In this document: positions 1 to 61,705 of the stretch, piece by piece | Layout: each line of letters opens with the position of its first letter | Numbering within the stretch: the first letter of the stretch is position 1 | Origin: Paludibacter propionicigenes | GTDB taxonomy: Bacteria; Bacteroidota; Bacteroidia; Bacteroidales; JAIFNL01 | Assembly (NCBI GenBank): GCA_020721325.1 | Contig: DYNA01000004.1 | Location: 1 to 61,705, forward strand | Reading direction: 5' to 3' | Length of the DNA: 61,705 nucleotides | Notes under the pieces: model-generated | Seen by the model: the letters and a program-made list of their open reading frames with translations, nothing else | Told to the model about the DNA's origin: nothing | Database searches by the model: none | Translations under genes and position numbers: made by a program

Positions 1-233
1 AAATTAAATAATTTACATATATGTAGTGGTTTATAGTATATACCCCATATTTAATTATTTGATTTACAATTTAAAACAAAATAATATTTCAAACATTGAA
101 AAACTAAATAATAAAATATTTGAGCTTGAAAATCAAAAAAAACAGATTAAAATTCTTTTAAAAGAAGTAGAAAAATTATTAAATATTTGAAATTCAATGT
201 TTTATTAATTTTCTATTTAACATAATTTATTTT

Positions 234-278
234 AGCTATTAAAATATTGAATATCAATATTTTAATAGCTTTTTTATT
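234..278 (+). terminator. Rho-independent terminator-like hairpin (16-bp perfect stem, T tail)
   Basis: agctattaaaatattg (234-249) pairs perfectly with caatattttaatagct (255-270). The loop is about 5 nt and is followed by tttttatt. The T tail is present only on the + strand. No supported ORF lies upstream within the window. Confidence 0.5.
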
Positions 279-371
279 GACTTAAAAAAACAATTAAATT
301 GTAAACTCTTGAAAGTCAATTGGTTACGTTTTGTTTGATAATTTACATTATGTTAAATAGGATATGAAAAA

Positions 372-402
372 GAAAATGAACCAGTTTAACTTGTTCATTT
401 TC
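372..402 (-). terminator. Terminator hairpin downstream of the T9SS cargo gene
   Basis: gaaaatgaac (372-381) pairs with gttcattttc (393-402). It sits immediately after the stop at 411 and is followed on the minus strand by a T-rich run. Confidence 0.5.
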
Positions 403-410
403 AATAGATT

Positions 411-3400
411 TTAATTTTTTATAATTTTTTCAAAGCAAACGGTATTACCAATTTTTACTTCTATAAAATATATTCCAGTTTCATTTATTTTCAATTCTTT
501 TACAAATTCACCGGTTGATAATATTCCAAAATCATGACTTTCTAATAAGCTACCTGTTGAATTATAAATTTTACAATTTACCGCATTATTTTCCTGAAGG
601 TTAAGCTTTAAAAATATTTTTTCATTTGTTGGATTAGGAAAAACTTTTAAACTAAAATTATAGTTAATCAGATTTTCTACTGTAGTTGTTGAATTATCAG
701 CAGAAATATTTGCGCCAACTAAAAAATTGATGTTGTTGTAATTTGAATTATTTTCATCAATTTCAAGTTCATAAGTAGAATTTAATGGCAATCCGGGAAT
801 ATTTACTTGAAGTGCATAAATCCCTGATAATAAATTTTTTAACTCATAAAAACCATCAAAGTTTGTTTGAGCGAAAAATTGAGGCTGATGAAAAAGATAA
901 GGTTCGTAAGTGTTTGTTTCTGTGATATTTAAAGGTTTATAAATTGCTTCCGATTCGGCAGTAACCACAGCTCCAATTACTGGTAAATTTGAAGTTTTAA
1001 TATTTTGTTTATTTGCTTCTATTTGATTCGTTTTTGCTTGCGTAGAATAATGAATAGTTCCTGAAATAGAGCCATTTATTGATTTTGAAGGTAAGGGTTC
1101 TGCTTCAAACATTTTAATATCAGCTTGATAAGTTTCTCCGCATTTTAAATCAATTATTTTTGCCAATTTGTATGAATAAGTACTATCGTAATAAGTATTG
1201 ATTACATCGGGGTAATTCAAATTATTCAAAACTGCCCTTAAAATATATTTTCCGGCATTTAAATTGAGCTGATATTGACTATTGTAATTTATATTCTGTT
1301 CTTGAATTAAATCATAATTTGGTAATTTATAGGCTTTTATACTTAAATCGTTTTCACTAAACTGACCTTGTGAGTAATTAACATTTCCCAATATACTTTG
1401 TTCATCACTGTCTGTAATCTGTACAAAAATTGAATCGTTTAAACTACATTCTTCACTACTAATGTTTAAATAATAATAGTTTGATTGTGAGGGATTTATT
1501 GAAATAACTGGCGTATTTTCGCCTGTACTCCAAATATAGTTGTATTGAGTTTGGTTAAATGGCGTAAATGCACTCCATTGTGGTTCGTAAATATTTCCAA
1601 CCAACTGATTTTCAGTTAAATCAAAGGTCTTCCCTCCTACTCCTTCGTTAAAATCAAAATATGCCACTAAGCCATTTTCTTCATCGGGATTAAGCAGTTT
1701 TTGCATTTTTTCAGTTATTTCATTTTGCATAAGTGCTTTATTCCAAATTCGAACTTCGTCAATCAATCCATCGAAAGGAATTTTACCAAGCTTATCATTA
1801 TAGATTTCAGTGAGTTGCGTGCCTATATTTAAACCTCCACTTGAAATTCTGGCTACTTTAGTTTCTGCAATTGAATTATCTAAAATGCCATCGATATAAA
1901 GTTTTAATCCTTCGGTATTCCAAACACCTACAATATGATGCCATTCATCTAAAGATAAGTTACTTACAGAGCTTAACATGCTAATATTTTTATTTGATTC
2001 GCCCTCTCCTACTACTGCAAATTTTATTTTTTGGTCGTTCCAAAGTTGCAATGTATAGGCTTCGTCCCACCAGTCTGCTTGGTCGCCTTTATGTACAATG
2101 CCTCCAAAAGGTTTGTACGAATGTGCAAAAATCCATGCTTCCACAGTGCCTTCAGATGTTAAATCGAGTGCATTGTGGTCGTTTACGTTGATATGGTCAT
2201 CGTAGCCATCAAAATCAAAAGAGTAATTATTTTCTGCCGAAAGAATTAAATTATCTCCTGCACATAAACTGGTATCATTTTGTATGATACCAGTGTGTGA
2301 AAAAGCATTTACAAAAATAGTTACTGTATCACTTGCAACACAGCCTTCGCCATAATTATCGGCAGTCATACCAATATATGTTGTTGTTTCTAAAGGAGTT
2401 GCAATTGGATTTGAACTGTTCGGGTCATCAAGTCCAATGGCTGGCTCCCATTGAAATACAAATTCTGGAGTGCCATTTGAAGCGGTTGGATTTCCACCTA
2501 AAACAACCGAATTATTTAAACAAATTGAAGTATCTTTTCCCGCATTTATTGTTGGTAAATTATCGGCTACAGTAATTGTTTGCGAAGCTGAGCCAACAAA
2601 ACCTCGTCCATCGTCCCAAGTGTATGTAATTGTGTGTGTGCCGGGTCCAGCTACTTGCGCATAAAACCAGCCATATCCATTTTTATTATTCACAACTCCG
2701 GGACCGGAAAAAGTGGCTGTTCCTTTCGCATAACCTAAATAGCCACTTAAACTATCCGTTCCTTCTGAAAAGCTAAATAATTGACGTTCAATCATTAACC
2801 AATCAGAATTATCTTGTGATACCGAATGGAAATCTCCATTTTCAGCAATATCAACAAAAACATATTCCCACTTATCGCTTGGTGTAATGTATTGTAAATT
2901 AATGTAATGCTTTGAATTGTTTGTAAATTTTCCAATTCCTTCTTCTGCATACTTTTTGCCATTTCGTAAAAATACCATTTTATTTTCTGTCAAAGAATTT
3001 TCGTCGGTTCTAATTGAAATTGCAAAACCCGGTACAATATAACCACCGGCATCGCAATAGCTAAATGCCTTTAAACGAATTACATCTGAGCATGAGTAAG
3101 GTTCAGAACGCTCAATATTATAAAAGCCAACTGTTGGATTTTTAATGGTTACACTTACTTGGTCATCGCCAGTATTTCCATTTTCATCGGCTACAGTAAC
3201 TTTATTGCAACATTGTCCTTCGCCCGTAATGGTGCGGGTTTGCAAAGTTGAACCATCTCCTTCCCACAAATAGCTTAAATAAGTTCCGGGATTTAATATT
3301 ACGGTATTTCCAGAAGGCACTACCGGTTGTCCACCCAAATTGGGTTTTAAAATGAGAGTCTTTAAATTATTCGAATTTTTTAGTTTTTCAAAACTATTTT

Positions 3401-3509
3401 CAATCCAAATGTCATCTTCAATATTTCCTTTGGTAGAAATTTGTGCTTGCGCAAAAGCCCCAAAAACAAGCAAAAGTGCAAGCAGCAAGAAATTTTTTTT
3501 TGTTTTCAT
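411..3509 (-). CDS. Secreted T9SS cargo protein with a LamG/concanavalin-like domain and a C-terminal Por sorting domain
   Basis: The likely start is the internal ATG at 3509 (MKTKKNFLLLALLLVFGAFAQAQ signal peptide); the track ORF extends to 3608. There is a Laminin_G_3-like block (DFDGYDDHINV...TVEAWIF...DEVRIWNKAL). The C-terminus (LKVFPNPTNEKIFLKL...GIYFIEVKIG) is typical of T9SS sorting domains. Confidence 0.8.
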   Translation of the reverse strand: MKTKKNFLLLALLLVFGAFAQAQISTKGNIEDDIWIENSFEKLKNSNNLKTLILKPNLGGQPVVPSGNTVILNPGTYLSYLWEGDGSTLQTRTITGEGQCCNKVTVADENGNTGDDQVSVTIKNPTVGFYNIERSEPYSCSDVIRLKAFSYCDAGGYIVPGFAISIRTDENSLTENKMVFLRNGKKYAEEGIGKFTNNSKHYINLQYITPSDKWEYVFVDIAENGDFHSVSQDNSDWLMIERQLFSFSEGTDSLSGYLGYAKGTATFSGPGVVNNKNGYGWFYAQVAGPGTHTITYTWDDGRGFVGSASQTITVADNLPTINAGKDTSICLNNSVVLGGNPTASNGTPEFVFQWEPAIGLDDPNSSNPIATPLETTTYIGMTADNYGEGCVASDTVTIFVNAFSHTGIIQNDTSLCAGDNLILSAENNYSFDFDGYDDHINVNDHNALDLTSEGTVEAWIFAHSYKPFGGIVHKGDQADWWDEAYTLQLWNDQKIKFAVVGEGESNKNISMLSSVSNLSLDEWHHIVGVWNTEGLKLYIDGILDNSIAETKVARISSGGLNIGTQLTEIYNDKLGKIPFDGLIDEVRIWNKALMQNEITEKMQKLLNPDEENGLVAYFDFNEGVGGKTFDLTENQLVGNIYEPQWSAFTPFNQTQYNYIWSTGENTPVISINPSQSNYYYLNISSEECSLNDSIFVQITDSDEQSILGNVNYSQGQFSENDLSIKAYKLPNYDLIQEQNINYNSQYQLNLNAGKYILRAVLNNLNYPDVINTYYDSTYSYKLAKIIDLKCGETYQADIKMFEAEPLPSKSINGSISGTIHYSTQAKTNQIEANKQNIKTSNLPVIGAVVTAESEAIYKPLNITETNTYEPYLFHQPQFFAQTNFDGFYELKNLLSGIYALQVNIPGLPLNSTYELEIDENNSNYNNINFLVGANISADNSTTTVENLINYNFSLKVFPNPTNEKIFLKLNLQENNAVNCKIYNSTGSLLESHDFGILSTGEFVKELKINETGIYFIEVKIGNTVCFEKIIKN

Positions 3510-3803
3510 ATTTTTAGTTTTATATGTAAAATTTTGAAAAAAAGACCTTTTTATATATAAACAAACTTTTACTTGTAAAAGTTGCATATTTTTAAAATTT
3601 ATATTCATTTTTAATTATTAAAGTCTTGAAATTGTGTAAATTAAAATACGTTAAATATTGTTAAAGAAAATATTTTTTTTTACTCAAAAAAAATATTATT
3701 TTTGTAAAAAAAAAAAATTGACAATTATTCTTTTATATCATAGAGTTTTTTTCAATTATTTTGCGGTATTAATTAAATTTTTTTTCCCAAAAAATATAAA
3801 AAA

Positions 3804-4853
3804 ATGTTTAATTTTTCAAATGTTCATTTAGAAAAAATTATAATACATCATGTTGGAAATCAACAGACAAACGATGGAGTACGTTATTCAAAGCAACCTT
3901 TGTTATTGGCTGAAAATGAAGATGTTAAACCACTTTTGCTTCATTATTTTTTAACAGCTTTTAAACCCGGAGCTTTTTATAATTTTTATCATGAAGATAA
4001 TTTAAATTCTAATTTAGTTTTTCATTATATTTCAAAGATATTTGAAAATGCCGAAAATTTTTATAATCAATCTACATTAATTGCCGACCATTTATATAGT
4101 GTTTCAAATCATCCAAAAATAAAATCTGGTGAAATGTACATTGTTTTTTTGCGTGATTGTTTAGTTGAAAATGAAGTTTGTGATGCTATTGGTATCTTTA
4201 AATCCGAAAATAGAGAAACTTTTTTGAAAGTTTACCCGCAAAACGATGGTTATGAAATTGATTATGAAGCCGGAATTAATATTAAAAAATTAGATAAGGG
4301 CTGTTTAATTTTTAATACCGAACGCGATAAAGGCTTTAAAGTGAGCATTGTAGATAATGTTAAAGTTAAAGGAGAAGCGCAATATTGGAAAGATGACTTT
4401 TTAGCACTAAAATTGCGTGAAGATAATTTTTATCAAACCGAAAATTTTTTAAATTTGTGCAAAGGTTTTGCCGAAGAAATTTACAACCCAGACCATAATG
4501 TAGAACGTCCGGACCAGATAGATTTTTTAAATAAATCGGTAAATTTCTTCACTGAAAATGTAGATTTTAGTATGGCGAATTTTGAAAAGGAAGTATTTGA
4601 AAATGAAGAAGTTCAAGATGCTTTTCACGACTATATGCACGATTTTGTTCAAAAAAATAATGTTGAAACCGAAAAAGAATTTACCGTTTCGGAAGAAGCT
4701 GTTAAAGGAATGAAGCGTAAATTTAAGAGTATTATTAAATTAGATAAAAATTTTCATATCTACATTCATGGGAAACGCGACAGAATTATTCGTGGACGAG
4801 ATGAAGAAAAAAATATGAATTTTTATAAAATATATTTTAACAACGAAGAATAA
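3804..4853 (+). CDS. Nucleoid-associated protein, NdpA/YejK-like
   Basis: 349 aa. The N-terminal LEKIIIHHVGNQ signature and overall length and organisation resemble the NdpA (37-kDa nucleoid-associated protein) family. Assigned from memory of the family only. Confidence 0.5.
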   Translation: MFNFSNVHLEKIIIHHVGNQQTNDGVRYSKQPLLLAENEDVKPLLLHYFLTAFKPGAFYNFYHEDNLNSNLVFHYISKIFENAENFYNQSTLIADHLYSVSNHPKIKSGEMYIVFLRDCLVENEVCDAIGIFKSENRETFLKVYPQNDGYEIDYEAGINIKKLDKGCLIFNTERDKGFKVSIVDNVKVKGEAQYWKDDFLALKLREDNFYQTENFLNLCKGFAEEIYNPDHNVERPDQIDFLNKSVNFFTENVDFSMANFEKEVFENEEVQDAFHDYMHDFVQKNNVETEKEFTVSEEAVKGMKRKFKSIIKLDKNFHIYIHGKRDRIIRGRDEEKNMNFYKIYFNNEE

Positions 4854-4984
4854 AAATAATGTGGTAAATTTTTTTTATTAAAAAATATATTTTTATAATA
4901 TTTTTTGCACCTAATTTTTAAAAGTAATAAAAATTTGTAAAAAAATTGAAAAATTAATTATTGTAAAATTATAAAATTTTGATA

Positions 4985-6517
4985 ATGAAAGCATTAATAA
5001 GTGTTTTTGATAAAACAGGTATAGTAGAATTTGCACAAGAATTGTTAAAAATGGGTTGGGAAATTATTTCTACCGGCGGTACTTCTAAAAAATTAAATGA
5101 AAATGGAATAGAAGTAATTGATATTAGCCAAATTACAAATTTTCCCGAATGTTTTGACGGTCGACTAAAAACTCTTCACCCGCGCATACATGGTGGTTTG
5201 TTGGCTATTAGAGATAACCAAGAGCATATTAAAACTATGCAAGAGCTTGAAATTGAACCTATTGATATAGTTGTTTGTAATTTATATCCTTTTAAAGAAA
5301 CCATTTTAAAAACCGGTGCAAGTCATGAAGAGATAATTGAAAATATTGATATTGGAGGACCAACCATGTTGCGCGCTGCGGCTAAAAATTATCATTTTGT
5401 GAATGTTATTACCGACCCTAACGATTATAATTTAGTAATTAATCAGTTAAAAGAAACTGGAAATACAACCCCTCAAACCAAAGAATATTTGGCAGCTAAA
5501 GTTTTCACATACACAGCAGCTTATGACGCTTTAATTGCAAATTACTTTAATACAAAACTTAATAATATTTTTCCTGAAAAATTAACTCTTACTTATGAAA
5601 AAAAACAGGCATTGCGTTATGGCGAAAATCCACATCAAAATGCTGCTTATTATTCTGACATTTTAAATACAAAAGGCTCAATTTCTGATGCTAAACAATT
5701 GCATGGCAAGGAGTTATCTTTTAATAATATTGCTGATGCAAATGGTGCACTCGAAGCTTTGAGCGAATTTTCTCAACCCACAGTAGTGGCTGTAAAACAT
5801 GCAAATCCGTGTGGAATAGCGAGTGCTGATACTATTTTTGAGGCATATAAAAAAGCTTATCAAGCCGATGAAGTGGCTATTTTTGGCGGAATTGTTGCAA
5901 TGAATAGGCTACTTGACCAAGCTACTGCTAATGAGATAAATAGCATTTTTCTCGAAGTGGTTATTGCTCCAGCTTATTCACCCGAAGCACTCGAAATTTT
6001 AACTAAGAAAAAGAATATAAGACTTTTAGAATTAACAAGCATAAATCAAAATAAATTTACTAATTTAAGCATTAAATCCGTTTTGGGAGGTCTGCTAATT
6101 CAAAATATCGATAGCGACTTAATCATTGATAATCAGCTTAATATCGTAACAAAACGACACCCAACCCAGAAAGAAATGGAGGATTTAATATTTGCGTCGA
6201 AAACTGTAAAACATACCAAATCAAACGGTATTGTCGTTGCGAAAGATGCTCAAACTCTGGGTATTGGACCCGGACAGGTTAGTCGAATTGGTGCGTTGGA
6301 AATTGCGATAAATCATGCAGGAGTTAAAGCCAAAGGTGCAGTTTTGGCATCTGATGCTTTTTTCCCTTTTCCTGATTCGGTGGAGGCTGCTGCAAATGCC
6401 GGAATTGCTGCAATAATTCAACCCGGAGGCTCTGTAAAAGACCAAGATTCAATAGATGCTGCAAATAAATTCGGATTGACTATGATTTTTACTTCAATGC
6501 GTCATTTTAAGCATTAA
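4985..6517 (+). CDS. purH: Bifunctional AICAR transformylase / IMP cyclohydrolase
   Basis: [17 protein letters not shown]... MGS-like N-terminal domain, [19 protein letters not shown] and a C-terminal AICARFT domain ending MRHFKH. ATG at 4985 is preferred over the TTG at 4979. Confidence 0.93.
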
Positions 6518-6568
6518 AAAAATACCTTTTTACTTTTTCTTTAATATTTAAAAAAATATTTTTATAAA

Positions 6569-7819
6569 ATGAAAATTTTAGTTATAGGAAATGGTGCAAG
6601 AGAACATGCAATTATCTGGAAATTAGCCCAAAGTCCAAAGGCAAAAAAGATATTTTGCGCTCCCGGAAATGCAGGAACTTCGATTCTGGCTGAAAATGTT
6701 AATATTGGCGTTGAAGATATTGATAAACTTTTGGTTTTTGCGCAAAATAATGAAATCGATTTGACTATTGTAGGACCTGAAGTTTCTCTTGTAGCCGGAA
6801 TTGGCAATAAATTTAGAGCCTGCGGGAAAAAAATTTTTGGACCCAATCTTGATGGAGCAATTTTAGAAGGTAGTAAAATTTACTCGAAAAATTTTATGAA
6901 AAAATACCAGATTCCAACCGCTGCTTATCGAGCTTACGATGATTTGGAACTTGCCAAAAATGGTATTAATGAATTTTCATTTCCTATTGTGTTAAAAGCT
7001 GACGGATTGGCAGCCGGAAAAGGTGTTTTGATTTGTGAAAATAAACAACAAGCCGAATTGGCTTTAATGGATTTAATGAAACATCAAAAATTTGGAAGTG
7101 CTGGAAATCAAATTGTTATAGAAGAATTTTTAGAAGGTACCGAAGCTTCATTGCTCTGTTTTGTGAATGGAAAAAGTATTATTCCTATGGAAAGTGCGCG
7201 TGATTATAAGCGAGTATTTGATAACGATGAAGGCTTAAATACCGGTGGAATGGGCTGTTTTTCACCCAATTCAATTTTTTCTGACAATAATGTTAACGAA
7301 ATTCAAACTCAAATTTTAGATAAAACGATGAATGGTCTTTTATCCGAAAACATTGATTTTAGAGGAATTTTGTTCATTGGTTTAATGTTCACAAGCTTAG
7401 GAATCAAGGTTTTAGAGTACAATGTACGATTTGGAGACCCTGAAACGGAAGTAGTATTGCCGCGGTTAGAATCTGATTTTGTGGAGGTTATAGAAAAAAC
7501 AATTGATGGAACTTTAACAATCAATGATTTGAAATGGACAGACAAAATGGCAGTAACTGTAATTGCCGCTTCGGGCGGATATCCCGAAAAATATGAAAAG
7601 GGTTTTGAAATATTTGGATTAGACGCTGTAAATGAAGATATTATGATATTTCACGCCGGAACAGATCTTCAAAATAACAAAATAGTTACCAATGGTGGTA
7701 GAGTTCTTGCAGTAACCGCTTTGGGTGATTCTCTTGAGCAAGCGCGGCAAAAAGTTTATCAAAATATTGAAAAATTGCATTTTAAGGGAATATTTTATCG
7801 TAAAGACATAACTAAATAG
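6569..7819 (+). CDS. purD: Phosphoribosylamine--glycine ligase
   Basis: MKILVIGNGAREHAI, KADGLAAGKGV, ATP-grasp core and C-terminal GGRVLAVTALG. Confidence 0.93.
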   Translation: MKILVIGNGAREHAIIWKLAQSPKAKKIFCAPGNAGTSILAENVNIGVEDIDKLLVFAQNNEIDLTIVGPEVSLVAGIGNKFRACGKKIFGPNLDGAILEGSKIYSKNFMKKYQIPTAAYRAYDDLELAKNGINEFSFPIVLKADGLAAGKGVLICENKQQAELALMDLMKHQKFGSAGNQIVIEEFLEGTEASLLCFVNGKSIIPMESARDYKRVFDNDEGLNTGGMGCFSPNSIFSDNNVNEIQTQILDKTMNGLLSENIDFRGILFIGLMFTSLGIKVLEYNVRFGDPETEVVLPRLESDFVEVIEKTIDGTLTINDLKWTDKMAVTVIAASGGYPEKYEKGFEIFGLDAVNEDIMIFHAGTDLQNNKIVTNGGRVLAVTALGDSLEQARQKVYQNIEKLHFKGIFYRKDITK

Positions 7820-7847
7820 ATAAGGATAAATAAAAGTTTTTTGGTAC

Positions 7848-7883
7848 AAAGCCTTGTCATATATAATATGCAAGGCTTTTTTA
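7848..7883 (+). terminator. Terminator-like hairpin after purD
   Basis: aaagccttg (7848-7856) pairs with caaggcttt (7871-7879), followed by a T run. The loop is rather long at about 14 nt. Confidence 0.45.
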
Positions 7884-7996
7884 TTATTTTTACAAAACTT
7901 AAAATTTATTTTTTCGTATAAAAGAAAAAACTTTTATATAATTTTTTATCATTTCTTTTAAAAAATAATAGTAAAATAACTTTTGAAAAAAAAACT

Positions 7997-10405
7997 ATGA
8001 TTTTAAACGATTTTATACAAAAACTTAAAGTTTTAACAGATGAAAACTTTACTGACAAAGAAAAAGCCTTATTAGACAAGGCTTTGCAATTAATGTGCAT
8101 TGTTTATGAAAAAATTGAAGCCAATGATAAAGAAAAATATTTAGATAAGCTTTACGACTTGATAATCATTGTGTTAAAAGAATTGCACTTGAGTTACGAA
8201 TCTCTTATTGCTGTTATTTTATATCAAGTCAAAAAATTTGAACCTTTAACCACTGAATTTCTTGAAAATCAATACAATAAAAGTATTTCACTTATTATAG
8301 ATGGAATTTGGAAAATTAACAATATTAAAGTTCAACGAATTACGGAAGAAAATGTGAGCGTGGAAACCAAAAAAGGGGACTTGAAACGCAAAGTTTTAAG
8401 AGAAAAAGAGCGCGTAGCCGTACAAACTGAGAATTATATTACACTTTTACTCACTCTTGCCGACGATGTGCGCTCGATTTTGGTAAAATTAAGCTTGGTT
8501 TTATTCGACATGCGCAATATGAACGACTATTCGGAGGAGATTCAAGTAAAAATTGCGACCGAAACCTCTGTTATTTATGCACCAATTGCTCATAGACTCG
8601 GACTTTATGCCATAAAAACCGAACTTGAAGAACTTTCGATGAAAAAATTGCATAACGAAATGTATAATTTTATCAAAGAAAAATTAAATGAAAATAAAGA
8701 AAATCGCGAAAAATTTATTGACGATTTTATAACTCCAATTAAAAAACATTTTGCATCTAAAGGTTTAAAATTCAGCATAAAAGGACGTCCAAAATCAATT
8801 TATTCCATTTGGAATAAAATGAAAAAGCAAAATACAACATTTGAAAAAATTTACGACCTTTTCGCCATTCGCATTATTGTTAATGAACCTTATTTTGAAA
8901 ATGCAAATTTTATAAGAGATGAATTATCAAAGAGTTACACCGATTTACTTGCATTAAAAGACGATAATTTTGATAAGAAAAAGCAGTTAAAAACATTTAT
9001 TGCACAAAAAGAAAAAGAATTAGAGGACGAAATAAAATTAGCTAAACAAAAAGAAAAAAAAGATTGTTGGAATATTTATTCCGAATTTAGCAATTGGTAT
9101 GAGTTGAATCCCAACAGATTACGTGATTGGATAACCAATCCCAAAGAGACCGGATACGAATCGTTGCATACTACGGTTGCAGTTCCCAATGCCGAACAAA
9201 AGTGGGTTGAAGTTCAAATTCGTACACAAAGAATGGACGAAGTTGCCGAAAAAGGGCAGGCAGCACACTGGAAATACAAAAGTGCAAATAGTAAATCAAA
9301 TGCCGATAATTGGGCTGAGAAAATTCGCACAATGCTTGAAAATTTAGACGATAATTTAACCGAAAAATTTTCTACATCAAAAGCCGAATTATATCAAGAT
9401 GTCCTTTTTATTTTTACGCCAAAAGGCGATTTGAAAAAAATGAAAAATAAATCGACTTTACTCGATTTTGCTTATGCAATTCACTCAAACATAGGCGATA
9501 AGTGCGTGGGAGGCGAAGTAAACGGTAAACACGTTTCTATAAAATACAAATTAAAAAATGGCGATAGAATCAATATAAAAACTTCGCCCAATCAAAAACC
9601 TACCCCCGATTGGCTCAATATAGCTTACACTCGAAGCGCACAAAAACGAATACAACTTGCTCTTAATGAGACCAAATACAAAGATGCCGCTGCCGGAAAA
9701 GATATGTTGATGTATAAATTTAAACAATTGAAACTCGATTTTCAAGATGATACCTTATTTAAAATCTGTAATGAGCTGAATTTAAAGAAAATAGTTGATT
9801 TATACCAAGCCGTTGGCGAAGGAAAAATTGAAATAACGCAAATAAAAGAGCTATTAGACAAAATAGCTGAAAATGACAAATTTACAAACCAGCGAACCCA
9901 CCAAAAAATTCAAGACAATAAATATGAACAGCGCGGTGTTTCGCACGAAGAGGACGTTTCGCACGAATATCTTTTGATTGGCGATAGCGTAAAAGGTTTG
10001 AATTACGATTTGGCTCAATGCTGTAAACCGGTTCCGGGCGATACAATTTTTGGTTTTGTTACCATTGGCAAAGGTACTAAAATTCATAAAGTTAGCTGCC
10101 CAAATGCTGCCCAAATGATGTCGCGTTTTCCTTACAGAGTGGTGAAAGCACAATGGAATACCAAAAATTCCGTTTATGATTATATGGGCGATTTAATTAT
10201 TACCGGTATAAATTCGGTCGGAATAGTCGCAAATATTACAAGTTTGATAAAAAAAGAACCTCATTTAAATTTGCATTCCATTAATGTTGATGCCAAAGAT
10301 GGAATGTTTAAAGGAAAATTAACTTTATTTGCAAAAAATAAAAAAGAATTTGAAAAATTCTCGAAAATTTTAAGAACCGTTAAAGGTGTTTTGAATGTTC
10401 AGTAA
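7997..10405 (+). CDS. relA: RelA/SpoT homologue (RSH) (p)ppGpp synthetase with a degenerate HD domain, plus TGS and ACT domains
   Basis: Synthetase block GRPKSIYSIWNKMKKQ...YDLFAIRIIV...GYESLHTTV...VEVQIRTQRMDEVAEKGQAAHWKYK. TGS block (FTPKGDLKKM...LDFAYAIHSNIGDKC) and an ACT-like C-terminus. At the position of the hydrolase HD dyad the protein reads YQ (AVILYQV, codons 8222-8227). Confidence 0.85.
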   Translation: MILNDFIQKLKVLTDENFTDKEKALLDKALQLMCIVYEKIEANDKEKYLDKLYDLIIIVLKELHLSYESLIAVILYQVKKFEPLTTEFLENQYNKSISLIIDGIWKINNIKVQRITEENVSVETKKGDLKRKVLREKERVAVQTENYITLLLTLADDVRSILVKLSLVLFDMRNMNDYSEEIQVKIATETSVIYAPIAHRLGLYAIKTELEELSMKKLHNEMYNFIKEKLNENKENREKFIDDFITPIKKHFASKGLKFSIKGRPKSIYSIWNKMKKQNTTFEKIYDLFAIRIIVNEPYFENANFIRDELSKSYTDLLALKDDNFDKKKQLKTFIAQKEKELEDEIKLAKQKEKKDCWNIYSEFSNWYELNPNRLRDWITNPKETGYESLHTTVAVPNAEQKWVEVQIRTQRMDEVAEKGQAAHWKYKSANSKSNADNWAEKIRTMLENLDDNLTEKFSTSKAELYQDVLFIFTPKGDLKKMKNKSTLLDFAYAIHSNIGDKCVGGEVNGKHVSIKYKLKNGDRINIKTSPNQKPTPDWLNIAYTRSAQKRIQLALNETKYKDAAAGKDMLMYKFKQLKLDFQDDTLFKICNELNLKKIVDLYQAVGEGKIEITQIKELLDKIAENDKFTNQRTHQKIQDNKYEQRGVSHEEDVSHEYLLIGDSVKGLNYDLAQCCKPVPGDTIFGFVTIGKGTKIHKVSCPNAAQMMSRFPYRVVKAQWNTKNSVYDYMGDLIITGINSVGIVANITSLIKKEPHLNLHSINVDAKDGMFKGKLTLFAKNKKEFEKFSKILRTVKGVLNVQ

Positions 10406-10558
10406 AAAGAAATTTATTTTTAAGGTATTTTTTTTATAAAAAAAAAGATATTTTTTTACTTTAAAAAAAAAAAAATTTTTTTTTACTAAAAAAAAATACA
10501 TTATTTTGCGGAATTATTTTTTATAAAATGATTGTTTTAAAAATAAAAAAAACAAACC

Positions 10559-11284
10559 ATGAAAGAACGTAAAATTGTTATGACCAGCGACGGTTCACAT
10601 ACTATTTTTGTTCCCGAGCTGGGAGAACATTACCATTCAAGTTATGGAGCAATTCAAGAATCGATGCACATTTACATTAAAAATGGATTTCATCATTTTA
10701 AAAAAGTAAATATTAGCATTTTGGAAATTGGATTTGGTACAGGGCTAAATTGTTTACTTACTATGTTGGAATCTATTAAGTTAGGTAAAGCTACCACTTA
10801 CTTTGCTATTGAAAAATATCCTCTGACTATGGAAGAAGTTTCACAGATAAATTATGCCAAGTTACTTAATTCAAACCGTCTTGATATTCCTCAATTTTTT
10901 AATGACATACATCTTTTTAATTGGAATGAAGACCATTATTTTAGTTGGTTTTTTCACTTTAAAAAAATTGAAGCCGATTTGAAAGAATTTAAGAGCAGAC
11001 GAAAATTTGATTTAATCTATTTTGATGCCTTTGCGCCCGACGTACAGCCCGATTTGTGGACAAAAGAAATTTTTGATAAAATGTATTCTTTTCTCAATCC
11101 CAAAGGCATTTTAATAACTTATTCTTCTAAAGGAACTGTTAAACAAGCACTTAGAGATGCTGGGTTTTTTATACACCGCTTAAATGGACCTGAAGGCAAA
11201 AGGCATATTTTAATGGCGAGTAAAGAATTTCAACCCGGACCTGCCGAAATTACCGACAAACCTAAACAGGCAAAAAGAAATTAA
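10559..11284 (+). CDS. tRNA 5-methylaminomethyl-2-thiouridine methyltransferase, stand-alone MnmC methyltransferase-domain homologue
   Basis: SDGSHTIF...HYHS...GAIQES, SAM motif ILEIGFGTGLN, and IYFDAFAPDVQPDLW, which is characteristic of the MnmC methyltransferase (DUF752) family. Confidence 0.7.
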   Translation: MKERKIVMTSDGSHTIFVPELGEHYHSSYGAIQESMHIYIKNGFHHFKKVNISILEIGFGTGLNCLLTMLESIKLGKATTYFAIEKYPLTMEEVSQINYAKLLNSNRLDIPQFFNDIHLFNWNEDHYFSWFFHFKKIEADLKEFKSRRKFDLIYFDAFAPDVQPDLWTKEIFDKMYSFLNPKGILITYSSKGTVKQALRDAGFFIHRLNGPEGKRHILMASKEFQPGPAEITDKPKQAKRN

Positions 11285-11296
11285 ATTTTTTCGTAA

Positions 11297-12004
11297 ATGA
11301 AGGTAATATTTAGAACAGGAATTGGTGAAATTGTTTTATTAAAAAAAAAGGGTATAAAAAATTTTTCTATTAAGGTAAAACCTTTTGAAGGGGTTATAAT
11401 TACTTTACCCGAAAATGCTACTTTTGAACAAGCTGAAGCTATTGTGGATAAACGATTAGATTGGATTAAAAAAAATTTAAAAAAAATTGAGGAAAAAAAA
11501 ACCGTTTTTCTGGAAAATACTCCTTTTTCAACTCGAAATCATCGCTTGCACATAATCGATGTTAATACAAATAATGTTAAAATTTCTATTAAAAATGGTC
11601 TTATTTTAATTCAGAAACCAAAACTCATTTCTACTCGCGATGAATTCATTCAACAAGCTGTGCGTAAAGGAATTACAGAAGCTTTTCGCATTGAAGCGAA
11701 ACTTTATTTACCCATTCGGATAGCCTTTTTTTGCCAAAAGTATAATTTAACATTCAATAATTTAGCCATTAAAGATATCACAAGCCGTTGGGGAAGTTGT
11801 TCGGCTTCTAACAATATTAATATTTCACTTTACGTAATGCAACTACCTGATTATTTGATAGATTACGTACTTTTGCATGAACTTTCACATACAAAAATTA
11901 AAAGTCATAAACCTGCTTTTTGGGAATTTCTCGATGTTTTAACACAAGGAAATGCCCGAAAATGGGATAACGAAATCAATCAATACAGTACTAAATTTTT
12001 TTAA
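11297..12004 (+). CDS. YgjP/DUF45-type metal-dependent hydrolase (zincin HExxH)
   Basis: C-terminal LLHELSHTKIKSHKPAFWEFL HExxH motif preceded by RWGSCS, which is typical of DUF45/SprT-like hydrolases. Confidence 0.7.
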   Translation: MKVIFRTGIGEIVLLKKKGIKNFSIKVKPFEGVIITLPENATFEQAEAIVDKRLDWIKKNLKKIEEKKTVFLENTPFSTRNHRLHIIDVNTNNVKISIKNGLILIQKPKLISTRDEFIQQAVRKGITEAFRIEAKLYLPIRIAFFCQKYNLTFNNLAIKDITSRWGSCSASNNINISLYVMQLPDYLIDYVLLHELSHTKIKSHKPAFWEFLDVLTQGNARKWDNEINQYSTKFF

Positions 12005-12288
12005 AAAGTTTTTTAATTCCTAATTAAAATTTAATTTTGTAACGGAATTGGTTTTTAGCTGTTTTTTTTAGATTTTTTTTATTATCGTAAATTGTTAAGC
12101 ACTATGAAACCTCAACAACTTTAAATTTGTTTTTCCAATTAAAATAAAATCGAAAAATCAATCAAACTGTTATCGAACTTTGGTTTTTGAAAAAAAGTAC
12201 ATAAATTTTAAAATTATTTTTGCAGAATAAAAATTTAGTATTATAAAAAATGATGATTAATATTTAAGAATTATAAAAAATTATAAAA

Positions 12289-13272
12289 ATGATTAAAAAA
12301 AATTTTGTTTTACTTATTGTATTTTTAACAATTGGATTGCTTTTTTCATCGTGTGAAAAACAAAAAAGCAATTTTAATTATTTACATTCTTTCAATTTTC
12401 AAGATATTGAAATTTATGGCTATTTTTCCGGAACATTATTAGAAGTTTATGTACCGTATGGTACTGATTATACGAATCTTATACCTCTTGGCGAAATATC
12501 CGAAGGCGCATATATTGAACCGGCTTTTGGGCAAGTTATCAATTTTTCTGAAGATGTTATTTTTACAATAACTGCCGAAGATGGAACGATTCAGAAATAT
12601 ACAGTTCGTGTTTTCGTTGAAACTTTCAGCGATTTTGAAGATTTAACTCTTAATTCGGAAAGTTTTTGGAATGGTTCCGATGCTTCGGGCAAATTTCAAC
12701 AAGCTGGAGCCGATTTTATTAATGTTTTCAATTCAGAATGGAATTCTTGGTCTGGTTTTGCTTATTCAAATATAACTAACAATACTTCTGGAGGTTATGA
12801 AAATCAGTACAGTGCTTATGCCGGAAAAGGTGCAAATAATTCGAGCAAATATGCGGTCGGTTACATTTTTGGAAAAGCTGAAGTTCTGTTTCAAAAAGTT
12901 ACCTTGCCTCAAACGGTTTACGTTACAAATAGCACTTATGCTGCTCTTTCGATGAAAAACGGTGATGCTTATTCTAAAAAATTTGGTGGCACAACCGGAA
13001 CCGACCCCGATTGGTTTAAACTATCGATTGAAGGCATTGATGAAAATGGTCAAGTTACTGATACTGTAGAGTTTTACTTAGCTGATTTTACTGCTTCCGA
13101 AAATGTAAACGATTACATTATTAATACTTGGGCTAAAGTGAATTTAGTAAATTTAGGCGAAGTTAAGAAACTTAATTTTTGGCTTACTTCAACCGATGTT
13201 GGTCTGTTTGGCATGAATACACCAGCATATTTTTGTATCGATAATTTATTTGGTGTTGTAAAAAAAGAGTAG
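12289..13272 (+). CDS. Lipoprotein, possibly DUF4465 family
   Basis: Signal peptide with lipobox LLFSSC. The WSGFAYSN...YSAYAG...YAVGY and YFCIDNL blocks recall DUF4465. A possible Bacteroidota -7 box, tatttttg, lies at 12215-12222. Confidence 0.4.
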   Translation: MIKKNFVLLIVFLTIGLLFSSCEKQKSNFNYLHSFNFQDIEIYGYFSGTLLEVYVPYGTDYTNLIPLGEISEGAYIEPAFGQVINFSEDVIFTITAEDGTIQKYTVRVFVETFSDFEDLTLNSESFWNGSDASGKFQQAGADFINVFNSEWNSWSGFAYSNITNNTSGGYENQYSAYAGKGANNSSKYAVGYIFGKAEVLFQKVTLPQTVYVTNSTYAALSMKNGDAYSKKFGGTTGTDPDWFKLSIEGIDENGQVTDTVEFYLADFTASENVNDYIINTWAKVNLVNLGEVKKLNFWLTSTDVGLFGMNTPAYFCIDNLFGVVKKE

Positions 13273-13281
13273 AATTTTTGC

Positions 13282-13319
13282 AAAAAAAAACTCTTCTTTT
13301 TTTCAGAAGAGTTTTTTTT
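13282..13319. terminator. Bidirectional terminator between convergent genes
   Basis: aaaaaaaaactcttct / agaagagtttttttt inverted repeat. The A run and T run flanks allow a U tail on either strand. Confidence 0.7.
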
Positions 13320-13327
13320 AAATTTTG

Positions 13328-14419
13328 CTAAGCCTTGTAAAATGGCAATTTTACAATTTTTGCTTTCATGGCTTTGTTACGAATTTTAATAAAAATTTCG
13401 GAGCCAATCTTTGAAAATTCAGGGCTTACGTAGCCCATTCCAATTCCAACTTTGAGCATAGGCGACATAGTTCCCGAAGTAACCTCTCCTACTCTATTTT
13501 CTTCATTATCAATTATTTCGTAACCATGACGCGGAATAGCTTTTTCGAGCATTTCAAAACCACGAAGTAATTTGCTAACGCCATTAGCTTTTTGTTTTTC
13601 CATTAACTCTCTATCTATAAATGGATTACCTTCTACAAATTTCGTTATCCACCCCAAACCTGCTTCAATGGGAGAAGTAGTGTCATCTATGTCGTTTCCA
13701 TACAAACAAAAACCCATTTCTAAACGCAGAGTGTCGCGAGATGCTAAACCTGCCGGTTTGATGCCAAATTCTTTTCCGGCTTCAAAAACGGCATTCCAAA
13801 TTTTTTCAGCATCGCTGTTATACATGTAAAGTTCAAAGCCTCCAGCACCAGTATAGCCTGTGGCTGAGATAATTACATTTTCTACACCGGCAAATTTTCC
13901 GGTTACAAAAGTATAATATTTGATGGCGGCTAATGGAATATCGGTGAGTGTTTGCAAGGCTTCTACGGCTTTGGGACCTTGAACTGCCAATTGCGCAATC
14001 GAATCAGATGCGTTTTCCAATTCTGCACCTATGTTTTTATTTTGTTCTAACAACCAGTTCCAATCTTTTTCAACATTTGCGGCATTTACAACCAGCATAT
14101 ATTTCTCATTTTCATAATGATACACTAAAATATCGTCCACAATTCCGCCTTTTCCGTTGGGAAAACACGAATATTGAATTTTGCCCGGTGTGAGCGAAGC
14201 GACATCGTTTGTGGTTACTTTTTGTACCAATTCAAAGGCTTTTGCACCTTTTACCCAAATTTCGCCCATGTGTGAAACATCAAAAACGCCTAATTTTGTA
14301 CGAACGGTAATGTGTTCATCGTTCACACCCGAATATTCAATTGGCATATTATAACCAGTAAAAGGTGTCATTCTTGCACCCAAATCAATATGAAATTGTG
14401 TAAATGGAGTTGTTTTCAT
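13328..14419 (-). CDS. gcvT: Glycine cleavage system aminomethyltransferase (T protein)
   Basis: [29 protein letters not shown]...FDVSHMGEI...GYTGAGGFE. Full-length T-protein pattern. Confidence 0.92.
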
Positions 14420-14574
14420 TTCAATTTTTGTTATGTTTTTTTATAAAAAAGGCAAATTTTGTTATTATTTTTTATAAAAAAAGATTAAAATTCTAAATTT
14501 TTATTTTTTACAAAAGTAAATGAATAAATCGTTAAAAAAGAAAAAAAAGAACTGTTTTATAATAGTTTTTTTAA

Positions 14575-15018
14575 TTATTTTGCTTTTTTGCGAATGTAAA
14601 CTTCTTTGCGTACTTTAGCTACAATTTTATTTTCTTCATCAGTTATTTCGGTTTCAAAAAAGAAGTTCTTTTTTCCTGCATCTACTTCATTTTTAATTTT
14701 TTCCAGTTCTTCTTTGGGTATTTCAAAAATTGCTTGAACCTTACCCTTGCCCGGTCGTACAAAATTAATACACGCCGATTTATCCCAAATAATGTAGTCT
14801 TTTTTGAGATGAGTGGCAATGATAAATACATAAAACGGGTCGCACATAGCGTAGAGCGAACCCCCGAAATGTGTGCCAAACATGTTCTTATTGAAGATGT
14901 TAAGCTTCATCTGAACGGTCAGTTGTGTTTTATCGGCATTTACTTTTTTTAATTTGATGCCCGCAAAAAATAAAGGCGGATAAAAATTTATAACTTTCAA
15001 AACGGTATCTATTTTCAT
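14575..15018 (-). CDS. Hotdog-fold thioesterase-like protein (DUF4442/PaaI-like)
   Basis: HFGGSLYAMCDPFYV block. The start is set at ATG 15018 (MKIDTVLKV), which removes the overlap with the mnmA stop at 15026; the track ORF extends to 15045. Confidence 0.5.
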   Translation of the reverse strand: MKIDTVLKVINFYPPLFFAGIKLKKVNADKTQLTVQMKLNIFNKNMFGTHFGGSLYAMCDPFYVFIIATHLKKDYIIWDKSACINFVRPGKGKVQAIFEIPKEELEKIKNEVDAGKKNFFFETEITDEENKIVAKVRKEVYIRKKAK

Positions 15019-15025
15019 ATTTTTG

Positions 15026-16069
15026 TTAAATGATAAAGCCACCACCGATTAAATCGTTCTCTTCATAGAAAACGGCTGATTGACCGGAAGTTATGGCAAA
15101 TATTTTTGTTCCTGAAATTACTTTATATTGATTTTTTTTTATTTCTAATTTTCCTTTAAACAATTCGTTACTGTGCCTTACTTTAATTAAAACTTCAATA
15201 CTGCTGTTGATTTTTTCATATTTTTGAAAATGAATATTTTCTATAAAAAATTCATTTGTCATTAATTTTTCTTTTTCAGAAAGAATAATCTCATTTTTCT
15301 GGGTATCAAATTTATACACAAATAACGCTTTTTGATGTACAAAATCAAGTCCGCGTCTTTGACCGATGGTATAAAATGCCAAACCTTTGTGTTTTCCAAC
15401 TATTTTGCCGTTTTCCAGTACAAAATTTCCTTCCTTTATCGAAAATTCATTTTGTATAAAAGTTCGGTAATCGGTGTTGGGTAAAAAACACAAATTGTAA
15501 CTTTCTCGTTTGTGTGCTACGCGGCGAAGCCCTAATTCATTGGCTTTTTCGCGCAATTCCGATTTTGAAAACTCGGAAAGCGGAAACATGATTTTTGCTA
15601 AATTTTCTTGTGTCAAATTCCACATAAAATAAGTTTGGTCTTTGACTAAATCGGAACTTTTTTGTAAAAAATATCGCCCGTTTTCTTGTGCTATTTTTGC
15701 ATAATGACCGGTTGCAAGTAGCTCACAACCAAACTCTTGCATTATTTCTATTAATTTACCGAATTTAATTTCGCGGTTGCACACCACACACGGATTTGGC
15801 GTTTTTCCGGTTAAATAATTCGCTGTAAAGTCTTGAACTACTGTATTATAAAAAAGTTCTTCTACTGAAATGACGTAATGCGGAAAACCTAAATATTGTG
15901 CAACATTTCGGGCATCGTTTGCATCATCTTCAAAACTGTTGTAAACCAATATGTTAGGATATTTCCACGTTTTGAGCGTTACACCAATTATTTCATGCCC
16001 CTGCTGTTTTAAAATAGCGGCTGCCATAGAACTGTCTAAGCCACCGCTCATGGCAACCATTATTTTCAT
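15026..16069 (-). CDS. mnmA: tRNA-specific 2-thiouridylase
   Basis: PP-loop MVAMSGGLDSSMAA, NPCVVCN, ATGHYA and KDQTYF motifs. Confidence 0.92.
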   Translation of the reverse strand: MKIMVAMSGGLDSSMAAAILKQQGHEIIGVTLKTWKYPNILVYNSFEDDANDARNVAQYLGFPHYVISVEELFYNTVVQDFTANYLTGKTPNPCVVCNREIKFGKLIEIMQEFGCELLATGHYAKIAQENGRYFLQKSSDLVKDQTYFMWNLTQENLAKIMFPLSEFSKSELREKANELGLRRVAHKRESYNLCFLPNTDYRTFIQNEFSIKEGNFVLENGKIVGKHKGLAFYTIGQRRGLDFVHQKALFVYKFDTQKNEIILSEKEKLMTNEFFIENIHFQKYEKINSSIEVLIKVRHSNELFKGKLEIKKNQYKVISGTKIFAITSGQSAVFYEENDLIGGGFII

Positions 16070-16106
16070 AGCCGATTATTTATAAAATTTTTACTCATTT
16101 TTTACC

Positions 16107-19100
16107 TTAAAATTTATTTTCTATCCAGATTCGTGCATTTACAAAGGCTTCAAACCAAGGCGTTACTTCATGCGTTTTGGCTTGTTTCGTTTCTTCGTAA
16201 TTTGCCCATTGCCAAGGCATTATAGCTCGTTCTAAGTGGGGCATCATAGCCAAATGCCTGCCGTCGGGCGAGCAGATGGCTGCTGCATCAAAATCGGAGC
16301 CGTTCGGATTAGCTGGATAGTAACTGTGGCTGTATTTCATTGGAATACAGTAATTTTCTTCGCCATAAGGCAAATGAAACTTTCCTTCGCCATGCGCAAC
16401 CCAAATACCTAATTGTGTGTTAGACAACGATTTAAGCATAACTGATTCATTTTCCAAAACATTTACATTTAAAAATGCCGATTCAAATTTATGTGATTGA
16501 TTGTGAAGCATTTTAACTTTCTCTGTATGAGAAGGTTGTATTAAATCTAATTCAACCATCAATTGGCAACCATTGCAAACGCCTAAACTTAAAGTGTCGG
16601 GGCGTGCATAAAAATTGTCAAGTGCCTTTTTTGCCTTTTCGTTGTATAAAAACGCTCCTGCCCAACCTTTTGCTGAGCCGAGAACATCGGAATTTGAAAA
16701 ACCACCAACAAAAACCAGCATTTTAATGTCTTCAAGGGTTTCATTTCCAGAAATTAGGTCAGTGATATGCACATCTTTTACATCAAAACCGGCTTTAAAG
16801 AGCGAATAAGCCATTTCACGGTCGCCATTTACGCCTTTTTCCCGAATTATAGCAGCTTTTACTTTATTTTTTTCAGCGGAAGCGATATATTTTTCAATTT
16901 TTCCGTCAAAATGGTTCGGAAATTTGTAAATTAACGGATTTTTAGCATAATTTTTAAAACGTTCGAGTGCCAATTTTTCTCCCGATTGTTTGCAATCGAG
17001 AAGGTAGGAAGTTTCAAACCAAACATTTCTTAATTCATTGATATTCAGATTGAAAGAAATTGAATTTGTTTTTATTGTAAAATTTCTGTTTTCGTTTACA
17101 GTTGCTATTTTTGTAGCTAAAATTTCTTTTTTACTGAAAAAATCTAAAATTTCCTTTTCTTTTTCGTTTTCAATTTGAATTAAAATTGAAGGTTTTTCAC
17201 TGAATAAAATTGATACTAAATTGTTGGTTTTGAACTCATTAAGGTTTACATTCAAACCCATTTGGTTCGATGTGAAAGTCATTTCGAGAAGGGCTACGAT
17301 TAAACCGCCTGCCGAAACATCGTGTCCGGCTAAAATAAATTCCTTGTTTATTAATTCTTGAATGGCATTAAATACTTTTTTAAAATATTGATTATCAATT
17401 ACATCTGGAGTATTTTGTCCTAAAAATCCAAGTGTTTGAGCTAAACTACTTCCGCCTAATTCAAAAGTTTGTGAACCAGAAAAATCAATGTATAAAATAC
17501 TTGTTTTATTATTTTTTTTCAAAACGGGTGAAATGGCTTTTTTCACATCTAAAACTTCGGCAACAGCCGAAATAATGACTGTTCCGGGAGAATAAACGAC
17601 TTTGTCGTTGTATTTTTGAGTCATCGAAAGCGAATCTTTTCCGGTAGGAATTGAAATGCCTAAATCAATGGCAAACTTGCTAAGTGCTTGAACAGCAGAG
17701 TATAAGCGTGCATTTTCGCCTTCGTTTTTTGCAGGCCACATCCAGTTAGCACTCAAAGCCACCGATGAAATTCCATCTTTGAGCGGAGCCCAGATGATGT
17801 TTGTAAGTGCCTCAGCTACAGCTAATCGCGAGCCAGATTCGGCATTAATCAATGCAACTGCTGGAGCATGACCTATTGATGTTGCTATGCCGCTTGTGCC
17901 GGTATAATCGAGTGTTGAAATGCCTAAGTTGTTGAGTGGCAATTGAATTTCCCCTGTGGTTTGCTGCATGGCAACGCGTCCGGTAACCGACCTGTCCACT
18001 TTGTTTGTGAGCCAATCTTTTGCAGCAACTGATTCGAGTCGAAGGATATTTTCGAGGTATTTTTGCAAATCTTTTTCGTTGAAAACAGGTTCAGCGTAAG
18101 CTATTTTTTGCGTGGTATCGGTGAGAACGGTTTTGGGCGGATTTCCAAACAAATGGGCTAATTGCATATCAATTGGCGTATTTCCTTGTAAGTCCTTGAA
18201 AGTGAATTGCATATCGCCTGTCGCCTCGCCTATTACGTACATGGGAGCGCGCTCGCGAAGAGCAATTTTTTGCAGCCATTCAATGTCTTTTTCCTTGATA
18301 ACCAATCCCATACGTTCCTGCGATTCGTTTCCGATAATTTCTTTGGCAGAAAGCGTTGGGTCACCAATCGGAAGTCGGTCTATATGAATGACTCCGCCTG
18401 TGTTTTCAACCAATTCCGACAAACAATTCAAATGTCCGCCGGCACCATGGTCGTGCAATGAAATAATCGGATTTTGGTCGCTTTCGGCAAGAGCGCGAAT
18501 GGCGTTGAAAGTTCTTTTTTGCATTTCAGGGTTTGAACGTTGAACTGCATTTAGCTCAATATCAGAGTGATACTCGCCTGTTGCTACCGAAGAAACCGCA
18601 CCGCCTCCCATTCCTATTCTGTAATTGTCGCCTCCGAGTAAAACCAATTTATCATGTGTTTCGGGGTTAAGTTTTTGGGCATGTTCCAATCGAGCAAAGC
18701 CAATTCCTCCAGCTAACATAATGACTTTATCGTACCCAAAAATTTTATTCTTTTCGGTGTGTTCAAAAGTTAAAAGACTGCCGCAAATAAGGGGTTGTCC
18801 AAATTTATTTCCAAAATCACTTGCTCCATTGGAGGCTTTGATTAAAATTTCGGCAGGAGTTTGATAAAGCCAATTTCTTTCTTGGTTTTTTTCTTCCCAA
18901 AGTTTTCCGGTATTTAATCGTGGATAGGAAGTCATATAAACGGCAGTTCCAGCTAAAGGAATGCTGCCGATTCCGCCCGCCATTCGGTCGCGAATTTCGC
19001 CGCCGGAACCGGTTGCTGCACCGTTGAACGGTTCTACGGTAGTGGGGAAATTGTGGGTTTCGGCTTTGAGCGAAAGTATGGATTTAATTTCTTTTTCCTC

Positions 19101-19799
19101 AAAAAAATCGGCTTTGTCGTGCGATTTCGGTGCGAATTGAAGAATTTTTGGACCTTTTAAAAAAGCTACATTGTCTTTGTAAGCCGAAACGATGTTTTGC
19201 GGATTTGCTTTTGAGGTGGCTTTAATGAGGTCAAAAAGAGTGAGTTGCATTTCTTTTCCATCAATAAGAAAGCGTCCGTTGAAAATTTTGTGACGGCAAT
19301 GTTCGGAATTGACTTGCGAAAATCCGAAAACTTCGCTATCAGTTAATTTTCGCCCTAACTCGCGACTTATTGATTCTAAATATTCTACTTCGTCGGGGCT
19401 GAGTGCCAAGCCTTCTTGCTTGTTATATTGCTCAATATCATGTATATAGATGATTTTTTCTGGTTCAATTTCAATTTTAAAAATTTCTTGATTTAATTCT
19501 TTATATAATCTTTGAAGCATTGGGTCGATGTGGTGATTTTCATCAAAAATTTTTGTAAATTGTTCAATTCTAACAATTTGATAGATGCCCATGTTTTGAC
19601 AAATTTCAACGGCATTTGTGCTCCAAGGGGTTATCATTTCTTTGCGTGGACCTACGAAGTAGCCGTTAATATTTTCATTTTCAAGTGGTTTTGCATTTCC
19701 AAATGCCCAGATTAATTTTTCCACATCGTAAACATTTAGTTTTATAGTGGTTTGTACGGCAAAAAATGTTTGCTCTGTAGCTTCAAAGAATTTTATCAT
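16107..19799 (-). CDS. purL: Phosphoribosylformylglycinamidine synthase, single-chain large form
   Basis: About 1230 aa. It has duplicated AIR-synthase-like domains (SEHCRHKIF, DHGAGG) and a C-terminal glutamine amidotransferase (GVCNGCQ, HGEG). The start is preferred at ATG 19799 (MIKFFEA); the track ORF extends to 19835. Confidence 0.93.
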   Translation of the reverse strand: MIKFFEATEQTFFAVQTTIKLNVYDVEKLIWAFGNAKPLENENINGYFVGPRKEMITPWSTNAVEICQNMGIYQIVRIEQFTKIFDENHHIDPMLQRLYKELNQEIFKIEIEPEKIIYIHDIEQYNKQEGLALSPDEVEYLESISRELGRKLTDSEVFGFSQVNSEHCRHKIFNGRFLIDGKEMQLTLFDLIKATSKANPQNIVSAYKDNVAFLKGPKILQFAPKSHDKADFFEEKEIKSILSLKAETHNFPTTVEPFNGAATGSGGEIRDRMAGGIGSIPLAGTAVYMTSYPRLNTGKLWEEKNQERNWLYQTPAEILIKASNGASDFGNKFGQPLICGSLLTFEHTEKNKIFGYDKVIMLAGGIGFARLEHAQKLNPETHDKLVLLGGDNYRIGMGGGAVSSVATGEYHSDIELNAVQRSNPEMQKRTFNAIRALAESDQNPIISLHDHGAGGHLNCLSELVENTGGVIHIDRLPIGDPTLSAKEIIGNESQERMGLVIKEKDIEWLQKIALRERAPMYVIGEATGDMQFTFKDLQGNTPIDMQLAHLFGNPPKTVLTDTTQKIAYAEPVFNEKDLQKYLENILRLESVAAKDWLTNKVDRSVTGRVAMQQTTGEIQLPLNNLGISTLDYTGTSGIATSIGHAPAVALINAESGSRLAVAEALTNIIWAPLKDGISSVALSANWMWPAKNEGENARLYSAVQALSKFAIDLGISIPTGKDSLSMTQKYNDKVVYSPGTVIISAVAEVLDVKKAISPVLKKNNKTSILYIDFSGSQTFELGGSSLAQTLGFLGQNTPDVIDNQYFKKVFNAIQELINKEFILAGHDVSAGGLIVALLEMTFTSNQMGLNVNLNEFKTNNLVSILFSEKPSILIQIENEKEKEILDFFSKKEILATKIATVNENRNFTIKTNSISFNLNINELRNVWFETSYLLDCKQSGEKLALERFKNYAKNPLIYKFPNHFDGKIEKYIASAEKNKVKAAIIREKGVNGDREMAYSLFKAGFDVKDVHITDLISGNETLEDIKMLVFVGGFSNSDVLGSAKGWAGAFLYNEKAKKALDNFYARPDTLSLGVCNGCQLMVELDLIQPSHTEKVKMLHNQSHKFESAFLNVNVLENESVMLKSLSNTQLGIWVAHGEGKFHLPYGEENYCIPMKYSHSYYPANPNGSDFDAAAICSPDGRHLAMMPHLERAIMPWQWANYEETKQAKTHEVTPWFEAFVNARIWIENKF

Positions 19800-19835
19800 A
19801 AATTTATTTTTTATAGAAATGAACGTTTTTAACAA

Positions 19836-20789
19836 ATTAAATATTAATCGAATAAAATTATGGTCTTATTCATTGATTTTAAATACGATAGAGATAAAAT
19901 CAGAGTTTGTTTCTTTTGTCAAAAATACAAATAAAATAGTAGTACGTTTGAATATTTTTATTTTTTTAAGAAAAAAGAAATCAACAAGATTTGTTCAAAA
20001 AAATATTCGGCTTCATTTTCAATGATTTAAAAAAAATAGCAAAAAAATACTCATGTTGATAACTTTTTTTTTGACAATTAGAATTTGTTTATTTAAGCTA
20101 TTTTTACTTTTTTTTTGTTAAAAATCTCATTTTAAGTAATATAAAAAAATGATTTTTTCTTAATTGATTAGTTTAGAAAAGGTTAAAAATTTTCTGAAAT
20201 TGACTTGAGTAAAGATATTGATATATAGGTAATTATATAAATTTTACTTTTTTTATTTTTTGTTGAAAAGATTTTTTTTTGTTTTAAAAAATGCTTTAGT
20301 TAAAAAATAAATCTCTTTTTTTTGCTATTTATTTTGATAGCCGAAAAAAGCTTAAATTTCAAAATGTTTTGAAAAAAGTAAATTTCAAAATGAAAAGTTT
20401 AAATGGTTTTTGTATCTAAAATTTAGACTTTTAGAGTCCTTTTTCGATACATTATTTAACTTTTTTTTATATAATAATTGGGTATTTTTTTTTTGCTAAA
20501 TGCAACTTTCAATCTTAAATTAATTTTAAGCGAAAATAAATTATTTAAAAAAAAAATGATTTTGCTAAATGCTTAAATAACAAAAATTTAATGGTTAATA
20601 ATTTTGTTAATAAAAGCGGTAAATTACAATATTTCAATGATTTAAAGGTATATTTTTTGTAAATTAAACTAAATTATTGATAGTAATATGAATACAAAAA
20701 AAATATGTTTTTCTTTAAAAAAAATTTTTTTTTTAGGAATTTTAATTTAATATTTGTTACAAGAAAAATGCAAAAAAATTTATTTAACA
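19836..20789. other. Candidate chromosomal replication origin (oriC) region upstream of dnaA
   Basis: Non-coding AT-rich spacer of about 0.95 kb directly upstream of dnaA. One near-consensus DnaA box, tgttgataa, lies at about 20053 (consensus tgtggataa). Several internal direct repeats are present: tttcaatgatttaaa x2, aaatttcaaaatg x2 and ttttgctaaatgc x2. No perfect DnaA boxes were seen. Confidence 0.4.
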
Positions 20790-22241
20790 ATGGAAGAAAA
20801 GAGTAAAATCATGGTGGAACATGTAGTTGTTTGGAATAGGTGTTTAGAGATTATAAAAGATAATATCCCTTCGGTAAGCTTTAAAACTTGGTTTCTTCCT
20901 ATTAAACCATTGAAACTTACCAATAAAGTATTAACTATTCAAGTACCCAGTCCTTTTTTTTATGAGTACTTAGAGGAGCAATATATTGATATTCTGCGTT
21001 CTACGCTCAAGAAAGAATTGGGAATAGGTGCGAAATTGGAATATAATGTTGTTATGGATAAGGAACGTACTGATAAACAGTTATATACGGTAGCTTATCC
21101 TGAAAAAAGTAAATCGGTGCCTGAAAATAAACCGTTTTCAATGTCGATAGCGGCGAGTGCTGATAAAAGTATTCGCAATCCCTTTGTAATTCCGGGTTTG
21201 CAGAAGTTGCATGTGGACCCGCAATTGAATGCTGAATATACTTTCAACAATTTTATTGAAGGTGAATGCAATCGTTTGGTGCGCAGTGCCGGAATTGCCG
21301 TTTCGAGTAAGCCCGGAGGCACAGCTTTTAATCCGCTTTTTATTTACGGAAATTCGGGTTTGGGTAAAACTCATTTGGCGCAAGCCATTGGTATTCAAGT
21401 GAAAGAGCAGTATCCTCAAAAAATTGTTCTTTATGTTTCTTCCAACAAATTTATCACGCAATACACCGATTCTATTCGTAAAAACAATTTGAATGATTTC
21501 ATTCATTTTTATCAAATGATTGATGTTTTGATTATTGACGATGTTCAGGAATTTGCAGGTAAGGATAAAACTCAGAATACGTTCTTCCACATTTTCAATC
21601 ACTTACAGCAGTCGGGCAAACAATTGATTTTAACTTCCGATAAGCCTCCGGTAGAATTGAAAGGCATGAATCAAAGGCTCTTGTCGCGCTTTAAATGGGG
21701 GCTGGCTGCTGAGCTTTCTAACCCCGATTATCTTACTCGATTGGCTATTTTGCGACACAAAATTTACAAGGAAGGTTTGAGCATTCCGGAAGAAGTGGTT
21801 GAATTTATTGCCACACACGTAAAAAATAACGTTCGTGAACTTGAAGGTACTCTCATTTCGCTTTTAGCGCAATCTACCTTGAATAAAAAAGAAATTACCC
21901 TTGAATTGGCTAAAGAATTGATAAATAAAATTGTTGTCAATACTAAAAAAATACTTTCAATTGATGAAATTCAAAAAATTGTTTGCGACCATTTTAATTT
22001 GAATGTAAATGTTTTGCAATCCAAATCGCGTAAGCGTGAAATTGTACAAGCGCGTCAAATGGCAATGTATTTTTCAAAAAATCTAACTAAATTTTCTTTG
22101 GCTGTTATCGGTTCAAAAATTGGCGGAAAAGACCATACAACCGTGTTACATGCCTACAAAACCATTACAAATATGTTGGAAACCGACAAAGTTTTTAAAA
22201 AAGACCTTTTTGAAATAGAACAGAAATTATTATTAGCATAA
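20790..22241 (+). CDS. dnaA: Chromosomal replication initiator protein DnaA
   Basis: Walker A GNSGLGKTHL, box VII/sensor regions and the C-terminal DNA-binding helix GGKDHTTVLHAYKTI. The start is ATG 20790 or ATG 20811; the track ORF starts at TTG 20754. Confidence 0.93.
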   Translation: MEEKSKIMVEHVVVWNRCLEIIKDNIPSVSFKTWFLPIKPLKLTNKVLTIQVPSPFFYEYLEEQYIDILRSTLKKELGIGAKLEYNVVMDKERTDKQLYTVAYPEKSKSVPENKPFSMSIAASADKSIRNPFVIPGLQKLHVDPQLNAEYTFNNFIEGECNRLVRSAGIAVSSKPGGTAFNPLFIYGNSGLGKTHLAQAIGIQVKEQYPQKIVLYVSSNKFITQYTDSIRKNNLNDFIHFYQMIDVLIIDDVQEFAGKDKTQNTFFHIFNHLQQSGKQLILTSDKPPVELKGMNQRLLSRFKWGLAAELSNPDYLTRLAILRHKIYKEGLSIPEEVVEFIATHVKNNVRELEGTLISLLAQSTLNKKEITLELAKELINKIVVNTKKILSIDEIQKIVCDHFNLNVNVLQSKSRKREIVQARQMAMYFSKNLTKFSLAVIGSKIGGKDHTTVLHAYKTITNMLETDKVFKKDLFEIEQKLLLA

Positions 22242-22273
22242 AATACCGGTTTTTTTATTCAAAAATAAGAAAA

Positions 22274-22313
22274 CAAAAAAATCCAAAATTCTTAGAATTT
22301 TGGATTTTTTTTT
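22274..22313. terminator. Bidirectional terminator between dnaA and the convergent gene
   Basis: atccaaaattc (22281-22291), loop tta, gaattttggat (22295-22305). An A run lies upstream and a T run downstream. Confidence 0.7.
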
Positions 22314-22331
22314 ATTTTAGTTGAAAAAAAA

Positions 22332-23417
22332 TTATTTTATAGTAAACTCATGATTAAAAATAACTTGTTGTTTGTAATTTACTACAAATTTGTAATCGCC
22401 TTTATCTAATTTTGGTTCGATTTCTAAGTTCACTTTTCCCTTCATTTTATTAATGGGAACACTCATTTGAGAAAATCTATAGGATTGAAAACCAGAATCT
22501 TCCTTTCTAAAAACAGACAAATAAGCATTTTTTTCATTCTCGTCGGCTTCAGGCAAAACAAAATCGACCAAAATATTTTTAATATCTTTGCTTTTGTGCA
22601 AATCCGAAGTATTTAATAAAACTGTTCGCTGAGTTTTTCGCCCTTCTTTGTAAAAATAAAAAGCTTTAAAGCTCGATTCGGCTATTTCTTTAACTTGTTT
22701 TGCATTTTCCGATAAAGTTTCAATTTTTTTGTCTTTGTTTTCAATCAATTTATCGGTTTCTTGCTTTAAAGCATCGAATTTGGCTTGTTCTGCTTTAAAA
22801 TCATTTTGTAATTTTTCCAAATATGCTGTATTTGTCGAACTTGTAGTCGAAAAACCCTCCAGTTGAGCCTGCAAAGATTGGATTTGTTTATTTAAAAGGT
22901 CTTTTTCTTTTTTCAAAACATTTGAATTAAGCTCCGCAATTCTCAATTCTTCAGCTATTCGTTTGTTTTCGGCTAAAATTTGAGCATTATTTGGGTCATT
23001 TACAGCTACTTGAGTAGAATTATTTAAATCATCGGAAATGGCTTCATAATTTAACAAATGCCCATTCAATTCGTCGAGCATCTCAGCCATGGCTTTGCGG
23101 TCTTTGGCATTGGCTATGGAATTGATGTTTTTCTTTTTTTCAACGATAATACGTTGCAATTTCATATAATTTTTTTTCAAAGCTTCGTATTGCGATGTAA
23201 TAAGTTTATTTTCAGCATGTAACGAATCCAATTCTACAATTTTAGAATCGACCTCGCTCCGCAAGCCAAAAAGCTTAACTTGAGCCGTTTCAAGTTTTTC
23301 ACTTGCCGATTCTGTTTTCCAAAAAAGAATTGAAATAATAATTGCCAAAGCCAAGATAATTACAAAAATCATATTTTTTTTGTCCTTGCCCAATTCAGCA
23401 TTCGATTGCGTTCCCAT
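22332..23417 (-). CDS. Membrane-anchored long coiled-coil protein, function unknown
   Basis: One N-terminal TM helix (MIFVIILALAIIISILFW), about 200 aa of heptad-like charged sequence, and a C-terminal beta-rich domain of about 110 aa. No catalytic motif recognised. Confidence 0.5.
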   Translation of the reverse strand: MGTQSNAELGKDKKNMIFVIILALAIIISILFWKTESASEKLETAQVKLFGLRSEVDSKIVELDSLHAENKLITSQYEALKKNYMKLQRIIVEKKKNINSIANAKDRKAMAEMLDELNGHLLNYEAISDDLNNSTQVAVNDPNNAQILAENKRIAEELRIAELNSNVLKKEKDLLNKQIQSLQAQLEGFSTTSSTNTAYLEKLQNDFKAEQAKFDALKQETDKLIENKDKKIETLSENAKQVKEIAESSFKAFYFYKEGRKTQRTVLLNTSDLHKSKDIKNILVDFVLPEADENEKNAYLSVFRKEDSGFQSYRFSQMSVPINKMKGKVNLEIEPKLDKGDYKFVVNYKQQVIFNHEFTIK

Positions 23418-23424
23418 AGATTAT

Positions 23425-24234
23425 TTATTTTATTTGAGTAAAAATTTCTTTCTTATTGTCTTTGATTAAACTGTTTAAAGTACTTTTTAATGCCATAGAA
23501 TTTTTTTCGGAAATAGATGTAAAACGCTTTGAAGTTTGATTCAAATTCAATATTCGTGTTGATAAAATATGAATTTTGCTTTTTGAAACGGACTTTAGCG
23601 TAAACGCTCGCCACATCATTAAAAAAGAAAAAATAGTGCCGCTGATTAATAGTAAAGCGGTTTGCTGATTAATACTTGGATATTTTTTTATAGCAAAAAA
23701 TGCAATTAAACCAAGCAAAACGATAGACAAAAAGGTCAAAAATTTTGATAAAAAGATACGTTTTAAGTACAAATTATGTTGTTTTTGCAAATTATCAGAC
23801 AACGATTGCATTAAATTCAACGTTTTTTGCTTATTTATTTGAGTCACTTCAGACAAAACAAATTCCTCTTCTTTTTCCTTTTTTTCTTGAACAGTGAGCG
23901 GATTGTTATTTTCAATTGATTTTATTATTTCTTCATTTTTAGCTTGAACAACTTGGGAGGATATGGGTTTGTTTTGTTCACTAAGTTTTAAATTTTCCGA
24001 TTTTTTTTCTGTTTTTAAAATTTTATTTTCGGTATTTTCAATATAAAAAAAATCTGTTACCAAATAATTGTAAAATATTAATCCTAAGCCGAATGTGATA
24101 AAAAATATACCAACAGCAAACACCGTACTTGATTGTATATCAAATATTTCTGAAAATTTTACTCGAAATAATAAAAAAAATATACCTAAAGCTATTAACA
24201 AAAAAATAGATATAGGGTTAGATAATTTTTGCAT
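23425..24234 (-). CDS. Four-TM membrane protein with a central charged linker, function unknown
   Basis: Two N-terminal and two C-terminal hydrophobic helices flank a K/E-rich segment. The stop lies 7 nt upstream of the next gene's start codon (23417). Confidence 0.45.
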   Translation of the reverse strand: MQKLSNPISIFLLIALGIFFLLFRVKFSEIFDIQSSTVFAVGIFFITFGLGLIFYNYLVTDFFYIENTENKILKTEKKSENLKLSEQNKPISSQVVQAKNEEIIKSIENNNPLTVQEKKEKEEEFVLSEVTQINKQKTLNLMQSLSDNLQKQHNLYLKRIFLSKFLTFLSIVLLGLIAFFAIKKYPSINQQTALLLISGTIFSFLMMWRAFTLKSVSKSKIHILSTRILNLNQTSKRFTSISEKNSMALKSTLNSLIKDNKKEIFTQIK

Positions 24235-24776
24235 AAATATATTGTGTTAGACTTTTTTGTTTGTTTTCATAAATTCTCTATAAAACGATAGCTATTTCAA
24301 TGCTAAAGTAACAATTTTTTTTTTTTTTTAACGGTAAATAAAGTTTTTGTAGGTAAACAAAAGGTAAACATATTTTGTAATTACTTTAAACATAAATGAT
24401 TATAGCTAAAAAAAAATAAGTTTTTTCTTTATTTTTATTTGTTTTTTTTTATTTTATAACATTTTATAAATTCTTTTTTTTCGTAAAATTAATTTTTTCT
24501 TTGTTTTAAAAAAAAAGAAAATAATACTGTATTTATCTATCATAAAGAATATTAAAAAAAGTTTTTCCGTAAATATTCATGCCTTTATTATTTTTTCTTA
24601 AAAAACAGTTCATTTTTTTTTTATCCATTTTTTAAAATAAATATTTTTAAACTTTAACAAATTATTTATGCTTATTCATTTTTTTTTAATACTTTTGTTT
24701 TTTCTTTTGCAAAATGCACTTATTATTTCAAATCAGAATTTAATTTTTAAAATTTTAAATATAAAACTTTAAAATA

Positions 24777-25325
24777 GTGAGCTTTATAACAAATTTAAAA
24801 CAAAAAATAGGATATTATATTCTCAGAAAAGGAATTAAAAAAAGTAAGCGCAATAAAGCCTTTTTTAATTTTGATTCGGCTAAGGCTATTGGAATCATCT
24901 TTGATGCTTCACACCAAGATTCTTATTTAATTGCAAAAAGTTTTATGGCAGATTTGAATTTGAAAAATATCAAAGTCGATGCCTTAGGATATGTTAAAAC
25001 CAAAGAAGCTATTTCATACTTTCCACATCACGAAGGAATTTTTTTCTTTTCTATTAAAGAAACCAATTGGTATGGAAAACTTAATTACTCTGAAGTTGAT
25101 GAGTTTGCTAAAAAAAGTTACGATATTTTAATTGATTTAAGTATGTCCGATTTGCTTCAAATTAAATTTATTATCGGGCTTTCGGCGGCGAAGCTTAAAA
25201 TTGGTAGAGGCATTGATAATCAAGAGTTTTACGATATTATTATTAACATTGACCAAAACAAGTCGCTCAAAGAATTTATCGATTTAATTAATCATTACAT
25301 GTCGGTTTTAAAAAATCCAAAATAA
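24777..25325 (+). CDS. Conserved hypothetical protein
   Basis: 182-aa ORF with a GTG start, 21 nt upstream of dapA. No motif recognised. Confidence 0.4.
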   Translation: MSFITNLKQKIGYYILRKGIKKSKRNKAFFNFDSAKAIGIIFDASHQDSYLIAKSFMADLNLKNIKVDALGYVKTKEAISYFPHHEGIFFFSIKETNWYGKLNYSEVDEFAKKSYDILIDLSMSDLLQIKFIIGLSAAKLKIGRGIDNQEFYDIIINIDQNKSLKEFIDLINHYMSVLKNPK

Positions 25326-25346
25326 TTATTTTATTCCTGATTGAGT

Positions 25347-26231
25347 ATGCTAAATTTTAAATTTTCCGGTACCGGAGTAGCCGTAATTACTCCTTTCAAT
25401 GCTGACAAATCCATCAATTGGAATTTCTTAGAAAAGCAAATTAACTATTTGATAAGCAGTAAAGTAGAATACTTAGTGGTATTAGGTACAACCTCTGAAG
25501 CTTCTACCATGAGCGATGATGAAAAGCGAAAATTAGTCGATTTTTTTATCGAAAAAGTTAATAAAAAAGTACCTCTTGTTATTGGAATGGCGGGCAACGA
25601 CACTCGAAAAATCGAAAATAAAATTAAATCTTACGATTTAACCGGAATTGATGCCATTCTCTCTGTTTCGCCTTATTACAATAAACCGCAACAAGAAGGT
25701 ATTTACTTGCATTACAAGGCTTTAGCAGAAGTAAGTCCGCTTCCTATCATTTTATATAATGTTCCCGGTCGCACGGCTTCAAATATTTCTGCCGATACAA
25801 CTATCAGATTAGCAAATGATTACAAAAATATCATCGCCATCAAAGAAGCTTCGGGCGATTTGATGCAAAGCATGAAAATTATTAAGAACAAACCGGCTCA
25901 TTTTGAAGTCATTTCAGGCGACGATGCTTTGAGCTTGCCGTTGATAGCTTTGGGTGCAAAAGGTGTTATTTCGGTGATAGCCAATTCATTACCGCTTCAG
26001 TATTCCGATTTAATTCGTTTTGCCTTAAAAGGCGATTTTGAAAAAGCCAATGAATTGCAATACAGAATGTTAAATCTTTTCAATTTGATTTTTGAAGAAG
26101 GAAATCCGGCTGGAGTTAAAGCCGCTATGGCATACCAAAATTTACTTGAAGAGCATTTGCGTTTACCTCTAATTCCTGTTTCTAACAATTTGAAAAACAG
26201 AGTTATAGAAGAAATTAAAAAATTTCAATAA
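25347..26231 (+). CDS. dapA: 4-hydroxy-tetrahydrodipicolinate synthase
   Basis: GTGVAVITPF, GTTSEASTMS, YNVPGRT, and IAIKEASGD containing the Schiff-base lysine. ATG 25347 is preferred over TTG 25341. Confidence 0.92.
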   Translation: MLNFKFSGTGVAVITPFNADKSINWNFLEKQINYLISSKVEYLVVLGTTSEASTMSDDEKRKLVDFFIEKVNKKVPLVIGMAGNDTRKIENKIKSYDLTGIDAILSVSPYYNKPQQEGIYLHYKALAEVSPLPIILYNVPGRTASNISADTTIRLANDYKNIIAIKEASGDLMQSMKIIKNKPAHFEVISGDDALSLPLIALGAKGVISVIANSLPLQYSDLIRFALKGDFEKANELQYRMLNLFNLIFEEGNPAGVKAAMAYQNLLEEHLRLPLIPVSNNLKNRVIEEIKKFQ

Positions 26232-26341
26232 GTTAAGTGTTAGAAAAGTAAAAATTAATTGTACCTCAAATAAATTTAAAATTTTGAGGTAATATAATCA
26301 CTAAAAATTTAATTTTTATAAAAAAGTTTTTGCAAAAAAAT

Positions 26342-27046
26342 ATGGAAAAACAAATTGCACAATGGAATGAGCAATTTCAAAAGGCTAAACCGGAAGAGGT
26401 AATTGCTTTTTTTTTAGAAAAATTTAAAAATAAAATAGCATTATCTTCGAGTTTGGGCGCAGAAGACCAGGTTTTAACCCATTTAATTGCCCAAATTGAT
26501 AAAAATTGTACAATTTTTACCCTCGATACCGGCAGATTATTTCCCGAAACTTACGAATTGATTGAACGAACAAACAATAAGTACAAAATTAAGTTGAAAG
26601 TATATTTTCCTGATTATAAAGAAGTTGAAGAAATGGTTTTTACCAAAGGAATCAATCTTTTTTACGAAAGTATAGAAAATAGAAAAGAATGTTGTAAAAT
26701 ACGTAAGCTGAAACCGCTTGCCAGAGCATTTGAAGGATTAGATGCGTGGATTTGCGGGCTTAGACGCGAGCAATCCGTTACCCGCGCCGATATGCAGGTG
26801 GTGGAATGGGATAAAAATAATAATTTATTGAAAATCAATCCCTTAATAGCTTGGACAGAGCAAGAAGTTTGGGATTACATCAGGGCAAATCATGTGCCTT
26901 ATCACACTTTGCACGACAAAAATTATCCAAGCATCGGTTGTCAGCCATGCACAATGCCCGTAAAACCGGGTGCTGACGTGCGTTCCGGGCGTTGGTGGTG
27001 GGAAAATCCCGAACACAAAGAGTGCGGACTTCATGCCAAAGAATAG
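26342..27046 (+). CDS. cysH: Phosphoadenylyl/adenylyl-sulfate reductase (thioredoxin-dependent)
   Basis: PAPS_reduct fold (SSSLGAEDQVL), a C-terminal KECGLH motif, and a CC...CxxC cysteine set (ECCKIRK, GCQPC) typical of Fe-S containing APS-reductase-type CysH. Confidence 0.85.
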   Translation: MEKQIAQWNEQFQKAKPEEVIAFFLEKFKNKIALSSSLGAEDQVLTHLIAQIDKNCTIFTLDTGRLFPETYELIERTNNKYKIKLKVYFPDYKEVEEMVFTKGINLFYESIENRKECCKIRKLKPLARAFEGLDAWICGLRREQSVTRADMQVVEWDKNNNLLKINPLIAWTEQEVWDYIRANHVPYHTLHDKNYPSIGCQPCTMPVKPGADVRSGRWWWENPEHKECGLHAKE

Positions 27047-27053
27047 TTTTATA

Positions 27054-27082
27054 AAAGCCTAATTTTCAATAAATTAGGCTTT
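27054..27082. terminator. Bidirectional terminator between cysH and the GAF gene
   Basis: 12-bp perfect stem, aaagcctaattt (27054-27065) with aaattaggcttt (27071-27082), and a 5-nt loop. Confidence 0.7.
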
Positions 27083-27114
27083 CTATTTTTAGCTTTATTG
27101 AAAAAAATAATTTT

Positions 27115-27603
27115 TTAACTTTTAAGATTTTGTGAAATAATTTGACACAAAAAAGTTAAATATTTTTCATCTATTTCATCAAAATCATTTAATTTATTGC
27201 TATCGACATCGAAAATGTACTTAACTTGCTGATTTACAAATATTGGCAAAACAATTTCCGATTTTGAATCAGAGCTGCAAGCTATATGTCCGGGAAATTC
27301 TTCAACATTCGGTACAATAATGGGGGCTTGGTTTTTCCAAGCCGTTCCACAGACGCCTTTTCCGTAAGCAATTCGTGTACAAGCAATTGGACCATGAAAA
27401 GGTGCTAACACCAATTGGTTTTCTTTCACTTCGTAAAAACCCACCCAAAAAAAATTCATGCCAAAATACAAAGCCGATGCAATGTTGGCTAAATTGGCAA
27501 TTACATCTTTTTCACCTTCAATAAGTGCCTCAATTTGAGGAAGTAAGGCTATGTACTTTTCTTCTTTTGATGCAGAAGCATCTATAAATAAATTTTCAGC
27601 CAT
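27115..27603 (-). CDS. msrC: GAF-domain protein, free methionine-(R)-sulfoxide reductase-like
   Basis: 162 aa. The WVGFYEV...LVLAPFHGPIACTRIAYGKGVCGTAW...GHIACSSDSKSEIVLPI pattern matches the YebR/fRMsr family. Confidence 0.7.
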   Translation of the reverse strand: MAENLFIDASASKEEKYIALLPQIEALIEGEKDVIANLANIASALYFGMNFFWVGFYEVKENQLVLAPFHGPIACTRIAYGKGVCGTAWKNQAPIIVPNVEEFPGHIACSSDSKSEIVLPIFVNQQVKYIFDVDSNKLNDFDEIDEKYLTFLCQIISQNLKS

Positions 27604-27608
27604 TTTTT

Positions 27609-28190
27609 TTATTTTGCTTGTGAAAAAAGCTCTTTGACAAGATATAAATTTCTTTCTATCAAGTGAATAGTTCCAAAAGATGGTCCCGAATAAAAGCGAA
27701 ATGTGATGGTGTCGCTATTTAAAATTTCATGGATTTGTTGCTTGTTGAGTTCGATTAAAAACTGCTCTTCTTTCCATGTTTCTGACGATATTCCCGTAAC
27801 TACATTTATGGTTGTACTATCGTTAATTTGCATGTTTTCAGTGTTTTCCACTGTTTTATGCCGTAATTTTATATCGCGTTTTTCAATGTATTTTTCATAT
27901 ATTTTATTATCCAAAATCATATAAAAAGTATCTAACAAAGCAAAACTTCCCGAAGAACGATGAATGGTCGTATAAATTTTATACGTTTCTTTTTGCTGCT
28001 TTTTTTCCAGTGCAAATGTAAACCGACCACTTAAAATATCAGTTATTTTTTCATCAGTACTTTCGTATATTTTAACATAAGCATTCTGGGTTTTTCGGTA
28101 TTCATCGTTTTGATATACAATAGTTTCCTTATATCCGCATGAATTTAGAAAAAATAAAATAATTAAAAGTAAAATACCTGTTTTTTTCAT
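27609..28190 (-). CDS. Lipoprotein, function unknown
   Basis: Signal peptide with lipobox FFLNSCG. No other motif recognised. Confidence 0.5.
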   Translation of the reverse strand: MKKTGILLLIILFFLNSCGYKETIVYQNDEYRKTQNAYVKIYESTDEKITDILSGRFTFALEKKQQKETYKIYTTIHRSSGSFALLDTFYMILDNKIYEKYIEKRDIKLRHKTVENTENMQINDSTTINVVTGISSETWKEEQFLIELNKQQIHEILNSDTITFRFYSGPSFGTIHLIERNLYLVKELFSQAK

Positions 28191-28196
28191 AAAAAA

Positions 28197-28700
28197 TTAT
28201 TCTTTAAAAATAGCATAATAAATTAAATCGATAATTTTTCCATTTTTAACAGCCGCTTTTTTCAAAACGGCTTCTTTAATGAAATTATTTTTTTCCAAAA
28301 CTTTGGTAGAAGCAATGTTAAAATCATATACTTTAGCATAAATTTTTATTACTTTTTCAAAAGTATCGAATGTATAGCTGATTATTTTACTAACTACCTC
28401 ACTCATAATGCCTTGTCCCCAATATTGCTCGCTTAACCAATAGCCCAATTCGGCTGTTATTTCGTAAATTCCTGTTTGTGGGTGAATAGAAATAACTCCA
28501 ACTGCCTCATTATTAACTACAATAGCAAATACTTTCAGCGGTTCTTCCGTTTGCTTGAGGGCGATAAAATCTACAGCATTTTGCAACAGATACGGATACG
28601 GAAATACATCGGTCAAATTATTTGCAATTTTCTGGTTATTAGCATGTTTGGCTAAAGAACCGGCATCGCTTTGTCGTAAACTTCTTAATTCAAATTTCAT
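28197..28700 (-). CDS. GNAT family N-acetyltransferase (RimJ/RimL-like)
   Basis: 167 aa. The ELGYWLSEQYWGQGIMSEVV acetyl-CoA binding block is typical of GNAT Acetyltransf_3-like proteins. Confidence 0.75.
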   Translation of the reverse strand: MKFELRSLRQSDAGSLAKHANNQKIANNLTDVFPYPYLLQNAVDFIALKQTEEPLKVFAIVVNNEAVGVISIHPQTGIYEITAELGYWLSEQYWGQGIMSEVVSKIISYTFDTFEKVIKIYAKVYDFNIASTKVLEKNNFIKEAVLKKAAVKNGKIIDLIYYAIFKE

Positions 28701-28720
28701 TTTTTACTTATAAAAAAATA

Positions 28721-31700
28721 TTATTTTAATTCGGGAATAATAAATTTTTCTAAAAAACACATCCCTTCTAAAATTAACATAGAATGCTTATAATCAAATG
28801 GTTGTCCGGTTTTTGCTTGTTCGTTGGCTTTTTGCCATTCCGAATCATTTAGTATAAACGCTTTCAATTCGCGTGCAAGTTGAGCTTTTTTAGCTTCCAA
28901 TTGGGCGGCATCATTTTTTATTCCAGTAGAATTAGGACCAACAAAGCGTATAAAAATATCAAAAAATTTATTAAATTCTATAAATTTGTCCGGTATTCTA
29001 ATACCGAATTTCATATCTTTGAGATGCTCTATTTTTATTATATCGGAAGCTTTAAGTAATTGTTCTTCTCCATTTTGGGGTTGAAATACAAATCCGTTTT
29101 CGCCAAAAAGGTCTGAATTTTCGCGTACATCTGCCGATACGGTAACTTCTTGCGGAGCAGAAAGTCCTTTGGAAACTTCCGATTTATTGTCGCTACGAAT
29201 GCTATCTTTCTTTTCTAAATTGATGTGCTGGCTTCCTTCGCCAAATCCGGCTTTAAAGCATTGATTGTAATAGTTTCGGGCTTCGGTTTTTCCCGGAAAA
29301 ACATCAAGCCAATCAAAAATTCTTCCGCCTTTTCCGAAAGGTAAAAAATCGACCATTCTTACGTTTTGATATTCGTTTTCTTTCATGGCTTTTGCAATCA
29401 ACTGTCCGGAGTAAAACAAAAGTAAACCGGTAATATAAGCCGGTATCACAAACACTTCGGGCGTAAATTGCGCCAAAGAACTGTAAAAAGCTCTAAATTG
29501 CTCATCTTTTAACCGGTCGAGTATGGCATTCAGATAAAAAGGTGAAGTATTGGCTTTTTCTGTAATATCCTTAATATTAGCCACTTTAATGGGACATGCC
29601 GGACTTTCATGATACTTATAAATGGCATGTCTTACGGCATTTGAATCCTTGATTACTTCCGATAAAATTCCGGCAGCCATGCGAAGCGAACTTTGCTTAC
29701 TCAATTTATAAGCACGCGCTTTGCTATCCATTCCGAGAACCAAAATGTCTGAGGTTGAGCCACCTACGTCAATACCGAGCAAGATATTTTTTTCGTCCAA
29801 GCCAATGTTCGTTAAAGCGTAATTGCAAACCGCTTCGGCTTCGGTGCTGGGCTGGTAACTCACTTTAATTGAGTGCTTTTCGATGGGTACGTGCGAAAGT
29901 TCGTCGTACATAAGCTGATATTGTCTTACATCGAATTTTGTGAATGAACCCGGATATGACCAACGCAACTCATTGGCTAACACTTTATTAGCATACAAAT
30001 CGGCAACTGCCATAATCCAAACCGTTTTCAAATATGCTTTCTTTTTTTCTTTCCCTCTGGCATCGTTGAGCCATTTCATGCTGTGATGCAAAATTCCGGC
30101 ATTGGTCGTAATTGTGCGGTTGTCCATGCCGTGAATGACCAAATTATGCTCAAAAATAGGTACTCCACCTGCTATTTCTTCTTGTTCCATGCCGGTTGCA
30201 ACATATTGTGGCTTGTGGTCGTGAACCCACGATTTAATTTGCCCGTTGGCGGTATCTTCGTTTTGAAAAAATAAAAGTTCGTTGCGAACGGCTGTTTTTT
30301 CGCGAAAATGGTCTATAATTTCAGCACCAAGCAAAAAGATTCTTCTATTTTTGAACGGAATGGGTTCTACTTCGGAACGATTTGTACGTGAATAACTTAG
30401 ACAGGAATTGTTGCTTCCAAAATCTATTCCTATAACAGCCGTTTCAAAGTTCGTTTCATGCGATAAATCATAGATTTGTTGCCCGCCCATTGACTCGTCA
30501 TTTGGCTCTTTTACAATTAGATAGCCACAAATTCGGTCTTTTCCGCCTATCATAGCCCGAAGCTCTAAACCGGCAACCGGACGATTTGAACGAATAACTT
30601 CATACGGATGGTCTTCGCGCGTAGCCGTTGATACCGGATATTTTATCAAATGCTCAATTTTTAAATCGGGGTGATAGCCTTCGTAACCGCCATAAATTAA
30701 ATTTTCTTTATGGTCGAAAATGTAATTTCCTCCATCGTAACCATTTGATTGTGAGATATTTTTGTAAAAAGGGACAAATTTTATATCGCGTGAGTTTGAA
30801 GGATATTCGTTGTAAAAATAATATTGATTCCAATTGCGCGAAATAAAATTTGGCCACATAATTATGTTGCGTTGCACTCCGGTAAGCAGTTTAATTTCGT
30901 ATTCGCGCACTATGGGCGTTTGTTTTTTGCCATCGACTATCAAAAATAATTCCACAATGAGCTTAAAATCATTTACTTTGATGCTTGCGCGAAGTTCGTG
31001 TGAGTGTTCGAGCGAAGAATTGACCAACTCCCCTACTCTATTCTTAAACAAGCGTAAACCGTAGTTACTCAAGGGAATAGGAAAATACCACTTTTTATTT
31101 GCATTTTGGGGGTCGGTGCAAGTCATGTAATGAACGGCACTTGTTTCAAGTCGTTGTTCTTCACTTACTTGCGAAAGCGAAAAGATAAAATCGTCGTGCA
31201 TCAAAATTTTTTGCAAATCAACTTTTTGTCCGCCATTCGTTTCGTCAAAACTAAAATTTCCTTCGTTTAAAAACAAATCTTGCTTAATTCGGAAAAGTTG
31301 CGTAAATGGTTGCATAAATTCCAATTCTGCATCTAAAGCACCTTCGGTAACTAATTGAAAACCACGTGCTTTTATTTCAGAACTCCATTTTTGCACAAAC
31401 TCGAAAAGTGGAGTAAGTTTTAAATTCTCTTTGCCTTCTCTGTTTTGATTGATTTCTTTTTCAAATTCTGGTATTCTGTTTGCCAAATTATTTACCAGCA
31501 AATACAGTTTTTGCAATTGATTGTTATCAAAATTTCCAAATTCGAGCGGATTGTCAAAACGCCCGTTTCTAAACCACGGCACATCACCTTTTGCCGTAAA
31601 GGCACTGTAATCTATTCCGGTGAAAATCAAGGAGTAAGGTGAAGTTGCACCGATTAAAAGATTGTTGTAATAAATCAGTTGAATTTGGGGTTTGCTTTGC

Positions 31701-32155
31701 TTTTGTTCTTTCAAAACTTTTGGGTCGCACCACAAATCGGTATCTTCAAAGAGCATTCGCCCGAAAGCATTGGGAATATTATATAAACTGTCGAGTAAAC
31801 CCGGCGTAAATTCTATCGGTTTGCTTAAAACGATTCTGTCTGGGAAAAGTGCCAACAAAGCAATTAAGCCTTTCCACTCATTTACAATACTTTCATAAAA
31901 TTTTATTAAGCCCGAAGTATCAATATTGGCATCTTTTTGGGTGTATTTGAAGGCATAGCCAAAAACTTTTGCACGCGACCAGATGCTGGGCAAGCCCGAA
32001 ATCATATTGCTTAACACCTCAGCATCAACGTTTTCCACTAAATCGCCGGTGTTTATACCTTGAATATAAGGTGTAGCTTGCTCAAATAAATGCCAAGAAC
32101 CTTGAACGGCTTCTTTTTCGCCTACTGAACTGTTGATTAATAACGCTTTTGCCAT
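28721..32155 (-). CDS. Giant (1144 aa) protein: unrecognised N-terminal half plus a C-terminal Hsp70/actin-fold (ASKHA) ATPase-like domain
   Basis: Phosphate-1-like VIGIDFGSNNSCLSY (res 574-588; GIDFGSNNS at 30404-30430). Phosphate-2-like LLGIDVGGSTSDILVLG (res 792-808, about 29732-29782). Adenosine-like VDFLPFGKGGRIF (FLPFGKGGRIF at 29315-29347). Compare DnaK IGIDLGTTNSCVAV, DLGGGTFD and LVGGxTRxP, which have similar spacing. No TM helix or signal peptide. Confidence 0.6.
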   Translation of the reverse strand: MAKALLINSSVGEKEAVQGSWHLFEQATPYIQGINTGDLVENVDAEVLSNMISGLPSIWSRAKVFGYAFKYTQKDANIDTSGLIKFYESIVNEWKGLIALLALFPDRIVLSKPIEFTPGLLDSLYNIPNAFGRMLFEDTDLWCDPKVLKEQKQSKPQIQLIYYNNLLIGATSPYSLIFTGIDYSAFTAKGDVPWFRNGRFDNPLEFGNFDNNQLQKLYLLVNNLANRIPEFEKEINQNREGKENLKLTPLFEFVQKWSSEIKARGFQLVTEGALDAELEFMQPFTQLFRIKQDLFLNEGNFSFDETNGGQKVDLQKILMHDDFIFSLSQVSEEQRLETSAVHYMTCTDPQNANKKWYFPIPLSNYGLRLFKNRVGELVNSSLEHSHELRASIKVNDFKLIVELFLIVDGKKQTPIVREYEIKLLTGVQRNIIMWPNFISRNWNQYYFYNEYPSNSRDIKFVPFYKNISQSNGYDGGNYIFDHKENLIYGGYEGYHPDLKIEHLIKYPVSTATREDHPYEVIRSNRPVAGLELRAMIGGKDRICGYLIVKEPNDESMGGQQIYDLSHETNFETAVIGIDFGSNNSCLSYSRTNRSEVEPIPFKNRRIFLLGAEIIDHFREKTAVRNELLFFQNEDTANGQIKSWVHDHKPQYVATGMEQEEIAGGVPIFEHNLVIHGMDNRTITTNAGILHHSMKWLNDARGKEKKKAYLKTVWIMAVADLYANKVLANELRWSYPGSFTKFDVRQYQLMYDELSHVPIEKHSIKVSYQPSTEAEAVCNYALTNIGLDEKNILLGIDVGGSTSDILVLGMDSKARAYKLSKQSSLRMAAGILSEVIKDSNAVRHAIYKYHESPACPIKVANIKDITEKANTSPFYLNAILDRLKDEQFRAFYSSLAQFTPEVFVIPAYITGLLLFYSGQLIAKAMKENEYQNVRMVDFLPFGKGGRIFDWLDVFPGKTEARNYYNQCFKAGFGEGSQHINLEKKDSIRSDNKSEVSKGLSAPQEVTVSADVRENSDLFGENGFVFQPQNGEEQLLKASDIIKIEHLKDMKFGIRIPDKFIEFNKFFDIFIRFVGPNSTGIKNDAAQLEAKKAQLARELKAFILNDSEWQKANEQAKTGQPFDYKHSMLILEGMCFLEKFIIPELK

Positions 32156-32275
32156 TATTTTATATCTTTTTGTAAAATAAAATCTATTTTTTTATAAAAA
32201 AATTATGTAAACTATTTTTTTGAAAATACAATTAAAAAAAAGTAATTTCTGATTTAAAATCCCTTTTTATTTATT

Positions 32276-33865
32276 TTAATTTTCAAATCCGTAAAGCTTT
32301 ACCAAAGTTTTATACATTCGTTTAATTAATTTTTCCGATTTATTATTGATGCCTTCTTCGTCTGAAAGCTTAATAAATTCTGACTTAAATTCATCGTAAG
32401 CATTGCTGAAAATACCGGTTTTATATTCATGTTTTTCGTCATTTGGGCGATAAATCTGCTTGTTGTAAGCAAATTTATTAAGTTCTCTTTCATTGCCAAT
32501 GCTAAATAATTCAGCATTAAAAAGAAAATTATCTTGTCCGTTTGCAGACCTGTAAACTTGTCTTAACCAGCCATCTATAAGTTCTTTTTCTTTGTCTAAC
32601 GCAAAGTGAAACATGGCAAAATATTTTTTCAAGGCATTTACTTCTTCCATTAAAATGTCGTCGTAGCCGATAATTTTATTTTTTTCGAGGGTTTTGGCTT
32701 GTGCTGCTGCAAAAAAGTCCGTCTTTTCTGGGTAAACCAAAAAGGAAAGGGCTATTAACATTCCAAATTTTTTCATAAATTCTCCGACCAAATGCGAATG
32801 GACAAAGTCTTTAAAATCCAATTTTCCGTTTTCGTTCAATGCACGGAAGTAATATTGTACTTCGCGTTTATCTTCTTTAATTTCAGATAGTTCTGCTTTT
32901 TTTGTATGGAAAAAATCGTAAGCTGCAAAAGCCGTTAGCAATTCAATGTAATGAGCATCATTTTTTTGTTTTACGCCTCCGGTAACGGTTTCTTTGCCTT
33001 CTTGCTTGGTTTGAAAGTCGTTAGAAGGCGTGCCGAGCATGTAAAATTTTTGATATGTACTTTTTACGGTTTGGTCTTCGTTGTAAAACATCATGGCAAC
33101 TTGCGAATTGAGTGCAAAATTTTTAGAATTTGCAACTACCAGTTGATTAGCACGTTGCGTCTCATCGGGCGGTGGAAATTTAAAATAACTCGAAAGCAAA
33201 GTCGCTCCAAAAAAAGCTTTTGAAAGCGATTTTCCGGGTACAATGATGTTCATTGCGGCATTGAATGCCTTGGGAATGATAGGAATAGAAGATGCGCCGG
33301 TGCCTCCAAAAACCGAACCCAACACAAAAACACGCGCCGTTTGCTGTTCGCCGGCATCGAAAATGGACTGGATAAATTGCGATAAACTGCCTTTGGGATT
33401 GTCTTTAACTTCTTGTAAAATAGAGTGATACATTAGCAATGACCCCAAATGTGTTTGTGAACGATAGCCATGTTTCAAATCAAATTCGCGCACATTGTCG
33501 GTCAAAAGTAAGCGTGCCAAATCTTTTTCTTCTTTTGAAGCATAGGAATACGCCGAAAGGCTTGTAAATTTGCCGTTTTTACCAATGTTTGAGTAATCGG
33601 GGCAAAATTCAAAAAAATTGATTTTGGCACTGAAAAATGTATTTTCGAGTGCGTAATGTGTTTTGTTGTAGCCTTTTACCTTTAAATAAGTATCTTTTAC
33701 CAATTCTTTAAGGCGATTAAAATTTCCGTTTTCAAGGTCGGTATCCAATGCCAATATGTTGATTTCTGTTTTATCGTACATGCCCATGGCGCAGGTATGC
33801 ACAAATGCCTCCAACGCACGCATTCCCGTGCCTCCAATGCCTATTACAAATAGTTTATCGTTCAT
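32276..33865 (-). CDS. FtsZ/tubulin-like GTPase-domain protein (divergent, 529 aa)
   Basis: FVIGIGGTGMRALEAF (GIGGTGMR at 33818-33841) compares with FtsZ VIGVGGGGGNAV. INILALDTD (res 35-43) compares with FtsZ NTD. VFVLGSVFGGTGASSIPIIP (GGTGAS res 187-192, 33290-33307) compares with the tubulin signature [SAG]GGTG[SA]G and FtsZ GMGGGTGTGAAPV. The C-terminal half is helical with no recognisable motif. Confidence 0.55.
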   Translation of the reverse strand: MNDKLFVIGIGGTGMRALEAFVHTCAMGMYDKTEINILALDTDLENGNFNRLKELVKDTYLKVKGYNKTHYALENTFFSAKINFFEFCPDYSNIGKNGKFTSLSAYSYASKEEKDLARLLLTDNVREFDLKHGYRSQTHLGSLLMYHSILQEVKDNPKGSLSQFIQSIFDAGEQQTARVFVLGSVFGGTGASSIPIIPKAFNAAMNIIVPGKSLSKAFFGATLLSSYFKFPPPDETQRANQLVVANSKNFALNSQVAMMFYNEDQTVKSTYQKFYMLGTPSNDFQTKQEGKETVTGGVKQKNDAHYIELLTAFAAYDFFHTKKAELSEIKEDKREVQYYFRALNENGKLDFKDFVHSHLVGEFMKKFGMLIALSFLVYPEKTDFFAAAQAKTLEKNKIIGYDDILMEEVNALKKYFAMFHFALDKEKELIDGWLRQVYRSANGQDNFLFNAELFSIGNERELNKFAYNKQIYRPNDEKHEYKTGIFSNAYDEFKSEFIKLSDEEGINNKSEKLIKRMYKTLVKLYGFEN

Positions 33866-34015
33866 TTTAGTTTATATTGAATTGATGTTTTTTCATAATT
33901 AATGTATAAAAAAATATACTTTGTATTTTCATAAAAAATCTTTTTGTAAAGAAAAAAAAAATATAACAAACCAGCAAGAAATAAATGAAAAATTTCAAAT
34001 AAATTCTTCAAAAAA

Positions 34016-35407
34016 TTAAAGGGCAAAAGCATAATAAGCTTTTACGCCGTCAGCGTAAATTCCTTCTATAAAAATAGTGGTTTCTTTTTTGTTTAAAATT
34101 TCTTCCAAATCGGAAATGGTTTGAATTTCGGTTTTATTTACCGAAAGGATAATAAAACCTTCTTTTACATTGGCATTCAATAGTTTGCCGGCTTTCAATT
34201 CGGTTATTTTTAAACCGCCGACTATGTTTAAATGTTTTTTCTCTTTTTCGGTAACTTCTTGGTATTTAGCACCTAATCGTTCTAAAAGGGCGTTTTCTAA
34301 AAAAATAGAACCTTGTAAATTGGTCAATGTAACTTTCATATTTAAAAGCGAATCGCCTCGTTTGATTTTCAAATGTACTATATCGCCCGGTCGGTGCCGC
34401 GCCAATTGTTCGTATAACTCGTTGGAAGAGTTCAATTTAACTTCTTCAAAAGCCAGTAAAATATCTTTTACTTGCAGTCCGGCTTTGTCGGCAGCACCTC
34501 TGTTTTCAATTTCCGAAATGTAAATTCCTTCTATTCGCTTAATTCCTTCTTCGCGGGCAAATTTGGCATCTATGTCGTTGATTATTAAGCCTAAAACGGC
34601 TCTTTGCACTTTGCCGAACTCGCGCAAATCGCTTGTAATTTTGCGGACAATATTAATGGGAACTGCAAAAGAATAACCAACATAACTTCCTGTCCGTGAG
34701 GCTATTGCAGTGTTTATCCCTATTAAATTTCCTTCGGTATCGATTAATGCGCCGCCGCTGTTGCCCGGATTGATAGCGGCATCGGTTTGTAAGAAAGCTT
34801 CTACTGCCGAGCGTTTATCTATAATGTTGATACTTCGCGATTTAGCACTAATTATTCCGGCAGTAACCGTTGAACCCAAGCTGTACGGATTTCCGATAGC
34901 CAAAACCCAATCGCCAATTTCGAGGTTATCGGAATTTCCAAATTCGGCATAAGGTAAATTATTGGAATTGATTTTGAGTAAAGCCAAATCGGTTGTGGGG
35001 TCAAGTCCAACGATTCTTGCTTTAAAACTGCGCTTATCTATCAGATTGACTTGTATTTGACTTGATTTTTCAACCACATGAAAATTGGTAACAATGTACC
35101 CGTCGGGGCTAATGATTACGCCCGAACCTTCGGCTTCCATTGGAAAAGGCATCTGTTCATCAAAAAGAATGTCGTATAACGAATTTCCGGCACCCTCGTA
35201 GTGTGTGCGAATATGCACAACGGAATTAATGGATTTTTTTACTGAATTTCTAAAATTTGGTAAATCGTTTAACCCTAAGTTATGAACATTTTGAAGTTCT
35301 ATTTTATTCTCTTTCAATGCAATAACCGATTTATTTTCAAAAAAATGAAAATAAATGAATAATGCGAAAAAGCCTCCTAATGCCGAAATAAATAAATTTT
35401 TTAACAT
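34016..35407 (-). CDS. htrA: Do/HtrA-family periplasmic serine endoprotease with two PDZ domains
   Basis: N-terminal anchor/signal, catalytic triad contexts TNFHVV, DLALLKI and GNSGGAL, followed by two PDZ-like regions. Confidence 0.9.
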   Translation of the reverse strand: MLKNLFISALGGFFALFIYFHFFENKSVIALKENKIELQNVHNLGLNDLPNFRNSVKKSINSVVHIRTHYEGAGNSLYDILFDEQMPFPMEAEGSGVIISPDGYIVTNFHVVEKSSQIQVNLIDKRSFKARIVGLDPTTDLALLKINSNNLPYAEFGNSDNLEIGDWVLAIGNPYSLGSTVTAGIISAKSRSINIIDKRSAVEAFLQTDAAINPGNSGGALIDTEGNLIGINTAIASRTGSYVGYSFAVPINIVRKITSDLREFGKVQRAVLGLIINDIDAKFAREEGIKRIEGIYISEIENRGAADKAGLQVKDILLAFEEVKLNSSNELYEQLARHRPGDIVHLKIKRGDSLLNMKVTLTNLQGSIFLENALLERLGAKYQEVTEKEKKHLNIVGGLKITELKAGKLLNANVKEGFIILSVNKTEIQTISDLEEILNKKETTIFIEGIYADGVKAYYAFAL

Positions 35408-35690
35408 AATATAAAGTGAAAGAAATGTATTTTGAAGTTGTTTTTATTCATTCATTTTTTTTTTAAGTCTTAGCTTGGTCAGTTTATTTTGCTTTGTTTT
35501 CTATTTTTTTGTGCAAAATAAACAAATCAGCCTTAAAGTTAATAATTTGTCAATTTTTTAATTTTTTAAAATTTAATGAACAAATATAACAAGCTTTTTT
35601 TTATTAGATATTTGTTTTTCAATAATTTATCAAAAATATTTGACAAATTATCGAAACAACAATAATTACAAAAATACAAAAACTTTGTTT

Positions 35691-35882
35691 AAAAAAGTTT
35701 TTTTCAAAAAAAGTTTTCAAAAAAAGTTTTCAAAAAAAGTTTTCCAAAAAAAGTTTTCCAAAAAAAGTTTTCCAAAAAAAGTTTTCCAAAAAAGTTTTCA
35801 AAAAAAAGTTTTCCAAAGAAGTTTTTCCAAAAAAGTTTTCCAAAAAAGTTTTTCAAAAAAAGTTTTCCAAAAAAAGTTTTGA
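35691..35882. repeat. Tandem minisatellite, about 14 copies of a 12-15-bp unit (consensus AAAAAAAGTTTTCC)
   Basis: Read directly from the sequence: aaaaaaagttttc / aaaaaaagttttcc units recur head-to-tail with 1-2-nt length variants and one internal A>G variant (aaagaagtttttcc). It is intergenic, lying between the stop of the 812-aa gene (36037) and the htrA start (35407). Confidence 0.9.
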
Positions 35883-36036
35883 ATTTTTTTTTAATAAAGT
35901 GAGTGTATGATAAAAAAATATTTTTGACGCAAATATGTAAAGATAAAACGGAAGTACGAAAAAAGAAAGTCAGTAAAATGCAAAATTGCAAGCGTGATTT
36001 CTTTTTTTTGATTTTTTAATGCCGAATTTTTAAATA

Positions 36037-38475
36037 TTATTTTCTTTTTAGATAGAGATAATCTAAATAATATAAAATTCGGAGCGAAATGCTGTTGTTT
36101 TGGTTTGAATTTTTGAACAAATCGGAAGTATTTTCAAAATAATTGTGAATAATGGCATCGGACGAATTAAAAATACCGTTTTTCCAAACAAGGCTCAGTT
36201 CGCTTCCGGGTGCAAAATTCCATTTAAAATCGAAATCAATGGTAAAGGCATTAAAGCTAATATCTTGATTTTCTGTATATTCATCGTAGTTTTCATTGTA
36301 TCCTTGTTCGTTTAGAATGAAAAAAGAGTTGTATTTTACGGTACTCCAATAATGTCGGAGTCGAAAGTTAAAGCCCATTTTATTGTTGGGAACATACGAA
36401 AATTGTAATAAATTGATATAAGTTTTTAAATTTCGTGAACCAAAAAATATAGTATCTTCTTGTTCGTTGTGTTCTACAAATCCAATTTCATTTTTTATCT
36501 GCTGGTATGTAATTTGAAAAAGAGTAAACCATTTGTCGTTTATGCGCCAACGCGGAGATAGGAAACCTCCTATTTCTGTCTCATTGTCAGTATTTTGAAG
36601 ATAATTTGCGCCAAAGTCGAAAGCAAACTTTTTTGCATAATTTGATGAAATCCAAAAACTGGAAAGCAATTTTGGAGCTGTTTTAAAAACTTTTCCTTCT
36701 ACGCGCGGCTCAAAATAATCGTTTCCCTCAAAAGGAGTTATTTGGCTAAAAAATCCGAAAAAGAGATATTTTTTTAGCATAATTCGGTGATTGTAGGTAA
36801 GGTTGAATTTGGTATAATGGCGCGGATAGTACAAACTCGAATAAAAAATATCCAATTCATTGTTCCAGTGCAAGTAATATTTTTTTGGTTTGTTTTGGTG
36901 ATATGAAATTTCAGCAGAATAATTGACTTCGTTGGGGTTTTGTAAAAAGCCTAAGTCGTTGGGATTGTACGCTTTACTTTCAACTCGGTGCATCAATTCA
37001 AATTGATATTTTCCGCTTATTTTTTCCAATTCGAGTTCGTAGTAATATCCCAAATCGGGTTGGTTATCCATTGATTTTATGTTACTTAGCGCGCCGCTTG
37101 CCAAGAGCGAGTAATTTTGCTTTTTGTCTTTGAGCATGGTTTCAAAACCGCTTACATTTGCCGAATATTGGTCGCCAAAACGTATCAAGTGTGTATTTAT
37201 GAGGCTTGCATAAGAATTATTTGGCAGCGATTGGTTGAAAACCAGCACGTTATAATTTGTAAAAGGCTGAACACTTACTTTGCGCTCTAAGTTGGAAATT
37301 GTGTCTTGAACGCTTGCTAAAGTGTTTAAAGTCATTGCGTTAAGTGCGCCAACGCTTAAACCTTGAGCATTGGTGCCGGTTATTTTTGTAGCATTGAGCA
37401 GTTGAGTGGTTTCGGGGTTTTGTTCAATTTTTTCGTGTTCTAAAAGTTTGTCTTCCAAGCTTGTATGACTTTTTGGTTCTCCACCAATTCTGCGCGAGTG
37501 AAAAATTCCTGCTTTGTCAAAAAGTTCCATTCCTTCGGTAAAAAAACTTCTTTTTTCTGAATAAAAAGTTTCAAAAGGAGTTAAATTTAAAATTTCATCG
37601 TCCGATTGTACTTGTCCAAAATCGGGAATGAGCATCATATCGAGTGTATAGCTTTCGTTGATGCCGTATTTTAAATCCATTCCGCCTTTAAATGAGTAAC
37701 TTATGTTGTTTACTTGCGAATTGGTATTTACGTAACTCGAAAAATAGGGCGTAAACGATAAGCGCAAAGGTGGTTCAATGTTCTGTAAACCAATTAATTC
37801 GCCTGATTGACTCATCCAATCATTTTTTTCAATCGATACAAAATTCCAATTGCTTTCTTCGCGTGTACGCTTGTGTTCGCGGTAGAAATTAATGCCCCAA
37901 GCGTTTTGTTTTTCGGTTTTTGGAAATCGGATAGCCGAATACGGAATTTTTATTTCTGCTAACCAACCTTTTTCGGTACATTTTACTGAACTTTCCCAAA
38001 CCGCGTCCCAGCTATCGTCTTCGTTGCCGGTAGAAAATTTAATATCCATTTGAACTCCGGCAGCCGTTATAAAAAAGCCAAAATTAGATAACGAATTGTT
38101 GTAAGGGTCTATCACTATGGCTACAAAATCGGCTTGACCAACATCATCGCGTTGCGTGATTTGTGTTGCAATGCTATCAGGCTGATAGTCAAACATTTGA
38201 AGCGCGAAATACAAAGCCGTGTTGTCATAAGCTATTTGAATTTGAGTTTGATTTTGCGCATACCTATCGTTGTAAGGCTTTACTTGCGTAAAATTGGACG
38301 ATTTTGGAGCTTTTTCCCAAATTTCTTCATCAAAATTACCATCAATTTTGGGTGTATTTTCAATAAAAATAGCTTCTATTTGCTTTTTTTTAGTCAATTC
38401 TTCTAAATTTTGTGCAAAAGCACAAAAAGACAACATAACAAAAAAATTTGTTATAAAAAAAATTTTACTCATCAA
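36037..38475 (-). CDS. Secreted CBM9-like / DUF5916-type beta-rich protein
   Basis: Signal peptide MMSKIFFITNFFVMLSFCAFAQ. The IDGNFDEEIWEKA motif is typical of family-9 carbohydrate-binding-like domains. The long Y/F/N-rich C-terminal region is consistent with the DUF5916 architecture common in Bacteroidota. Confidence 0.55.
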   Translation of the reverse strand: MMSKIFFITNFFVMLSFCAFAQNLEELTKKKQIEAIFIENTPKIDGNFDEEIWEKAPKSSNFTQVKPYNDRYAQNQTQIQIAYDNTALYFALQMFDYQPDSIATQITQRDDVGQADFVAIVIDPYNNSLSNFGFFITAAGVQMDIKFSTGNEDDSWDAVWESSVKCTEKGWLAEIKIPYSAIRFPKTEKQNAWGINFYREHKRTREESNWNFVSIEKNDWMSQSGELIGLQNIEPPLRLSFTPYFSSYVNTNSQVNNISYSFKGGMDLKYGINESYTLDMMLIPDFGQVQSDDEILNLTPFETFYSEKRSFFTEGMELFDKAGIFHSRRIGGEPKSHTSLEDKLLEHEKIEQNPETTQLLNATKITGTNAQGLSVGALNAMTLNTLASVQDTISNLERKVSVQPFTNYNVLVFNQSLPNNSYASLINTHLIRFGDQYSANVSGFETMLKDKKQNYSLLASGALSNIKSMDNQPDLGYYYELELEKISGKYQFELMHRVESKAYNPNDLGFLQNPNEVNYSAEISYHQNKPKKYYLHWNNELDIFYSSLYYPRHYTKFNLTYNHRIMLKKYLFFGFFSQITPFEGNDYFEPRVEGKVFKTAPKLLSSFWISSNYAKKFAFDFGANYLQNTDNETEIGGFLSPRWRINDKWFTLFQITYQQIKNEIGFVEHNEQEDTIFFGSRNLKTYINLLQFSYVPNNKMGFNFRLRHYWSTVKYNSFFILNEQGYNENYDEYTENQDISFNAFTIDFDFKWNFAPGSELSLVWKNGIFNSSDAIIHNYFENTSDLFKNSNQNNSISLRILYYLDYLYLKRK

Positions 38476-38550
38476 AAAATATTAAAAAAAGGATAAATGT
38501 AAAAAGCTGATTGGTTATAGGTTTTTGGTAAAATTGGTTAATTTTGGATA

Positions 38551-39162
38551 TTAATTTACATCATATTCTTTCACTTCTTTAGAAACGCCCATTTCAAAAA
38601 GCTCTTCGTATTCTAATTTTCCTTCTTCTGTCCAGTATCTAAACCAGCCGTTTTGTTTACCGTTTCGGTAAGGTTCAATAGCCGAAACCTTGCCATTTTC
38701 CCACCAAGTAGTTTCTACACCGTCTTTCACATTGTTTACAAAGGTTTTTTCCGATTCTTTTACTTTGTTTTCAAACCATGTAGTAAAAATGCCATTTTTC
38801 TGATTATTAGACATATAACCTTCTCTTTCGGGATTTCCGTTTTCAAAATACGAAATGGTGCGACCGTTCATTTTTCCACTTGAGTAAACCATTTCGGTTT
38901 TTAAATTACCGTTTTCGTACCATTCTTTGTATTCGCCATCGTACAAACCTCCGTTTACTGTAAATTTGGTTTTTAATTTCGTGCCACTGTGATAATCTAC
39001 TATAACACCCGTATAAGGTGTACTACTTCCTGTTTTATAATACTTATCATCTTTTATTTCAGTGTCGGAAATTTTTATTTGTGCAATCGATGTTAACGAA
39101 AAGCCTAATAAAATTATTAAAACCAGAATGTTATATAAATTTTTCATTGATAGTAAGTTCAA
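38551..39162 (-). CDS. MORN-repeat-variant (YwqK-like) secreted protein
   Basis: Signal peptide followed by repeated G-x-Y-x-E-W-Y-E-N-G-like units (YKEWYENGNLK, ISYFENGNPE, TTWFENKVK, TTWWENGKV, FRYWTEEGKL). Confidence 0.7.
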   Translation of the reverse strand: MNLLSMKNLYNILVLIILLGFSLTSIAQIKISDTEIKDDKYYKTGSSTPYTGVIVDYHSGTKLKTKFTVNGGLYDGEYKEWYENGNLKTEMVYSSGKMNGRTISYFENGNPEREGYMSNNQKNGIFTTWFENKVKESEKTFVNNVKDGVETTWWENGKVSAIEPYRNGKQNGWFRYWTEEGKLEYEELFEMGVSKEVKEYDVN

Positions 39163-39447
39163 AATGTATCAGAGTTTATAATAAAATAACTTCATTCGCT
39201 TATACGAAATTACTTTTTTATTTGTTTCATATTTGATTAAAAAAATAATGGTAAATTTAAAAATATTTCGTTAAATGCAAAAATATTGATTTTTTTTTTT
39301 TTTTTTTATGTTTTATAATTTTTTTTTTTTTATTGTTTATTCGTTTTTTTTATTCAAAACTTTGTAAAAAATTGATTTAAAAAAATGAATAAAAAATACT
39401 ATTTTTTTTAACAAATTATTGAATTTTAAGTCATTGTTATTTTTATT

Positions 39448-39601
39448 GAGTCCGGTCTAAAAAGATCGCACAAACGCCCAGTAATTTATAACTTGTTGTT
39501 TATGAGGCAGTTGTGATAAGTAAATCATGTTTTGCAAAATATTGATAATAAGGCAGTTATGCTCTACCTCTTCGTTTTGGATGGCTTTTTAGACCGGACT
39601 C
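39448..39601. repeat. 154-bp relatively GC-rich island closed by perfect 17-bp inverted repeats (candidate structured sRNA or MITE)
   Basis: gagtccggtctaaaaag (39448-39464) is the exact reverse complement of ctttttagaccggactc (39585-39601). The interior carries two aggcagtt(g/a)tg direct repeats. tttatt is present on both flanks. A T-rich tail (tttattttt) follows only on the + strand. Confidence 0.6.
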
Positions 39602-39939
39602 TTTATTTTTAAAAAACTTTTTTTATGAATTACAAAAATATTAAATTTACTACATAACGTTAAAAAAAAAGAATTTTATATATAAAAAAGTAAAATTTAA
39701 TTTTTTTCACGGTTTTTTTTTATTAATATTACTTTTTACCAACTTAAATATTTGAATTACAATAATATATGATTTTTGCTTTTTCAATTTTGCCATTTTA
39801 GTTCGTCTGTATTTTTATATAAAAAAAATTATTTTTAAAAAGAGAATTTTTTTTTATTTTAAAAAATCCAAAAATCGTTCCCTTTTTTTAAAATTAAGAT
39901 TAATTTTGTCCCCGATTTTGATTTAATATAAGTTCTGTA

Positions 39940-41727
39940 ATGTATGCAAAAAAAAAAATTTATCACTACTTAAAAAAACTACTTATTTGGCGTGTAAAAC
40001 ATATTACAAATTACCAATTTATTCTTTTTTTAAGTGTTTTTACCGGAATTGCAACCGGAATAAGTACCATTTTAATTAATAATATTGTTATTTTTATTAA
40101 AAAGTTGGTGCATTGGGGAATATCCGATGAATATCATAATTATTTATATTTTGCTTTGCCCAGCATTGGTATTTTATTAACTATTTTGTTTATTAAATAT
40201 GTTATAAAACAGCCAGTTAGACATGGAATACCCAATGTTTTGTTTAGCATTTCCAAAAAAAATGCTATTTTGAGCCGACACAATATGTTTTCTTCCGTTA
40301 TAACCAGCGCATTAACCATTGGTTTTGGCGGCTCGGTGGGTTTAGAAGGTCCTTCGGTAGCAACCGGAGCTGCTCAAGGGGCAAACATTGGGCGATTGTT
40401 TCACCTCGACTACAAACAGCGCGTTTTGCTCATTGGTTGTGCTTCCTCGGCGGCATTAGCCGGTATTTTTAAAGCCCCCATAGCCGGAGTGGTTTTTGCT
40501 TTGGAAGTGATGATGCTCGATTTAACAGTTGCTTCCATCGTGCCATTGCTTTTGGCTTCGCTTTCGGCTGCTATTGTTTCGAGTTTATTTTTAGGACAAG
40601 AAGTAATTTATCATTTTACCCTTAAAACCGATTTTAAACTTTCAACCATACCTTATTATATTTTGTTGGGAATAGTTGCCGGATTGGTTTCCATTTATTT
40701 TAGCAAAGTGTATATAAAAATAGCCGAATTTTTCGATAAATTTAAGTCATGGTACGTGCGCTTGCTCATAGGCGGAGGAGTTTTGGGACTTTTAATTTTT
40801 ATTTTTCCGGCACTTTACGGCGATGGTTACGAAGTTATTAATATGACTTTAGCCGGAAAATACGATTTTTTGTTCGATAAAAGTCTTTTTTATCATTACC
40901 AACATTCTTTTTGGGTGGTTCTTATTTTGCTGTTGTTAATTGTACTTTTCAAAGTTGTAGCCGCTTCGGCTACTTTTGGTGCCGGAGGTGTGGGCGGAAT
41001 TTTCGCGCCTTCGCTTTTCATGGGCGCAAATACCGGATTAGTTTTTGCACTTTTGTTCAATCAATTTCAAATCAAAACCCTTTCAACCAGCAATTTTGCC
41101 CTCGTGGGCATGGGCGGATTGATAGCCGGAGTTTTGCACGCACCCTTGACCGGAATTTTCTTAATTGCCGACATTACAAGTGGTTACGCACTTTTAATGC
41201 CACTCATGATTGTTTCTACCATTGCTTATACCATTTCGCGATATTTTTCGTCTAACTCTGTTTATACCATGCAGTTAGCTCGCCGAAAAGAACTCATAAC
41301 CCACCACAAAGACAAAGCGGTGCTTTCGCTTATGAAAGTGGACAAAATGCTCGAAACCAATTTTGCTAAAGTTCAGCCTCACTATACTTTGGGGCATTTA
41401 GTAGAAGTGGTTGCAGCATCGGAACGAAATATTTTTCCGGTAACCGACGATGAGAATAATTTCTTGGGAATAGTAGTATTAAATGACATTCGCAACATTA
41501 TGTTCAAACCCGAAATGTACGACGATACTTTTGTGCGCGACCTGATGTTTATACCCAAAGAATATGTTGATTTAGACGATTCGATGGAAGAAGTAGCCAG
41601 TAAAATTCAATCATCGGGGCTTTTTAATATTGTGGTTTTGCACAACGGAAAATATTTGGGTTTTGTGTCGCGTGCCAATGTTTTCTCCACTTATCGTAGA
41701 ATTTTGAAATATTTTTCGGAAGATTAA
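39940..41727 (+). CDS. ClC-family chloride channel/antiporter with a C-terminal CBS pair
   Basis: Selectivity-filter motifs GGSVGLEGPS, GIFKAPIAG and GGIFAPSLFMG. There are multiple TM helices and two CBS-like repeats at the C-terminus. Confidence 0.88.
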   Translation: MYAKKKIYHYLKKLLIWRVKHITNYQFILFLSVFTGIATGISTILINNIVIFIKKLVHWGISDEYHNYLYFALPSIGILLTILFIKYVIKQPVRHGIPNVLFSISKKNAILSRHNMFSSVITSALTIGFGGSVGLEGPSVATGAAQGANIGRLFHLDYKQRVLLIGCASSAALAGIFKAPIAGVVFALEVMMLDLTVASIVPLLLASLSAAIVSSLFLGQEVIYHFTLKTDFKLSTIPYYILLGIVAGLVSIYFSKVYIKIAEFFDKFKSWYVRLLIGGGVLGLLIFIFPALYGDGYEVINMTLAGKYDFLFDKSLFYHYQHSFWVVLILLLLIVLFKVVAASATFGAGGVGGIFAPSLFMGANTGLVFALLFNQFQIKTLSTSNFALVGMGGLIAGVLHAPLTGIFLIADITSGYALLMPLMIVSTIAYTISRYFSSNSVYTMQLARRKELITHHKDKAVLSLMKVDKMLETNFAKVQPHYTLGHLVEVVAASERNIFPVTDDENNFLGIVVLNDIRNIMFKPEMYDDTFVRDLMFIPKEYVDLDDSMEEVASKIQSSGLFNIVVLHNGKYLGFVSRANVFSTYRRILKYFSED

Positions 41728-42008
41728 TTTAAAAAAAAGCCATAAAACGGAGACTTCATTCATTTTATGAAAAAGGTTTAAAATATTTTGTTTCGATTAA
41801 TTTTTTCATTTTCACTATTTTCTGTTATTTTCGCTTTTTTATTTTTTTAACGGAGATTTTAAAAAAGAAAAGAAAACTTCATGTAAAAGCTTAAAAATGA
41901 ATTGTTTATAAAACATATCGAATCAATATTTAAAGGCTTTGCGCAAAAATTTAATTTTTTAAAATTGATTTGTTTTAGTAAAAAAAATAAACCATTGAAT
42001 TAAAAAAA

Positions 42009-43436
42009 ATGCTTCAAACAGAATTTGCTGAAATTATACAAAAAAATTTCAAACATAAGCCCACTTCTGACCAAAATAAACTTATCAACATGTTGAGTGA
42101 GTTTATTTTAAGTCAAAAAACAGGCGAAGCATTTATTTTGAAAGGCTATGCCGGAACGGGAAAAACATCGCTCATGAGTGCTTTGGTAAAATCACTTTGG
42201 CACGTAAAAGTGAAATCGGTGTTGCTCGCTCCCACCGGAAGAGCTGCAAAAGTTTTGAGCATTTATACTGAAAAACACGCCTTTACAATTCATAAGAAAA
42301 TTTACAAGCAGCAAAGTTCGTCTGATGGATTTGGAAAATTTGTTTTAAGTAATAATTTACATAAAGACACCTTATTCATTGTAGATGAGGCTTCTATGAT
42401 TTCAAATCAATCCTCAGAAGGCTCAACTTTCGGAAGCGGTCGTTTGCTCGACGATTTGATTTACTACATTTATCAAGCTCCAAATTGCAAATTGCTTTTA
42501 ATTGGCGACACGGCGCAGTTGCCTCCCGTTCATTTGTCGGTCAGTCCCGCTTTGGAGAAAAAGGAAATTGCACGTTTTGGATTGTCGGTTTTTGAATTGG
42601 AACTCAGGCAAGTAGTTCGGCAAGCCAAAGAATCGGGTATTTTAAAAAATGCAACTTACTTACGCAATTTATTACCAGATTTTTTAAATGGAAAATACCC
42701 GTTTTTAGAAATTGAAAATTTGGAAGATGTTAAAAAAATTTCGGGCAACGAGCTTATTGAAAGCATTACAAACTGCTACGAACAAGACGGCATGGAAGAA
42801 ACCATGATAGTAACTCGCTCAAACAAAAGGGCAAACCGCTACAACGAAGGCATCAGACGAACCATACTTTGGCGCGAAGACGAAATAGCCGTTGGAGATA
42901 TTTTGATGGTGGTCAAAAACAATTATTTTTGGACAGAAAATGTTGATTCAATGGATTTTATAGCCAATGGCGACATTGCCGAAATCACTCGAATTATAAA
43001 ATACGAAGAGCGATACGGATACCGTTTTGCGCGTGTAGAATTGAACTTTTCGGACTATGAAAATGCTGAATTTGAAGTACTTATCTTTTTGAACACCCTT
43101 TTTCTCGAAGCTGCATCTTTCGATTACGAAGAAAGCACAAAGTTTTACCGCAAAATAGAAGAAGATTATACAGAAATTACTTCCAAAAAAAATAAATATA
43201 AAAAAATTAAGGAAAATCCTTATTTTAATGCTTTACAAGTAAAATTTGCTTATGCCGTTACTTGCCACAAAGCACAAGGCGGACAATGGAAAAATATTTT
43301 TATTGACCAAGGCTATCTGGTTGAAAATATGCTTAATAAAGAATTTATACGCTGGCTTTATACGGCTGTAACGCGAGCTACCCAAAAACTTTATTTGATT
43401 AATTTCAATAAAGAATTTTTTGAAAAAAATAATTAA
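42009..43436 (+). CDS. RecD/Dda-like superfamily-1 DNA helicase
   Basis: Walker A GYAGTGKTS, Walker B LFIVDEASM, LLLIGDTAQLPPV, and a C-terminal AVTCHKAQGGQW (UvrD_C_2-like). Confidence 0.8.
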   Translation: MLQTEFAEIIQKNFKHKPTSDQNKLINMLSEFILSQKTGEAFILKGYAGTGKTSLMSALVKSLWHVKVKSVLLAPTGRAAKVLSIYTEKHAFTIHKKIYKQQSSSDGFGKFVLSNNLHKDTLFIVDEASMISNQSSEGSTFGSGRLLDDLIYYIYQAPNCKLLLIGDTAQLPPVHLSVSPALEKKEIARFGLSVFELELRQVVRQAKESGILKNATYLRNLLPDFLNGKYPFLEIENLEDVKKISGNELIESITNCYEQDGMEETMIVTRSNKRANRYNEGIRRTILWREDEIAVGDILMVVKNNYFWTENVDSMDFIANGDIAEITRIIKYEERYGYRFARVELNFSDYENAEFEVLIFLNTLFLEAASFDYEESTKFYRKIEEDYTEITSKKNKYKKIKENPYFNALQVKFAYAVTCHKAQGGQWKNIFIDQGYLVENMLNKEFIRWLYTAVTRATQKLYLINFNKEFFEKNN

Positions 43437-43457
43437 AAAGGTAATTTTTACAAAAAA

Positions 43458-44825
43458 ATGTACGCAATTATCGACATAGAAACAACCGGAATAAAACCCT
43501 CTTTGGAAAAAATTACAGAGATAGCTGTTTTCATTTTCGATGGAAATCAGATAATTGACCGTTTTTCTACTTTGGTAAATCCTGAACGTAATATACCTTA
43601 TCAAATTACCAAAATTACCGGAATTACAAATCAAATGGTAGCAAATGCACCAAAATTTTACGAAATTGCAAAAAAAATTATTGAACTTACCGAAAATAGA
43701 ATTTTTATAGCACACAATGTTCAATTCGATTATGCTTTTTTAAAAGAAGAATTTAAACGCTTGGGATTCAATTACAAACGCAAAACACTTTGCACCGTAA
43801 AACTTTCGCGAAAGATTATTCCCAATTTGCCCTCTTATAGTTTGGGTAATTTGTGTCAAAGTATTGATATTCCGATATTTAATAGGCATCGAGCTGCCGG
43901 AAATGCGGAAGCTACGGTAAAACTTTTTCAAAAACTACTCGAAATTGATACCCGAAAAAAGCCTATTTTAGCTCATTTGTCAGCCACAGAAAACGGACTT
44001 CACCCCGATTTTGAACGCGAAATGGTGGAAAAGTTGCCCGAAAAAGCCGGTGTTTATTATTTTTTTAATCAATATAACAAATTGATTTACATCGGAAAAA
44101 GTATCAACATCAAAGCCCGTGTTAAACAGCATTTAGTCAATGATTCTACTCCAAAAGCTACCGAAATGCGTAGCAAAATAGTAGATATTGGCTATGAATT
44201 GACAGGAAACGAATTGATAGCCTTGCTTTTAGAATCAGACGAAATTAAAAAACATTTGCCTATTTATAATCGCGCACAGCTCAGAATATCAGCAAATTAC
44301 GGTATTTTCTTTTCGTTTACCGAAAAAAAATATTTGAGTTTTGAAATTGCTAAAAACCACAAAGATGAAATTCCTCTCACTTCCTTTAGCACTCTTGAAG
44401 CGGCTAAAAGTCATTTAGAACGAATTACCGAAGAATTTAATTTGTGTCAAAAAATAAACGGCTTATACAATCACAGCGGAGCTTGTTTCAAATACGGAAT
44501 AAAACAGTGCAAAGGCGCATGTATAGAGCAAGAAACTTCTGACGATTACAATCAAAGAGCCGAAAAAGCTTTAGAAACTTTTGAATATAAACATCAAAAT
44601 TTTCTGGTAATTGGCGAGGGCAGAAATGCTGACGAAAAATCTGTCGTGCGAATTGCCAACGGAAAATATATTGGTTTTGGTTACATTGAAAACGTGCTCA
44701 TTAGCAATGATTTAGAATTTCTCTTCGATTGCATAAAACCTCGCCAAAACAATAGAGATGTGCAAATTATTATAAAAAATTATATAGAAAATAACAAAAC
44801 AGAACTTATAATTATTAATTCATAA
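43458..44825 (+). CDS. DnaQ-like 3'-5' exonuclease fused to a GIY-YIG nuclease domain
   Basis: DEDDh exonuclease motifs YAIIDIETTG, IAHNVQFDYAFL and HRAAGNAEA, followed by a GIY-YIG block (GVYYFFNQYNKLIYIGKSINIKARVKQH). Confidence 0.8.
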   Translation: MYAIIDIETTGIKPSLEKITEIAVFIFDGNQIIDRFSTLVNPERNIPYQITKITGITNQMVANAPKFYEIAKKIIELTENRIFIAHNVQFDYAFLKEEFKRLGFNYKRKTLCTVKLSRKIIPNLPSYSLGNLCQSIDIPIFNRHRAAGNAEATVKLFQKLLEIDTRKKPILAHLSATENGLHPDFEREMVEKLPEKAGVYYFFNQYNKLIYIGKSINIKARVKQHLVNDSTPKATEMRSKIVDIGYELTGNELIALLLESDEIKKHLPIYNRAQLRISANYGIFFSFTEKKYLSFEIAKNHKDEIPLTSFSTLEAAKSHLERITEEFNLCQKINGLYNHSGACFKYGIKQCKGACIEQETSDDYNQRAEKALETFEYKHQNFLVIGEGRNADEKSVVRIANGKYIGFGYIENVLISNDLEFLFDCIKPRQNNRDVQIIIKNYIENNKTELIIINS

Positions 44826-44829
44826 CTGT

Positions 44830-45441
44830 ATGAAAATAATAGCCATCGGACGAAATTATTCCGAACATGCAAAAGAACTTGGCAATTTAGTGCCAAAAGA
44901 AACGGTTTTTTTTATGAAACCCGAAACAGCAATCATTCGCAACAATCAAGATTTTTACTATCCTGATTTCTCGACCGATTTGCATTATGAAACCGAATTT
45001 GTGGTAAAAATCAACCAAGTAGGCAAAAATATTCAAGAAAAATTTGCCTATCGCTATTATGACGAAGTAACAGTCGGTATCGACTTCACTGCCAGAGATT
45101 TACAACGAAAGTGCAAAGAAGAAGGCTTGCCTTGGGAAGTAGCCAAAGCCTTTGACGGCTCAGCTCCGATTGGAAAATTTTTACCCAAAGAGAAATTTGA
45201 AAACATTAATAACATTAACTTTTCATTAAAATTAAACGGTGAAAATTGCCAGCAAGGCAATACCGGCGAAATGATTTTTTCGATTGACAAACTCATTGCT
45301 TACGTTTCACGTTTTGTAACGCTCAAAATTGGCGATTTACTTTTTACTGGAACGCCCGCAGGTGTTGGAGCTGTGAAAATTGGAGACCATTTACAGTCAT
45401 TTATTGAAGATGAGCTTTTATTGGATTTTTATGTAAAATAA
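44830..45441 (+). CDS. Fumarylacetoacetate hydrolase (FAH) family protein
   Basis: IIAIGRNYSEHAKELG, HYETEFVV and LLFTGTPAGVG motifs. Confidence 0.8.
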   Translation: MKIIAIGRNYSEHAKELGNLVPKETVFFMKPETAIIRNNQDFYYPDFSTDLHYETEFVVKINQVGKNIQEKFAYRYYDEVTVGIDFTARDLQRKCKEEGLPWEVAKAFDGSAPIGKFLPKEKFENINNINFSLKLNGENCQQGNTGEMIFSIDKLIAYVSRFVTLKIGDLLFTGTPAGVGAVKIGDHLQSFIEDELLLDFYVK

Positions 45442-45460
45442 AATATTGAATTTCAGGTGT

Positions 45461-46780
45461 TTACAAAGTTAAATGCCTGAAATTTAAAAAATCGGCTACT
45501 ATAAAAGTACTTCCACCAATGAAAATAAAATCACTGGGTTCAGCATTTTGTTTAGCAAATTTAACTGCCTCAATAACAGACAAATAACTATTTCCTATTA
45601 AATTAAATTTTTCAGCTTTTTCTTTTAAAATGCTTTCATCTAAAGCTCTTGGAATAGAGGCTTTTGTAAAATAGTAAATGGCATTTTTAGGTAAAAAAGC
45701 AAGTATTTTTTCAATTTCTTTGTCATTGACCATTCCTAAAATAAAATGCAGTTTTTTAAAGGCTGTTTGAGCAATTTGCTGAATTACAAATTTTATTCCG
45801 GCTTCGTTATGTCCTGTATCACAAACCATTAGCGGATTATTACCTACAATTTGCCATCGCCCATTTAAGCCTGTTCGCGAAGCAGCGTCAGTTAAAGCAT
45901 CATATAAAATACTGTCTGTAATTTGCTTATCTATAAGCTTTTGAGTGTTTAAAACTTCTACTGTTTGCAAAACAGTTAAAATATTTTCTCTTTGATAAAA
46001 ACCCAACAAATCAAGTTTTAAATTTTTGAATATTAGCTTATTATATTTTTCAATATTAAAAATTTGCTTGGAATCGATGCTCTGAAAAACCGATGAACAT
46101 TTATAATTTTGGTCAGCGAAAAATAATTCGGTATTTTTTTCTTTTGCTATTTTTTCAAAGACAGGTTTTGTTTCGTTTTGCGTTTTACCAATTACAACCG
46201 GTATTTTTTCTTTAATTATTCCGGCTTTTTCAGTGGCAATCAGTTCTAAAGTACTTCCTAAAAATTGTGTGTGGTCGTAAGAAATATTGGTAATAACTGA
46301 AATTAAGGGAGTTATGATATTTGTAGAATCAAGCCTTCCGCCCATTCCTACTTCAACTACAGCAATATCAATTTGTTGATTTTCAAAATATTGAAATGCT
46401 AAAGCTACCGAAATTTCAAAGAAAGAAGGTCTTAATTCGGAAATAATTTCTCTATTTTGGCTAACAAATTCTATAACAGCATTTTCTGTAATCATTTCGC
46501 CATTTATTTTTATTCGTTCTTTAAAATCGACCAAATGAGGCGAAGTGTAAAGTCCCACTTTATAACCTGCTGACATTAAAATAGATGCTAAAGAATGTGA
46601 AACAGAACCTTTTCCATTTGTTCCGGCAACATGAATGCTTTTAAATTTTTTGTGTGGAAAACCGAAATACTTATCAAGAGCCAAAGTCGTATCCAGATTG
46701 GCTTTATAAGCCGATGCCCCAATTCGTTGAAACATAGGAAGTTGGCTAAAAAGAAAATCGGTTGTTTCTTTATAGGTCAT
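45461..46780 (-). CDS. folC: Bifunctional folylpolyglutamate synthase / dihydrofolate synthase
   Basis: Mur-ligase P-loop HVAGTNGKGSV, TSPHL and VEVGMGGRLDSTN. It has a 4-nt ATGA overlap with the upstream thioesterase gene. Confidence 0.9.
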   Translation of the reverse strand: MTYKETTDFLFSQLPMFQRIGASAYKANLDTTLALDKYFGFPHKKFKSIHVAGTNGKGSVSHSLASILMSAGYKVGLYTSPHLVDFKERIKINGEMITENAVIEFVSQNREIISELRPSFFEISVALAFQYFENQQIDIAVVEVGMGGRLDSTNIITPLISVITNISYDHTQFLGSTLELIATEKAGIIKEKIPVVIGKTQNETKPVFEKIAKEKNTELFFADQNYKCSSVFQSIDSKQIFNIEKYNKLIFKNLKLDLLGFYQRENILTVLQTVEVLNTQKLIDKQITDSILYDALTDAASRTGLNGRWQIVGNNPLMVCDTGHNEAGIKFVIQQIAQTAFKKLHFILGMVNDKEIEKILAFLPKNAIYYFTKASIPRALDESILKEKAEKFNLIGNSYLSVIEAVKFAKQNAEPSDFIFIGGSTFIVADFLNFRHLTL

Positions 46781-47196
46781 AAATTTGGGTTTTCAAAAAA
46801 TGATTCTATCCTTTTTAGGAAAAAGTCGGGAGCATCAGTAGGTCTTCGGCGGTTTTCATCAACAAAAACCAGCTCAACTTTGCCCGTTACAATCAATTTT
46901 CCCTCTTCGTTGTGAATTTCGTGTTCAAATTGCAATCTTTTGGTCGGTTTTTCACGCAAAATAGTGGTTACAGTGAGCAAATCGTCGTAAAAAGCAGGCG
47001 AATGGTATCGGATTTCCATACTTCGCACCGGCAACATGATGCCCTGAGCCTCCATTTCGCGATACGTCATGCCAAATTCGCGCAACATATTGGTACGACC
47101 AATTTCAAAAAATTGAGCATAATTTCCGTAATACACGTAGCCCATTTTATCGGTTTCGCTGTATCGAATGCGAACTTCTGTTTTTGCTGTAATCAT
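46777..47196 (-). CDS. YbgC/4HBT-family acyl-CoA thioesterase
   Basis: VRIRYSETDKMGYVYYGNYAQFFEIGR catalytic-Asp N-terminal signature of the hotdog 4HBT family. Confidence 0.8.
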   Translation of the reverse strand: MITAKTEVRIRYSETDKMGYVYYGNYAQFFEIGRTNMLREFGMTYREMEAQGIMLPVRSMEIRYHSPAFYDDLLTVTTILREKPTKRLQFEHEIHNEEGKLIVTGKVELVFVDENRRRPTDAPDFFLKRIESFFENPNL

Positions 47197-47365
47197 TTTT
47201 TAAGGTTTTTTTTTGCAAAACTAAATTGTTTCTTGGTATTTTGCAAAACTCATTTCAATTTTTTTTCCAAAAAAAACTTAAAAAAACAGATTTATTTAGA
47301 ATGGTTTTAAATAGTTGTTTTTTTTTCTATTTTTGTAAAAAAATTATAAATTTAAAATCAAAAAA

Positions 47366-48283
47366 ATGATTCAACGAATTGTACATGAAATATTTTTTAG
47401 TCGCAATCTATTATTGATATTATCGGTTTTTGCCGGATTTTTTTTTGGTGAATTTGCCGTTTACACCAAAGAATTAATATTTAGTTTGCTCATTATCATT
47501 ATGATATTTTCATCTTCAGGTATTCCTACTTCGGCTATTTTTCCCTTAAAATCGGTTGTAAAACCTATTTTAAAAGGAATTTTTTTAAATTACATTCTTT
47601 TAGGAGCTGTGGTTATTCCATTGGCATATTTCTTAATTCCCAATGAATTAATGTTTTACGGCTTTGTAGTTATTGCAGCCACACCACCCGGAGTAATAAT
47701 TATTCCTTTTTCAGCCAAATCGCAGGGCGATTTAAAGTATTCAACCTTAGGGGTTTTAGGAGGTTACATTGCTGCTATTTTATTGACGCCCTTAATCCTC
47801 GAAATATTTACTAACGATGCTAAAATCAGTGCTTTAGATTTAATTTTTTTAATGATTAAAATGGTTTTGCTGCCTTTACTTCTTTCTCGATTTTTGCTAA
47901 TTCCAAAAATTAAAGTGGTGAGCGATAAAATCAAAGGACGTATAATCGATTATAGCTTTGCTATTATCATTTTTACGGCTGTGGGAATGAACAAAGACAT
48001 TTTTTCAGGAGAATTTAAAATGTTAATATTCAGTAGCTTAGTACTCTTTACTTCACATTTTGTTTTAGGTGGATTGTATTATTTTACAATGCTAAAATTA
48101 GGTAAAAAAATTGAAATTTTAACCAGCGAAACACTTTTGGTTACTATCAAAAGCTCTGGTTTTGCTGTGGTTACCGCTTTGGAATTGTTCGGAAAAACAG
48201 CAACCGTTCCCGCAGCACTTTTAAGTATTTTTGTTCTTATATTTGTGCTTACTTTTAATATTTTTAAAAACATAAAAAGCTAA
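47366..48283 (+). CDS. Polytopic membrane transporter-like protein (possibly BASS/AEC-type)
   Basis: About 9-10 hydrophobic helices. The family assignment is tentative and rests on size and an IAATPPG-like segment. Confidence 0.35.
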   Translation: MIQRIVHEIFFSRNLLLILSVFAGFFFGEFAVYTKELIFSLLIIIMIFSSSGIPTSAIFPLKSVVKPILKGIFLNYILLGAVVIPLAYFLIPNELMFYGFVVIAATPPGVIIIPFSAKSQGDLKYSTLGVLGGYIAAILLTPLILEIFTNDAKISALDLIFLMIKMVLLPLLLSRFLLIPKIKVVSDKIKGRIIDYSFAIIIFTAVGMNKDIFSGEFKMLIFSSLVLFTSHFVLGGLYYFTMLKLGKKIEILTSETLLVTIKSSGFAVVTALELFGKTATVPAALLSIFVLIFVLTFNIFKNIKS

Positions 48284-48821
48284 AAAAAGATATTTTTAAA
48301 AAGTTTTTTTAAAAATTTTTTTTCTTTTTTGAAGAGGAAAAAAAATTGAATTTTTTTTGAAAAATCCCCTTTTCAGAGCGTTTTAAAATACCAAATTATT
48401 TAAAATTAAAATTTTTTGTTTAAAATTCAATATAAAAGTATAATAATTTTGCAACATTTTTTATAGTCTTGTTTTTTAGAATTTTATGTAAAGTTATATT
48501 TTTATTTACTTGAATGTCAATTTATTCATTTTTAAGCAATTTTTAGATTTAATCCATTTGAATTTAAAGGTATTTTTTAACATTTAATTTTTTTCTTTAA
48601 GGATATGAAAAAGAATAAAATACATAATAAATTTTACGGTAGAATTTTTTTTTTTGAAAAATATTGAAAAAAAATTTCGTTTTTATAAAAAATATGTTGT
48701 ATTTTAGTTCAAGAATTTTGATAAATAAAGTCTCTAAAAAGCTTATCAATTTCACTTTATAAAAAAATATAAAAAAGAAAATTTTGCAATTACTAACATA
48801 TCTAATTAAATTTTTAAGTTT

Positions 48822-49889
48822 ATGAAAAAATTAAAAGTAATCCTCGTTTTTGTAAGCATCATTTCGATTGCTTTTGTGCTTAATTTGTTGGCACAATCCG
48901 GTAATGGCGACATCTTTGAACGCATCAATCGCGTTTTGGCAGAAAAAGATTTGGCTACCATTAAAAAAGCCGATGATTTATTAAAACAAGCCGACAATAA
49001 ACTCAAAGAAGTTGAAAAAGAAGAAGAAAAATTTGAAAAATTTTTCCCTAAAAAAGCCAATAAAGGCGAACGTAAAGCAGTTGATGCTAAAATTTTGAGA
49101 ATTGAAGCCGGCGATTTGCGTGCCAAAGCGTACAGTGCCAAATTTAAAGTTTATAAATCGAAACTCGAAAGCGAAAAATTTGAATATGCTGAAGATGAAC
49201 AACTTGCGAAAGAACTTTTGGCGGAAGCCGAAAAATCCTTAAATTCAGGCAATTCTTTGTTGAAAAGCTATATGGGAATTAAAAAATCGGATTTGAAAGA
49301 CGCGCAATATGCTAAAATTCAGAAAGATATGGCTAAAGTTTTGGAAATGCAAGAGTTTGCACTCGACAAAACTGCCGAAGCCTACGAAATTTGGTTTCAA
49401 CAAAATGAGAAAAAAATGAAGGAAATGGCTGAAAATGAGGCTTGGGTGAGCGCGCAAAACAGCAATAGCATCAATGCTTATCAAGCTTATTTAAGTAAAT
49501 TTCCTTATGGCGCACATGCGGGCGAGGCTAAAACCAGAATTTCGCAACTACAAGAAGATGAGCGAATTGCTGCCGAAGAAGAAGAAAGAAAAAGATTAGC
49601 CGAATCGGAAAAAACAAAAACAAGTGGTGTTTGGTTTGAAGTACAAGTTATGGCAGTAACCAAACAAGCTAAACCTGAGGCAATTACAAAAGTTTACAAA
49701 GGTTCGGAAAATGTCAGAGAATTTCAAGACGACGGCTGGTTCAAATATTCTGTTGGTAAATTTCAAAGTTATAAAGAAGCAAAAGATTTTAAAACTTCTA
49801 CCGGTGTAAAAGGGGCTTTTGTTGTGGCTTTCCAAGATGAACAGCCTATTTCGGTTCGTGAAGCAAAAAAATTGGTTAAAAATAACTAA
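48822..49889 (+). CDS. SPOR-domain (peptidoglycan-binding) protein with a coiled-coil/TPR-like N-terminal region
   Basis: Signal/anchor MKKLKVILVFVSIISIAFVL. The C-terminal segment of about 75 aa, VWFEVQVMAV...GWFKYSVGKFQSYKEAKDF...GAFVVAF, fits the SPOR fold pattern. Confidence 0.7.
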   Translation: MKKLKVILVFVSIISIAFVLNLLAQSGNGDIFERINRVLAEKDLATIKKADDLLKQADNKLKEVEKEEEKFEKFFPKKANKGERKAVDAKILRIEAGDLRAKAYSAKFKVYKSKLESEKFEYAEDEQLAKELLAEAEKSLNSGNSLLKSYMGIKKSDLKDAQYAKIQKDMAKVLEMQEFALDKTAEAYEIWFQQNEKKMKEMAENEAWVSAQNSNSINAYQAYLSKFPYGAHAGEAKTRISQLQEDERIAAEEEERKRLAESEKTKTSGVWFEVQVMAVTKQAKPEAITKVYKGSENVREFQDDGWFKYSVGKFQSYKEAKDFKTSTGVKGAFVVAFQDEQPISVREAKKLVKNN

Positions 49890-49932
49890 TCTTTTCATTT
49901 TTTTTTCAGAATTATTAGACTAATTATACTTG

Positions 49933-49968
49933 AAAACCCGATGGTTGGTAAAACTAATCGGGTTTTTT
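49933..49968 (+). terminator. Rho-independent terminator after the SPOR gene
   Basis: aaaacccgat (49933-49942) pairs with atcgggtttt (49957-49966). The T run continues to 49968. Confidence 0.65.
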
Positions 49969-50141
49969 AATTTTAATTTTTTTTACAAAAAAAACGTTTT
50001 TATTTATTTTTTTATTGAAAACACCTTTTTATTTGCTTTTTTGTATTAATTTTGTTTAAAGGTTAGATTTATTTGAATATTTTAAAGTTTTGATTTTCAG
50101 ACAATTAGTACCCTTTGTTATTTTATTATTTTTTTTTAGAT

Positions 50142-53126
50142 ATGCTCAAATTTTTATTAAAAATAGTTGTTTTGTTGGCATTATTTTCAGCTTCCGCAAA
50201 AGTTTATTATATTGAAAATGAAGTTATTGCCGAAGAGAAGGTGAATAATAAACCGCCATTTTATTATTCAGAAAACAAATGGATCGATTCGGTTTTCAAT
50301 TCGCTTACGCTCGAAGAAAAAATTGGACAAATGTTCATAATGTCGTGCTTTTCAAAAGAAGGCAAAGAAAGTAAACAATACATCAAAAATTTAATAACCA
50401 AGTATAAAATTGGCGGTTTACTTTTTATGCAAGGAGGTCCGGTGGCGCAGGCAAAACTCACAAATTATTACCAATCGATTTCTAAAACGCCTTTGTTTAT
50501 TGCCACTGACGGCGAATGGGGCTTGGCTATGCGCTTGGATAGTATCGTAAATTTTCCGAGACAAATGCTCATGGGTGCCATCAATGACGAAAGTTTGGTT
50601 TACGAAATGGGCGCAGATGTTGGGAGACAGTGCAAACGGCTTGGAATTAATATAAATTTTGCACCGGTAGTTGATGTAAACAATAATCCCGACAATCCTG
50701 TTATAAATAGTCGCTCGTTTGGCGAAAATCCGATAAATGTAGCACGGAAAGGTACAGCATATATGCTTGGTATGCAAGACAATGGAATAATTGCTACGGC
50801 AAAACATTTTCCCGGACACGGCGACACGGATACCGATTCGCACAAAGGTTTGCCGGTTATCAATAAATCGCTCGATAGATTGAAACGTATTGAACTTTTC
50901 CCTTTTAATCAGCTAATAAACAATGGTTTAGCTGCTATTATGGTTGCACATTTACACGTTCCGGCTCTGGATAAAAATCCCAATTCGGTTTCTTCGCTTT
51001 CAAAAGCCATTGTAACCGATTTGTTGAAAAACGAAATGGCTTTTGACGGCTTAATTATTACCGATGCCATTGGTATGCAAGGAGTTACAAAACTATATGC
51101 ACCCGGCGAGTCGGACTTGCAAGCCATTCTTGCCGGAAACGACATTGTTTTGATGTCGAAAGATATTGAAAAAGCCATTTCGCTCATAAAACAGGCAATA
51201 AAAGATGGTAAAATTTCTGAAAATGAAATCAATAAGCGATGCAAAAAAATAATTAAAGCCAAATATTGGGTAGGTTTGAATCGGTTTAAACCCATTGAAA
51301 CTAAAAATTTATACAATGACTTGCAAACGCCTAAAACAGAGCTGATTAATCGCCGTTTGGTAGAACATTCTTTAACGCTTTTGGAGAATAAAAATCAGAT
51401 AATTCCGCTTAAAGAATTGGATAAGAAAAAGATAGCTGCTATTCAAATAGGCGATGGAAAACCTGATGGAAAATTTTTAGAATATTTGAAACTTTACGAT
51501 GATTTGGAAGTTTTTAGCATAGAACGCCAAGCACCGCAAGCTCAGTTTTTGGAATTAAAAAAGAAGATTGAAAAATTTGACTATATTATTATTGGAGTAA
51601 CCAATACACATTATTATCCTGAAACTTATGGAATTAGGCAGCCAACGGTAACTTTTGTAAACCAATTGGCAAAAGAAAAAAAAGTGATATTGAGCTTATT
51701 TGCAAGCCCTTACGCGCTCGAAAAATTTGAAATTAAAAATTTAGAAGCTCTTTTAATCGGTTACAATGACAATCATTTAACGCAAGAGCTTGCTGCTCAG
51801 CTTATTTACGGCGGTATAAAAGCTAAAGGGCGTTTGCCTGTTTCCATAAGTAATTATTATCCAGATGGTTACGGGATAGTGAGCAACGAGCAAATTCGCT
51901 TAAAATATTCCATTCCGTTGGAATTGAATATTGACATAGAAAACCTAAAAATGATTGATACTTTGGCACAAAATGCCATTAAGCAAGGTGCTTTTCCGGG
52001 TTGCGAAGTGCTTTTTGCAAAGAACGGAGTTGTTTTTTTCCATAAATCGTATGGATTTCACACTTACAGCAAAGAAAAACCGGTTTTGCCAGACGATATT
52101 TATGATTTAGCCTCCGTTACCAAAATAATAGCCACTTTACCTGCCATTATGAAGCTCGATGATGAAGGAAAACTGAATGTAAACTCTAAAATTGGAACTT
52201 TCATACCCGAATTAAAAGGAACAAACAAAGAAAATTTAATTCTCAAAGACATTTTGACACATTCGGCGCGGTTAAAAACATGGATTCCCTTTCACAATAA
52301 AACAATTTCGCAAGATTCAAACGCTCAATTTGTTCCAAATCCGGAATTATACAGTCCGGTAAAAAGCGATGTTTTTAGTTGGCAAGTAGCTGAAAATCTT
52401 TATATTATACCCGATTATAAGAACGAAATCTTTAACCGAATTTACAAAACCGATTTGTATTCGCGCAAACGCTACAAATACAGCGATTTAGGCTTTTATC
52501 TTTTACAAAAATTAGTCGAAACACAAACAAAAGAATCTTTAAAAGATTATGTAGTTAAAAATTTTTATGAAAAATTAGGAGCTACTACACTGGTTTATAA
52601 TCCAATAGAACATTTTTCGAGAGAAAGAATTCCACCAACTGAGTGGGACAGCACTTTTAGAAAACAGCTTGTTCAAGGTTACGTACACGATTACGGAGCT
52701 GCCATGCTCGGCGGCGTTGCCGGACATGCCGGTTTATTTTCCAATGCCAACGATTTGGCTAAAATGATGCAAATGTACGTGCAATTTGGAAAATACGGTG
52801 GAGAACAATTTATCGATTCGATAACCATAAGTCGTTATAACACAATGCCTTATAAATCTCAAAGCAATCGCCGTGCTTTAGGTTTTGATAAGCCGCTTTT
52901 AAATAAAGCCCTAAAATCGGCTAATTCGTGGTTGCCCATTGAAAGTTTCGGGCATACCGGTTTTACCGGAACCATGGTTTGGGCTGACCCAATAAATCAA
53001 ATCGTGTATGTTTTTCTTTCCAATAGAATCTATCCAAGTGTTGAAAATCAGACAATTAACACACTCGGTACACGCCGAAGCATTCAACGGGTAGCTTACG
53101 AAGCGGTGGCAAAAGCAGGTTACTAA
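50142..53126 (+). CDS. Fusion of a GH3 beta-N-acetylglucosaminidase (NagZ-like) and a serine hydrolase/beta-lactamase-family domain
   Basis: GH3 motifs KHFPGHGDTDTDSH and GLIITDA in the N-terminal half. The C-terminal half has the SxxK motif ASVTKIIA, YSDLGF and HTGFTGT (KTG-like). The start is preferred at ATG 50142 (signal peptide MLKFLLKIVVLLALFSASA). Confidence 0.85.
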   Translation: MLKFLLKIVVLLALFSASAKVYYIENEVIAEEKVNNKPPFYYSENKWIDSVFNSLTLEEKIGQMFIMSCFSKEGKESKQYIKNLITKYKIGGLLFMQGGPVAQAKLTNYYQSISKTPLFIATDGEWGLAMRLDSIVNFPRQMLMGAINDESLVYEMGADVGRQCKRLGININFAPVVDVNNNPDNPVINSRSFGENPINVARKGTAYMLGMQDNGIIATAKHFPGHGDTDTDSHKGLPVINKSLDRLKRIELFPFNQLINNGLAAIMVAHLHVPALDKNPNSVSSLSKAIVTDLLKNEMAFDGLIITDAIGMQGVTKLYAPGESDLQAILAGNDIVLMSKDIEKAISLIKQAIKDGKISENEINKRCKKIIKAKYWVGLNRFKPIETKNLYNDLQTPKTELINRRLVEHSLTLLENKNQIIPLKELDKKKIAAIQIGDGKPDGKFLEYLKLYDDLEVFSIERQAPQAQFLELKKKIEKFDYIIIGVTNTHYYPETYGIRQPTVTFVNQLAKEKKVILSLFASPYALEKFEIKNLEALLIGYNDNHLTQELAAQLIYGGIKAKGRLPVSISNYYPDGYGIVSNEQIRLKYSIPLELNIDIENLKMIDTLAQNAIKQGAFPGCEVLFAKNGVVFFHKSYGFHTYSKEKPVLPDDIYDLASVTKIIATLPAIMKLDDEGKLNVNSKIGTFIPELKGTNKENLILKDILTHSARLKTWIPFHNKTISQDSNAQFVPNPELYSPVKSDVFSWQVAENLYIIPDYKNEIFNRIYKTDLYSRKRYKYSDLGFYLLQKLVETQTKESLKDYVVKNFYEKLGATTLVYNPIEHFSRERIPPTEWDSTFRKQLVQGYVHDYGAAMLGGVAGHAGLFSNANDLAKMMQMYVQFGKYGGEQFIDSITISRYNTMPYKSQSNRRALGFDKPLLNKALKSANSWLPIESFGHTGFTGTMVWADPINQIVYVFLSNRIYPSVENQTINTLGTRRSIQRVAYEAVAKAGY

Positions 53127-53839
53127 CTCTCTAAAATAGAGTTAATTACAACCGAAGCGGCAAAAATGCCAAACACTGCCGGCATAAACGAGATTGTTCC
53201 GACCGCCGATTTCTTATTTTGCTCATTTTCAAGCAGTACCACTTTCGATTTATCAATCTCTTCAGGTGAAAAAATCACTTTAAAACCGGAATAAATGCCG
53301 TATTTGTGCAAACGCTTGCGCAGCATTCGCGCAAGCATGTCGTTGTACGATTTTGAAATATCGGCAATTTGAACTTGGCTGGGGTCAAATTTTCCACCCG
53401 CACCCATCGAACTTACCAATGGAATTTTTAGCTTTAAAGACTTGATAATCAGGTTTATTTTGGGCGACAAGGTATCAATGGCATCAATCACATAATCAAA
53501 TTTTTGCGAAAGCAGAATTTCCTCCGTGCGTTGGTCGCGCAAAAATTCGGCGTAAACTTTCAAATTCAAATCGGGATTGATGTCGAGCAAGCGACTTGCC
53601 ATAACACTCGCTTTGGGCTGTAACAGAGTGCTTTGCAAGGCTGCCAACTGTCTGTTTAAATTGCTTTCATGCACCAAATCGGCATCAATTATAGTCATAT
53701 TTCCAACTCCGGCTCGGCAAATTTGCTCGGCAGCATACGCTCCTACTCCGCCCAAACCTACTATTAAAACATTGGAATTGTGCAACTTAGCCAATTTTTC
53801 TTTGCCTACCAATAATTCTGTACGCTCTAACCAACTCAT
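53123..53839 (-). CDS. tcdA: tRNA threonylcarbamoyladenosine dehydratase (ThiF/E1-like)
   Basis: VLIVGLGGVGAYAAEQICRAGVGNMTIIDAD Rossmann motif, NRQ, and a C-terminal hydrophobic segment. Its stop overlaps the convergent GH3 gene stop by 4 nt. Confidence 0.8.
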   Translation of the reverse strand: MSWLERTELLVGKEKLAKLHNSNVLIVGLGGVGAYAAEQICRAGVGNMTIIDADLVHESNLNRQLAALQSTLLQPKASVMASRLLDINPDLNLKVYAEFLRDQRTEEILLSQKFDYVIDAIDTLSPKINLIIKSLKLKIPLVSSMGAGGKFDPSQVQIADISKSYNDMLARMLRKRLHKYGIYSGFKVIFSPEEIDKSKVVLLENEQNKKSAVGTISFMPAVFGIFAASVVINSILES

Positions 53840-53846
53840 TTATTTA

Positions 53847-54515
53847 TTATTTTTGCAAAAAAATACGATTAAAATTTTCTAAAGTCTTCATTTTCAATAT
53901 TTCTACATCTATTTGTAAAATTTTTGAAGCCTGCAAATATACATCTTCAATCGGAATTTCGGAATCGTCGGTTTCAAAAAATATTTTTTCCAACGGAATT
54001 TCTTTTATAAAATCTAAAAGTTTCGCTTTGGCAAAAAATAAATTTTTTCCAAAAGAAAAAAACGAAAAATATTTGTTTAAAGAATTGTAAATCTGCAAAT
54101 TGCCCGAAAATTGATGAAAAATAAGCGGAATGGTAATTTTTAGCCTTTTTAAAATTTCTAAAATATCGGAATGTGCTTTTACACAATGAATTATCACCGG
54201 AAAGTTGAAGCTTTGCGCCAAGTGCAATTGTTGTTCAAAAAAAAACTTTTGCAGTTGAAAATCAGAATCACATATTTTGTCTAAGCCAATTTCGCCAATT
54301 GCTATAATTCTTTTATTTTCAATAAGTTGTGAAATATTTGTTAAAACCTTTTCTAAATTTTCTTTTTCCACATTCCAAGGATGCACACCGGCAGAAAAAA
54401 ATAAATTTTGTTCTTTTTTTTCATTAAAATTTTCAGTTTCAATGCTGTTTTTTATACAAATATTTGTATTTTTGTCGGCAAAATGTGTATGAATGTTTAT
54501 AAAATTTGTCATCAA
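53847..54515 (-). CDS. TatD-family metal-dependent hydrolase
   Basis: N-terminal INIHTHF (HxH), EIGLD, IIHC and FETD motifs. Confidence 0.75.
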   Translation of the reverse strand: MMTNFINIHTHFADKNTNICIKNSIETENFNEKKEQNLFFSAGVHPWNVEKENLEKVLTNISQLIENKRIIAIGEIGLDKICDSDFQLQKFFFEQQLHLAQSFNFPVIIHCVKAHSDILEILKRLKITIPLIFHQFSGNLQIYNSLNKYFSFFSFGKNLFFAKAKLLDFIKEIPLEKIFFETDDSEIPIEDVYLQASKILQIDVEILKMKTLENFNRIFLQK

Positions 54516-54814
54516 AATTTGTCAGTCATTAATCGTGTGAATAAATTTTGCGGGAAAACTAATTTTATTTTTCCTGTATATTTTATGAAACTTTTCGCTC
54601 TTTATTCCCTTATTTCTTTTTTAGAAAATAGAGGAAAATTTTTTTTTACAAAAAAAACAGTTTAATTTAAAACTTTGGCAAAATTGCTGTTTGTTGTAAA
54701 AAAATAGTTGTATTTTAAGTTTACAAAAGTAAAAAAATATTCGTTTTTAAAAACAAATTTAATGAAATTACTTTTTTTAATTAATTGATTAATAATTATT
54801 TATTTAAACAAAAA

Positions 54815-56185
54815 ATGAATCTAAACGACTACAAAAATTTTTTTTTCGTAGGAATAGCCGGAAGCGGCATGAGTGCCATTGCACAATATTTGAGGGGAAT
54901 TGGAAAAAATGTAAAAGGTTCAGACCGAGAATATTCGCCAAAAAAACAGAATAAAAATTTAGAACAATTAATAAAGCAAGAGATATTATGTTATCCTCAA
55001 AATGCAACCGGAATCAATAGCAAAACCGAAGTTTTAGTCATTTCGACTGCCATTGAAGAAGACAATGTTGAGTACTTGAAAGCCAAAGAGTTAGGTATTC
55101 CTATCGTTTTGCGTTCCGACCTTTTGGCAGCCATTACGCGAACCCGAAAAACCATTGCCATTGCCGGTACTTCGGGCAAATCAACTACTGTTGCCATGCT
55201 TTTCCATATTTTGAATGAAAATGACTTTTCGCCTTCATTGATTACGGGTGCAGGACTTATCTCCTTGCAAATCAACGGCGAAATAGGAAATGCTTACGTG
55301 GGCAAAAGCCGATGGCTCATCATTGAAGCCGACGAATCGGACGGTTCTTTGACCAAATATACGCCCGAAATAGGCGTAGTTTTGAACATTGACAAAGACC
55401 ACAAAACCATAGAGGAATTAACCGAAATTTTTACAATTTTTAAAAACAATACGCGCGAAAAATTTATTGTAAACAATTCAAATACAAGGAGTAAGAGTTT
55501 AAATCCGCAAGGAGATTTTAATTTTGGCATCGACCACGATAGTAAATTTTCCGGTAAAAATTTTCGGCAAAACGATTTTGAAATTTGTTTTGAAATAGAC
55601 GATGTGGAATTTTCAATTCCTACCAAAGGTCAGTACAATATGTACAATGCTTTGGCTGCCATAAGTGTTGCAAACTATTTGGGAACAAGCTTGTTAGATG
55701 CAGCCGAAGCCTTGCGCACATACAGCGGCATTCACAGGCGAAATCAATTAATCGGCGTAAAAAATGGTGTGCAAGTGATTGATGATTTTGCGCACAATCC
55801 GGTAAAAATAGCTTCGTCAATTAAGGCAAATCAGCCGGAAAAAGGCAGGTTATTTGCTTGGTTTCAGCCACATGGCTTCGCTCCCACTCGCTTTTTGCGA
55901 AATGATTTTGTAGCCGAAATTTCAAAAGCCTTACGCCCTGAAGATGAGATAATTATGTCGGAAATTTATTATGCCGGCGGTACAACTACCAAAGATATTT
56001 CAGCGGCAGATTTAATTAACGACCTGAAAAATAATGGTATAAATGCTCACTTTTTAGCCAATCGAAACGAATTACCGGTTTATTTATCGGCTAAAGCGAA
56101 GGCAAACGATATTATTTTGCTTTCGGGTGCGCGCGACCCGAGTTTGGAGGATTTTGCAAAAACGGTTTTGAAAGAATTGAGGTGA
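54815..56185 (+). CDS. Mur ligase family protein, MurC/Mpl-like
   Basis: FFVGIAGSGMSAIAQYL, AIAGTSGKSTT, EADESDGS and DDFAHNP. ATG 54815 is preferred over TTG 54785. It is not located in a visible dcw cluster. Confidence 0.7.
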   Translation: MNLNDYKNFFFVGIAGSGMSAIAQYLRGIGKNVKGSDREYSPKKQNKNLEQLIKQEILCYPQNATGINSKTEVLVISTAIEEDNVEYLKAKELGIPIVLRSDLLAAITRTRKTIAIAGTSGKSTTVAMLFHILNENDFSPSLITGAGLISLQINGEIGNAYVGKSRWLIIEADESDGSLTKYTPEIGVVLNIDKDHKTIEELTEIFTIFKNNTREKFIVNNSNTRSKSLNPQGDFNFGIDHDSKFSGKNFRQNDFEICFEIDDVEFSIPTKGQYNMYNALAAISVANYLGTSLLDAAEALRTYSGIHRRNQLIGVKNGVQVIDDFAHNPVKIASSIKANQPEKGRLFAWFQPHGFAPTRFLRNDFVAEISKALRPEDEIIMSEIYYAGGTTTKDISAADLINDLKNNGINAHFLANRNELPVYLSAKAKANDIILLSGARDPSLEDFAKTVLKELR

Positions 56186-56290
56186 AAAATAAAATTTTAA
56201 TCGGAAAAACAACTTTTTTAGACAGAAAAATTAAATTTTTTATTTAATCACAAAAAAATATATTTTTAATCACAAAAACAATAAAATAAT

Positions 56291-57589
56291 ATGATAACTA
56301 TGTACAACAAAATAATTTCTGGAGATGCAAAAATAGCCGTAATTGGCTTAGGTTATGTTGGATTGCCGATAGCTTTGGAATTTGCAAAAAAAGTTCCGGT
56401 TATTGGTTTCGATATTAAGCCCGACAGAATCGAGTTGATGAAGAAACACATTGACCCAAGCAAAGAGCTTGAAAGTAAGGACTTTGAAGGTGCAAACATT
56501 GAATTTACTTACGAATTGGACGATTTGCGAAAAGCCAATTTTTACATTGTAGCCGTTCCTACGCCCATAGATGAGTTCAAACAGCCCGATTTAAAACCTT
56601 TGCTAAGTGCCACTGACACAGTGAGTAAGGTTTTGAAAGAAGGCGATTATGTGGTTTTTGAATCGACCGTTTATCCGGGTTGTACCGAAGAGGATTGCGT
56701 GCCGATTTTGGAACGAAATTCGGGATTAAAATTTGTAGATGATTTTAAAGTCGGTTTTTCGCCTGAGCGAATCAATCCGGGTGATAAAACCCACACACTC
56801 ACTAAGATAACCAAAGTAGTTTCGGGCTGCGACGCCGAATCGTTGCAGAGCATTGCCCAAACTTACGAGTTGATTATAACCGCCGGAATACACAGAGCCT
56901 CAAGCATTAAGGTAGCCGAAGCTGCAAAAATAATCGAAAACACGCAGCGCGACATCAACATAGCTTTTATGAACGAGCTTTCGATGATTTTTGATAAAAT
57001 GAAAATTAATACCTACGAAGTTTTGGAAGCCGCCAGAACCAAGTGGAATTTCCTCAATTTCTTTCCGGGTTTGGTCGGCGGGCATTGCATAGGCGTTGAC
57101 CCTTATTATTTGTCGTACAAAGCCAAAGAATACGGCTTTCATGCTCAAATTATCAATGCCGGACGCTCCATAAACGACAATATGGCTCCTTATATTTCGA
57201 GCCAAATTGTTAAAAAATTGTTGGCTGAAAAGAAAAATTTGAATGAAACCAAAGCCTTAGTGCTTGGCATTACGTTTAAAGAAAATGTGAGCGATATTCG
57301 CAATTCAAAGGTTGCCGATTTGATTTCCGAGTTGCAATCTTATACCATTCAAGTTGATGTAACCGATGCTTACGCCGAACCCAATGATGTACTCCACGAA
57401 TATGCAATTAGCTTAATATCAGAACCTAAGCAAAAATATGATGTAATCATTTTGGCGGTAAGCCACCAACAATATTTGGATTTGGACGAAACTTATTTTT
57501 TAAATTTTGCCAACGAAAACGCTCTTTTTGTTGATATCAAAGGTGTTTTTAAAAATAAGATAAAAACTTTAAAATATTGGAGTTTGTAA
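56291..57589 (+). CDS. UDP-sugar / nucleotide-sugar 6-dehydrogenase (TviB/WbpO/CapL-like)
   Basis: N-terminal KIAVIGLGYVGLP Rossmann motif, catalytic Cys context GLVGGHCIGVDPYY, and a C-terminal UDP-binding domain. Confidence 0.85.
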   Translation: MITMYNKIISGDAKIAVIGLGYVGLPIALEFAKKVPVIGFDIKPDRIELMKKHIDPSKELESKDFEGANIEFTYELDDLRKANFYIVAVPTPIDEFKQPDLKPLLSATDTVSKVLKEGDYVVFESTVYPGCTEEDCVPILERNSGLKFVDDFKVGFSPERINPGDKTHTLTKITKVVSGCDAESLQSIAQTYELIITAGIHRASSIKVAEAAKIIENTQRDINIAFMNELSMIFDKMKINTYEVLEAARTKWNFLNFFPGLVGGHCIGVDPYYLSYKAKEYGFHAQIINAGRSINDNMAPYISSQIVKKLLAEKKNLNETKALVLGITFKENVSDIRNSKVADLISELQSYTIQVDVTDAYAEPNDVLHEYAISLISEPKQKYDVIILAVSHQQYLDLDETYFLNFANENALFVDIKGVFKNKIKTLKYWSL

Positions 57590-57608
57590 ATAGATTGCAA
57601 ACGGTAAC

Positions 57609-57636
57609 TTTGCCAAAGTTTTTTTACTTTGGCAAA
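57609..57636 (+). terminator. Terminator hairpin after the dehydrogenase gene
   Basis: tttgccaaagt (57609-57619), 6-nt T loop, actttggcaaa (57626-57636). 11-bp perfect stem followed by attttg. Confidence 0.6.
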
Positions 57637-57723
57637 ATTTTGATTACAAAGTACTTACATAAAAATAAAAGCTCCAATTTTATCCCTTTAAAATACAATA
57701 TAAAATCGTTCAATTATAAAAAC

Positions 57724-57813
57724 ATGAAAACTTTTATAGCCACAATTTTAGTGATTGTTGTGTTTTACGTGCTAAGTAAAATAGGCGATTGGCTTGATAA
57801 AGTAATCAAGTAA
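57724..57813 (+). CDS. Possible 29-aa single-TM small protein
   Basis: The ATG at 57724 gives MKTFIATILVIVVFYVLSKIGDWLDKVIK, which has a hydrophobic core and an amphipathic tail. It is only the 3' part of track ORF 57577..57813. There is no homology evidence. Confidence 0.25.
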   Translation: MKTFIATILVIVVFYVLSKIGDWLDKVIK

Positions 57814-57901
57814 TAATTGAAAAGGATTGAAAATAAAATGGAAAATCTTTACTCGAAAAAAATACAAACAACATTATACTGCAAACGCTTTATTATTTAA
57901 T

Positions 57902-57929
57902 TTTTCCAAAGTCCTAAAACTTTGGAAAA
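57902..57929. terminator. Hairpin between the small ORF and the convergent sensor-phosphatase gene
   Basis: ttttccaaagt (57902-57912), loop cctaaa, actttggaaaa (57919-57929). It shares the core CCAAAGT/ACTTTGG with the hairpin at 57609-57636. Confidence 0.5.
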
Positions 57930-58013
57930 GTTGTAGTTACGTAGTAATAAATATTAAAATTTATCCCGTTTTTAGTATAGTTATTAACAATTAAAAATTA
58001 ATTAAGTATTTTT

Positions 58014-61000
58014 CTAAATTTTAATTCCAAAAACCAAAATATCGTCTATTTGTTCCTCTTCGCCGCGCCAGTTGTTATGGGTTTCGTCTAATGTAATTTT
58101 TTGAATTTCAAGAGGTTCGTTGAAAATTTGCAAAAGAAGTTCTTTAAACTTATTGTTTTTGAATTTTTTATAATTCGGACCGCCGAATTGGTCGGCATAA
58201 CCATCTGAAAATAAATAAATTAAGTCATCTTTTTTTATTTTGAGTAAGTGATTGGTAAAAGGAATGTGCTGTCGGTCAGAAATGCCAACGGGCATTCTAT
58301 CGGCTTTAAGTTCAATGAGTTGTCGCTCATTGTTTGCATCAAATCGGCAAAGCCAAAGCGGATTGTAAGCTCCGGCAAATTGCAGTTCCATTTTTTGAGT
58401 ATCTATCACGCAAAGAGCCGCGTCCATGCCGTCTTTCGATTCGTACATGTCGCCCGTTTGGTGCAAGGCTTCAATGAGGTGCTTGCGCAAATGCCCCAAA
58501 ATTTCGGCTGCCACCACTATTTTTTGTTTACCAACTATTTCGTTGAGAAACGAAATGCCCAACATGCTCAGGAAAGCACCCGGCACGCCGTGTCCGGTGC
58601 AGTCGGCGGCTACCACTATCAATTTGTCGCTTTTTTTAATAGCCCAATAAAAATCGCCACTCACTACATCGCGCGGTTTGTAAAGCACAAAGTGGTCTTC
58701 CACCATTTGATTGATGCTTTGCGTTGGCGGTAAAATGGCAGCTTGAATGCGTTGGGCATAAGTAATGGAATCGGTCATGGCTTGTCGGCGTTCTTCCGAT
58801 ATATCTCGTTGATGTTCAAGGGCATCGCGCTGTGCTAAAATTTCTTCTTGCTGTTGCAAAAGCTCTTCATTTTTTTCCATAATTTGCTCTTGCTGCACTT
58901 TCAATTCTTCGTTTTTGTTGAGAATTTCTATTTGTTTTTCGTTGAGTTCGGAATTGATTTTTTCAATGGCTTCCTTTTTTTCGTTGATTTCTTTGGTTCG
59001 CAAAATCACTTTTTGTTCCAATTCGCTTTTGTCGCGATGCACATCGCGCAAGTGAAGCAAAAAATAAGCAATTAAGCCTAAAATACTCAAAACCAATAGA
59101 ATAAACCAAGTTCTTTGCCAAAAAGGAGGTAAAATTTCTACAATTACACTTTTTCCGGTTTTGCACCAAAAGCCGTCGTTGTTGGCAGCCAAAACTTCAA
59201 AAGCGTAAATTCCTGCCGGAATGTTGGTATAAGATGCAAATCGGCGTGTTCCGGCTTCGCGCCACTTTTTTTCGTAGTTTTTCAGTCGGTATTTGTATTT
59301 GTTGCGTAGTGGATTAACGTATTCAAAACCAACAAATTCAAAGGTAAAAGCATTTTCGGAGTAATCCAAAACAATGTGTTTTTTTTCGGTAACAGCCGTA
59401 TCGAGCATGAAGGCTTTGTCGAAGACTAAAAAGCTGGTTATCAATACATGAGGCTCGTGTTCATTGTCTTTTATGTCGGCAGGGAAAAAAGCGTTGAAAC
59501 CCGTTTGACCTCCAAACATGAGTTGTCCATCGAAGGTTTTCAATGCCGAACCCACCATAAATTCGTTCGATTGCAAGCCATCGGTTACATCATAATTTTG
59601 AACTTTTTTTGTTTTTTTGTCAAAACACGACAAACCCAAATTGGTCGAAATCCAAATATTTTTTTTAGAATCTTCCAACAAACACATCATTACCGGATTG
59701 GGAATGTTGTAATTAAAATAATTGTAATGCGTAAATTTGTTTTGTTTTTTGCTGTATTTGCTGAGTGTTCCGCGTGTGCTAACCCAAACGGTATCTTCGG
59801 AGTCTTCAAGAATCCAATAAATTCTGTCCACTTCTTGATTTTTAATTTCATCGGGCAAAAACTTGAAATGTTCAAATTTTTGGCTATTGGGAGCTAATTT
59901 GTTCAATCCATTGTCGCGTGTGCCAATCCAAATGTTTTGGTCTTTGTCTTGAATAATGCACGAAATTTCTTTTCCGCTTAGGCTAAAAGAATCTTTTTCT
60001 ATGGGCGAATAATTTTTGAAAATTAGCCGTCCCTCGCGTTCAAAACGGTTCAAATCGGCTACGCACACACCGCCGCCGCTCGTTCCTACCCAAAGCCGGT
60101 TTTGCGAATCGATGAGCAAAGTCCAAATGGAATTGTGCGTTAATTTTGAATTTCGGGTATTGAAATTTTGTACCGTTCGGGTTTTGGGGTTGAATAAATC
60201 GAGACCTTGTGCGTTTGTTCCCAACCAAAGTTGCCCCAAACTGTCCTCCACAATGGCGCGAATGTGCAAATCGGAAAAAATGTTAAAATGCTCAAAATCA
60301 TCGGTTTTTCTATTCCAACGCTCCAAACCTTTGTCCACCGTTCCTATCCAAATTGCCGAGTCGCGGGTTTCATAAAAACAGCGTATTCGATTGGAAGCTA
60401 CGCTTTTAAGGTCAAAAGGTATGTTTCTGATGGTTTTGAAATGCTTAGCCGGACGATTCCATTTGTTTACTCCGCCCAGCGATGTGCCAACCCAAAGAAT
60501 GCCTTCGCTGTCGATGAAAAGCGACAAAATTTCGCTCGAATTTAATCCGTCCGGGTTAAAAATACTTGCTCGGTAGATTTCAAAATGTTTTTTTCTTGGC
60601 AAAAAATGATTCAATCCGTCTGCTGTTCCTATCCAAAGCGAGCTGTCTTGGTCTAAAAATAAGGTGTTGATGCTGTTTGAACTGATGTGCGGGCTGATAA
60701 AATCAAAGTTTGCCGTTTTTGTAAAAAAACTTTCTAAACTCTTGGTTTTCAAAGAATAATGCCCCAAACCATTGTCCGTTGCAATCCAAATTTTTGAGTT
60801 TTTCTCAAAAATAAAATCTCTTACTTTCAAACCTATTTTTTGAGCAGACAAGGCATTGTAATCTATTTTTTGAGTTTTTAAAGTTTTGATATTCAATATA
60901 CTAAGCCCGTTGTTGGAAGCAATCCAGAGCGTATCGCCAAGGCATTTAATTTTGTTTATTTCGTTTGAAAATATAAAATGCGGTTGGGTGAACGTGGCAA

Positions 61001-61562
61001 AATTGGTGTAAATTATTTTGGTTTTTCCGCTTGGTGTTTTTTGCCGTTTCATGCGCGAAAGCCCGCGAGTGGTGGCTATCCAAATGTTGCCGTATCGGTC
61101 GCTGCAAATGCTGGTTATGTCGTTGTTTATTAATGTGTTGGCATTTACGGAAGTATCCTTTTCATTTTGCTTGAAATGTTTAAAGTTTCGACTGATTTTG
61201 TCATAAACCGAAATACCTCCTTTTTTATGACCTACCCAAATTTCTTTGTCGGGCGATTCGTGAAGGCAAGTTATTGCATTGTCGGCTATGGAATGTGGCT
61301 TTTTGGGGTGATTTCTAAAAACTTCAATGCTGTAACCATCGTAGCGATTTAAGCCGTCGAGCGTGGCAAACCACACGTAACCGTATTCGTCGCGAATGAT
61401 TTGATTTACAGAACTTTGCGATAAGCCTTCCAACAGCGAAATATGCTCAAACTTTACACTGTTTTGTGAAAATGCGGTGATACCGAAATGTAAAATAAGA
61501 TAAAAAAATAGTATTTTTTTGAATTTTTGCATGAATGGATTATCGTTGTTATTTTTTTGCAA
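58014..61562 (-). CDS. Periplasmic beta-propeller (Reg_prop) / Y_Y_Y sensor fused through a TM helix and coiled coil to a PP2C/SpoIIE phosphatase domain
   Basis: Repeated Reg_prop-like units (W.GT..GL..). Y_Y_Y block YKYRLKNYEKKWREAG...GIYAFEVLAANNDGFW. TM helix WFILLVLSILGLIAYFLL. Q/E-rich coiled coil. PP2C block SGDFYWAI...VVAADCTGHGVPGAFLSMLG...LFSDGYADQFGG. The start may instead be ATG 61532 (MQKFKKILFF...). Confidence 0.85.
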   Translation of the reverse strand: MQKNNNDNPFMQKFKKILFFYLILHFGITAFSQNSVKFEHISLLEGLSQSSVNQIIRDEYGYVWFATLDGLNRYDGYSIEVFRNHPKKPHSIADNAITCLHESPDKEIWVGHKKGGISVYDKISRNFKHFKQNEKDTSVNANTLINNDITSICSDRYGNIWIATTRGLSRMKRQKTPSGKTKIIYTNFATFTQPHFIFSNEINKIKCLGDTLWIASNNGLSILNIKTLKTQKIDYNALSAQKIGLKVRDFIFEKNSKIWIATDNGLGHYSLKTKSLESFFTKTANFDFISPHISSNSINTLFLDQDSSLWIGTADGLNHFLPRKKHFEIYRASIFNPDGLNSSEILSLFIDSEGILWVGTSLGGVNKWNRPAKHFKTIRNIPFDLKSVASNRIRCFYETRDSAIWIGTVDKGLERWNRKTDDFEHFNIFSDLHIRAIVEDSLGQLWLGTNAQGLDLFNPKTRTVQNFNTRNSKLTHNSIWTLLIDSQNRLWVGTSGGGVCVADLNRFEREGRLIFKNYSPIEKDSFSLSGKEISCIIQDKDQNIWIGTRDNGLNKLAPNSQKFEHFKFLPDEIKNQEVDRIYWILEDSEDTVWVSTRGTLSKYSKKQNKFTHYNYFNYNIPNPVMMCLLEDSKKNIWISTNLGLSCFDKKTKKVQNYDVTDGLQSNEFMVGSALKTFDGQLMFGGQTGFNAFFPADIKDNEHEPHVLITSFLVFDKAFMLDTAVTEKKHIVLDYSENAFTFEFVGFEYVNPLRNKYKYRLKNYEKKWREAGTRRFASYTNIPAGIYAFEVLAANNDGFWCKTGKSVIVEILPPFWQRTWFILLVLSILGLIAYFLLHLRDVHRDKSELEQKVILRTKEINEKKEAIEKINSELNEKQIEILNKNEELKVQQEQIMEKNEELLQQQEEILAQRDALEHQRDISEERRQAMTDSITYAQRIQAAILPPTQSINQMVEDHFVLYKPRDVVSGDFYWAIKKSDKLIVVAADCTGHGVPGAFLSMLGISFLNEIVGKQKIVVAAEILGHLRKHLIEALHQTGDMYESKDGMDAALCVIDTQKMELQFAGAYNPLWLCRFDANNERQLIELKADRMPVGISDRQHIPFTNHLLKIKKDDLIYLFSDGYADQFGGPNYKKFKNNKFKELLLQIFNEPLEIQKITLDETHNNWRGEEEQIDDILVFGIKI

Positions 61563-61705
61563 AATAAACTATTTTTTTGTAAAAAAAACCTTTTTTTTCA
61601 AATTTCTGCTTTTTTTCATGTGCTATCTATTCTATGTTTTTAAACATCATTTTTTTTTTTTTTCAGTTAAAATATTCTTTTTAGTTTTGCGAACTGTTTG
61701 AACAC

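Follow-up and report, generated by a model that had tools for sequence, protein, structure and literature searches.

A tubulin-like GTPase and a giant Hsp70-like ATPase form the conserved core of an undescribed gene cluster widespread in Bacteroidota

Tubulin-fold GTPases and ASKHA-fold ATPases share one well-established locus, ftsA-ftsZ, in which the ASKHA protein FtsA binds the tubulin-like polymer and anchors it to the membrane. More divergent members of the tubulin superfamily are found in the FtsZl1/Tubulin_2 systems, which are known from genes alone and for which a membrane-remodelling role has been predicted (Makarova & Koonin 2010, PMC2875224). Tubulin homologs and HSP70-family proteins have also been grouped into a single class of NTP-dependent multi-gene systems, the DO-GTPase/GAP1-N2 systems, whose tubulin and HSP70 theme proteins are proposed to form multimeric assemblies (Kaur, Burroughs, Iyer & Aravind 2020, PMC7159879); this is the sole such comparative-genomic framework found in the literature searched. 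Here we report an undescribed gene cluster, widespread in Bacteroidota, in which a tubulin-like gene and a gene for a giant Hsp70-like protein make up the invariant cytoplasmic core. No described system found in the literature searched matches either the pair or the cluster. The nearest comparisons are with FtsZl1/Tubulin_2 clusters and, as an analogy, with FtsZ-FtsA.

The window, a 61,705-nt stretch of Paludibacter propionicigenes DNA, carries the pair as two co-directional minus-strand genes 120 bp apart, exactly the open reading frames of the original prediction: the tubulin-like GTPase gene (32276..33865, 529 aa) and, downstream, the giant Hsp70-like ATPase gene (28721..32155, 1144 aa). 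The AT-rich spacer between them (32156..32275, minus strand) contains no terminator-like hairpin in a terminator scan and no match in an Rfam scan, and the two genes are probably co-transcribed across it. In the region 5' of the pair (33866..34059, minus strand), htrA ends in a terminator-like hairpin (34023-34059) and the gap is AT-rich and 150 bp long, which suggests that a separate transcription unit begins with the pair; neither an inverted repeat nor an invertible segment was found there. The context is core chromosomal, with dnaA about 6.5 kb away and housekeeping neighbours that include HtrA, GNAT, GAF, DapA, CysH, ClC, DnaA and PurL. The window's gene content bears out the predicted absence of dcw, mre and par genes near the pair. 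Mobile-element genes are likewise absent around it, as had been claimed, but this does not extend to relatives, where a relaxase, a tyrosine recombinase, cyanobacterial plasmids and an invertible switch are found.

The two genes are adjacent far beyond chance. Across species-level Bacteroidota loci that span large-protein identities of 26-89% and several orders, the tubulin-like gene lies upstream of the large gene on the same strand in 26 of 27, directly adjacent in 25, and of 10 IMG/VR contigs with the large gene, at least 9 have the two genes side by side. The neighbourhood association of the two families is near-universal. Identities of the two proteins to the window copies correlate closely (r = 0.993, 27 loci), and the families are of matching size (1573 large-protein cluster representatives at 50% identity versus more than 1639 tubulin-like homologs). 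The spacer is about 3-90 bp in most other loci; inserted genes interrupt the junction in L019, L053 and L055, L023 has the large gene with no tubulin-like gene within 10 kb, and L046 has a tubulin-like gene with no large gene adjacent. Against the closest relative, L004, dN/dS is 0.042 for the tubulin-like gene and 0.054 for the large gene, whereas the flanking htrA and GNAT genes give 0.13 and 0.27, and protein identities are 91% and 87% versus 70% and 58%, respectively. The window pair is under strong purifying selection, and the two genes form a functional pair that is inherited together and co-evolves.

The 529-aa protein belongs to the tubulin/FtsZ superfamily and is Tubulin_2-like, in agreement with its original assignment, which profile searches of its relatives and Foldseek both support. 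Its motifs lie where they had been placed: a T1-type glycine-rich loop, GIGGTG (aa 9-14; 33824..33841, minus strand), a DTD motif at aa 41, and a T4-type signature loop, GGTGAS (aa 187-192; 33290..33307, minus strand). In an alignment of 42 homologs, residues I10, G11, G12, T13 and G14 of the first and G187 to S192 of the last are invariant, and the two loops fall inside local matches to Pfam Tubulin (PF00091; aa 5-45) and Tubulin_2 (aa 158-195). The window protein itself scores 23.8 bits on Tubulin_2, below the cut-off of 27, but 35 of 42 family members match Tubulin_2 and 24 of 42 match Tubulin, with no other Pfam family matched among them. In an AlphaFold2 model (pLDDT 84.8, pTM 0.89), a Rossmann-like GTP-binding domain makes up about aa 1-320, followed by a C-terminal region that is mostly helical and specific to the family. 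The model resembles tubulins weakly (TM 0.2-0.4), with Rossmann enzymes also among the matches: the best Foldseek match is beta-tubulin (E 7e-3, probability 0.97, low TM-score), and in BFVD a phage tubulin is the top match (E 3e-4, probability 1.0, low TM-score), alongside phage FtsZ, a tubulin-like protein and PhuZ. An unrelated Rossmann dinucleotide-binding family was considered and is ruled out by the Tubulin_2/Tubulin profile matches together with the tubulin fold matches. No conserved T7 'synergy' acidic residue was found (within aa 320-337 only L326 is at least 90% conserved), so polymerisation-coupled GTP hydrolysis is putative only.

How does this protein compare with described tubulin relatives? 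Like the FtsZl1/Tubulin_2 proteins it is a highly divergent GTPase of the superfamily whose N-terminal nucleotide-binding elements alone align, to about H5, and Tubulin_2 is its best-matching Pfam model; both also sit in multi-gene operons with many membrane-associated proteins of unknown function. FtsZl1, however, spans about 900-1130 aa and includes a long coiled coil and a helical C-domain, whereas the protein here is about 530 aa and has no coiled coil. The FtsZl1 partners (vWA proteins, a divergent GTPase, OmpA-like proteins and kinases) were not detected here, an Hsp70-like or ASKHA partner is not mentioned in the main text of that study, and its lists contain no entries from Prevotella, Porphyromonas or Chitinophaga (PMC2875224). 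TubZ and PhuZ are likewise divergent prokaryotic tubulin-fold GTPases, but the pair here is chromosomal, has no TubR-like adaptor or centromere, differs in the C-terminal region of its tubulin-like member, and that member has no sequence-level match in the phage collection.

The 1144-aa protein has no match in Pfam, NCBIfam, PADLOC or PHROGs, and each of its 82 word-indexed homologs is labelled 'hypothetical'. Its C-terminal half is nevertheless an Hsp70-type ASKHA ATPase domain with a complete nucleotide-binding motif set, as the original prediction had proposed. The 50 PDB matches that Foldseek lists for the AlphaFold2 model (pLDDT 85.5, pTM 0.74) all come from the Hsp70 family, the majority being nucleotide-binding domains on their own (E 1.6e-8 to 1.3e-7, probability 1.0, TM about 0.5 on isolated domains); the domain spans about aa 570-1000 (29156..30448; these and the following coordinates are on the minus strand). 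Within it lie the phosphate-1 motif IGIDFGSNNSCLSY (aa 575-588, 30392..30433; G576, D578, F579, G580, S581 and N583 invariant), the phosphate-2 motif GIDVGGSTSD (aa 794-803, 29747..29776; G794, D796, G798, G799 and T801 invariant) and the adenosine-binding motif FGKGGRIF (aa 940-947, 29315..29338; G941, K942, G943 and G944 invariant). Both phosphate motifs align weakly to Ssz1 in HMMER. The motifs were correctly located at the outset, and their spacings, given then as about 218 and about 140 residues, compute to 219 and 146; the first appears to be about 30 residues longer than in DnaK. N-terminal of the phosphate-2 motif, the invariant E772 in TEAEAV is a putative counterpart of the Hsp70 catalytic glutamate. 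Taken over both proteins, each of the six motifs has a glycine-rich core that is invariant or at least 90% conserved in alignments of 42 and 48 homologs.

The remainder of the large protein departs from Hsp70. The ATPase domain is C-terminal, behind about 570 residues (aa 1-569, 30449..32155) that the model shows as helical at about aa 27-264 and then beta-rich at about aa 294-548; they have no significant PDB sequence match. The beta-rich part carries a WPNFxSxxWxxYY motif (aa 434-446; W434, P435, F437, W442 and Y445 invariant) that also occurs in a homolog on a Gloeothece plasmid. The C-terminal part (aa 1001-1144, 28721..29155) is mostly helical in the model, and no sequence test recognises in it an Hsp70 substrate-binding domain, either beta-sandwich or lid; the HSP70 Pfam model is unmatched, and no J-domain or GrpE partner is present. 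The predicted lack of TM helices holds, with a Kyte-Doolittle 19-residue maximum of 1.6 versus 2.9 in a TM control.

Most genomes with the pair have it at the centre of a larger, usually membrane-linked cluster of about 5-8 genes that includes lipoprotein, TM and TPR proteins, a context that the original prediction did not contain. The order runs lipoprotein, small 3-TM protein, pair, TPR protein and further envelope proteins. Among 29 loci, F2 (about 130 aa, with three hydrophobic segments read as three TM helices) occurs in 22, F3 (a lipoprotein of about 450-500 aa with an invariant Cys at a lipobox-like position, preceded by a hydrophobic leader in the members read) in 21 and F4 (about 800 aa, TPR array, E 2e-20) in 17, in fixed order. 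Often present are F5, a 192-aa protein, F6, a TM protein with a CW_7 repeat, and F7, a second lipoprotein with a lipoprotein signal. CW_7 repeats are cell-wall-binding repeats of phage lysins. The window is a reduced form: it contains no homolog of F2-F7 anywhere in its 61.7 kb, and a 66%-identical relative, L053, retains F3 (hhalign 100%) and a 126-aa candidate gene at the F2 position. F2, F3 and F4 have been lost from the locus in the window's lineage, which kept the two NTPases alone. The two-NTPase module originally described therefore holds for the window, and in most genomes it is the core of the larger cluster. That interpretation is otherwise supported, as is the uncharacterised status of the system, which has no named match in Pfam, NCBIfam, PADLOC, PHROGs or the literature searched; the accompanying claim that no characterised locus combines a tubulin and an ASKHA fold is contradicted by ftsA-ftsZ.

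FtsZ-FtsA is the best mechanistic and functional analogy for the pair, not a case of membership. Both combine a tubulin-fold GTPase with an ASKHA-fold ATPase in adjacent, co-directional genes. However, ftsA precedes ftsZ, whereas here the tubulin-like gene comes first; the window protein scores 11 bits against a cut-off of 295 for the NCBIfam ftsZ equivalog and has no recognised FtsZ_C (Pfam) or T7 motif; its 1144-aa partner is Hsp70-like rather than FtsA-like; and dcw genes are not nearby. The DO-GTPase/GAP1-N2 systems are centred on paired TRAFAC GTPases with GAP1 and FNIII, employ HSP70 with GrpE or DnaJ, and are restricted to Firmicutes and Actinobacteria; their tubulin and HSP70 themes do not overlap and have different partners and hosts (PMC7159879). 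TRAFAC GTPases, GAP1, FNIII and GrpE/DnaJ are all absent here. Computational work on conflict systems centred on GTPases had already noted tubulin and HSP70 components (Kaur et al. 2020, PMC7159879).

Distant homologs reside on cyanobacterial plasmids of Gloeothece and Picosynechococcus; on the former, the pair recurs as a tubulin-like protein (40.8 bits on Tubulin_2) followed by a large-protein homolog of 1118 aa (hhalign 99.5%, E 7e-23). The cluster in human-gut Bacteroidales adjoins a relaxase and a tyrosine recombinase and lies, as a further new observation, behind an invertible segment next to a tyrosine recombinase, with a 28-29-nt inverted repeat around 145-158 bp, seen in both orientations among public assemblies. 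This segment appears to be a promoter-like switch that makes cluster expression phase-variable. Two cluster variants share one slot between homologous flanks, with identities of 25-26% for the large proteins, 41% for the tubulin-like proteins and 86% for the recombinases.

What might the pair do? We give about even chances to an assembly or remodelling machine that is associated with the envelope and yields a surface or envelope property, a reading whose steps are drawn by analogy with FtsZ-FtsA. The tubulin-like protein would bind GTP through its T1 and T4 loops and self-assemble into an oligomer or filament; the Hsp70-like protein, through ATP-driven closure of its two lobes, would bind, nucleate, anchor or disassemble this assembly, with its N-terminal region as a possible adaptor; and where present, the TM protein, lipoproteins and TPR protein could couple this cytoplasmic engine to the cell envelope. 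The invertible switch would fit such an output. Because the large protein is Hsp70-like rather than filament-actin-like, and has no substrate-binding domain, J-protein or GrpE, readings of it as a chaperone and as an FtsA-like anchor are both putative. Since the window has no membrane components, the envelope link may not hold in this genome, or the partners may lie outside the window.

A conflict role, in which an NTP-dependent anti-phage system assembles upon infection and contains the invader or kills the cell, is a less probable but serious reading. Some contexts favour defence: the plasmid versions, the abutting relaxase and recombinase, and replacement of divergent variants between conserved flanks, a pattern typical of diversifying selection. 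A distant version, L052, adjoins ParB-methylase genes, and the insert within the L055 pair encodes an NsnB/AriA/GajA-like ATPase (PADLOC E 1e-46), a PDDEXK nuclease and a Macro-domain protein; SIR2 and GIY-YIG genes lie close by. The apparent phase variation would also fit, as phase variation in Bacteroides modulates phage susceptibility (10.1101/521070, PMC7641763), and vWA/tubulin/HSP70-containing systems offer a thematic precedent (PMC7159879). However, PADLOC models match no cluster component, no effector domain (nuclease, protease, TIR or pore-former) is recognisable in the cluster, and the cluster lacks the DO-GTPase and GAP1 core on which the published systems are built. The gut-type recombinase or relaxase occurs within 10 kb in 0 of 27 species-level loci, the large protein has no match in 50,697 phage and 72,556 plasmid records, and the window copy sits near dnaA among housekeeping genes that it exceeds in conservation (dN/dS about 0.05).

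A role for the pair as a module that segregates or maintains the DNA of a mobile element, comparable to TubZRC or ParMRC, is very unlikely. Tubulin-like and actin-like folds both position plasmid or phage DNA (PMC5322520, PMC3678025), and the cyanobacterial homologs are plasmid-borne, but neither a small DNA-binding adaptor gene nor centromere-like repeats were seen beside the pair, the conserved partners are a lipoprotein, a TM protein and a TPR protein, most loci, the window included, are chromosomal without element genes, the large protein is missing from the phage and plasmid collections, and its fold matches Hsp70, not ParM or actin. Least probable of all is that an independent divergent GTPase and a divergent chaperone are neighbours by chance: the long window spacer, the interrupted junctions and the unpaired genes of L023 and L046 would suit this, but it is effectively refuted by synteny, with order and strand conserved across Bacteroidota orders and in a cyanobacterial plasmid version, and by the correlated divergences and matching family sizes.

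A similar divergent tandem, a tubulin-like protein of 537 aa and a candidate large-protein homolog of 1158 aa, is found in Prevotella sp. oral taxon 299 F0039.

Cytomotive and chaperone engines fall into two great families, NTPases of the tubulin fold and NTPases of the actin/Hsp70 fold. Among bacteria, to our knowledge, FtsZ and FtsA form the one well-understood partnership between these folds; they are a characterised pairing of a tubulin-fold with an ASKHA-fold protein (the actin/Hsp70 ATPase fold class), encoded side by side, although the original prediction knew of no characterised system with both folds in one locus. We regard the gene pair in the window as a second partnership of the two folds, unrelated to the first and much more divergent, conserved across a whole phylum and including a protein family for which neither Pfam nor NCBIfam has a model. 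On the minus strand, the tubulin-like gene (32276-33865, 529 aa) and the large, Hsp70-like gene (28721-32155, 1144 aa) lie 120 bp apart, with coordinates exactly as predicted. All six nucleotide-binding motifs that had been quoted for them were found at the residues claimed, and alignments of 42 and 48 homologs show the glycine-rich core of each to be either invariant or conserved at 90% or above. The claim that neither protein has a transmembrane helix also holds: the maximum 19-residue Kyte-Doolittle score is 1.6, against 2.9 for a genuine transmembrane control, and the segment concerned in the tubulin-like protein is its S4/T4 nucleotide-binding strand.

The two genes travel together. When one genome per species was scanned, the large protein was found encoded at 27 loci, distributed over Bacteroidales (including Prevotellaceae, a Segatella copri genome, Porphyromonas, Tannerella, Muribaculaceae and Paludibacteraceae), Cytophagales, Sphingobacteriales and Chitinophaga. 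Of these loci, 26 have the tubulin-like gene upstream and on the same strand, directly adjacent in 25, and the neighbourhood association proposed from this single genome extends well beyond it; moreover, the identities of both proteins to the window copies correlate with r = 0.993. The large family comprises at least 1573 cluster representatives at 50% identity in an exhaustive profile search (295 at E<=1e-30), and the tubulin-like family more than 1639 members. Between the window and its closest relative, L004, dN/dS is 0.042 for the tubulin-like gene and 0.054 for the large gene, with dS near saturation, and the proteins are 91% and 87% identical, compared with 70% for htrA and 58% for the GNAT acetyltransferase, so that both genes are strongly constrained in a lineage in which they stand alone. 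These data show that two proteins bearing the nucleotide-binding motifs of the tubulin and Hsp70 folds are co-inherited and co-evolving.

The tubulin-like assignment draws on motifs, profiles and a predicted structure. A T1-type loop, GIGGTG (aa 9-14), follows a strand of the model (3-10) and falls inside a local PF00091 match (aa 5-45), with I10-G14 invariant in 42 of 42 sequences. The T4 loop is present as the variant GGTGAS (signature GGGTG[ST]G) at aa 187-192, again invariant in the alignment of 42 sequences, after model strand 176-182 and within a Tubulin_2 match (aa 158-195). The window protein itself scores below both Pfam cut-offs (Tubulin_2, 23.8 bits against 27; PF00091, 17 bits against 33). 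When 42 relatives were scanned singly at E<=1e-3, Tubulin_2 matched 35 and PF00091 (Tubulin/FtsZ) 24, with no other Pfam family among them, and a relative on a Gloeothece plasmid reaches 40.8 bits for Tubulin_2, above the cut-off. PDB sequence and profile searches, run with single sequences and with family profiles, returned no match for the tubulin-like family. A confident AlphaFold2 model built on the family alignment (pLDDT 84.8, pTM 0.89) consists of alternating strands and helices. In the PDB, beta-tubulin matches it best (E 6.7e-3, prob 0.97), ahead of numerous tubulins, gamma-tubulin and OdinTubulin (prob 0.7-0.96). Among the viral models of BFVD a phage tubulin ranks first (E 2.9e-4, prob 1.0), and lower in that list, among unrelated folds, are phage FtsZ, a tubulin-like protein and PhuZ. 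The structural matches have TM-scores of 0.2-0.4, with Rossmann-fold enzymes interspersed, and the model thus points, weakly, to a tubulin-type GTPase-domain fold. Weak when taken alone, the fold evidence combines with the profile evidence to exclude an unrelated Rossmann family, the alternative that the original prediction had raised against itself. No conserved acidic T7-loop residue was found after the putative H7 (aa 306-319), L326 being the only position at or above 90% in aa 320-337; a conserved T7 residue is equally hard to find in FtsZl1 (Makarova & Koonin, PMC2875224).

The large protein matches nothing in Pfam (PF00012 included), NCBIfam, PADLOC or PHROGs, and all named homologs among the matches listed carry the label 'hypothetical'. 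Its AlphaFold2 model is confident (pLDDT 85.5, pTM 0.74): the best 50 PDB matches listed by Foldseek are Hsp70-family chains in 50 of 50 cases (DnaK, Hsc70, Hsp72, BiP, Ssz1 and others), mostly isolated nucleotide-binding domains, at E 1.6e-8 to 1.3e-7 and probability 1.0, with TM about 0.5 for the isolated domains. Actin, MreB, ParM and FtsA chains are absent from these 50, and a closest match to a cytomotive actin-like family (MreB/ParM/FtsA) was found by neither Foldseek nor Pfam. Traces of actin likeness consist of an insignificant 12.6-bit match to an actin-family chain in the PDB sequence search and of 18.5 bits for the Gloeothece homolog against the FtsA model, below the 31.8 threshold. 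The PDB sequence searches gave insignificant matches only, to Hsp70, actin and SYG-2, and in the family profile both phosphate motifs align, though not significantly, with the Hsp70 Ssz1. Across 48 aligned homologs, D578, E772 (in TEAEAV), D796, G798, G799, T801 and G941-G944 are invariant, residues that would together make up a complete Hsp70-like nucleotide site, the catalytic Glu included. Foldseek matches and invariant motifs thus identify the ASKHA domain that had been proposed (about aa 570-1000) as Hsp70-type. Before it stand about 570 residues, helical at first and beta-rich farther on, where the motif WPNFxSxxWxxYY is invariant, and after it, in the model, about 145 mostly helical residues; PDB sequence and profile searches and the model gave no fold assignment for either flank, just as the original prediction could not assign the N-terminal region to a family. 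The protein lacks an HSP70 profile match, a recognisable substrate-binding domain or lid and, among its window neighbours and cluster families, a J-domain or GrpE co-chaperone; we therefore view it not as an Hsp70 but as a protein whose ATPase domain is Hsp70-like.

In most cases the pair belongs to a larger cluster. Grouping of all ORFs in the loci defined six accessory families, F2 to F7, and in most genomes the order F3, F2, tubulin-like, Hsp70-like, F4 is fixed, often with F5, F6 and F7 following. The 'two-NTPase module' originally proposed therefore describes the window correctly but not most genomes, in which the pair lies inside this string. F3 (about 450-520 aa) has no detectable domain and, in the members read, an invariant Cys at a lipobox-like position after a hydrophobic leader; it has at least 686 homologs, and none of the 120 listed has a Pfam match or an informative name. 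F2 (about 130 aa) combines three hydrophobic segments with a basic, KRR-like motif that is conserved, and F4 (about 800 aa) joins an N-terminal half without assignment to a C-terminal TPR array (E 2e-20). F5 (192 aa) has no Pfam or PDB profile match and a weak one (E 5e-5) to a PHROG of unknown function, F6 (about 180-260 aa) carries a CW_7 repeat, and F7 (about 190 aa) has a lipoprotein signal. Some F3 homolog clusters formed at 90% identity (P0389, P0384) have 900-2090 member sequences, and the largest of them shares 94% identity with F3 from a Segatella copri genome; clusters of this size imply that the full system is very abundant in sequenced metagenomes.

Several further assignments were tried within the cluster. 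By eye, F3 (L011:6608-7969) displays vWA/MIDAS-like D-x-S and TDGE motifs, and F5 (L011:15834-16415) a TerD-like pattern, W...DLDL...H.GDN. Identification of F3 as a vWA lipoprotein found no Pfam or PDB profile support, and none of the 120 listed homologs (of 686) carries a precomputed Pfam domain; a TerD-like F5 found no Pfam or PDB profile support either. A second Hsp70-like domain in the N-terminal half of F4 was rejected (hhalign probability 0.2%), as were, by hhalign, divergent F3 proteins among the ORFs placed directly upstream of the tubulin-like genes of L004 (493 aa; 0.1%), L007 (477 aa) and L030 (513 aa), and also a divergent F4 in the 633-aa protein downstream in L053. The small transmembrane proteins upstream in L030 and L031 have no detectable homology to F2 and are analogous at most.

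No F2-F7 homolog is encoded within the window's 61.7 kb, or near the pair in the closest relatives L004, L003 and L007, yet F3 is retained upstream in L053 (66% identical), L006 and L005, and F2 in L006, L005 and L001, with a 126-aa gene at the F2 position in L053. The window form is thus either a reduced cluster or one whose partners lie outside the window, and its two genes offer a minimal system for reconstitution. The setting is one of core chromosomal genes. An HtrA gene lies upstream of the pair; downstream are a GNAT acetyltransferase gene (28197-28700), which starts 20 bp after the large gene's stop codon, a small lipoprotein-like ORF and a GAF protein, and farther out from the pair are DapA, CysH, a ClC channel, PurL and DnaA. 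As dnaA (20754-22241) is about 6.5 kb from the pair, the window is probably near the chromosomal replication origin. The GNAT gene, after which come two more genes at short spacing (27609-28190 and 27115-27603), may be co-transcribed with the pair; being kept downstream in L004 only, it is unlikely to be a member of the system. There are no tRNA genes in the window, no Rfam matches within 27-37 kb and no terminator-like hairpin in the 120-bp spacer (32156-32275); a hairpin of this type is present at the htrA end, just upstream of the pair. A sigma-70 promoter scan is uninformative for Bacteroidota. Between htrA and a DUF5916/CBM9 gene, a 14-bp tandem array, TTTTCCAAAAAAAG (35700-35880; 13.3 copies, 90% matches), creates spurious repetitive ORFs on both strands over 35640-35991. 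In L004, an extra 493-aa ORF (L004:6771-8252) lies between htrA and the tubulin-like gene and is absent from the window at 33866-34015.

What might these proteins do? By analogy with FtsZ-FtsA, the pair and its cluster may constitute an envelope-associated assembly or remodelling machine, the likeliest of the readings, though one whose truth we consider evenly balanced. The tubulin-like predicted GTPase would self-assemble, and the giant predicted ATPase would bind, anchor or remodel the assembly, with its long N-terminal region acting as an adaptor; F2, F3 and F4 would tie this NTPase engine to the envelope. If such a nucleotide-driven complex exists, it would provide a new system for studying the regulation of tubulin-like polymers, and it may account for a phenotype of dominant gut bacteria in the envelope or in interaction with phages.

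In some gut Bacteroidales, the cluster is directly downstream of a genuine invertible DNA segment. Between a recombinase gene and F3, an inverted repeat of 28-29 nt flanks 145-158 bp (L033:4381-4593, L037:4377-4590 and L040:4130-4332, with flipped copies in L056-L061). The repeat is conserved between L033, L037 and L040; twelve loci without the recombinase lack it upstream of F3, and the window lacks it too. Exact copies of the junction predicted to follow inversion were found in five contigs from human-gut metagenomes and in one from IMG/VR, and the orientation observed occurs in five IMG/VR contigs; on alignment the flanks are collinear and only a segment of about 185 bp is inverted, at 95-97% identity. 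The inner segment contains the motif TAnnTTTG, which we take to be the Bacteroides -7 promoter consensus and which in L033 and L040 faces away from the cluster. An invertible segment in this position implies phase-variable expression of the cluster; the flipped state would be the ON state and the adjacent tyrosine recombinase the putative invertase, and the switch offers a natural ON/OFF handle on the system. Invertible promoters of Bacteroidales classically govern surface molecules and phage susceptibility (PMC7641763, PMC4611039, 10.1101/521070). A more specific proposal is that the Hsp70-fold ATPase directly controls assembly of the tubulin-fold GTPase, coupled to the envelope through transmembrane, lipoprotein and TPR subunits in most carriers and, in abundant Bacteroidales of the human gut, turned ON and OFF through inversion of DNA, the whole being a new cytoskeletal or envelope-remodelling apparatus or a new mechanistic class of phage defence, and the two NTPases its self-sufficient core in the window lineage. 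We advance this full version tentatively and consider it rather doubtful.

The main rival to an envelope machine is a defence or conflict system, which we think unlikely. The phase variation just described speaks in its favour, as do plasmid carriage, defence-gene neighbours and allelic replacement between conserved flanks. The large gene was found on ten IMG/VR contigs, with the cluster present on those mapped, and in seven of the ten the genes immediately upstream of the cluster are a MobA/VirD2 relaxase, an ORF of 265 aa and a tyrosine recombinase that has Phage_int_SAM_5 and Arm-DNA-bind_5 domains. When L033:4600-17000 is compared with L040:4350-16000, homologous flanks (DNA identity 73-84% in the relaxase and recombinase regions and about 68% in the right flank; recombinase protein 86%) enclose clusters without DNA similarity, whose large proteins (1129 and 1301 aa) are 25-26% identical and whose tubulin-like proteins are 41% identical. 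Two divergent alleles thus occupy the same slot, a pattern that looks like allelic replacement at a fixed position. The junction of the pair is a recurrent insertion point, although the two genes stay together. It holds a family-2 glycosyltransferase and a 138-aa ORF at L019:7733-9222, a 214-aa ORF without a match at L053:9282-9926 and, in a Cytophagales locus, a 4.6-kb insertion (L055:5400-10000) encoding an NsnB/AriA/GajA-like ATPase (PADLOC E 1e-46), a PDDEXK_2 nuclease and a Macro-domain protein, near which are GIY-YIG, PP2C, TPR+SIR2 and IS200 transposase genes.

Set against defence are the lack of a recognisable effector, the origin-proximal housekeeping setting of the window, the greater conservation of the pair than of its neighbours, and the PADLOC-DB 2.0 HMMs, which match neither the pair nor F2-F5 and F7; weak matches for F6 (PD-T4-6, E 1.4e-3) and for the Gloeothece downstream proteins we treat as low-complexity or coiled-coil noise. 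Relaxase and recombinase genes are absent within 10 kb in all 27 species-level loci and near the window pair, as the prediction that no mobile-element genes flank it had it. We do not accept the IMG/VR 'viral' contigs as cases of phage carriage, PHROGs matching on them only the recombinase and one family of unknown function, and tRNA-linked integration does not explain the recombinase adjacency, there being no tRNA genes in nine loci or the window. The envelope and defence readings are not exclusive, since a change in the envelope can itself alter phage susceptibility.

A partition function in the manner of TubZRC or ParMRC is poorly supported and, in our estimate, very improbable: the window context is chromosomal and near dnaA, searches of 50,697 phage records and 72,556 plasmid records gave no match to the large protein, and the conserved partners are membrane, lipoprotein and TPR proteins. 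Relatives of the tubulin-like protein, 24-28% identical, do occur on plasmids of cyanobacteria and on the second replicon (1.77 Mb) of Prevotella sp. oral taxon 299 F0039. The Gloeothece verrucosa PCC 7822 plasmid Cy782204 (L031, 7511-15794) has a five-gene string consisting of a small polytopic membrane protein, a tubulin-like protein of 511 aa, a large homolog of 1118 aa (hhalign 99.5%, E 6.6e-23, over aa 420-1073), and proteins of 415 and 528 aa with weak coiled-coil-type matches. F0039 and the IMG/VR locus L052 share another layout, in which a protein of about 510 aa and one of about 150 aa, polytopic and transmembrane in F0039, precede the tubulin-like and giant proteins. Picosynechococcus/Synechococcus plasmids (H2, H4-H6) also match the tubulin-like protein.

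As had been suspected, the pair corresponds to no characterised named system according to Pfam, NCBIfam, PADLOC, PHROGs and a literature search; neither a description of it nor experimental work was found in the literature open to searching without subscription. We rate it as a divergent tubulin-superfamily multi-gene system with an undescribed giant Hsp70-like partner family. It resembles the FtsZl1/Tubulin_2 systems (PMC2875224) in its divergent tubulin-like GTPase and membrane-rich operons, but FtsZl1 proteins are about 900-1130 aa long, with an FtsZ-like domain at the N terminus, a long coiled coil and a helical C-domain, whereas the window protein has 529 aa, a compact model and no long coiled coil. 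The partners of FtsZl1 (vWA, GTPase, OmpA-like, kinase) do not neighbour the window pair, and the main text of that paper does not mention an Hsp70-like or ASKHA partner. Its Additional file 5 lists BACCAC_02056-02058 of B. caccae ATCC 43185 as a 535-aa hypothetical protein, a 913-aa FtsZl1 and a 1152-aa 'cysteine protease', the outer two of which resemble the pair in size. Tubulin and HSP70 components are also reported in DO-GTPase/GAP1-N2 conflict systems (Kaur et al. 2020, PMC7159879). There, however, the tubulin and HSP70 themes do not overlap, they belong to Firmicutes and Actinobacteria, and they come with GrpE, DnaJ and FNIII partners around a core of one or two TRAFAC DO-GTPases and GAP1, with FNIII or vWA. 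Neither the scanned neighbours nor F2-F7 have GTPase-family, vWA or FNIII Pfam matches, and GAP1, for which no public model exists, is absent by gene content only.

Chance adjacency of the two genes is poorly supported and hardly credible, even though L023 encodes the large protein with no tubulin-like gene within 10 kb and in L046 the tubulin-like gene has no large gene next to it. In L023, the ORF upstream of the large gene was considered as a divergent tubulin-like protein but turned out to be a class II aminoacyl-tRNA synthetase. The contig L032/L050 (IMGVR_UViG_3300045988_078240, 36165 bp) has the large gene close to its end (about 31.8-35.2 kb) and, on the same strand, the tubulin-like gene close to its start (about 300-1800), and the two would be adjacent, in reversed order, only if the contig were circular.

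Follow-up and report, generated by a model that had tools for sequence, protein, structure and literature searches.

What does a bacterium do with an Hsp70-like ATPase that has lost, or never had, the usual means of holding a substrate? This question is raised by a gene at 28721..32155 (minus strand, as are all features described below) in a 61,705-nucleotide stretch of Paludibacter propionicigenes DNA (contig DYNA01000004.1), the whole of which we refer to as the window. The gene begins with ATG and encodes a giant protein of 1144 aa, which the first-pass annotation had described as an ASKHA core set between an orphan N-terminal region and a helical C-terminal tail. As detailed below, this description is incomplete rather than wrong, as it missed a near-obligate tubulin-like partner and the larger gene system to which the two belong.

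Architecture of the giant protein

The giant protein defines a family (F0) for which 82 full-length homologues were collected, and the sequence search returned 1544 clusters at 50% identity (E ≤ 1e-3). No model of Pfam, NCBIfam, PADLOC or PHROGs matched the protein, the first two having been searched to E ≤ 1. Its AlphaFold2 model has a mean pLDDT of 84 and a pTM of 0.74, the latter of which suggests a compact multi-domain body. Comparison with an 89%-identical orthologue, for which dS is near saturation, gave dN/dS values of 0.03-0.11 in all four regions of the protein, indicating purifying selection. Residue invariance was assessed in 32 full-length homologues that share 29-67% identity with the window protein. 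On the basis of sequence and model, the giant is predicted to be a cytoplasmic ATPase whose centre, an Hsp70-type nucleotide-binding domain (NBD), is flanked by domains seen only in its own family.

The NBD, as delimited by model secondary structure, occupies approximately residues 566-1012 (29120..30460). It had originally been placed at residues 570-960; the domain is real, but it is longer. All 50 of the top Foldseek matches in the PDB are Hsp70 NBDs or full-length Hsp70s (E 2e-8 to 1.5e-7, target TM about 0.5, identity 9-15%), which makes Hsp70 the closest of the ASKHA families in fold and upholds the earlier view that the core is nearer to Hsp70 than to the actin-like proteins. Assignment to the actin-like family (ParM, MreB, FtsA, MamK) was rejected, as none of these 50 matches is actin-like. 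By hhalign, the family profile aligns with the DnaK NBD at E 3.3e-4, and in profile comparisons the phosphate-1 and phosphate-2 regions align with those of Ssz1, mortalin and DnaK. Matches of the profile to Hsp70 structures in the PDB are weak (E 0.17-1.9), with Ssz1 among the closest, and the actin-family chain 8r2n is also found among the weak profile matches (E 0.22). The Pfam HSP70 model (PF00012) did not match the giant at E ≤ 1.

The motifs expected of such a domain were located and checked by translation. The phosphate-1 motif, GIDFGSNNSC (G576-C585; 30401..30430), has G576, D578, F579, G580, S581 and N583 invariant in the 32 homologues. In the connect-1 motif, TEAEAV (T771-V776; 29828..29845), E772 is invariant and falls within one or two residues of the position of the DnaK catalytic E171, the register varying between alignments. 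The phosphate-2 motif, GIDVGGSTSD (G794-D803; 29747..29776), aligns by hhalign with DLGGGTFD of DnaK and has G794, D796, G798, G799 and T801 invariant, and the adenosine motif, FGKGGR (F940-R945; 29321..29338), has G941, K942, G943 and G944 invariant. The giant hence combines the ASKHA superfamily fold of two RNase-H-like lobes with its phosphate-1 (DxG), phosphate-2 (DxGGxT) and adenosine (GG) motifs, and the predicted machinery for ATP binding and hydrolysis appears to be intact. Model, fold search and located motifs agree on the ASKHA core that had been proposed for this reading frame, and the conservation of its ATP motifs, which had been named as a check, is borne out. SrfB-like and other large proteins are said to embed an ASKHA domain, and a comparison with them had likewise been called for. 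Membership of the SrfB family was rejected, as no Pfam model (that of SrfB included, if it is in the library) matched at E ≤ 1, and the neighbouring genes included none resembling srfA or srfC.

The region ahead of the NBD consists of two parts, both confined to the F0 family. Residues 1-285 (31301..32155) are mostly helical in the models, with a dN/dS of 0.05 and a mean homologue identity of 48%, and residues 286-565 (30461..31300) are beta-rich according to the model secondary structure, with a dN/dS of 0.07. When residues 1-565 were modelled separately (pLDDT 79), a fold search of the PDB and BFVD gave nothing better than E 1e-3. A weak resemblance of the beta-rich part to Fab and tandem Ig-like sandwiches (E about 1e-3, TM about 0.2) was all that emerged, and residues 286-565 possibly form tandem beta-sandwiches. 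As for the component with FNIII repeats that belongs to GAP1-N2-type DO-GTPase systems, Pfam gave no FN3 match, and the weak Ig-like matches of residues 286-565 are the only resemblance. Neither residues 1-565 nor the C-terminal tail matched any library, so that the N-terminal region of about 565 residues is still an orphan after a structure search. With no known domain in the N-terminus and the ASKHA motifs conserved, the original reading stands as far as it went.

The N-terminal region (dN/dS 0.05-0.07) is nearly as conserved as the NBD (identity 48% versus 52%). W, P, G, F and Y account for most of its invariant positions, some of which lie where the model is of low confidence. Two such stretches, residues 49-57 (adjoining the invariant P56, W59 and R61) and 122-135, are nevertheless conserved. 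Such a pattern is what would be expected of an interface. Of the two roles first suggested for this region, effector or assembly, the prevalence of W, P, G, F and Y among the invariant residues therefore favours assembly, in which the region would serve as scaffold or interface, rather than the activity of an effector enzyme.

Beyond the NBD lie about 130 residues, mostly helical (residues 1013-1144 and the stop codon; 28721..29119; dN/dS 0.11). In the model, short strands are followed by helices at residues 1059-1072, 1084-1102, 1105-1115 and 1126-1143, and the helical tail predicted earlier thus turns out to contain four helices. This region gave no Pfam match. As neither Pfam HSP70 nor any other library model matches, a canonical substrate-binding domain is lacking, in agreement with the initial claim. 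Judged from the model, the C-terminal region would not be an Hsp70 substrate-binding domain, although a vestigial lid-like bundle is possible.

The tubulin-like partner and the larger operon

Upstream of the giant, across an AT-rich spacer of 120 bp (32156..32275), lies a gene for a divergent GTPase of the tubulin/FtsZ superfamily (family F1; 529 aa; 32276..33865), recognized from Pfam and from profiles. The window protein matches Pfam Tubulin_2 at E 3.1e-5 and 23.8 bits, which is under the gathering cut-off of 27, and Pfam Tubulin at E 7e-3, likewise under the cut-off. Across the F1 family, Tubulin_2 is matched in 21 of 25 members and Tubulin in 20 of 25, and some homologues carry the NCBI label 'tubulin-like doman-containing protein'. 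The T1-type glycine loop, GIGGTG (33824..33841), has G11, G12, T13 and G14 invariant. In the T4 tubulin-signature loop, VFGGTGAS (33290..33313), G187, G188, T189, G190, A191 and S192 are invariant, and the T4 region of the F1 profile aligns with that of CetZ (3zid). A T7 loop was not identified in the F1 protein, and FtsZ_C is lacking. Full-length copies at other loci have 490-631 aa.

The two genes are tightly linked. At 54 of the 58 loci the gene immediately upstream of F0 is F1, and the gap is mostly between -4 and 30 bp in the 53 cases measured (the window and 52 other loci). The spacer in the window exceeds those of most relatives, and no terminator-like hairpin was reported on its minus strand. 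The adjacency holds in relatives down to about 23% identity. Near-zero gaps in so many loci are hard to explain other than by functional coupling, and the pair constitutes the unvarying centre of a larger set of genes. Owing to this near-constant pairing, the two genes appear to form the core of an unstudied bacterial system of wide distribution.

In most relatives the operon runs from a lipoprotein with a lipobox (F3) through a small multi-pass membrane protein (F2), the tubulin-like protein and the giant to a coiled-coil/TPR protein. The lipoprotein, which has no Pfam or PDB-profile match, contains in relatives a 'YxDxSxGM ... LITDFEEY' pattern (DxS...TDFEEY-like). Two downstream sets are found. 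One comprises TerD proteins, a peptidoglycan-binding CW_7 protein and a P-type ATPase; TerD or TerD-like genes, of which F6 was identified as TerD by hhalign (E 5.6e-5), follow the operon in 22 of the 58 loci, and the P-type ATPase does so in 11. The TerD family is associated with phage and stress resistance. The other set is a DO-GTPase/GAP1-N2 module, in which genes for a ZnR-DO-GTPase, a GAP1 protein (GAP1-N2 plus GAP1-M) and a TM-DO-GTPase stand directly downstream (7/58 loci). DO-GTPase1/2 is recognized in families F10 and F12; in the GAP1 family F11 (n=7), GAP1-N2 is found in three members (best E 1e-7) and GAP1-M in two (best E 4.4e-6).

The system occurs widely in Bacteroidota, gut Prevotella and Segatella among them, and also outside this group. 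A distant branch, represented for example in Poribacteria, keeps a four-gene core of proteins of about 460 aa and about 157 aa, a Tubulin_2 protein and a giant, in that order, and adds OmpA. The distant giant aligns with the window family at E 6e-28 over 855 columns (hhalign), the N-terminal region included. No plasmid or phage copies of the system were found. Transposase genes were noted near one locus (L003), and restriction-modification-like and anti-Pycsar-like genes near another (L060).

Where the accessory genes are gone, as at L005, L006, L009 and in the window, the pair stays. The window locus is the two-gene core alone, surrounded by housekeeping genes such as dnaA, purL, dapA, cysH and htrA. 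No membrane, TerD or GTPase accessory component is present in the 61.7 kb; DO-GTPase genes (F10 and F12 profiles) and a GAP1 protein, which would combine GAP1-N2, GAP1-M and GAP1-C domains, are absent by hmmsearch at E ≤ 1, and no vWA-protein gene linked to F1 was found there. Therefore, any role of the window pair at the envelope or in conflict is extrapolated from its relatives.

A possible function and its alternatives

We propose, with a probability of about 0.5, that the giant is an ATP-driven partner or regulator of a tubulin-like assembly, analogous to FtsA acting on FtsZ. In this scheme, the tubulin-like protein would assemble with GTP, and the Hsp70-like lobes of the giant would open and close with ATP and pass the motion to the N- and C-terminal domains of the same protein. 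Having bound a single dedicated client, the tubulin-like assembly, the giant would then nucleate, anchor or dismantle it. The logic would be that of FtsA-FtsZ, in which an actin-fold ATPase acts on a tubulin-fold GTPase, or that of an Hsp70 clamp closing on its client. More tentatively, the pair may serve a response, near the membrane or cell wall, to envelope damage or invading elements. The system is probably linked to the cell envelope, as indicated by its accessory genes: the lipobox of F3, the membrane protein F2, CW_7, the P-type ATPase, TerD and OmpA.

A rather unlikely alternative is that these genes form an anti-phage or other conflict system as defined by Kaur et al. 2020, with the pair as the assembling effector arm, by which the infected cell is killed or arrested, and the window copy as a reduced or decaying remnant. 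The GAP1-N2-type DO-GTPase module at seven loci, the TerD proteins at 22, the variable accessory sets and the mobile or defence-type genes around L003 and L060 would all fit this idea. However, PADLOC gave no matches, copies on plasmids or phages are missing, no toxic effector is recognizable in the core, and the window locus lies among housekeeping genes. Moreover, the low dN/dS values (0.03-0.11) and intact motifs indicate that the genes are not decaying, and the order of the core is stable across distant lineages, unlike that of typical fast-shuffling defence islands.

Still less probable is that the ASKHA domain of the giant polymerizes in the manner of ParM, MreB, MamK or FtsA, giving two parallel or co-assembling filament systems. 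The ASKHA fold is common to all actin-like filament formers, chain 8r2n appears among the weak profile matches, and the presence of accessory coiled-coil proteins and of peptidoglycan anchors would be in keeping with a cytoskeleton. On the other hand, the uniformly Hsp70 character of the top 50 structural matches and the Hsp70 type of both phosphate motifs argue against it, and the roughly 700 extra residues around the domain, packed as they are in the model, would probably block longitudinal contacts. Least likely of all is a free-standing, atypical Hsp70-like chaperone or nucleotide-exchange-type factor with a new N-terminal substrate-binding module and an unrelated F1 neighbour: the NBD is intact and of Hsp70 type, and Ssz1, which like Hsp110 is an Hsp70 relative with altered or inactive substrate handling, is among its closest profile matches, but the adjacency of F1 across 54 loci and down to about 23% identity speaks against independence, and neither a J-domain nor a GrpE gene was noted at the annotated loci, where the Pfam scan covered family representatives; co-chaperones may, however, be encoded elsewhere in the genome.

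Returning to the partnership of giant and tubulin-like assembly, a more specific form of it can be offered, though it is rather unlikely. The pair may be a composite machine, driven by nucleotides and not recognized before, in which an Hsp70-fold ATPase with built-in client-binding domains is dedicated to the nucleation, anchoring or recycling of a tubulin-superfamily polymer at the envelope. If true, it would provide a third actin-fold/tubulin-fold partnership, beside FtsA-FtsZ and the eukaryotic tubulin chaperones, and its N-terminal fold would be new to structural biology.

Comparison with known systems

The giant shares with Hsp70/DnaK the NBD fold and the types of the phosphate-1, connect-1, phosphate-2 and adenosine motifs. 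In contrast to DnaK, it lacks both a canonical lid and the substrate-binding beta-sandwich, and its NBD lies in mid-protein after 565 family-specific residues. The FtsA-FtsZ system likewise consists of an operon-linked ASKHA-fold ATPase and tubulin/FtsZ-superfamily GTPase, apparently working near the membrane. FtsA, however, is an actin-like protein of about 420 aa that carries a 1C subdomain and, at its C-terminus, an amphipathic helix, whereas the ATPase of the window pair is Hsp70-like and has 1144 aa, and its GTPase, of the Tubulin_2 type, has 529 aa and no FtsZ_C. Homology between the two pairs was found at the superfamily level only, and the likeness is one of working principle. Some relatives have TerD and P-type ATPase genes in common with the Ter systems, but the window has no Ter component and, to our knowledge, the classic ter operon contains no tubulin-like or Hsp70-like genes.

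The divergent Tubulin_2 GTPases of the FtsZl1 operons (Makarova & Koonin 2010, PMC2875224) are similarly accompanied by large uncharacterised proteins, and membrane proteins, OmpA-family proteins and a new GTPase family are also common to both. The supplement of that study lists a 1626-aa COG0443 (DnaK-like) protein beside FtsZl1 in Magnetospirillum. The N-terminal FtsZl1-type GTPase signature GGGTG(S/T)G has its counterpart in the invariant GIGGTG and VFGGTGAS of F1. FtsZl1 proteins, however, are about 900-1200 aa long and include an extended central coiled coil as well as a helical domain at the C-terminus; F1 proteins, at about 490-570 aa, have neither, as judged from their length and from the absence of such a Pfam match. 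Of the vWA-domain protein whose gene is linked to FtsZl1, the relatives show no more than the DxS...TDFEEY-like pattern of lipoprotein F3.

A precedent for the accessory genes is the computational survey of Kaur, Burroughs, Iyer & Aravind 2020 (PMC7159879), whose module exactly matches the downstream genes in the seven loci mentioned above. That survey describes HSP70-only proteins without a peptide-binding domain, together with TPR-fused partners, and of the tubulin and/or HSP70 genes whose linkage characterizes GAP1-N2 systems, the window has both, side by side. In the survey, however, the tubulin and HSP70 themes are non-overlapping and essentially restricted to Firmicutes and Actinobacteria, whereas the present pair unites both in one operon, in Bacteroidota and a branch containing Poribacteria. 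Furthermore, the DO-GTPase/GAP1 module is optional in relatives and absent from the window, and the main text of the survey contains no description of the F0 family, whose giants have 1100-1470 aa. We read the pair as a variant, not described before, of the tubulin/HSP70 GTPase-centric and FtsZ-like systems that have been predicted computationally.

The giant protein: an Hsp70-type core between conserved flanks

The giant protein is encoded where the first-pass annotation had placed it, at 28721-32155 on the minus strand, with an ATG start and a length of 1144 aa. A search of 5.8 billion proteins returned 82 homologues, mostly full length (1125-1228 aa) with a few contig-truncated fragments. 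All of them are unnamed or called 'hypothetical', and wherever an organism is named it belongs to Bacteroidota. An exhaustive profile search put the family at 1544 clusters (50% identity) at E <= 1e-3, of which 276 reach E <= 1e-30. No model in Pfam, NCBIfam or PADLOC matched the giant even at E <= 1, none in PHROGs even at E <= 0.1, and PDB sequences searched with phmmer and with profiles yielded no more than sub-threshold matches, to Hsp70s and an actin-family protein. The family is without any characterised member.

An AlphaFold2 model built from an alignment of 32 homologues, which are 29-67% identical to the window protein, reached a mean pLDDT of 84 and a pTM of 0.74. The 50 PDB entries that match it best are without exception nucleotide-binding domains (NBDs) of Hsp70 or full-length Hsp70s (E 2e-8 to 1.5e-7, target TM ~0.5), including DnaK, BiP, Hsc70, Ssb, Ssz1 and mortalin. 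In profile comparisons, the phosphate-1 and phosphate-2 regions of the giant align with Ssz1 and DnaK (E 3.3e-4). The four nucleotide motifs of the ASKHA fold are invariant in the same 32 homologues and were located in the DNA: phosphate-1 (G576, D578, F579, G580, S581 and N583), connect-1 (E772), phosphate-2 (G794, D796, G798, G799 and T801) and the adenosine motif (G941, K942, G943 and G944). As fold search and invariant motifs agree, the Hsp70-like core that had been read from the sequence is real, although its limits, first set at residues 570-960, are extended a little by the secondary structure of the model, to ~566-1012. The substrate-binding domain of Hsp70 is absent, as had been claimed; the last ~130 residues instead form short strands and then four helices in the model. 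Because no family model matches the protein and it has no substrate-binding domain, the giant stands outside the Hsp70 family proper.

A subfamily of longer proteins (1250-1490 aa; loci L029, L035-L039 and L042-L053), recovered in the exhaustive profile search, has extra sequence inserted into the NBD around profile position 760, just before the connect-1/phosphate-2 region. In P0265, a member of this subfamily, the extra sequence (residues ~843-945) holds double zinc ribbons (PF12773, E 3e-13). Zinc ribbons of this kind recall those at the N-termini of DO-GTPases.

The N-terminal region had been described as an orphan, and within the tools used residues 1-565 indeed have no recognised domain. 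A separate AlphaFold2 model of these residues (pLDDT 79) matched nothing in PDB or BFVD better than E 1e-3, the best matches being Fab light chains and poxvirus IL-1-binding proteins at TM ~0.2 and rmsd ~18-20 Å. These matches do no more than hint at tandem beta-sandwiches in residues 286-565; the similarity to Ig-like sandwiches is weak, and no FN3 or Ig identity was assigned. Mean identity across homologues is 48% for residues 1-285, 38% for residues 286-565, 52% for the NBD and 39% for the C-terminal region, and dN/dS against an 89%-identical orthologue (locus L006) is 0.05, 0.07, 0.03 and 0.11, respectively, at a dS near saturation. The regions flanking the NBD are not junk sequence.

Among the residues of the N-terminal region that are invariant in the 32-homologue alignment, W, P, G, F and Y predominate, the series running from W21, P56, W59, R61, E93 and G96 to W434, P435, F437, W442, Y445 and Y448. 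Two segments modelled with pLDDT <50 include or adjoin such positions, namely residues 49-61 (31975-32011, minus strand), with P56, W59 and R61, and residues 122-135 (31751-31792, minus strand), with G132 and L135. In the model, these conserved low-confidence segments suggest a partner-binding surface. Since the invariants are mostly W, P, G, F or Y and several fall in the low-confidence segments at residues 49-57 and 122-135, they would be expected to belong to an interface that becomes ordered on binding rather than to an enzyme active site.

A tubulin-like partner in a conserved operon

The main addition to the first-pass annotation, from which it was absent, is a tubulin-like protein that is the near-obligate partner of the giant, together with the gene system around the two. 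Its gene lies directly upstream of the giant gene (32276-33865, minus strand) and encodes 529 aa, starting with MNDKLFVIGIGGTGMR and also containing VFGGTGAS. The 529-aa protein matches the Pfam models Tubulin_2 (E 3.1e-5) and Tubulin (E 7e-3), both under the gathering scores, and among 25 diverse family members these models match 21 and 20, respectively. In Pfam, Tubulin_2 stands for the 'FtsZ-like' proteins described by Makarova & Koonin (PMC9871819). Neither glycine loop varies in the family alignment, the T4 region of the family profile aligns with CetZ, an archaeal tubulin-family protein (3zid), and some homologues are named 'tubulin-like doman-containing protein' at NCBI. The partner is a tubulin-superfamily GTPase with intact T1 and T4 loops.

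To the window we added 57 related loci: scanning the species genomes in GTDB gave 53 of them, and looking up three homologues exactly gave the other four. The open reading frames called in all 58 were clustered by BLASTP. Nearly all carriers are Bacteroidota. They include environmental members of the phylum as well as Bacteroidales of human and animal guts, among them Segatella copri, Prevotella, Tannerella and Porphyromonas. Paraprevotella, Muribaculaceae and Paludibacteraceae are further Bacteroidales carriers, and Flavobacteriales, Cytophagales, Sphingobacteriales, Saprospiraceae and Chitinophaga are carriers beyond that order. Two loci come from bins labelled otherwise, L045 (Saccharibacteria) and L057 (Lachnospiraceae); both may be mis-binned, and for L045 this is likely, its gene content being near-identical to that of L046, from a Bacteroidales genome. 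The tubulin-like gene is directly upstream of the giant gene in 54 of the 58 loci, and contig ends or broken ORFs seem to explain most of the remaining four. The gap between the two is mostly -4 to 30 bp in the relatives, compared with 120 bp in the window. This tight operon linkage holds across deep divergence.

The usual operon runs from a lipoprotein of ~450-550 aa with an LxSCG lipobox (F3, 38/58 loci) through a multi-pass membrane protein of ~110-150 aa (F2, 40/58), the tubulin-like protein (F1) and the giant (F0) to a protein of 450-1050 aa whose C-terminal parts are of TPR or coiled-coil type (F4, 37/58), followed by either of two modules. Module A consists of TerD proteins (PF02342, E 1e-42), a CW_7-domain membrane protein and a P-type cation ATPase, found in 22, 15 and 11 of the 58 loci, respectively; a further set in this module, F6, is TerD-like by hhalign (E 5.6e-5). 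In locus L044 there are four TerD-family paralogues, of which three are consecutive. Module B, present in seven loci, combines a DO-GTPase that has a zinc ribbon (PF19975/PF19993), a protein of 800 aa with matches to GAP1-N2 (best E 1e-7) and GAP1-M, and a second DO-GTPase that is anchored in the membrane. Accessory genes either have a link to membrane, lipoprotein or peptidoglycan or are part of the DO-GTPase/GAP1-N2 module.

Two accessory families carry further resemblances. In the lipoprotein (e.g., 391-1755 in L004), an invariant D58-x-S60 and a 'LITDFEEY' block are reminiscent of the MIDAS site and a beta-strand of vWA domains; this is a motif-level resemblance with no Pfam or PDB-profile match, and a vWA protein is not claimed. 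F4 is encoded directly after the giant gene (e.g., L004 7261-9747; L029 12319-14358). As a candidate second Hsp70-like NBD, it was compared with the giant family by hhalign, which found nothing. Its N-terminal domain of ~380 aa is co-linear with the DnaK NBD over 185 columns at a non-significant score (hhalign E 0.047, probability 1%), in an alignment that covers the TPS..VG..AK, VPAYF and LGGEDFD regions; F4 has no phosphate motifs, and its PDB profile search gave one Hsp70 match, at E 0.89. From such sequence likeness, the domain may be a second, degenerate copy of an Hsp70-like domain to which the TPR or coiled-coil parts are fused.

When 13 family profiles were searched with hmmsearch against the six-frame translation of the 61.7-kb window, no accessory component was found, the lone match being to family F5 at E 0.14. 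The closest relatives (loci L005, L006 and L009) likewise have the tubulin-like protein and the giant only. Because these three and the window keep the two genes alone, the pair is what survives after loss of everything else.

A more distant branch is represented by a 985-aa protein, the weakest match of the first homologue search, whose alignment with the giant family extends over 855 columns and takes in the N-terminal region (hhalign E 6e-28), and which stands for at least 335 further clusters, one named Candidatus Poribacteria. Three loci of this branch (L058-L060) keep the core order of the main operon, here a ~460-aa protein, a ~157-aa protein, a Tubulin_2 protein (484-491 aa) and the giant (985-1040 aa). 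Next come a protein of 277-364 aa and one of 549-764 aa, the latter with Pfam matches of coiled-coil type (Apolipoprotein, ATG17_like). Two of the three, L059 and L060, then have an OmpA-domain protein and a 309-319-aa protein; in both, the long coiled-coil protein is apolipoprotein-like. The genomes of this branch measure 5-6 Mb. A Rep3 replication protein is encoded near L058, and restriction-modification-like and anti-Pycsar-like genes near L060.

Chromosomal setting of the pair

The neighbours of the giant gene, in a window of ~32% G+C, are ordinary chromosomal genes. Upstream of the pair lies a gene for an HtrA/DegP-type protease (34016-35407), and upstream of that are genes for an 812-aa DUF5916/CBM9 protein (36037-38475, minus strand; E 3e-191) and a 203-aa MORN-repeat protein (38551-39162, minus strand), both of which appear unrelated to the pair; a CLC channel gene is on the same side of the giant ORF. 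On the downstream side, a GNAT acetyltransferase gene (28197-28700, minus strand; PF13302, E 5e-22) begins 20 bp past the giant stop codon and may be co-transcribed with the giant gene. It occupies the same place in L006 and is absent there in more distant loci. A small lipoprotein-like ORF, a GAF protein gene, cysH, dapA, purL and dnaA (20754-22241, ~6.5 kb from the giant gene) are also found on this side. A low-G+C spacer of ~900 bp precedes dnaA (region 19836-22241), and DnaA-box matches show no enrichment in the window (20 found against 16.4 expected), a count that does not support an origin of replication. A sigma-70 promoter scan is uninformative for Bacteroidota. A mobile-element origin of the locus was rejected on the housekeeping context and on tblastn searches of 72,556 plasmid and 50,697 phage records, which gave zero matches.

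Proposed mechanism and comparison with published systems

Bacterial tubulin-like and actin/Hsp70-like proteins have mostly been studied as separate systems, with FtsA-FtsZ as the main exception. We infer, as a proposal, that the giant and its partner would act on each other. The tubulin-like protein would assemble with GTP, and the Hsp70-like domain of the giant would undergo ATP-driven lobe movements coupled to its own N- and C-terminal domains. The giant would bind the assembly as a dedicated client and serve to nucleate it, anchor it or recycle it. Among working analogies, the action of FtsA on FtsZ and the clamp of Hsp70 on its client come closest.

The role of the system is less certain. 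The lipoprotein, membrane protein, CW_7, OmpA, TerD and cation ATPase of the relatives point to the envelope, and their DO-GTPase/GAP1-N2 genes point to the conflict systems of Kaur et al.; the window pair itself sits among housekeeping genes, with no PADLOC match and no plasmid or phage copies. As the smallest natural version of the system, this two-gene form is a good start for biochemistry, where the key questions are whether the two proteins bind each other and whether ATP controls the GTP-dependent assembly. The answer would give experimental footing to two sets of predictions that are purely computational, the 2010 'membrane remodelling' by FtsZ-like proteins and the 2020 tubulin/HSP70 'GTPase-centric conflict systems'. 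It would likewise give a function to ~700 conserved residues that now match nothing, in a large and wholly uncharacterised family that extends to human-gut taxa.

Tubulin/HSP70 modules as a general idea are already in the literature; our literature search found no paper joining tubulin-like, Hsp70 and anti-phage, and none joining tubulin-like, Hsp70-like, operon and Bacteroidetes. In the main text of Kaur et al. (PMC7159879), GAP1-N2 systems have a tubulin theme and an HSP70 theme that do not overlap and that occur in Firmicutes and Actinobacteria, the HSP70 is a canonical one with GrpE, and Bacteroidetes are mentioned for other system types only. The FtsZl1 proteins of Makarova & Koonin (PMC2875224) are ~1000 aa long and contain coiled coils, and their operons also encode vWA proteins, members of a new GTPase family and OmpA proteins; the supplement of that paper has one 1626-aa DnaK-like neighbour, in Magnetospirillum. 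Unlike both published sets, the system described here has a short Tubulin_2 protein, an invariant partner that is a giant protein combining an Hsp70 NBD and an N-terminal half of orphan sequence, the two folds in one operon, and a GTPase module that is optional. Since it fits the spirit of both predictions and yet departs from them in these four respects, we class it as a variant of a computationally predicted kind.

Follow-up and report, generated by a model that had tools for sequence, protein, structure and literature searches.

A very divergent tubulin/FtsZ-superfamily gene linked to a gene for a predicted Hsp70-like ATPase in Bacteroidota

The window, by which we mean the whole 61,705-nucleotide stretch of Paludibacter propionicigenes DNA analyzed here, holds a complete ORF for a 529-aa tubulin-like protein, followed by a gene for a 1144-aa partner (Table 1). 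The tubulin-like protein aligns over its full length, from M1 to the C terminus, with homologues at 51 to 91% identity, and its short-form family spans a length range of about 510 to 585 aa. One search returned more than 1,600 homologues and another 1,883 cluster representatives. Conservation was assessed in a broad set of 121 representatives with pairwise identities of at most 50% and in a narrow alignment of 27 homologues, and the spacing between the T1 and T4 loops was measured in 114 representatives. No fusion of the tubulin-like protein to its partner was seen among the matches listed, and no Rfam family was found in the window.

Table 1. Positions in the window of the two genes and of the motifs and domains predicted in their products
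Feature	Residues	Window coordinates	Strand	Basis or remark
Complete ORF, 529-aa tubulin-like protein (Tubulin_2/FtsZl1-type)		32276..33865	minus	ATG start, ORF list
Predicted tubulin-like GTPase domain	1-321	32903..33865	minus	S1-S6 strand-helix units and terminal H7-like helix
T1 loop/G-box GIGGTG	9-14	33824..33841	minus	Conservation, hhalign, Pfam Tubulin match
T2-like motif LDTDLENGN	40-48	33722..33748	minus	Conservation, hhalign
Main family-specific insertion after S3	88-132	33470..33604	minus	Low-confidence prediction, extends into T3-like loop
T3-like loop DLKHGYRSQTHLGS	129-142	33440..33481	minus	Conservation, hhalign
Extra helix before S4	160-174	33344..33388	minus	AF2, after H3 (138-155)
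T4 signature GSVFGGTGASS	183-193	33287..33319	minus	Conservation, Tubulin_2 match, hhalign
T5-like segment SYFKFPPPD	226-234	33164..33190	minus	Conservation, hhalign
YNEDQ	261-265	33071..33085	minus	Earlier T7 candidate, rejected
Signature TGGxxQxNxxHxxE	295-308	32942..32983	minus	Start of H7-like helix
H7-like helix	306-319	32909..32950	minus	AF2; ends conserved domain
Noncanonical T7-like candidate NGKLDFKDFV, with D353	346-355	32801..32830	minus	Conservation, low-confidence hhalign
C-terminal domain, clade-specific, mostly helical	322-529	32279..32902	minus	AF2, homology limit
Partner gene, 1144 aa, Hsp70-NBD-like ATPase (predicted)		28721..32155	minus	tblastn linkage, Foldseek
Partner phosphate-1 motif VIGIDFGSNNS	575-585	30401..30433	minus	Conservation
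Partner phosphate-2 motif LGIDVGGSTSDIL	793-805	29741..29779	minus	Conservation, hhalign

The original prediction had described the 529-aa product as a divergent tubulin/FtsZ-like protein, a view supported by the Pfam matches of most homologues, by tubulins as structural neighbors, and by conserved T loops. At E ≤ 0.01, 24 of the 27 homologues in the narrow alignment match Tubulin_2 (PF13809; best E, 1.3e-8) and 22 match Tubulin (PF00091; best E, 3.5e-6), with all PF00091 scores inspected among the homologues below the cutoff. The PF13809 scores of relatives straddle the gathering score (range, 21.5 to 40.8 bits, some above 27), many homologues carry a precomputed PF13809 match, and the relatives follow the Tubulin_2 profile collinearly from position 2 to position 330. 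The window protein itself reaches 23.8 bits against PF13809, under the gathering score of 27, and 17 bits (E 0.007) against PF00091, under the cutoff of 33; its Tubulin match covers residues 5 to 45, the T1 region, and its Tubulin_2 match residues 158 to 195, the T4 region. The PDB sequences gave no tubulin or FtsZ match even at E ≤ 10, whether searched with the protein alone or with its family profile, and the phage collection searched contained no homologues of the tubulin-like protein.

The AlphaFold2 (AF2) model of the protein (pLDDT 80.8, pTM 0.86) places strands at residues 4 to 10, 34 to 40, 81 to 87, 177 to 184, 217 to 225, and 271 to 278, with helices alternating between them. The six strand-helix units and the H7-like helix that a tubulin fold calls for are thus predicted, and tubulins lead the Foldseek matches in the PDB (probability 0.9 to 0.97), as phage tubulins/PhuZ do in BFVD (E 1.2e-3, probability 1.0); the scores, on the other hand, are weak (Foldseek E > 1e-3, TM-scores of 0.2 to 0.3), and glycosyltransferases also appear among the matches at probabilities of 0.35 to 0.47. 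Homology to a cyanobacterial relative runs from residue 3 to residue 321 (E 1.7e-32), and the distant representatives of the family match profile positions 5 to 325. In local hhalign alignments to FtsZ, which are marginal (E ~0.02), T1, T2, T3, T4, and T5 fall on their counterparts in the correct order; past T5 the alignments conflict, and the later elements are assigned from these low-confidence placements and from the order of predicted secondary structures. These observations indicate that the gene product is a real, highly conserved, and very divergent member of the tubulin/FtsZ superfamily, with residues 1 to 321 as its predicted tubulin-type nucleotide-binding domain.

All motifs named in the original prediction lie exactly where it had put them (GIGGTG at residues 9 to 14, DTD at 41 to 43, GGTGAS at 187 to 192, and YNEDQ at 261 to 265), and both GIGGTG and GGTGAS, on whose conservation its reading depended, are 86 to 100% conserved in the 121 representatives, a level well above chance. 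In T1, which hhalign places on GVGGGG of FtsZ, G11, G12, and G14 are kept in 98 to 99% of these sequences and T13 in 86%. The T2-like motif is conserved at D41 (95%), D43 (100%), N46 (94%), G47 (96%), and N48 (90%), its ALDTD pairing with AVNTD of FtsZ. L130, G133, and G141 of the T3-like loop are 95 to 100% conserved and R135 92%, the stretch from G133 to G141 pairing with GAGANPEVG of FtsZ, and residues 133 to 137 have a pLDDT below 50. In T4, paired with GMGGGTGTGA of FtsZ, S184, G187, G190, and A191 are invariant, and F186, G188, and T189 are 97 to 99% conserved. Set against the PROSITE tubulin signature, [SAG]-G-G-T-G-[SA]-G, the stretch F-G-G-T-G-A-S was scored as fitting at six of seven positions, with Ser for the final Gly. 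Finally, the T5-like segment, conserved at Y227 (100%), F228 (99%), and F230 (94%), pairs with KPFNFEG of FtsZ.

T1 and T4 are separated by 178 residues in the window protein, close to the distance of about 175 that had been claimed for it; 178 is also the median among the 114 representatives (range, 166 to 202), whereas beta-tubulin has 130 and Escherichia coli FtsZ 86. The roughly 90 residues in excess of FtsZ confirm that the extra length is real, but it is not the single 80-aa block originally proposed. It is divided into at least three pieces, namely, the loop between H2 and S3 (residues 64 to 80), the segment after S3, and a second helix before S4. The segment after S3 is modeled with a pLDDT of 50 to 67 and only short helices, has no FtsZ counterpart in hhalign, and varies by indels within the family, while the H3 region comprises two predicted helices here versus one H3 in FtsZ. 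The long spacing is therefore best described, from alignments and model, as family-wide insertions around S3/T3 and H3.

Toward the end of the GTPase domain, the signature TGGxxQxNxxHxxE is nearly universal among the 121 representatives: Q300 and N302 occur in all of them, G296 in 118, E308 in 116, and H305 in 111. It probably serves base recognition, the role of T6/H7, with hhalign placing it, in conflicting alignments of low confidence, either on 'PND' in S6 of FtsZ or on T7 of beta-tubulin. With the H7-like helix that it opens (F318, 97% conserved), the elements in common with the cyanobacterial homologue end, and after a three-residue linker comes a variable helix (residues 323 to 333) that carries no conserved acidic residue. 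The motif NxDxx[DE] was sought across the whole protein and is absent, in agreement with the earlier statement that there is no clear T7: a canonical T7 loop is not recognizable. The one candidate then put forward for T7, YNEDQ, does not survive. It falls in predicted helices (residues 247 to 263 and 265 to 270, corresponding to H5) between S5 and S6, upstream of any H7, and its D264 is kept in only 62 of the 121 representatives (Y261 in 120); a helical segment that precedes S6 cannot be T7. A noncanonical candidate is NGKLDFKDFV: its D353 occurs in every sequence of the narrow alignment and in 93 of the 121 representatives, and position 351 is W or F. Although hhalign pairs this stretch with GLMNVDFADV, the T7 of FtsZ, at low confidence, its predicted position after a strand at residues 337 to 342 is not the canonical one.

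The C-terminal part, stated earlier to be a helical segment of about 230 aa unlike that of FtsZ or tubulin, fits this description on several lines of evidence. The AF2 model gives it ten helices and three short strands, a Pfam search detected neither FtsZ_C/Tubulin_C nor any other C-terminal domain in the window protein or in the 27 homologues, and the cyanobacterial relative shows no homology past residue 321. The AF2 secondary structure of the whole protein contains no long coiled-coil segment. As judged from alignments and model, a clade-specific helical domain stands in place of the tubulin/FtsZ C-terminal domain.

The product of the partner gene matched nothing in Pfam, NCBIfam, or PADLOC, and none of 30 members of its family matched Pfam HSP70. 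Its AF2 model (pLDDT 83.5), however, returned Hsp70 family proteins (DnaK, Hsp72, Hsc70, BiP, and relatives) for all 50 PDB matches listed by Foldseek (best E, 1.6e-9), with a target-normalized TM-score of about 0.5. The model consists of a beta-rich N-terminal region of about 560 aa, the nucleotide-binding domain (NBD), and a helical C-terminal region. Its first 80 residues, conserved in sequence but modeled with low confidence, are a candidate region for binding the tubulin-like protein. The invariant motifs of the family are GIDFGSNNS, GIDVGGSTSD, and GKGGR, in keeping with the phosphate-1, phosphate-2, and adenosine motifs of Hsp70/ASKHA ATPases. Within phosphate-1, G576, D578, F579, G580, S581, and N583 are invariant in the 30 homologues, and it is exactly here that actin and Hsp70 chains gave weak matches in a profile search of the PDB; within phosphate-2, G794, D796, G798, G799, and T801 are invariant, and hhalign aligns this block to the DnaK NBD with an E of 3.1e-4. 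In our reading of the alignment, E772, D796, and T801 would be the equivalents of DnaK E171, D194, and T199. The partner thus resembles the DnaK NBD in its fold, in both phosphate motifs, and in the conserved equivalents of the catalytic Glu/Asp, but differs from DnaK in its large N-terminal region and in having a helical C-terminal region instead of the substrate-binding domain. We conclude that it is a predicted Hsp70-NBD-like ATPase with its catalytic motifs kept. Genes for DnaJ or GrpE were not observed close to the pair.

The two genes belong together. Of 80 related loci examined by tblastn, 74 have the partner downstream of their tubulin-like gene, whereas five related loci have a tubulin-like gene with no adjacent partner. 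Among the 61 loci with a long partner match, the median distance between the two genes is 21 bp; 56 of them have a gap of 150 bp or less, and the other five one of 158 to 6,924 bp. The identities of both proteins to the window copies are correlated (r = 0.99). A Gloeothece plasmid carries the pair as well (hhalign E for the partner, 1.6e-22). In Prevotella sp. oral taxon 299 and on one contig from a metagenome, the divergent tubulin-like genes are followed by an ORF whose resemblance to the partner is one of size. On this genomic record, the tubulin-like gene and its 1144-aa partner form a conserved two-gene module; gene linkage is also what suggests that the two proteins may interact physically. 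The tubulin-like family is found in at least 540 species genomes, with Segatella copri, Prevotella jejuni, Xylanibacter rarus, and Porphyromonas uenonis among the cultured carriers, and across hundreds of species of Bacteroidota, gut and oral Prevotella among them, the two genes are almost always neighbors. Relatives resemble the window copies at 54 to 55% in Cytophagales, about 51% in Tannerella, and 45 to 48% in Prevotella. As similarity falls with taxonomic distance and operon order is stable in the Bacteroidota clade, inheritance looks vertical there, and more distant relatives of the module reside on cyanobacterial plasmids.

In most relatives, the pair is accompanied upstream by a lipoprotein gene (53 of 65 assessable loci) and by a gene for a small protein (48 of 65) that is membrane spanning as judged by eye only. 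Their presence suggests an envelope machine. The lipoprotein, with its DxSxC and ITDGE motifs, looks vWA-like by eye; this assignment found no support in Pfam, in hhalign (14 columns, E 0.017), or in a profile search of the PDB, and the same three methods lent none to a by-eye reading of a 193-aa neighbor family as TerD-like. A downstream family of about 800 aa gave only a weak TPR signal in Pfam and showed no relation to the partner, and genes for a PP2C phosphatase and a Ser/Thr kinase occur at a few related loci. Homologues of these accessory genes were sought in the whole window by tblastn and HMM searches without success; only the two core genes of the module are present there. The neighboring genes in the window are of a housekeeping type, partly as read by eye (HtrA protease, GNAT, and DapA-like).

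Of the known families, FtsZl1 has as its defining traits insertions that separate T1 from T4, a T6-H7 region that cannot be identified, and an unrelated C terminus (Makarova and Koonin 2010, PMC2875224). The window protein shares with FtsZl1/PF13809 the T1-T4 family inserts, a T4 near profile position 175 to 180, and collinear matches, as well as a T6-H7 region and T7 that cannot be identified by comparison and a C-terminal part foreign to FtsZ and tubulin. Since the long spacing, the missing T7, and the foreign C terminus have thus been published for FtsZl1, they are family traits and not peculiar to this gene. The architecture differs, however: FtsZl1 proteins of about 1,000 aa combine an FtsZ-like domain with an extended coiled coil and an alpha-helical C terminus, while the window protein has 529 aa and no coiled coil. 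The 2010 lists contain no Prevotella or Porphyromonas protein, and the FtsZl1 listed for Bacteroides caccae has 913 aa (PMC2875224). FtsZl1 operons encode a vWA domain protein and often a protein kinase, a novel GTPase, or OmpA, none of which is found in the window; the constant neighbor of the short form is instead the giant Hsp70-like ATPase, with no clearly recognizable vWA, GTPase, or OmpA. In the literature searched, we found this constant Hsp70-like partner nowhere, no paper on the short-form subfamily or on the gene pair, no biochemical or genetic work on the short-form family, and no experimental follow-up of FtsZl1/Tubulin_2 since 2010. Overall, the observations are probably best explained by a short-form (~530-aa) member of Tubulin_2/FtsZ-like-1 acting in a GTP-binding module with an Hsp70-like ATPase.

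A different but somewhat unlikely reading is that of a filament-forming cytoskeletal GTPase with an ATPase neighbor in the style of FtsZ-FtsA, engaged in membrane remodeling or vesicle formation. The ftsA and ftsZ genes are themselves an adjacent pair encoding an actin/Hsp70-fold and a tubulin-fold protein, and the module offers a parallel: a tubulin-superfamily gene with intact GTP-binding loops, alignable from T1 to T5, sits beside a gene for an actin/Hsp70-fold ATPase, and membrane-linked genes are close by in most relatives. A role in membrane remodeling or vesicle formation was also put forward for FtsZl1 by Makarova and Koonin (PMC2875224). Yet the elements of the canonical longitudinal contact are lacking or cannot be recognized, which applies to T7 as well as to H8 and S7-S10 of the C-terminal domain. 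Compared with FtsZ itself, the protein has neither the NxDxxD of T7 nor FtsZ_C, and its T1-T4 spacing is longer (178 versus 86). Moreover, the 1144-aa partner is nearest in structure to the NBDs of Hsp70 chaperones and not to FtsA, MreB, or ParM, the membrane-linked genes are absent from the window, and no dcw-type genes are among the neighboring ORFs inspected there. In the plasmid and phage tubulins TubZ and PhuZ, both T7 and the C-terminal domain are retained, and the partners are of the TubR/tubC type. The window protein resembles them as a divergent prokaryotic tubulin fold whose top BFVD matches are phage tubulins and whose distant relatives are plasmid borne, but T7, C-terminal domain, and such partners are not seen here.

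Alternatively, and in our view quite improbably, the pair might form the central part of a conflict system or a defense against phage, with NTP-dependent assemblies defining the threshold at which an abortive or containment response begins. GTPase-centered conflict systems with tubulin and HSP70 components have been described in Firmicutes and Actinobacteria, where they are defined by DO-GTPases together with GAP1 and hold tubulin and HSP70 in separate neighborhood themes (Kaur, Burroughs, Iyer, Aravind 2020, PMC7159879). Tubulin- and HSP70-superfamily components thus occur in the same class of multigene NTPase systems, and the module's distant relatives on cyanobacterial plasmids, the phosphatase and kinase genes at some related loci, and one distant relative beside HTH_17 and PriCT_1/AAA_25 genes (read as an integrative element), followed by an FGE-sulfatase domain protein, point in the same direction. 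Against this reading, neither protein nor the two genes downstream found a match in PADLOC-DB 2.0 at E ≤ 1, phage homologues are lacking, and the neighbor families inspected at the examined loci included no P-loop GTPases, no recognizable DO-GTPase or variable effector domains, and nothing resembling GAP1. The vertical-looking inheritance in Bacteroidota and the housekeeping-type neighbors in the window likewise speak against it. Last, the similarity to tubulin might be superficial and the protein some other Rossmann-like nucleotide or sugar-nucleotide enzyme, as its subthreshold Pfam scores, weak Foldseek E values, and glycosyltransferase matches might suggest, but this is very improbable given that tubulins lead two independent structure libraries (0.9 to 1.0, versus 0.35 to 0.47 for glycosyltransferases), that two Pfam tubulin-family models match most homologues exactly at T1 and T4, and that T1 to T5 align to FtsZ in the right order.

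Returning to the short-form Tubulin_2 module, we envisage that the tubulin-like protein would bind GTP through T1 to T6. Because the canonical interface formed by T7 and the C-terminal domain is missing, we propose that it may either assemble through a noncanonical interface or act with the Hsp70-like ATPase as a GTP-dependent switch or oligomer. The trigger for GTP turnover might come from the partner or from a residue that is not part of a canonical T7, D353 being a candidate, and the Hsp70-like ATPase could remodel, nucleate, or disassemble the assembly. The original prediction had raised the idea that hydrolysis might be impaired or supplied in trans by the neighboring protein, which is at least a conserved partner. 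A bolder version, which we regard as rather unlikely, is an obligate two-protein NTPase machine that arose independently of FtsZ-FtsA, in which the partner or D353 replaces activation by T7 and the C-terminal domain and which would represent a new cytoskeleton-like or stress/defense apparatus.

The odd features of this gene were already known as FtsZl1 traits in 2010, and the literature searched yielded nothing on GTP hydrolysis or assembly by tubulin-fold proteins that lack T7 and the C-terminal domain. The short form, with its single constant Hsp70-fold partner and its partly cultured hosts, is therefore a compact system for experiments on T7-less tubulins. If the two proteins act together, they would be the second partnership of a tubulin fold with an actin/Hsp70 fold in bacterial cell biology, and a function would be assigned to a large family of proteins not covered by any Pfam model. 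If the two-protein machine is real, it would be conserved over Bacteroidota, including Prevotella, Segatella copri, and Porphyromonas, and on cyanobacterial plasmids.

Judged by its sequence, the tubulin-like protein (529 aa) is no orphan. One search returned more than 1,600 homologues at an E value of ≤1e-3, the 120 of these that were listed being 50 to 91% identical over their full or nearly full length, and 1,883 matches to the family, 345 of them below 1e-30, came from searching 1.84 billion cluster representatives with a profile. The motifs of the original prediction were found where it had placed them—GIGGTG at residues 9 to 14, DTD at 41 to 43, GGTGAS at 187 to 192, and YNEDQ at 261 to 265—and GIGGTG and GGTGAS, on whose conservation it hung, proved nearly fixed among 121 representatives sharing at most 50% identity. 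The G-box residues G11, G12, and G14 are conserved in 98 to 99% of them and T13 in 86%; in the T4 block, S184, G187, G190, and A191 reach 100% and F186, G188, and T189 97 to 99%.

Several lines of evidence place the protein in the tubulin superfamily. PDB sequence searches gave no match, and its own Pfam matches are subthreshold: 23.8 bits against Tubulin_2 (PF13809, the FtsZl1 group; cutoff, 27) over residues 158 to 195, and a match to Tubulin (PF00091) over residues 5 to 45. Of the 27 homologues in an alignment, Tubulin_2 is matched by 24 (best E value, 1.3e-8) and Tubulin by 22 (best E value, 3.5e-6); individual relatives score 21 to 41 bits, with matches collinear with positions 2 to 330 of the 356-position Tubulin_2 profile, and some members are labeled “tubulin-like domain-containing protein” by NCBI. 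A confident alignment-based AF2 model (pLDDT, 80.8; pTM, 0.86) features six strand-helix units and then a helix spanning 306 to 319. Structure searches with this model rank tubulins first in the PDB (E values of 4e-3 to 3e-2; probability, 0.9 to 0.97) and phage tubulins and PhuZ first in BFVD (best E value, 1.2e-3; probability, 1.0); these scores are weak, yet the two libraries agree on tubulins, and glycosyltransferase matches have a far lower probability. A profile alignment to FtsZ sequences is marginal (E value of about 0.02) but keeps the elements in the right order, pairing T1 with GVGGGG, ALDTD with AVNTD, G133-G141 with GAGANPEVG, T4 with GGGTGTG, and SYFKF with KPFNFEG. Taken together, the Pfam matches, the model with its structural neighbors, and the profile alignment lead us to conclude that residues 1 to 321 form a predicted, very divergent tubulin-type GTPase domain, in line with the tubulin/FtsZ-like identity first proposed.

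An insertion of about 80 aa between T1 and T4 had also been proposed. The spacing is indeed long, at 178 residues (E. coli FtsZ has 86, beta-tubulin 130), but the extra length is not a single insert: according to the AF2 model and the FtsZ alignment, it is distributed over the H2-S3 loop (64 to 80), a low-confidence segment after S3 (88 to 132) that runs into an invariant T3-like loop, DLKHGYRxQTHLGS, and a second helix before S4 (160 to 174). The median in 114 family representatives is likewise 178 (range, 166 to 202). Since the Tubulin_2 profile itself has T4 near position 175 to 180 and a cyanobacterial relative with 30% identity conserves the whole T1-T4 region, the long spacing is an old family trait; the FtsZl1 paper (PMC2875224) describes family-specific inserts between T1 and T4.

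YNEDQ fails as a T7 candidate on topology, as the motif sits in the helix that connects S5 to S6, and D264 within it is conserved in only 62 of the 121 representatives. The most conserved motif outside T4 is GGxxQxNxxHxxE (residues 296 to 308), which follows S6 and a loop and lies at the start of helix 306-319 (Q300 and N302 in 121/121, H305 in 111/121, and E308 in 116/121). We read it as the putative T6/H7 base-recognition region; two low-confidence alignments place it differently. In the model, a three-residue linker joins helix 306-319 to a variable helix (323 to 333) that holds no conserved acidic residue in the homologue alignment, and a strand (337 to 342) comes next, so that the predicted order after residue 306 is H7-T7-H8-S7 without the catalytic loop, in agreement with the lack of a clear T7 noted at the outset. 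Among nearby acidic residues, only D353, within [ILFV]-x-[WF]-x-D-[LF], is conserved; it is invariant in the close clade and present in 93 of the 121 representatives. One alignment matches this residue to the T7 loop of FtsZ, but its position after strand 337-342 is noncanonical. The remainder, up to residue 529, is modeled as mostly helical, which agrees with the early impression of a C terminus unlike that of FtsZ or tubulin. Because homology to the cyanobacterial relative (E value of 1.7e-32 over residues 3 to 321) ends at residue 321, the C-terminal domain is specific to the clade of the window protein. FtsZl1 similarly has an unidentifiable T6-H7 and an unrelated C-terminal domain (PMC2875224); the oddities in spacing, T7, and C terminus are thus family hallmarks already published in 2010.

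The downstream partner gene encodes an Hsp70-like ATPase. The protein has no match in Pfam, NCBIfam, or PADLOC, and 30 homologues gave no meaningful Pfam match (three isolated chance-level ones; best E value, 0.019). Nevertheless, its invariant motifs GIDFGSNNS, GIDVGGSTSD, and GKGGR are those of actin/Hsp70-fold ATPases, and all 50 PDB matches listed for its AF2 model (pLDDT, 83.5) belong to the Hsp70 family, mostly nucleotide-binding domains (best E value, 1.6e-9; target-normalized TM score of about 0.5). Using hhalign with a DnaK nucleotide-binding domain sequence, we obtained an E value of 3.1e-4 at the phosphate-2 block, where we read E772, D796, and T801 as the likely counterparts of DnaK E171, D194, and T199. 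In the model, about 560 largely beta-rich residues precede the nucleotide-binding domain and a helical region follows it. Residues 1 to 80 (window positions 31916 to 32155) hold invariant W21, P56, W59, and R61, yet have a pLDDT of <50; this segment could fold upon binding, e.g., to the tubulin-like protein.

Features of the module and its surroundings in the window
Feature	Coordinates	Strand	Remarks
Tubulin-like ORF	32276..33865	minus	529 aa; ATG start; from ORF list
Partner ORF	28721..32155	minus	1144 aa; 120 bp downstream of tubulin-like ORF
GNAT acetyltransferase gene	28197-28700	minus	20-bp gap after partner
Putative lipoprotein gene	27609-28190	minus	193 aa; 6-bp gap after GNAT gene
GAF-like ORF (by eye)	27115-27603	minus	162 aa; 5-bp gap after lipoprotein gene
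Tandem repeat	35700-35880		14-nt unit TTTTCCAAAAAAAG, ~13 copies, 90% match; intergenic, between HtrA-like gene and 812-aa gene

Across the 80 related loci fetched, the partner lies downstream of the tubulin-like gene in 74. Where the partner match is long (61 loci), the median gap is 21 bp; the gap is ≤150 bp in 56 of these loci and 158 to 6,924 bp, mostly with intervening genes, in the other five. Over the same 61 loci, the identity of the tubulin-like protein to its window copy tracks that of the partner (r = 0.99). One to several unrelated genes (0.6 to 7 kb) split the pair in L018, L019, L022, L023, and L026, from Cytophagales and Sphingobacteriales. No partner was found in the available downstream sequence of L004, L005, L006, L008, and L021, which are rumen and cave Bacteroidales MAGs and one Cytophagales MAG. 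Even on a Gloeothece plasmid, a 511-aa tubulin-like gene precedes an 1118-aa gene that encodes a homologue of the partner (E value, 1.6e-22).

In most related loci—L012 (8047-9965), L028 (15079-19622), L055, L059, and L071 among them, outside the clade of the window—the pair forms part of a longer conserved array. Its order is a lipoprotein of about 454 aa (53/65 assessable loci), a 129-aa protein, membrane spanning by eye (48/65), the tubulin-like and Hsp70-like proteins, a protein of about 800 aa that matches TPR weakly (42/57), a 193-aa protein, and one bearing a CW_7 repeat at its C terminus. Except for these TPR and CW_7 signals, the accessory families match no Pfam model; resemblances noted by eye of the lipoprotein to vWA and of the 193-aa protein to TerD were not confirmed by further searches. 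In L016 (15152-20444), L020, L024, and L030 (Ignavibacteriota and some Bacteroidota), the gene after the partner encodes a PP2C phosphatase, with a Ser/Thr kinase gene further downstream (Pfam confirmed in L016, cluster relatives in L020 and L030, absent from L024), an arrangement reminiscent of the kinases reported in FtsZl1 operons. The accessory genes are absent throughout the 61.7-kb window, where an HtrA-type protease gene precedes the pair and the three genes at 27115-28700 may be cotranscribed with it. The two-gene pair is thus the constant core. Of the other loci, only those of the two closest relatives, L001 and L002, have a GNAT gene downstream. On both strands, the 14-nt repeat gives rise to lysine/phenylalanine-rich ORFs that are spurious (35640-35991).

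Relatives of the tubulin-like protein occur in at least 540 species (scan of one genome per species). Those listed are almost all Bacteroidota (Prevotella, Segatella copri, Xylanibacter, Porphyromonas, Tannerella, Muribaculaceae, Cytophagales, and Sphingobacteriales), with a few Ignavibacteriota or Chlorobiaceae; the closest among the matches listed are two MAGs, 91% identical, labeled “Bacteroidetes bacterium” and “Draconibacterium orientale.” Three MAGs labeled Treponemataceae, Eubacteriales, and Oscillospiraceae (L027, L074, and L078) encode Bacteroidales-type proteins (45 to 50% identity to the window protein); this probably stems from contaminated bins and not from a genuine presence beyond the Bacteroidota-Chlorobi group. 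In Prevotella sp. oral taxon 299 (L082; NC_022111.1, about 621700-628800, on the 1.77-Mb second replicon), a divergent, unannotated tubulin-like gene (537 aa; 24% identity to the window protein) lies in an array of ORFs of 513, 147, 537, and 1158 aa, the last partner-like by size and position, which points to paralogous lineages of the module that run deep in Prevotella.

How might the pair work? The conserved T1 to T6 elements argue for GTP binding by the tubulin-like protein. The canonical longitudinal interface, comprising T7 and the C-terminal domain, appears to be absent, so the protein would polymerize via a different interface or act as a GTP-dependent switch or oligomer. Given how strictly the two genes are linked, the Hsp70-like ATPase may bind it and control its assembly state or supply the missing activation, for which D353 and R135 are the best candidates in cis. 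As to function, the module may play a membrane-remodeling, cytoskeleton-like role, as proposed for FtsZl1 (PMC2875224). Alternatively, it may belong to conflict systems like those to which Kaur et al. assign tubulin and HSP70 proteins, given that distant relatives reside on mobile DNA: in L083 (metagenomic Logan SRR33619817 contig), a 535-aa tubulin-like gene and an 1159-aa gene, partner-like by size and position, are preceded by HTH_17 and PriCT_1/AAA_25 genes, which we read as typical of an integrative element, and followed by a gene for a 655-aa FGE-sulfatase-domain protein, so that the context looks like a mobile island, unlike the window. Against this role, inheritance in the Bacteroidota clade looks vertical and there is no PADLOC match; the phage collection contained no homologue.

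The closest known family is FtsZl1/Tubulin_2, from which the window protein differs in being half as long, in lacking the coiled coil, and in its constant partner. The 2010 lists contain no Prevotella or Porphyromonas protein, and the FtsZl1 they give for Bacteroides caccae has 913 aa (PMC2875224). In the literature searched, no paper covers the short subfamily or the tubulin-like/Hsp70-like pair; relative to that literature, the features originally flagged in the protein are already published, and what is new is the module—a conserved tubulin-fold/Hsp70-fold pair that occurs in abundant human-associated bacteria and is open to experiment.
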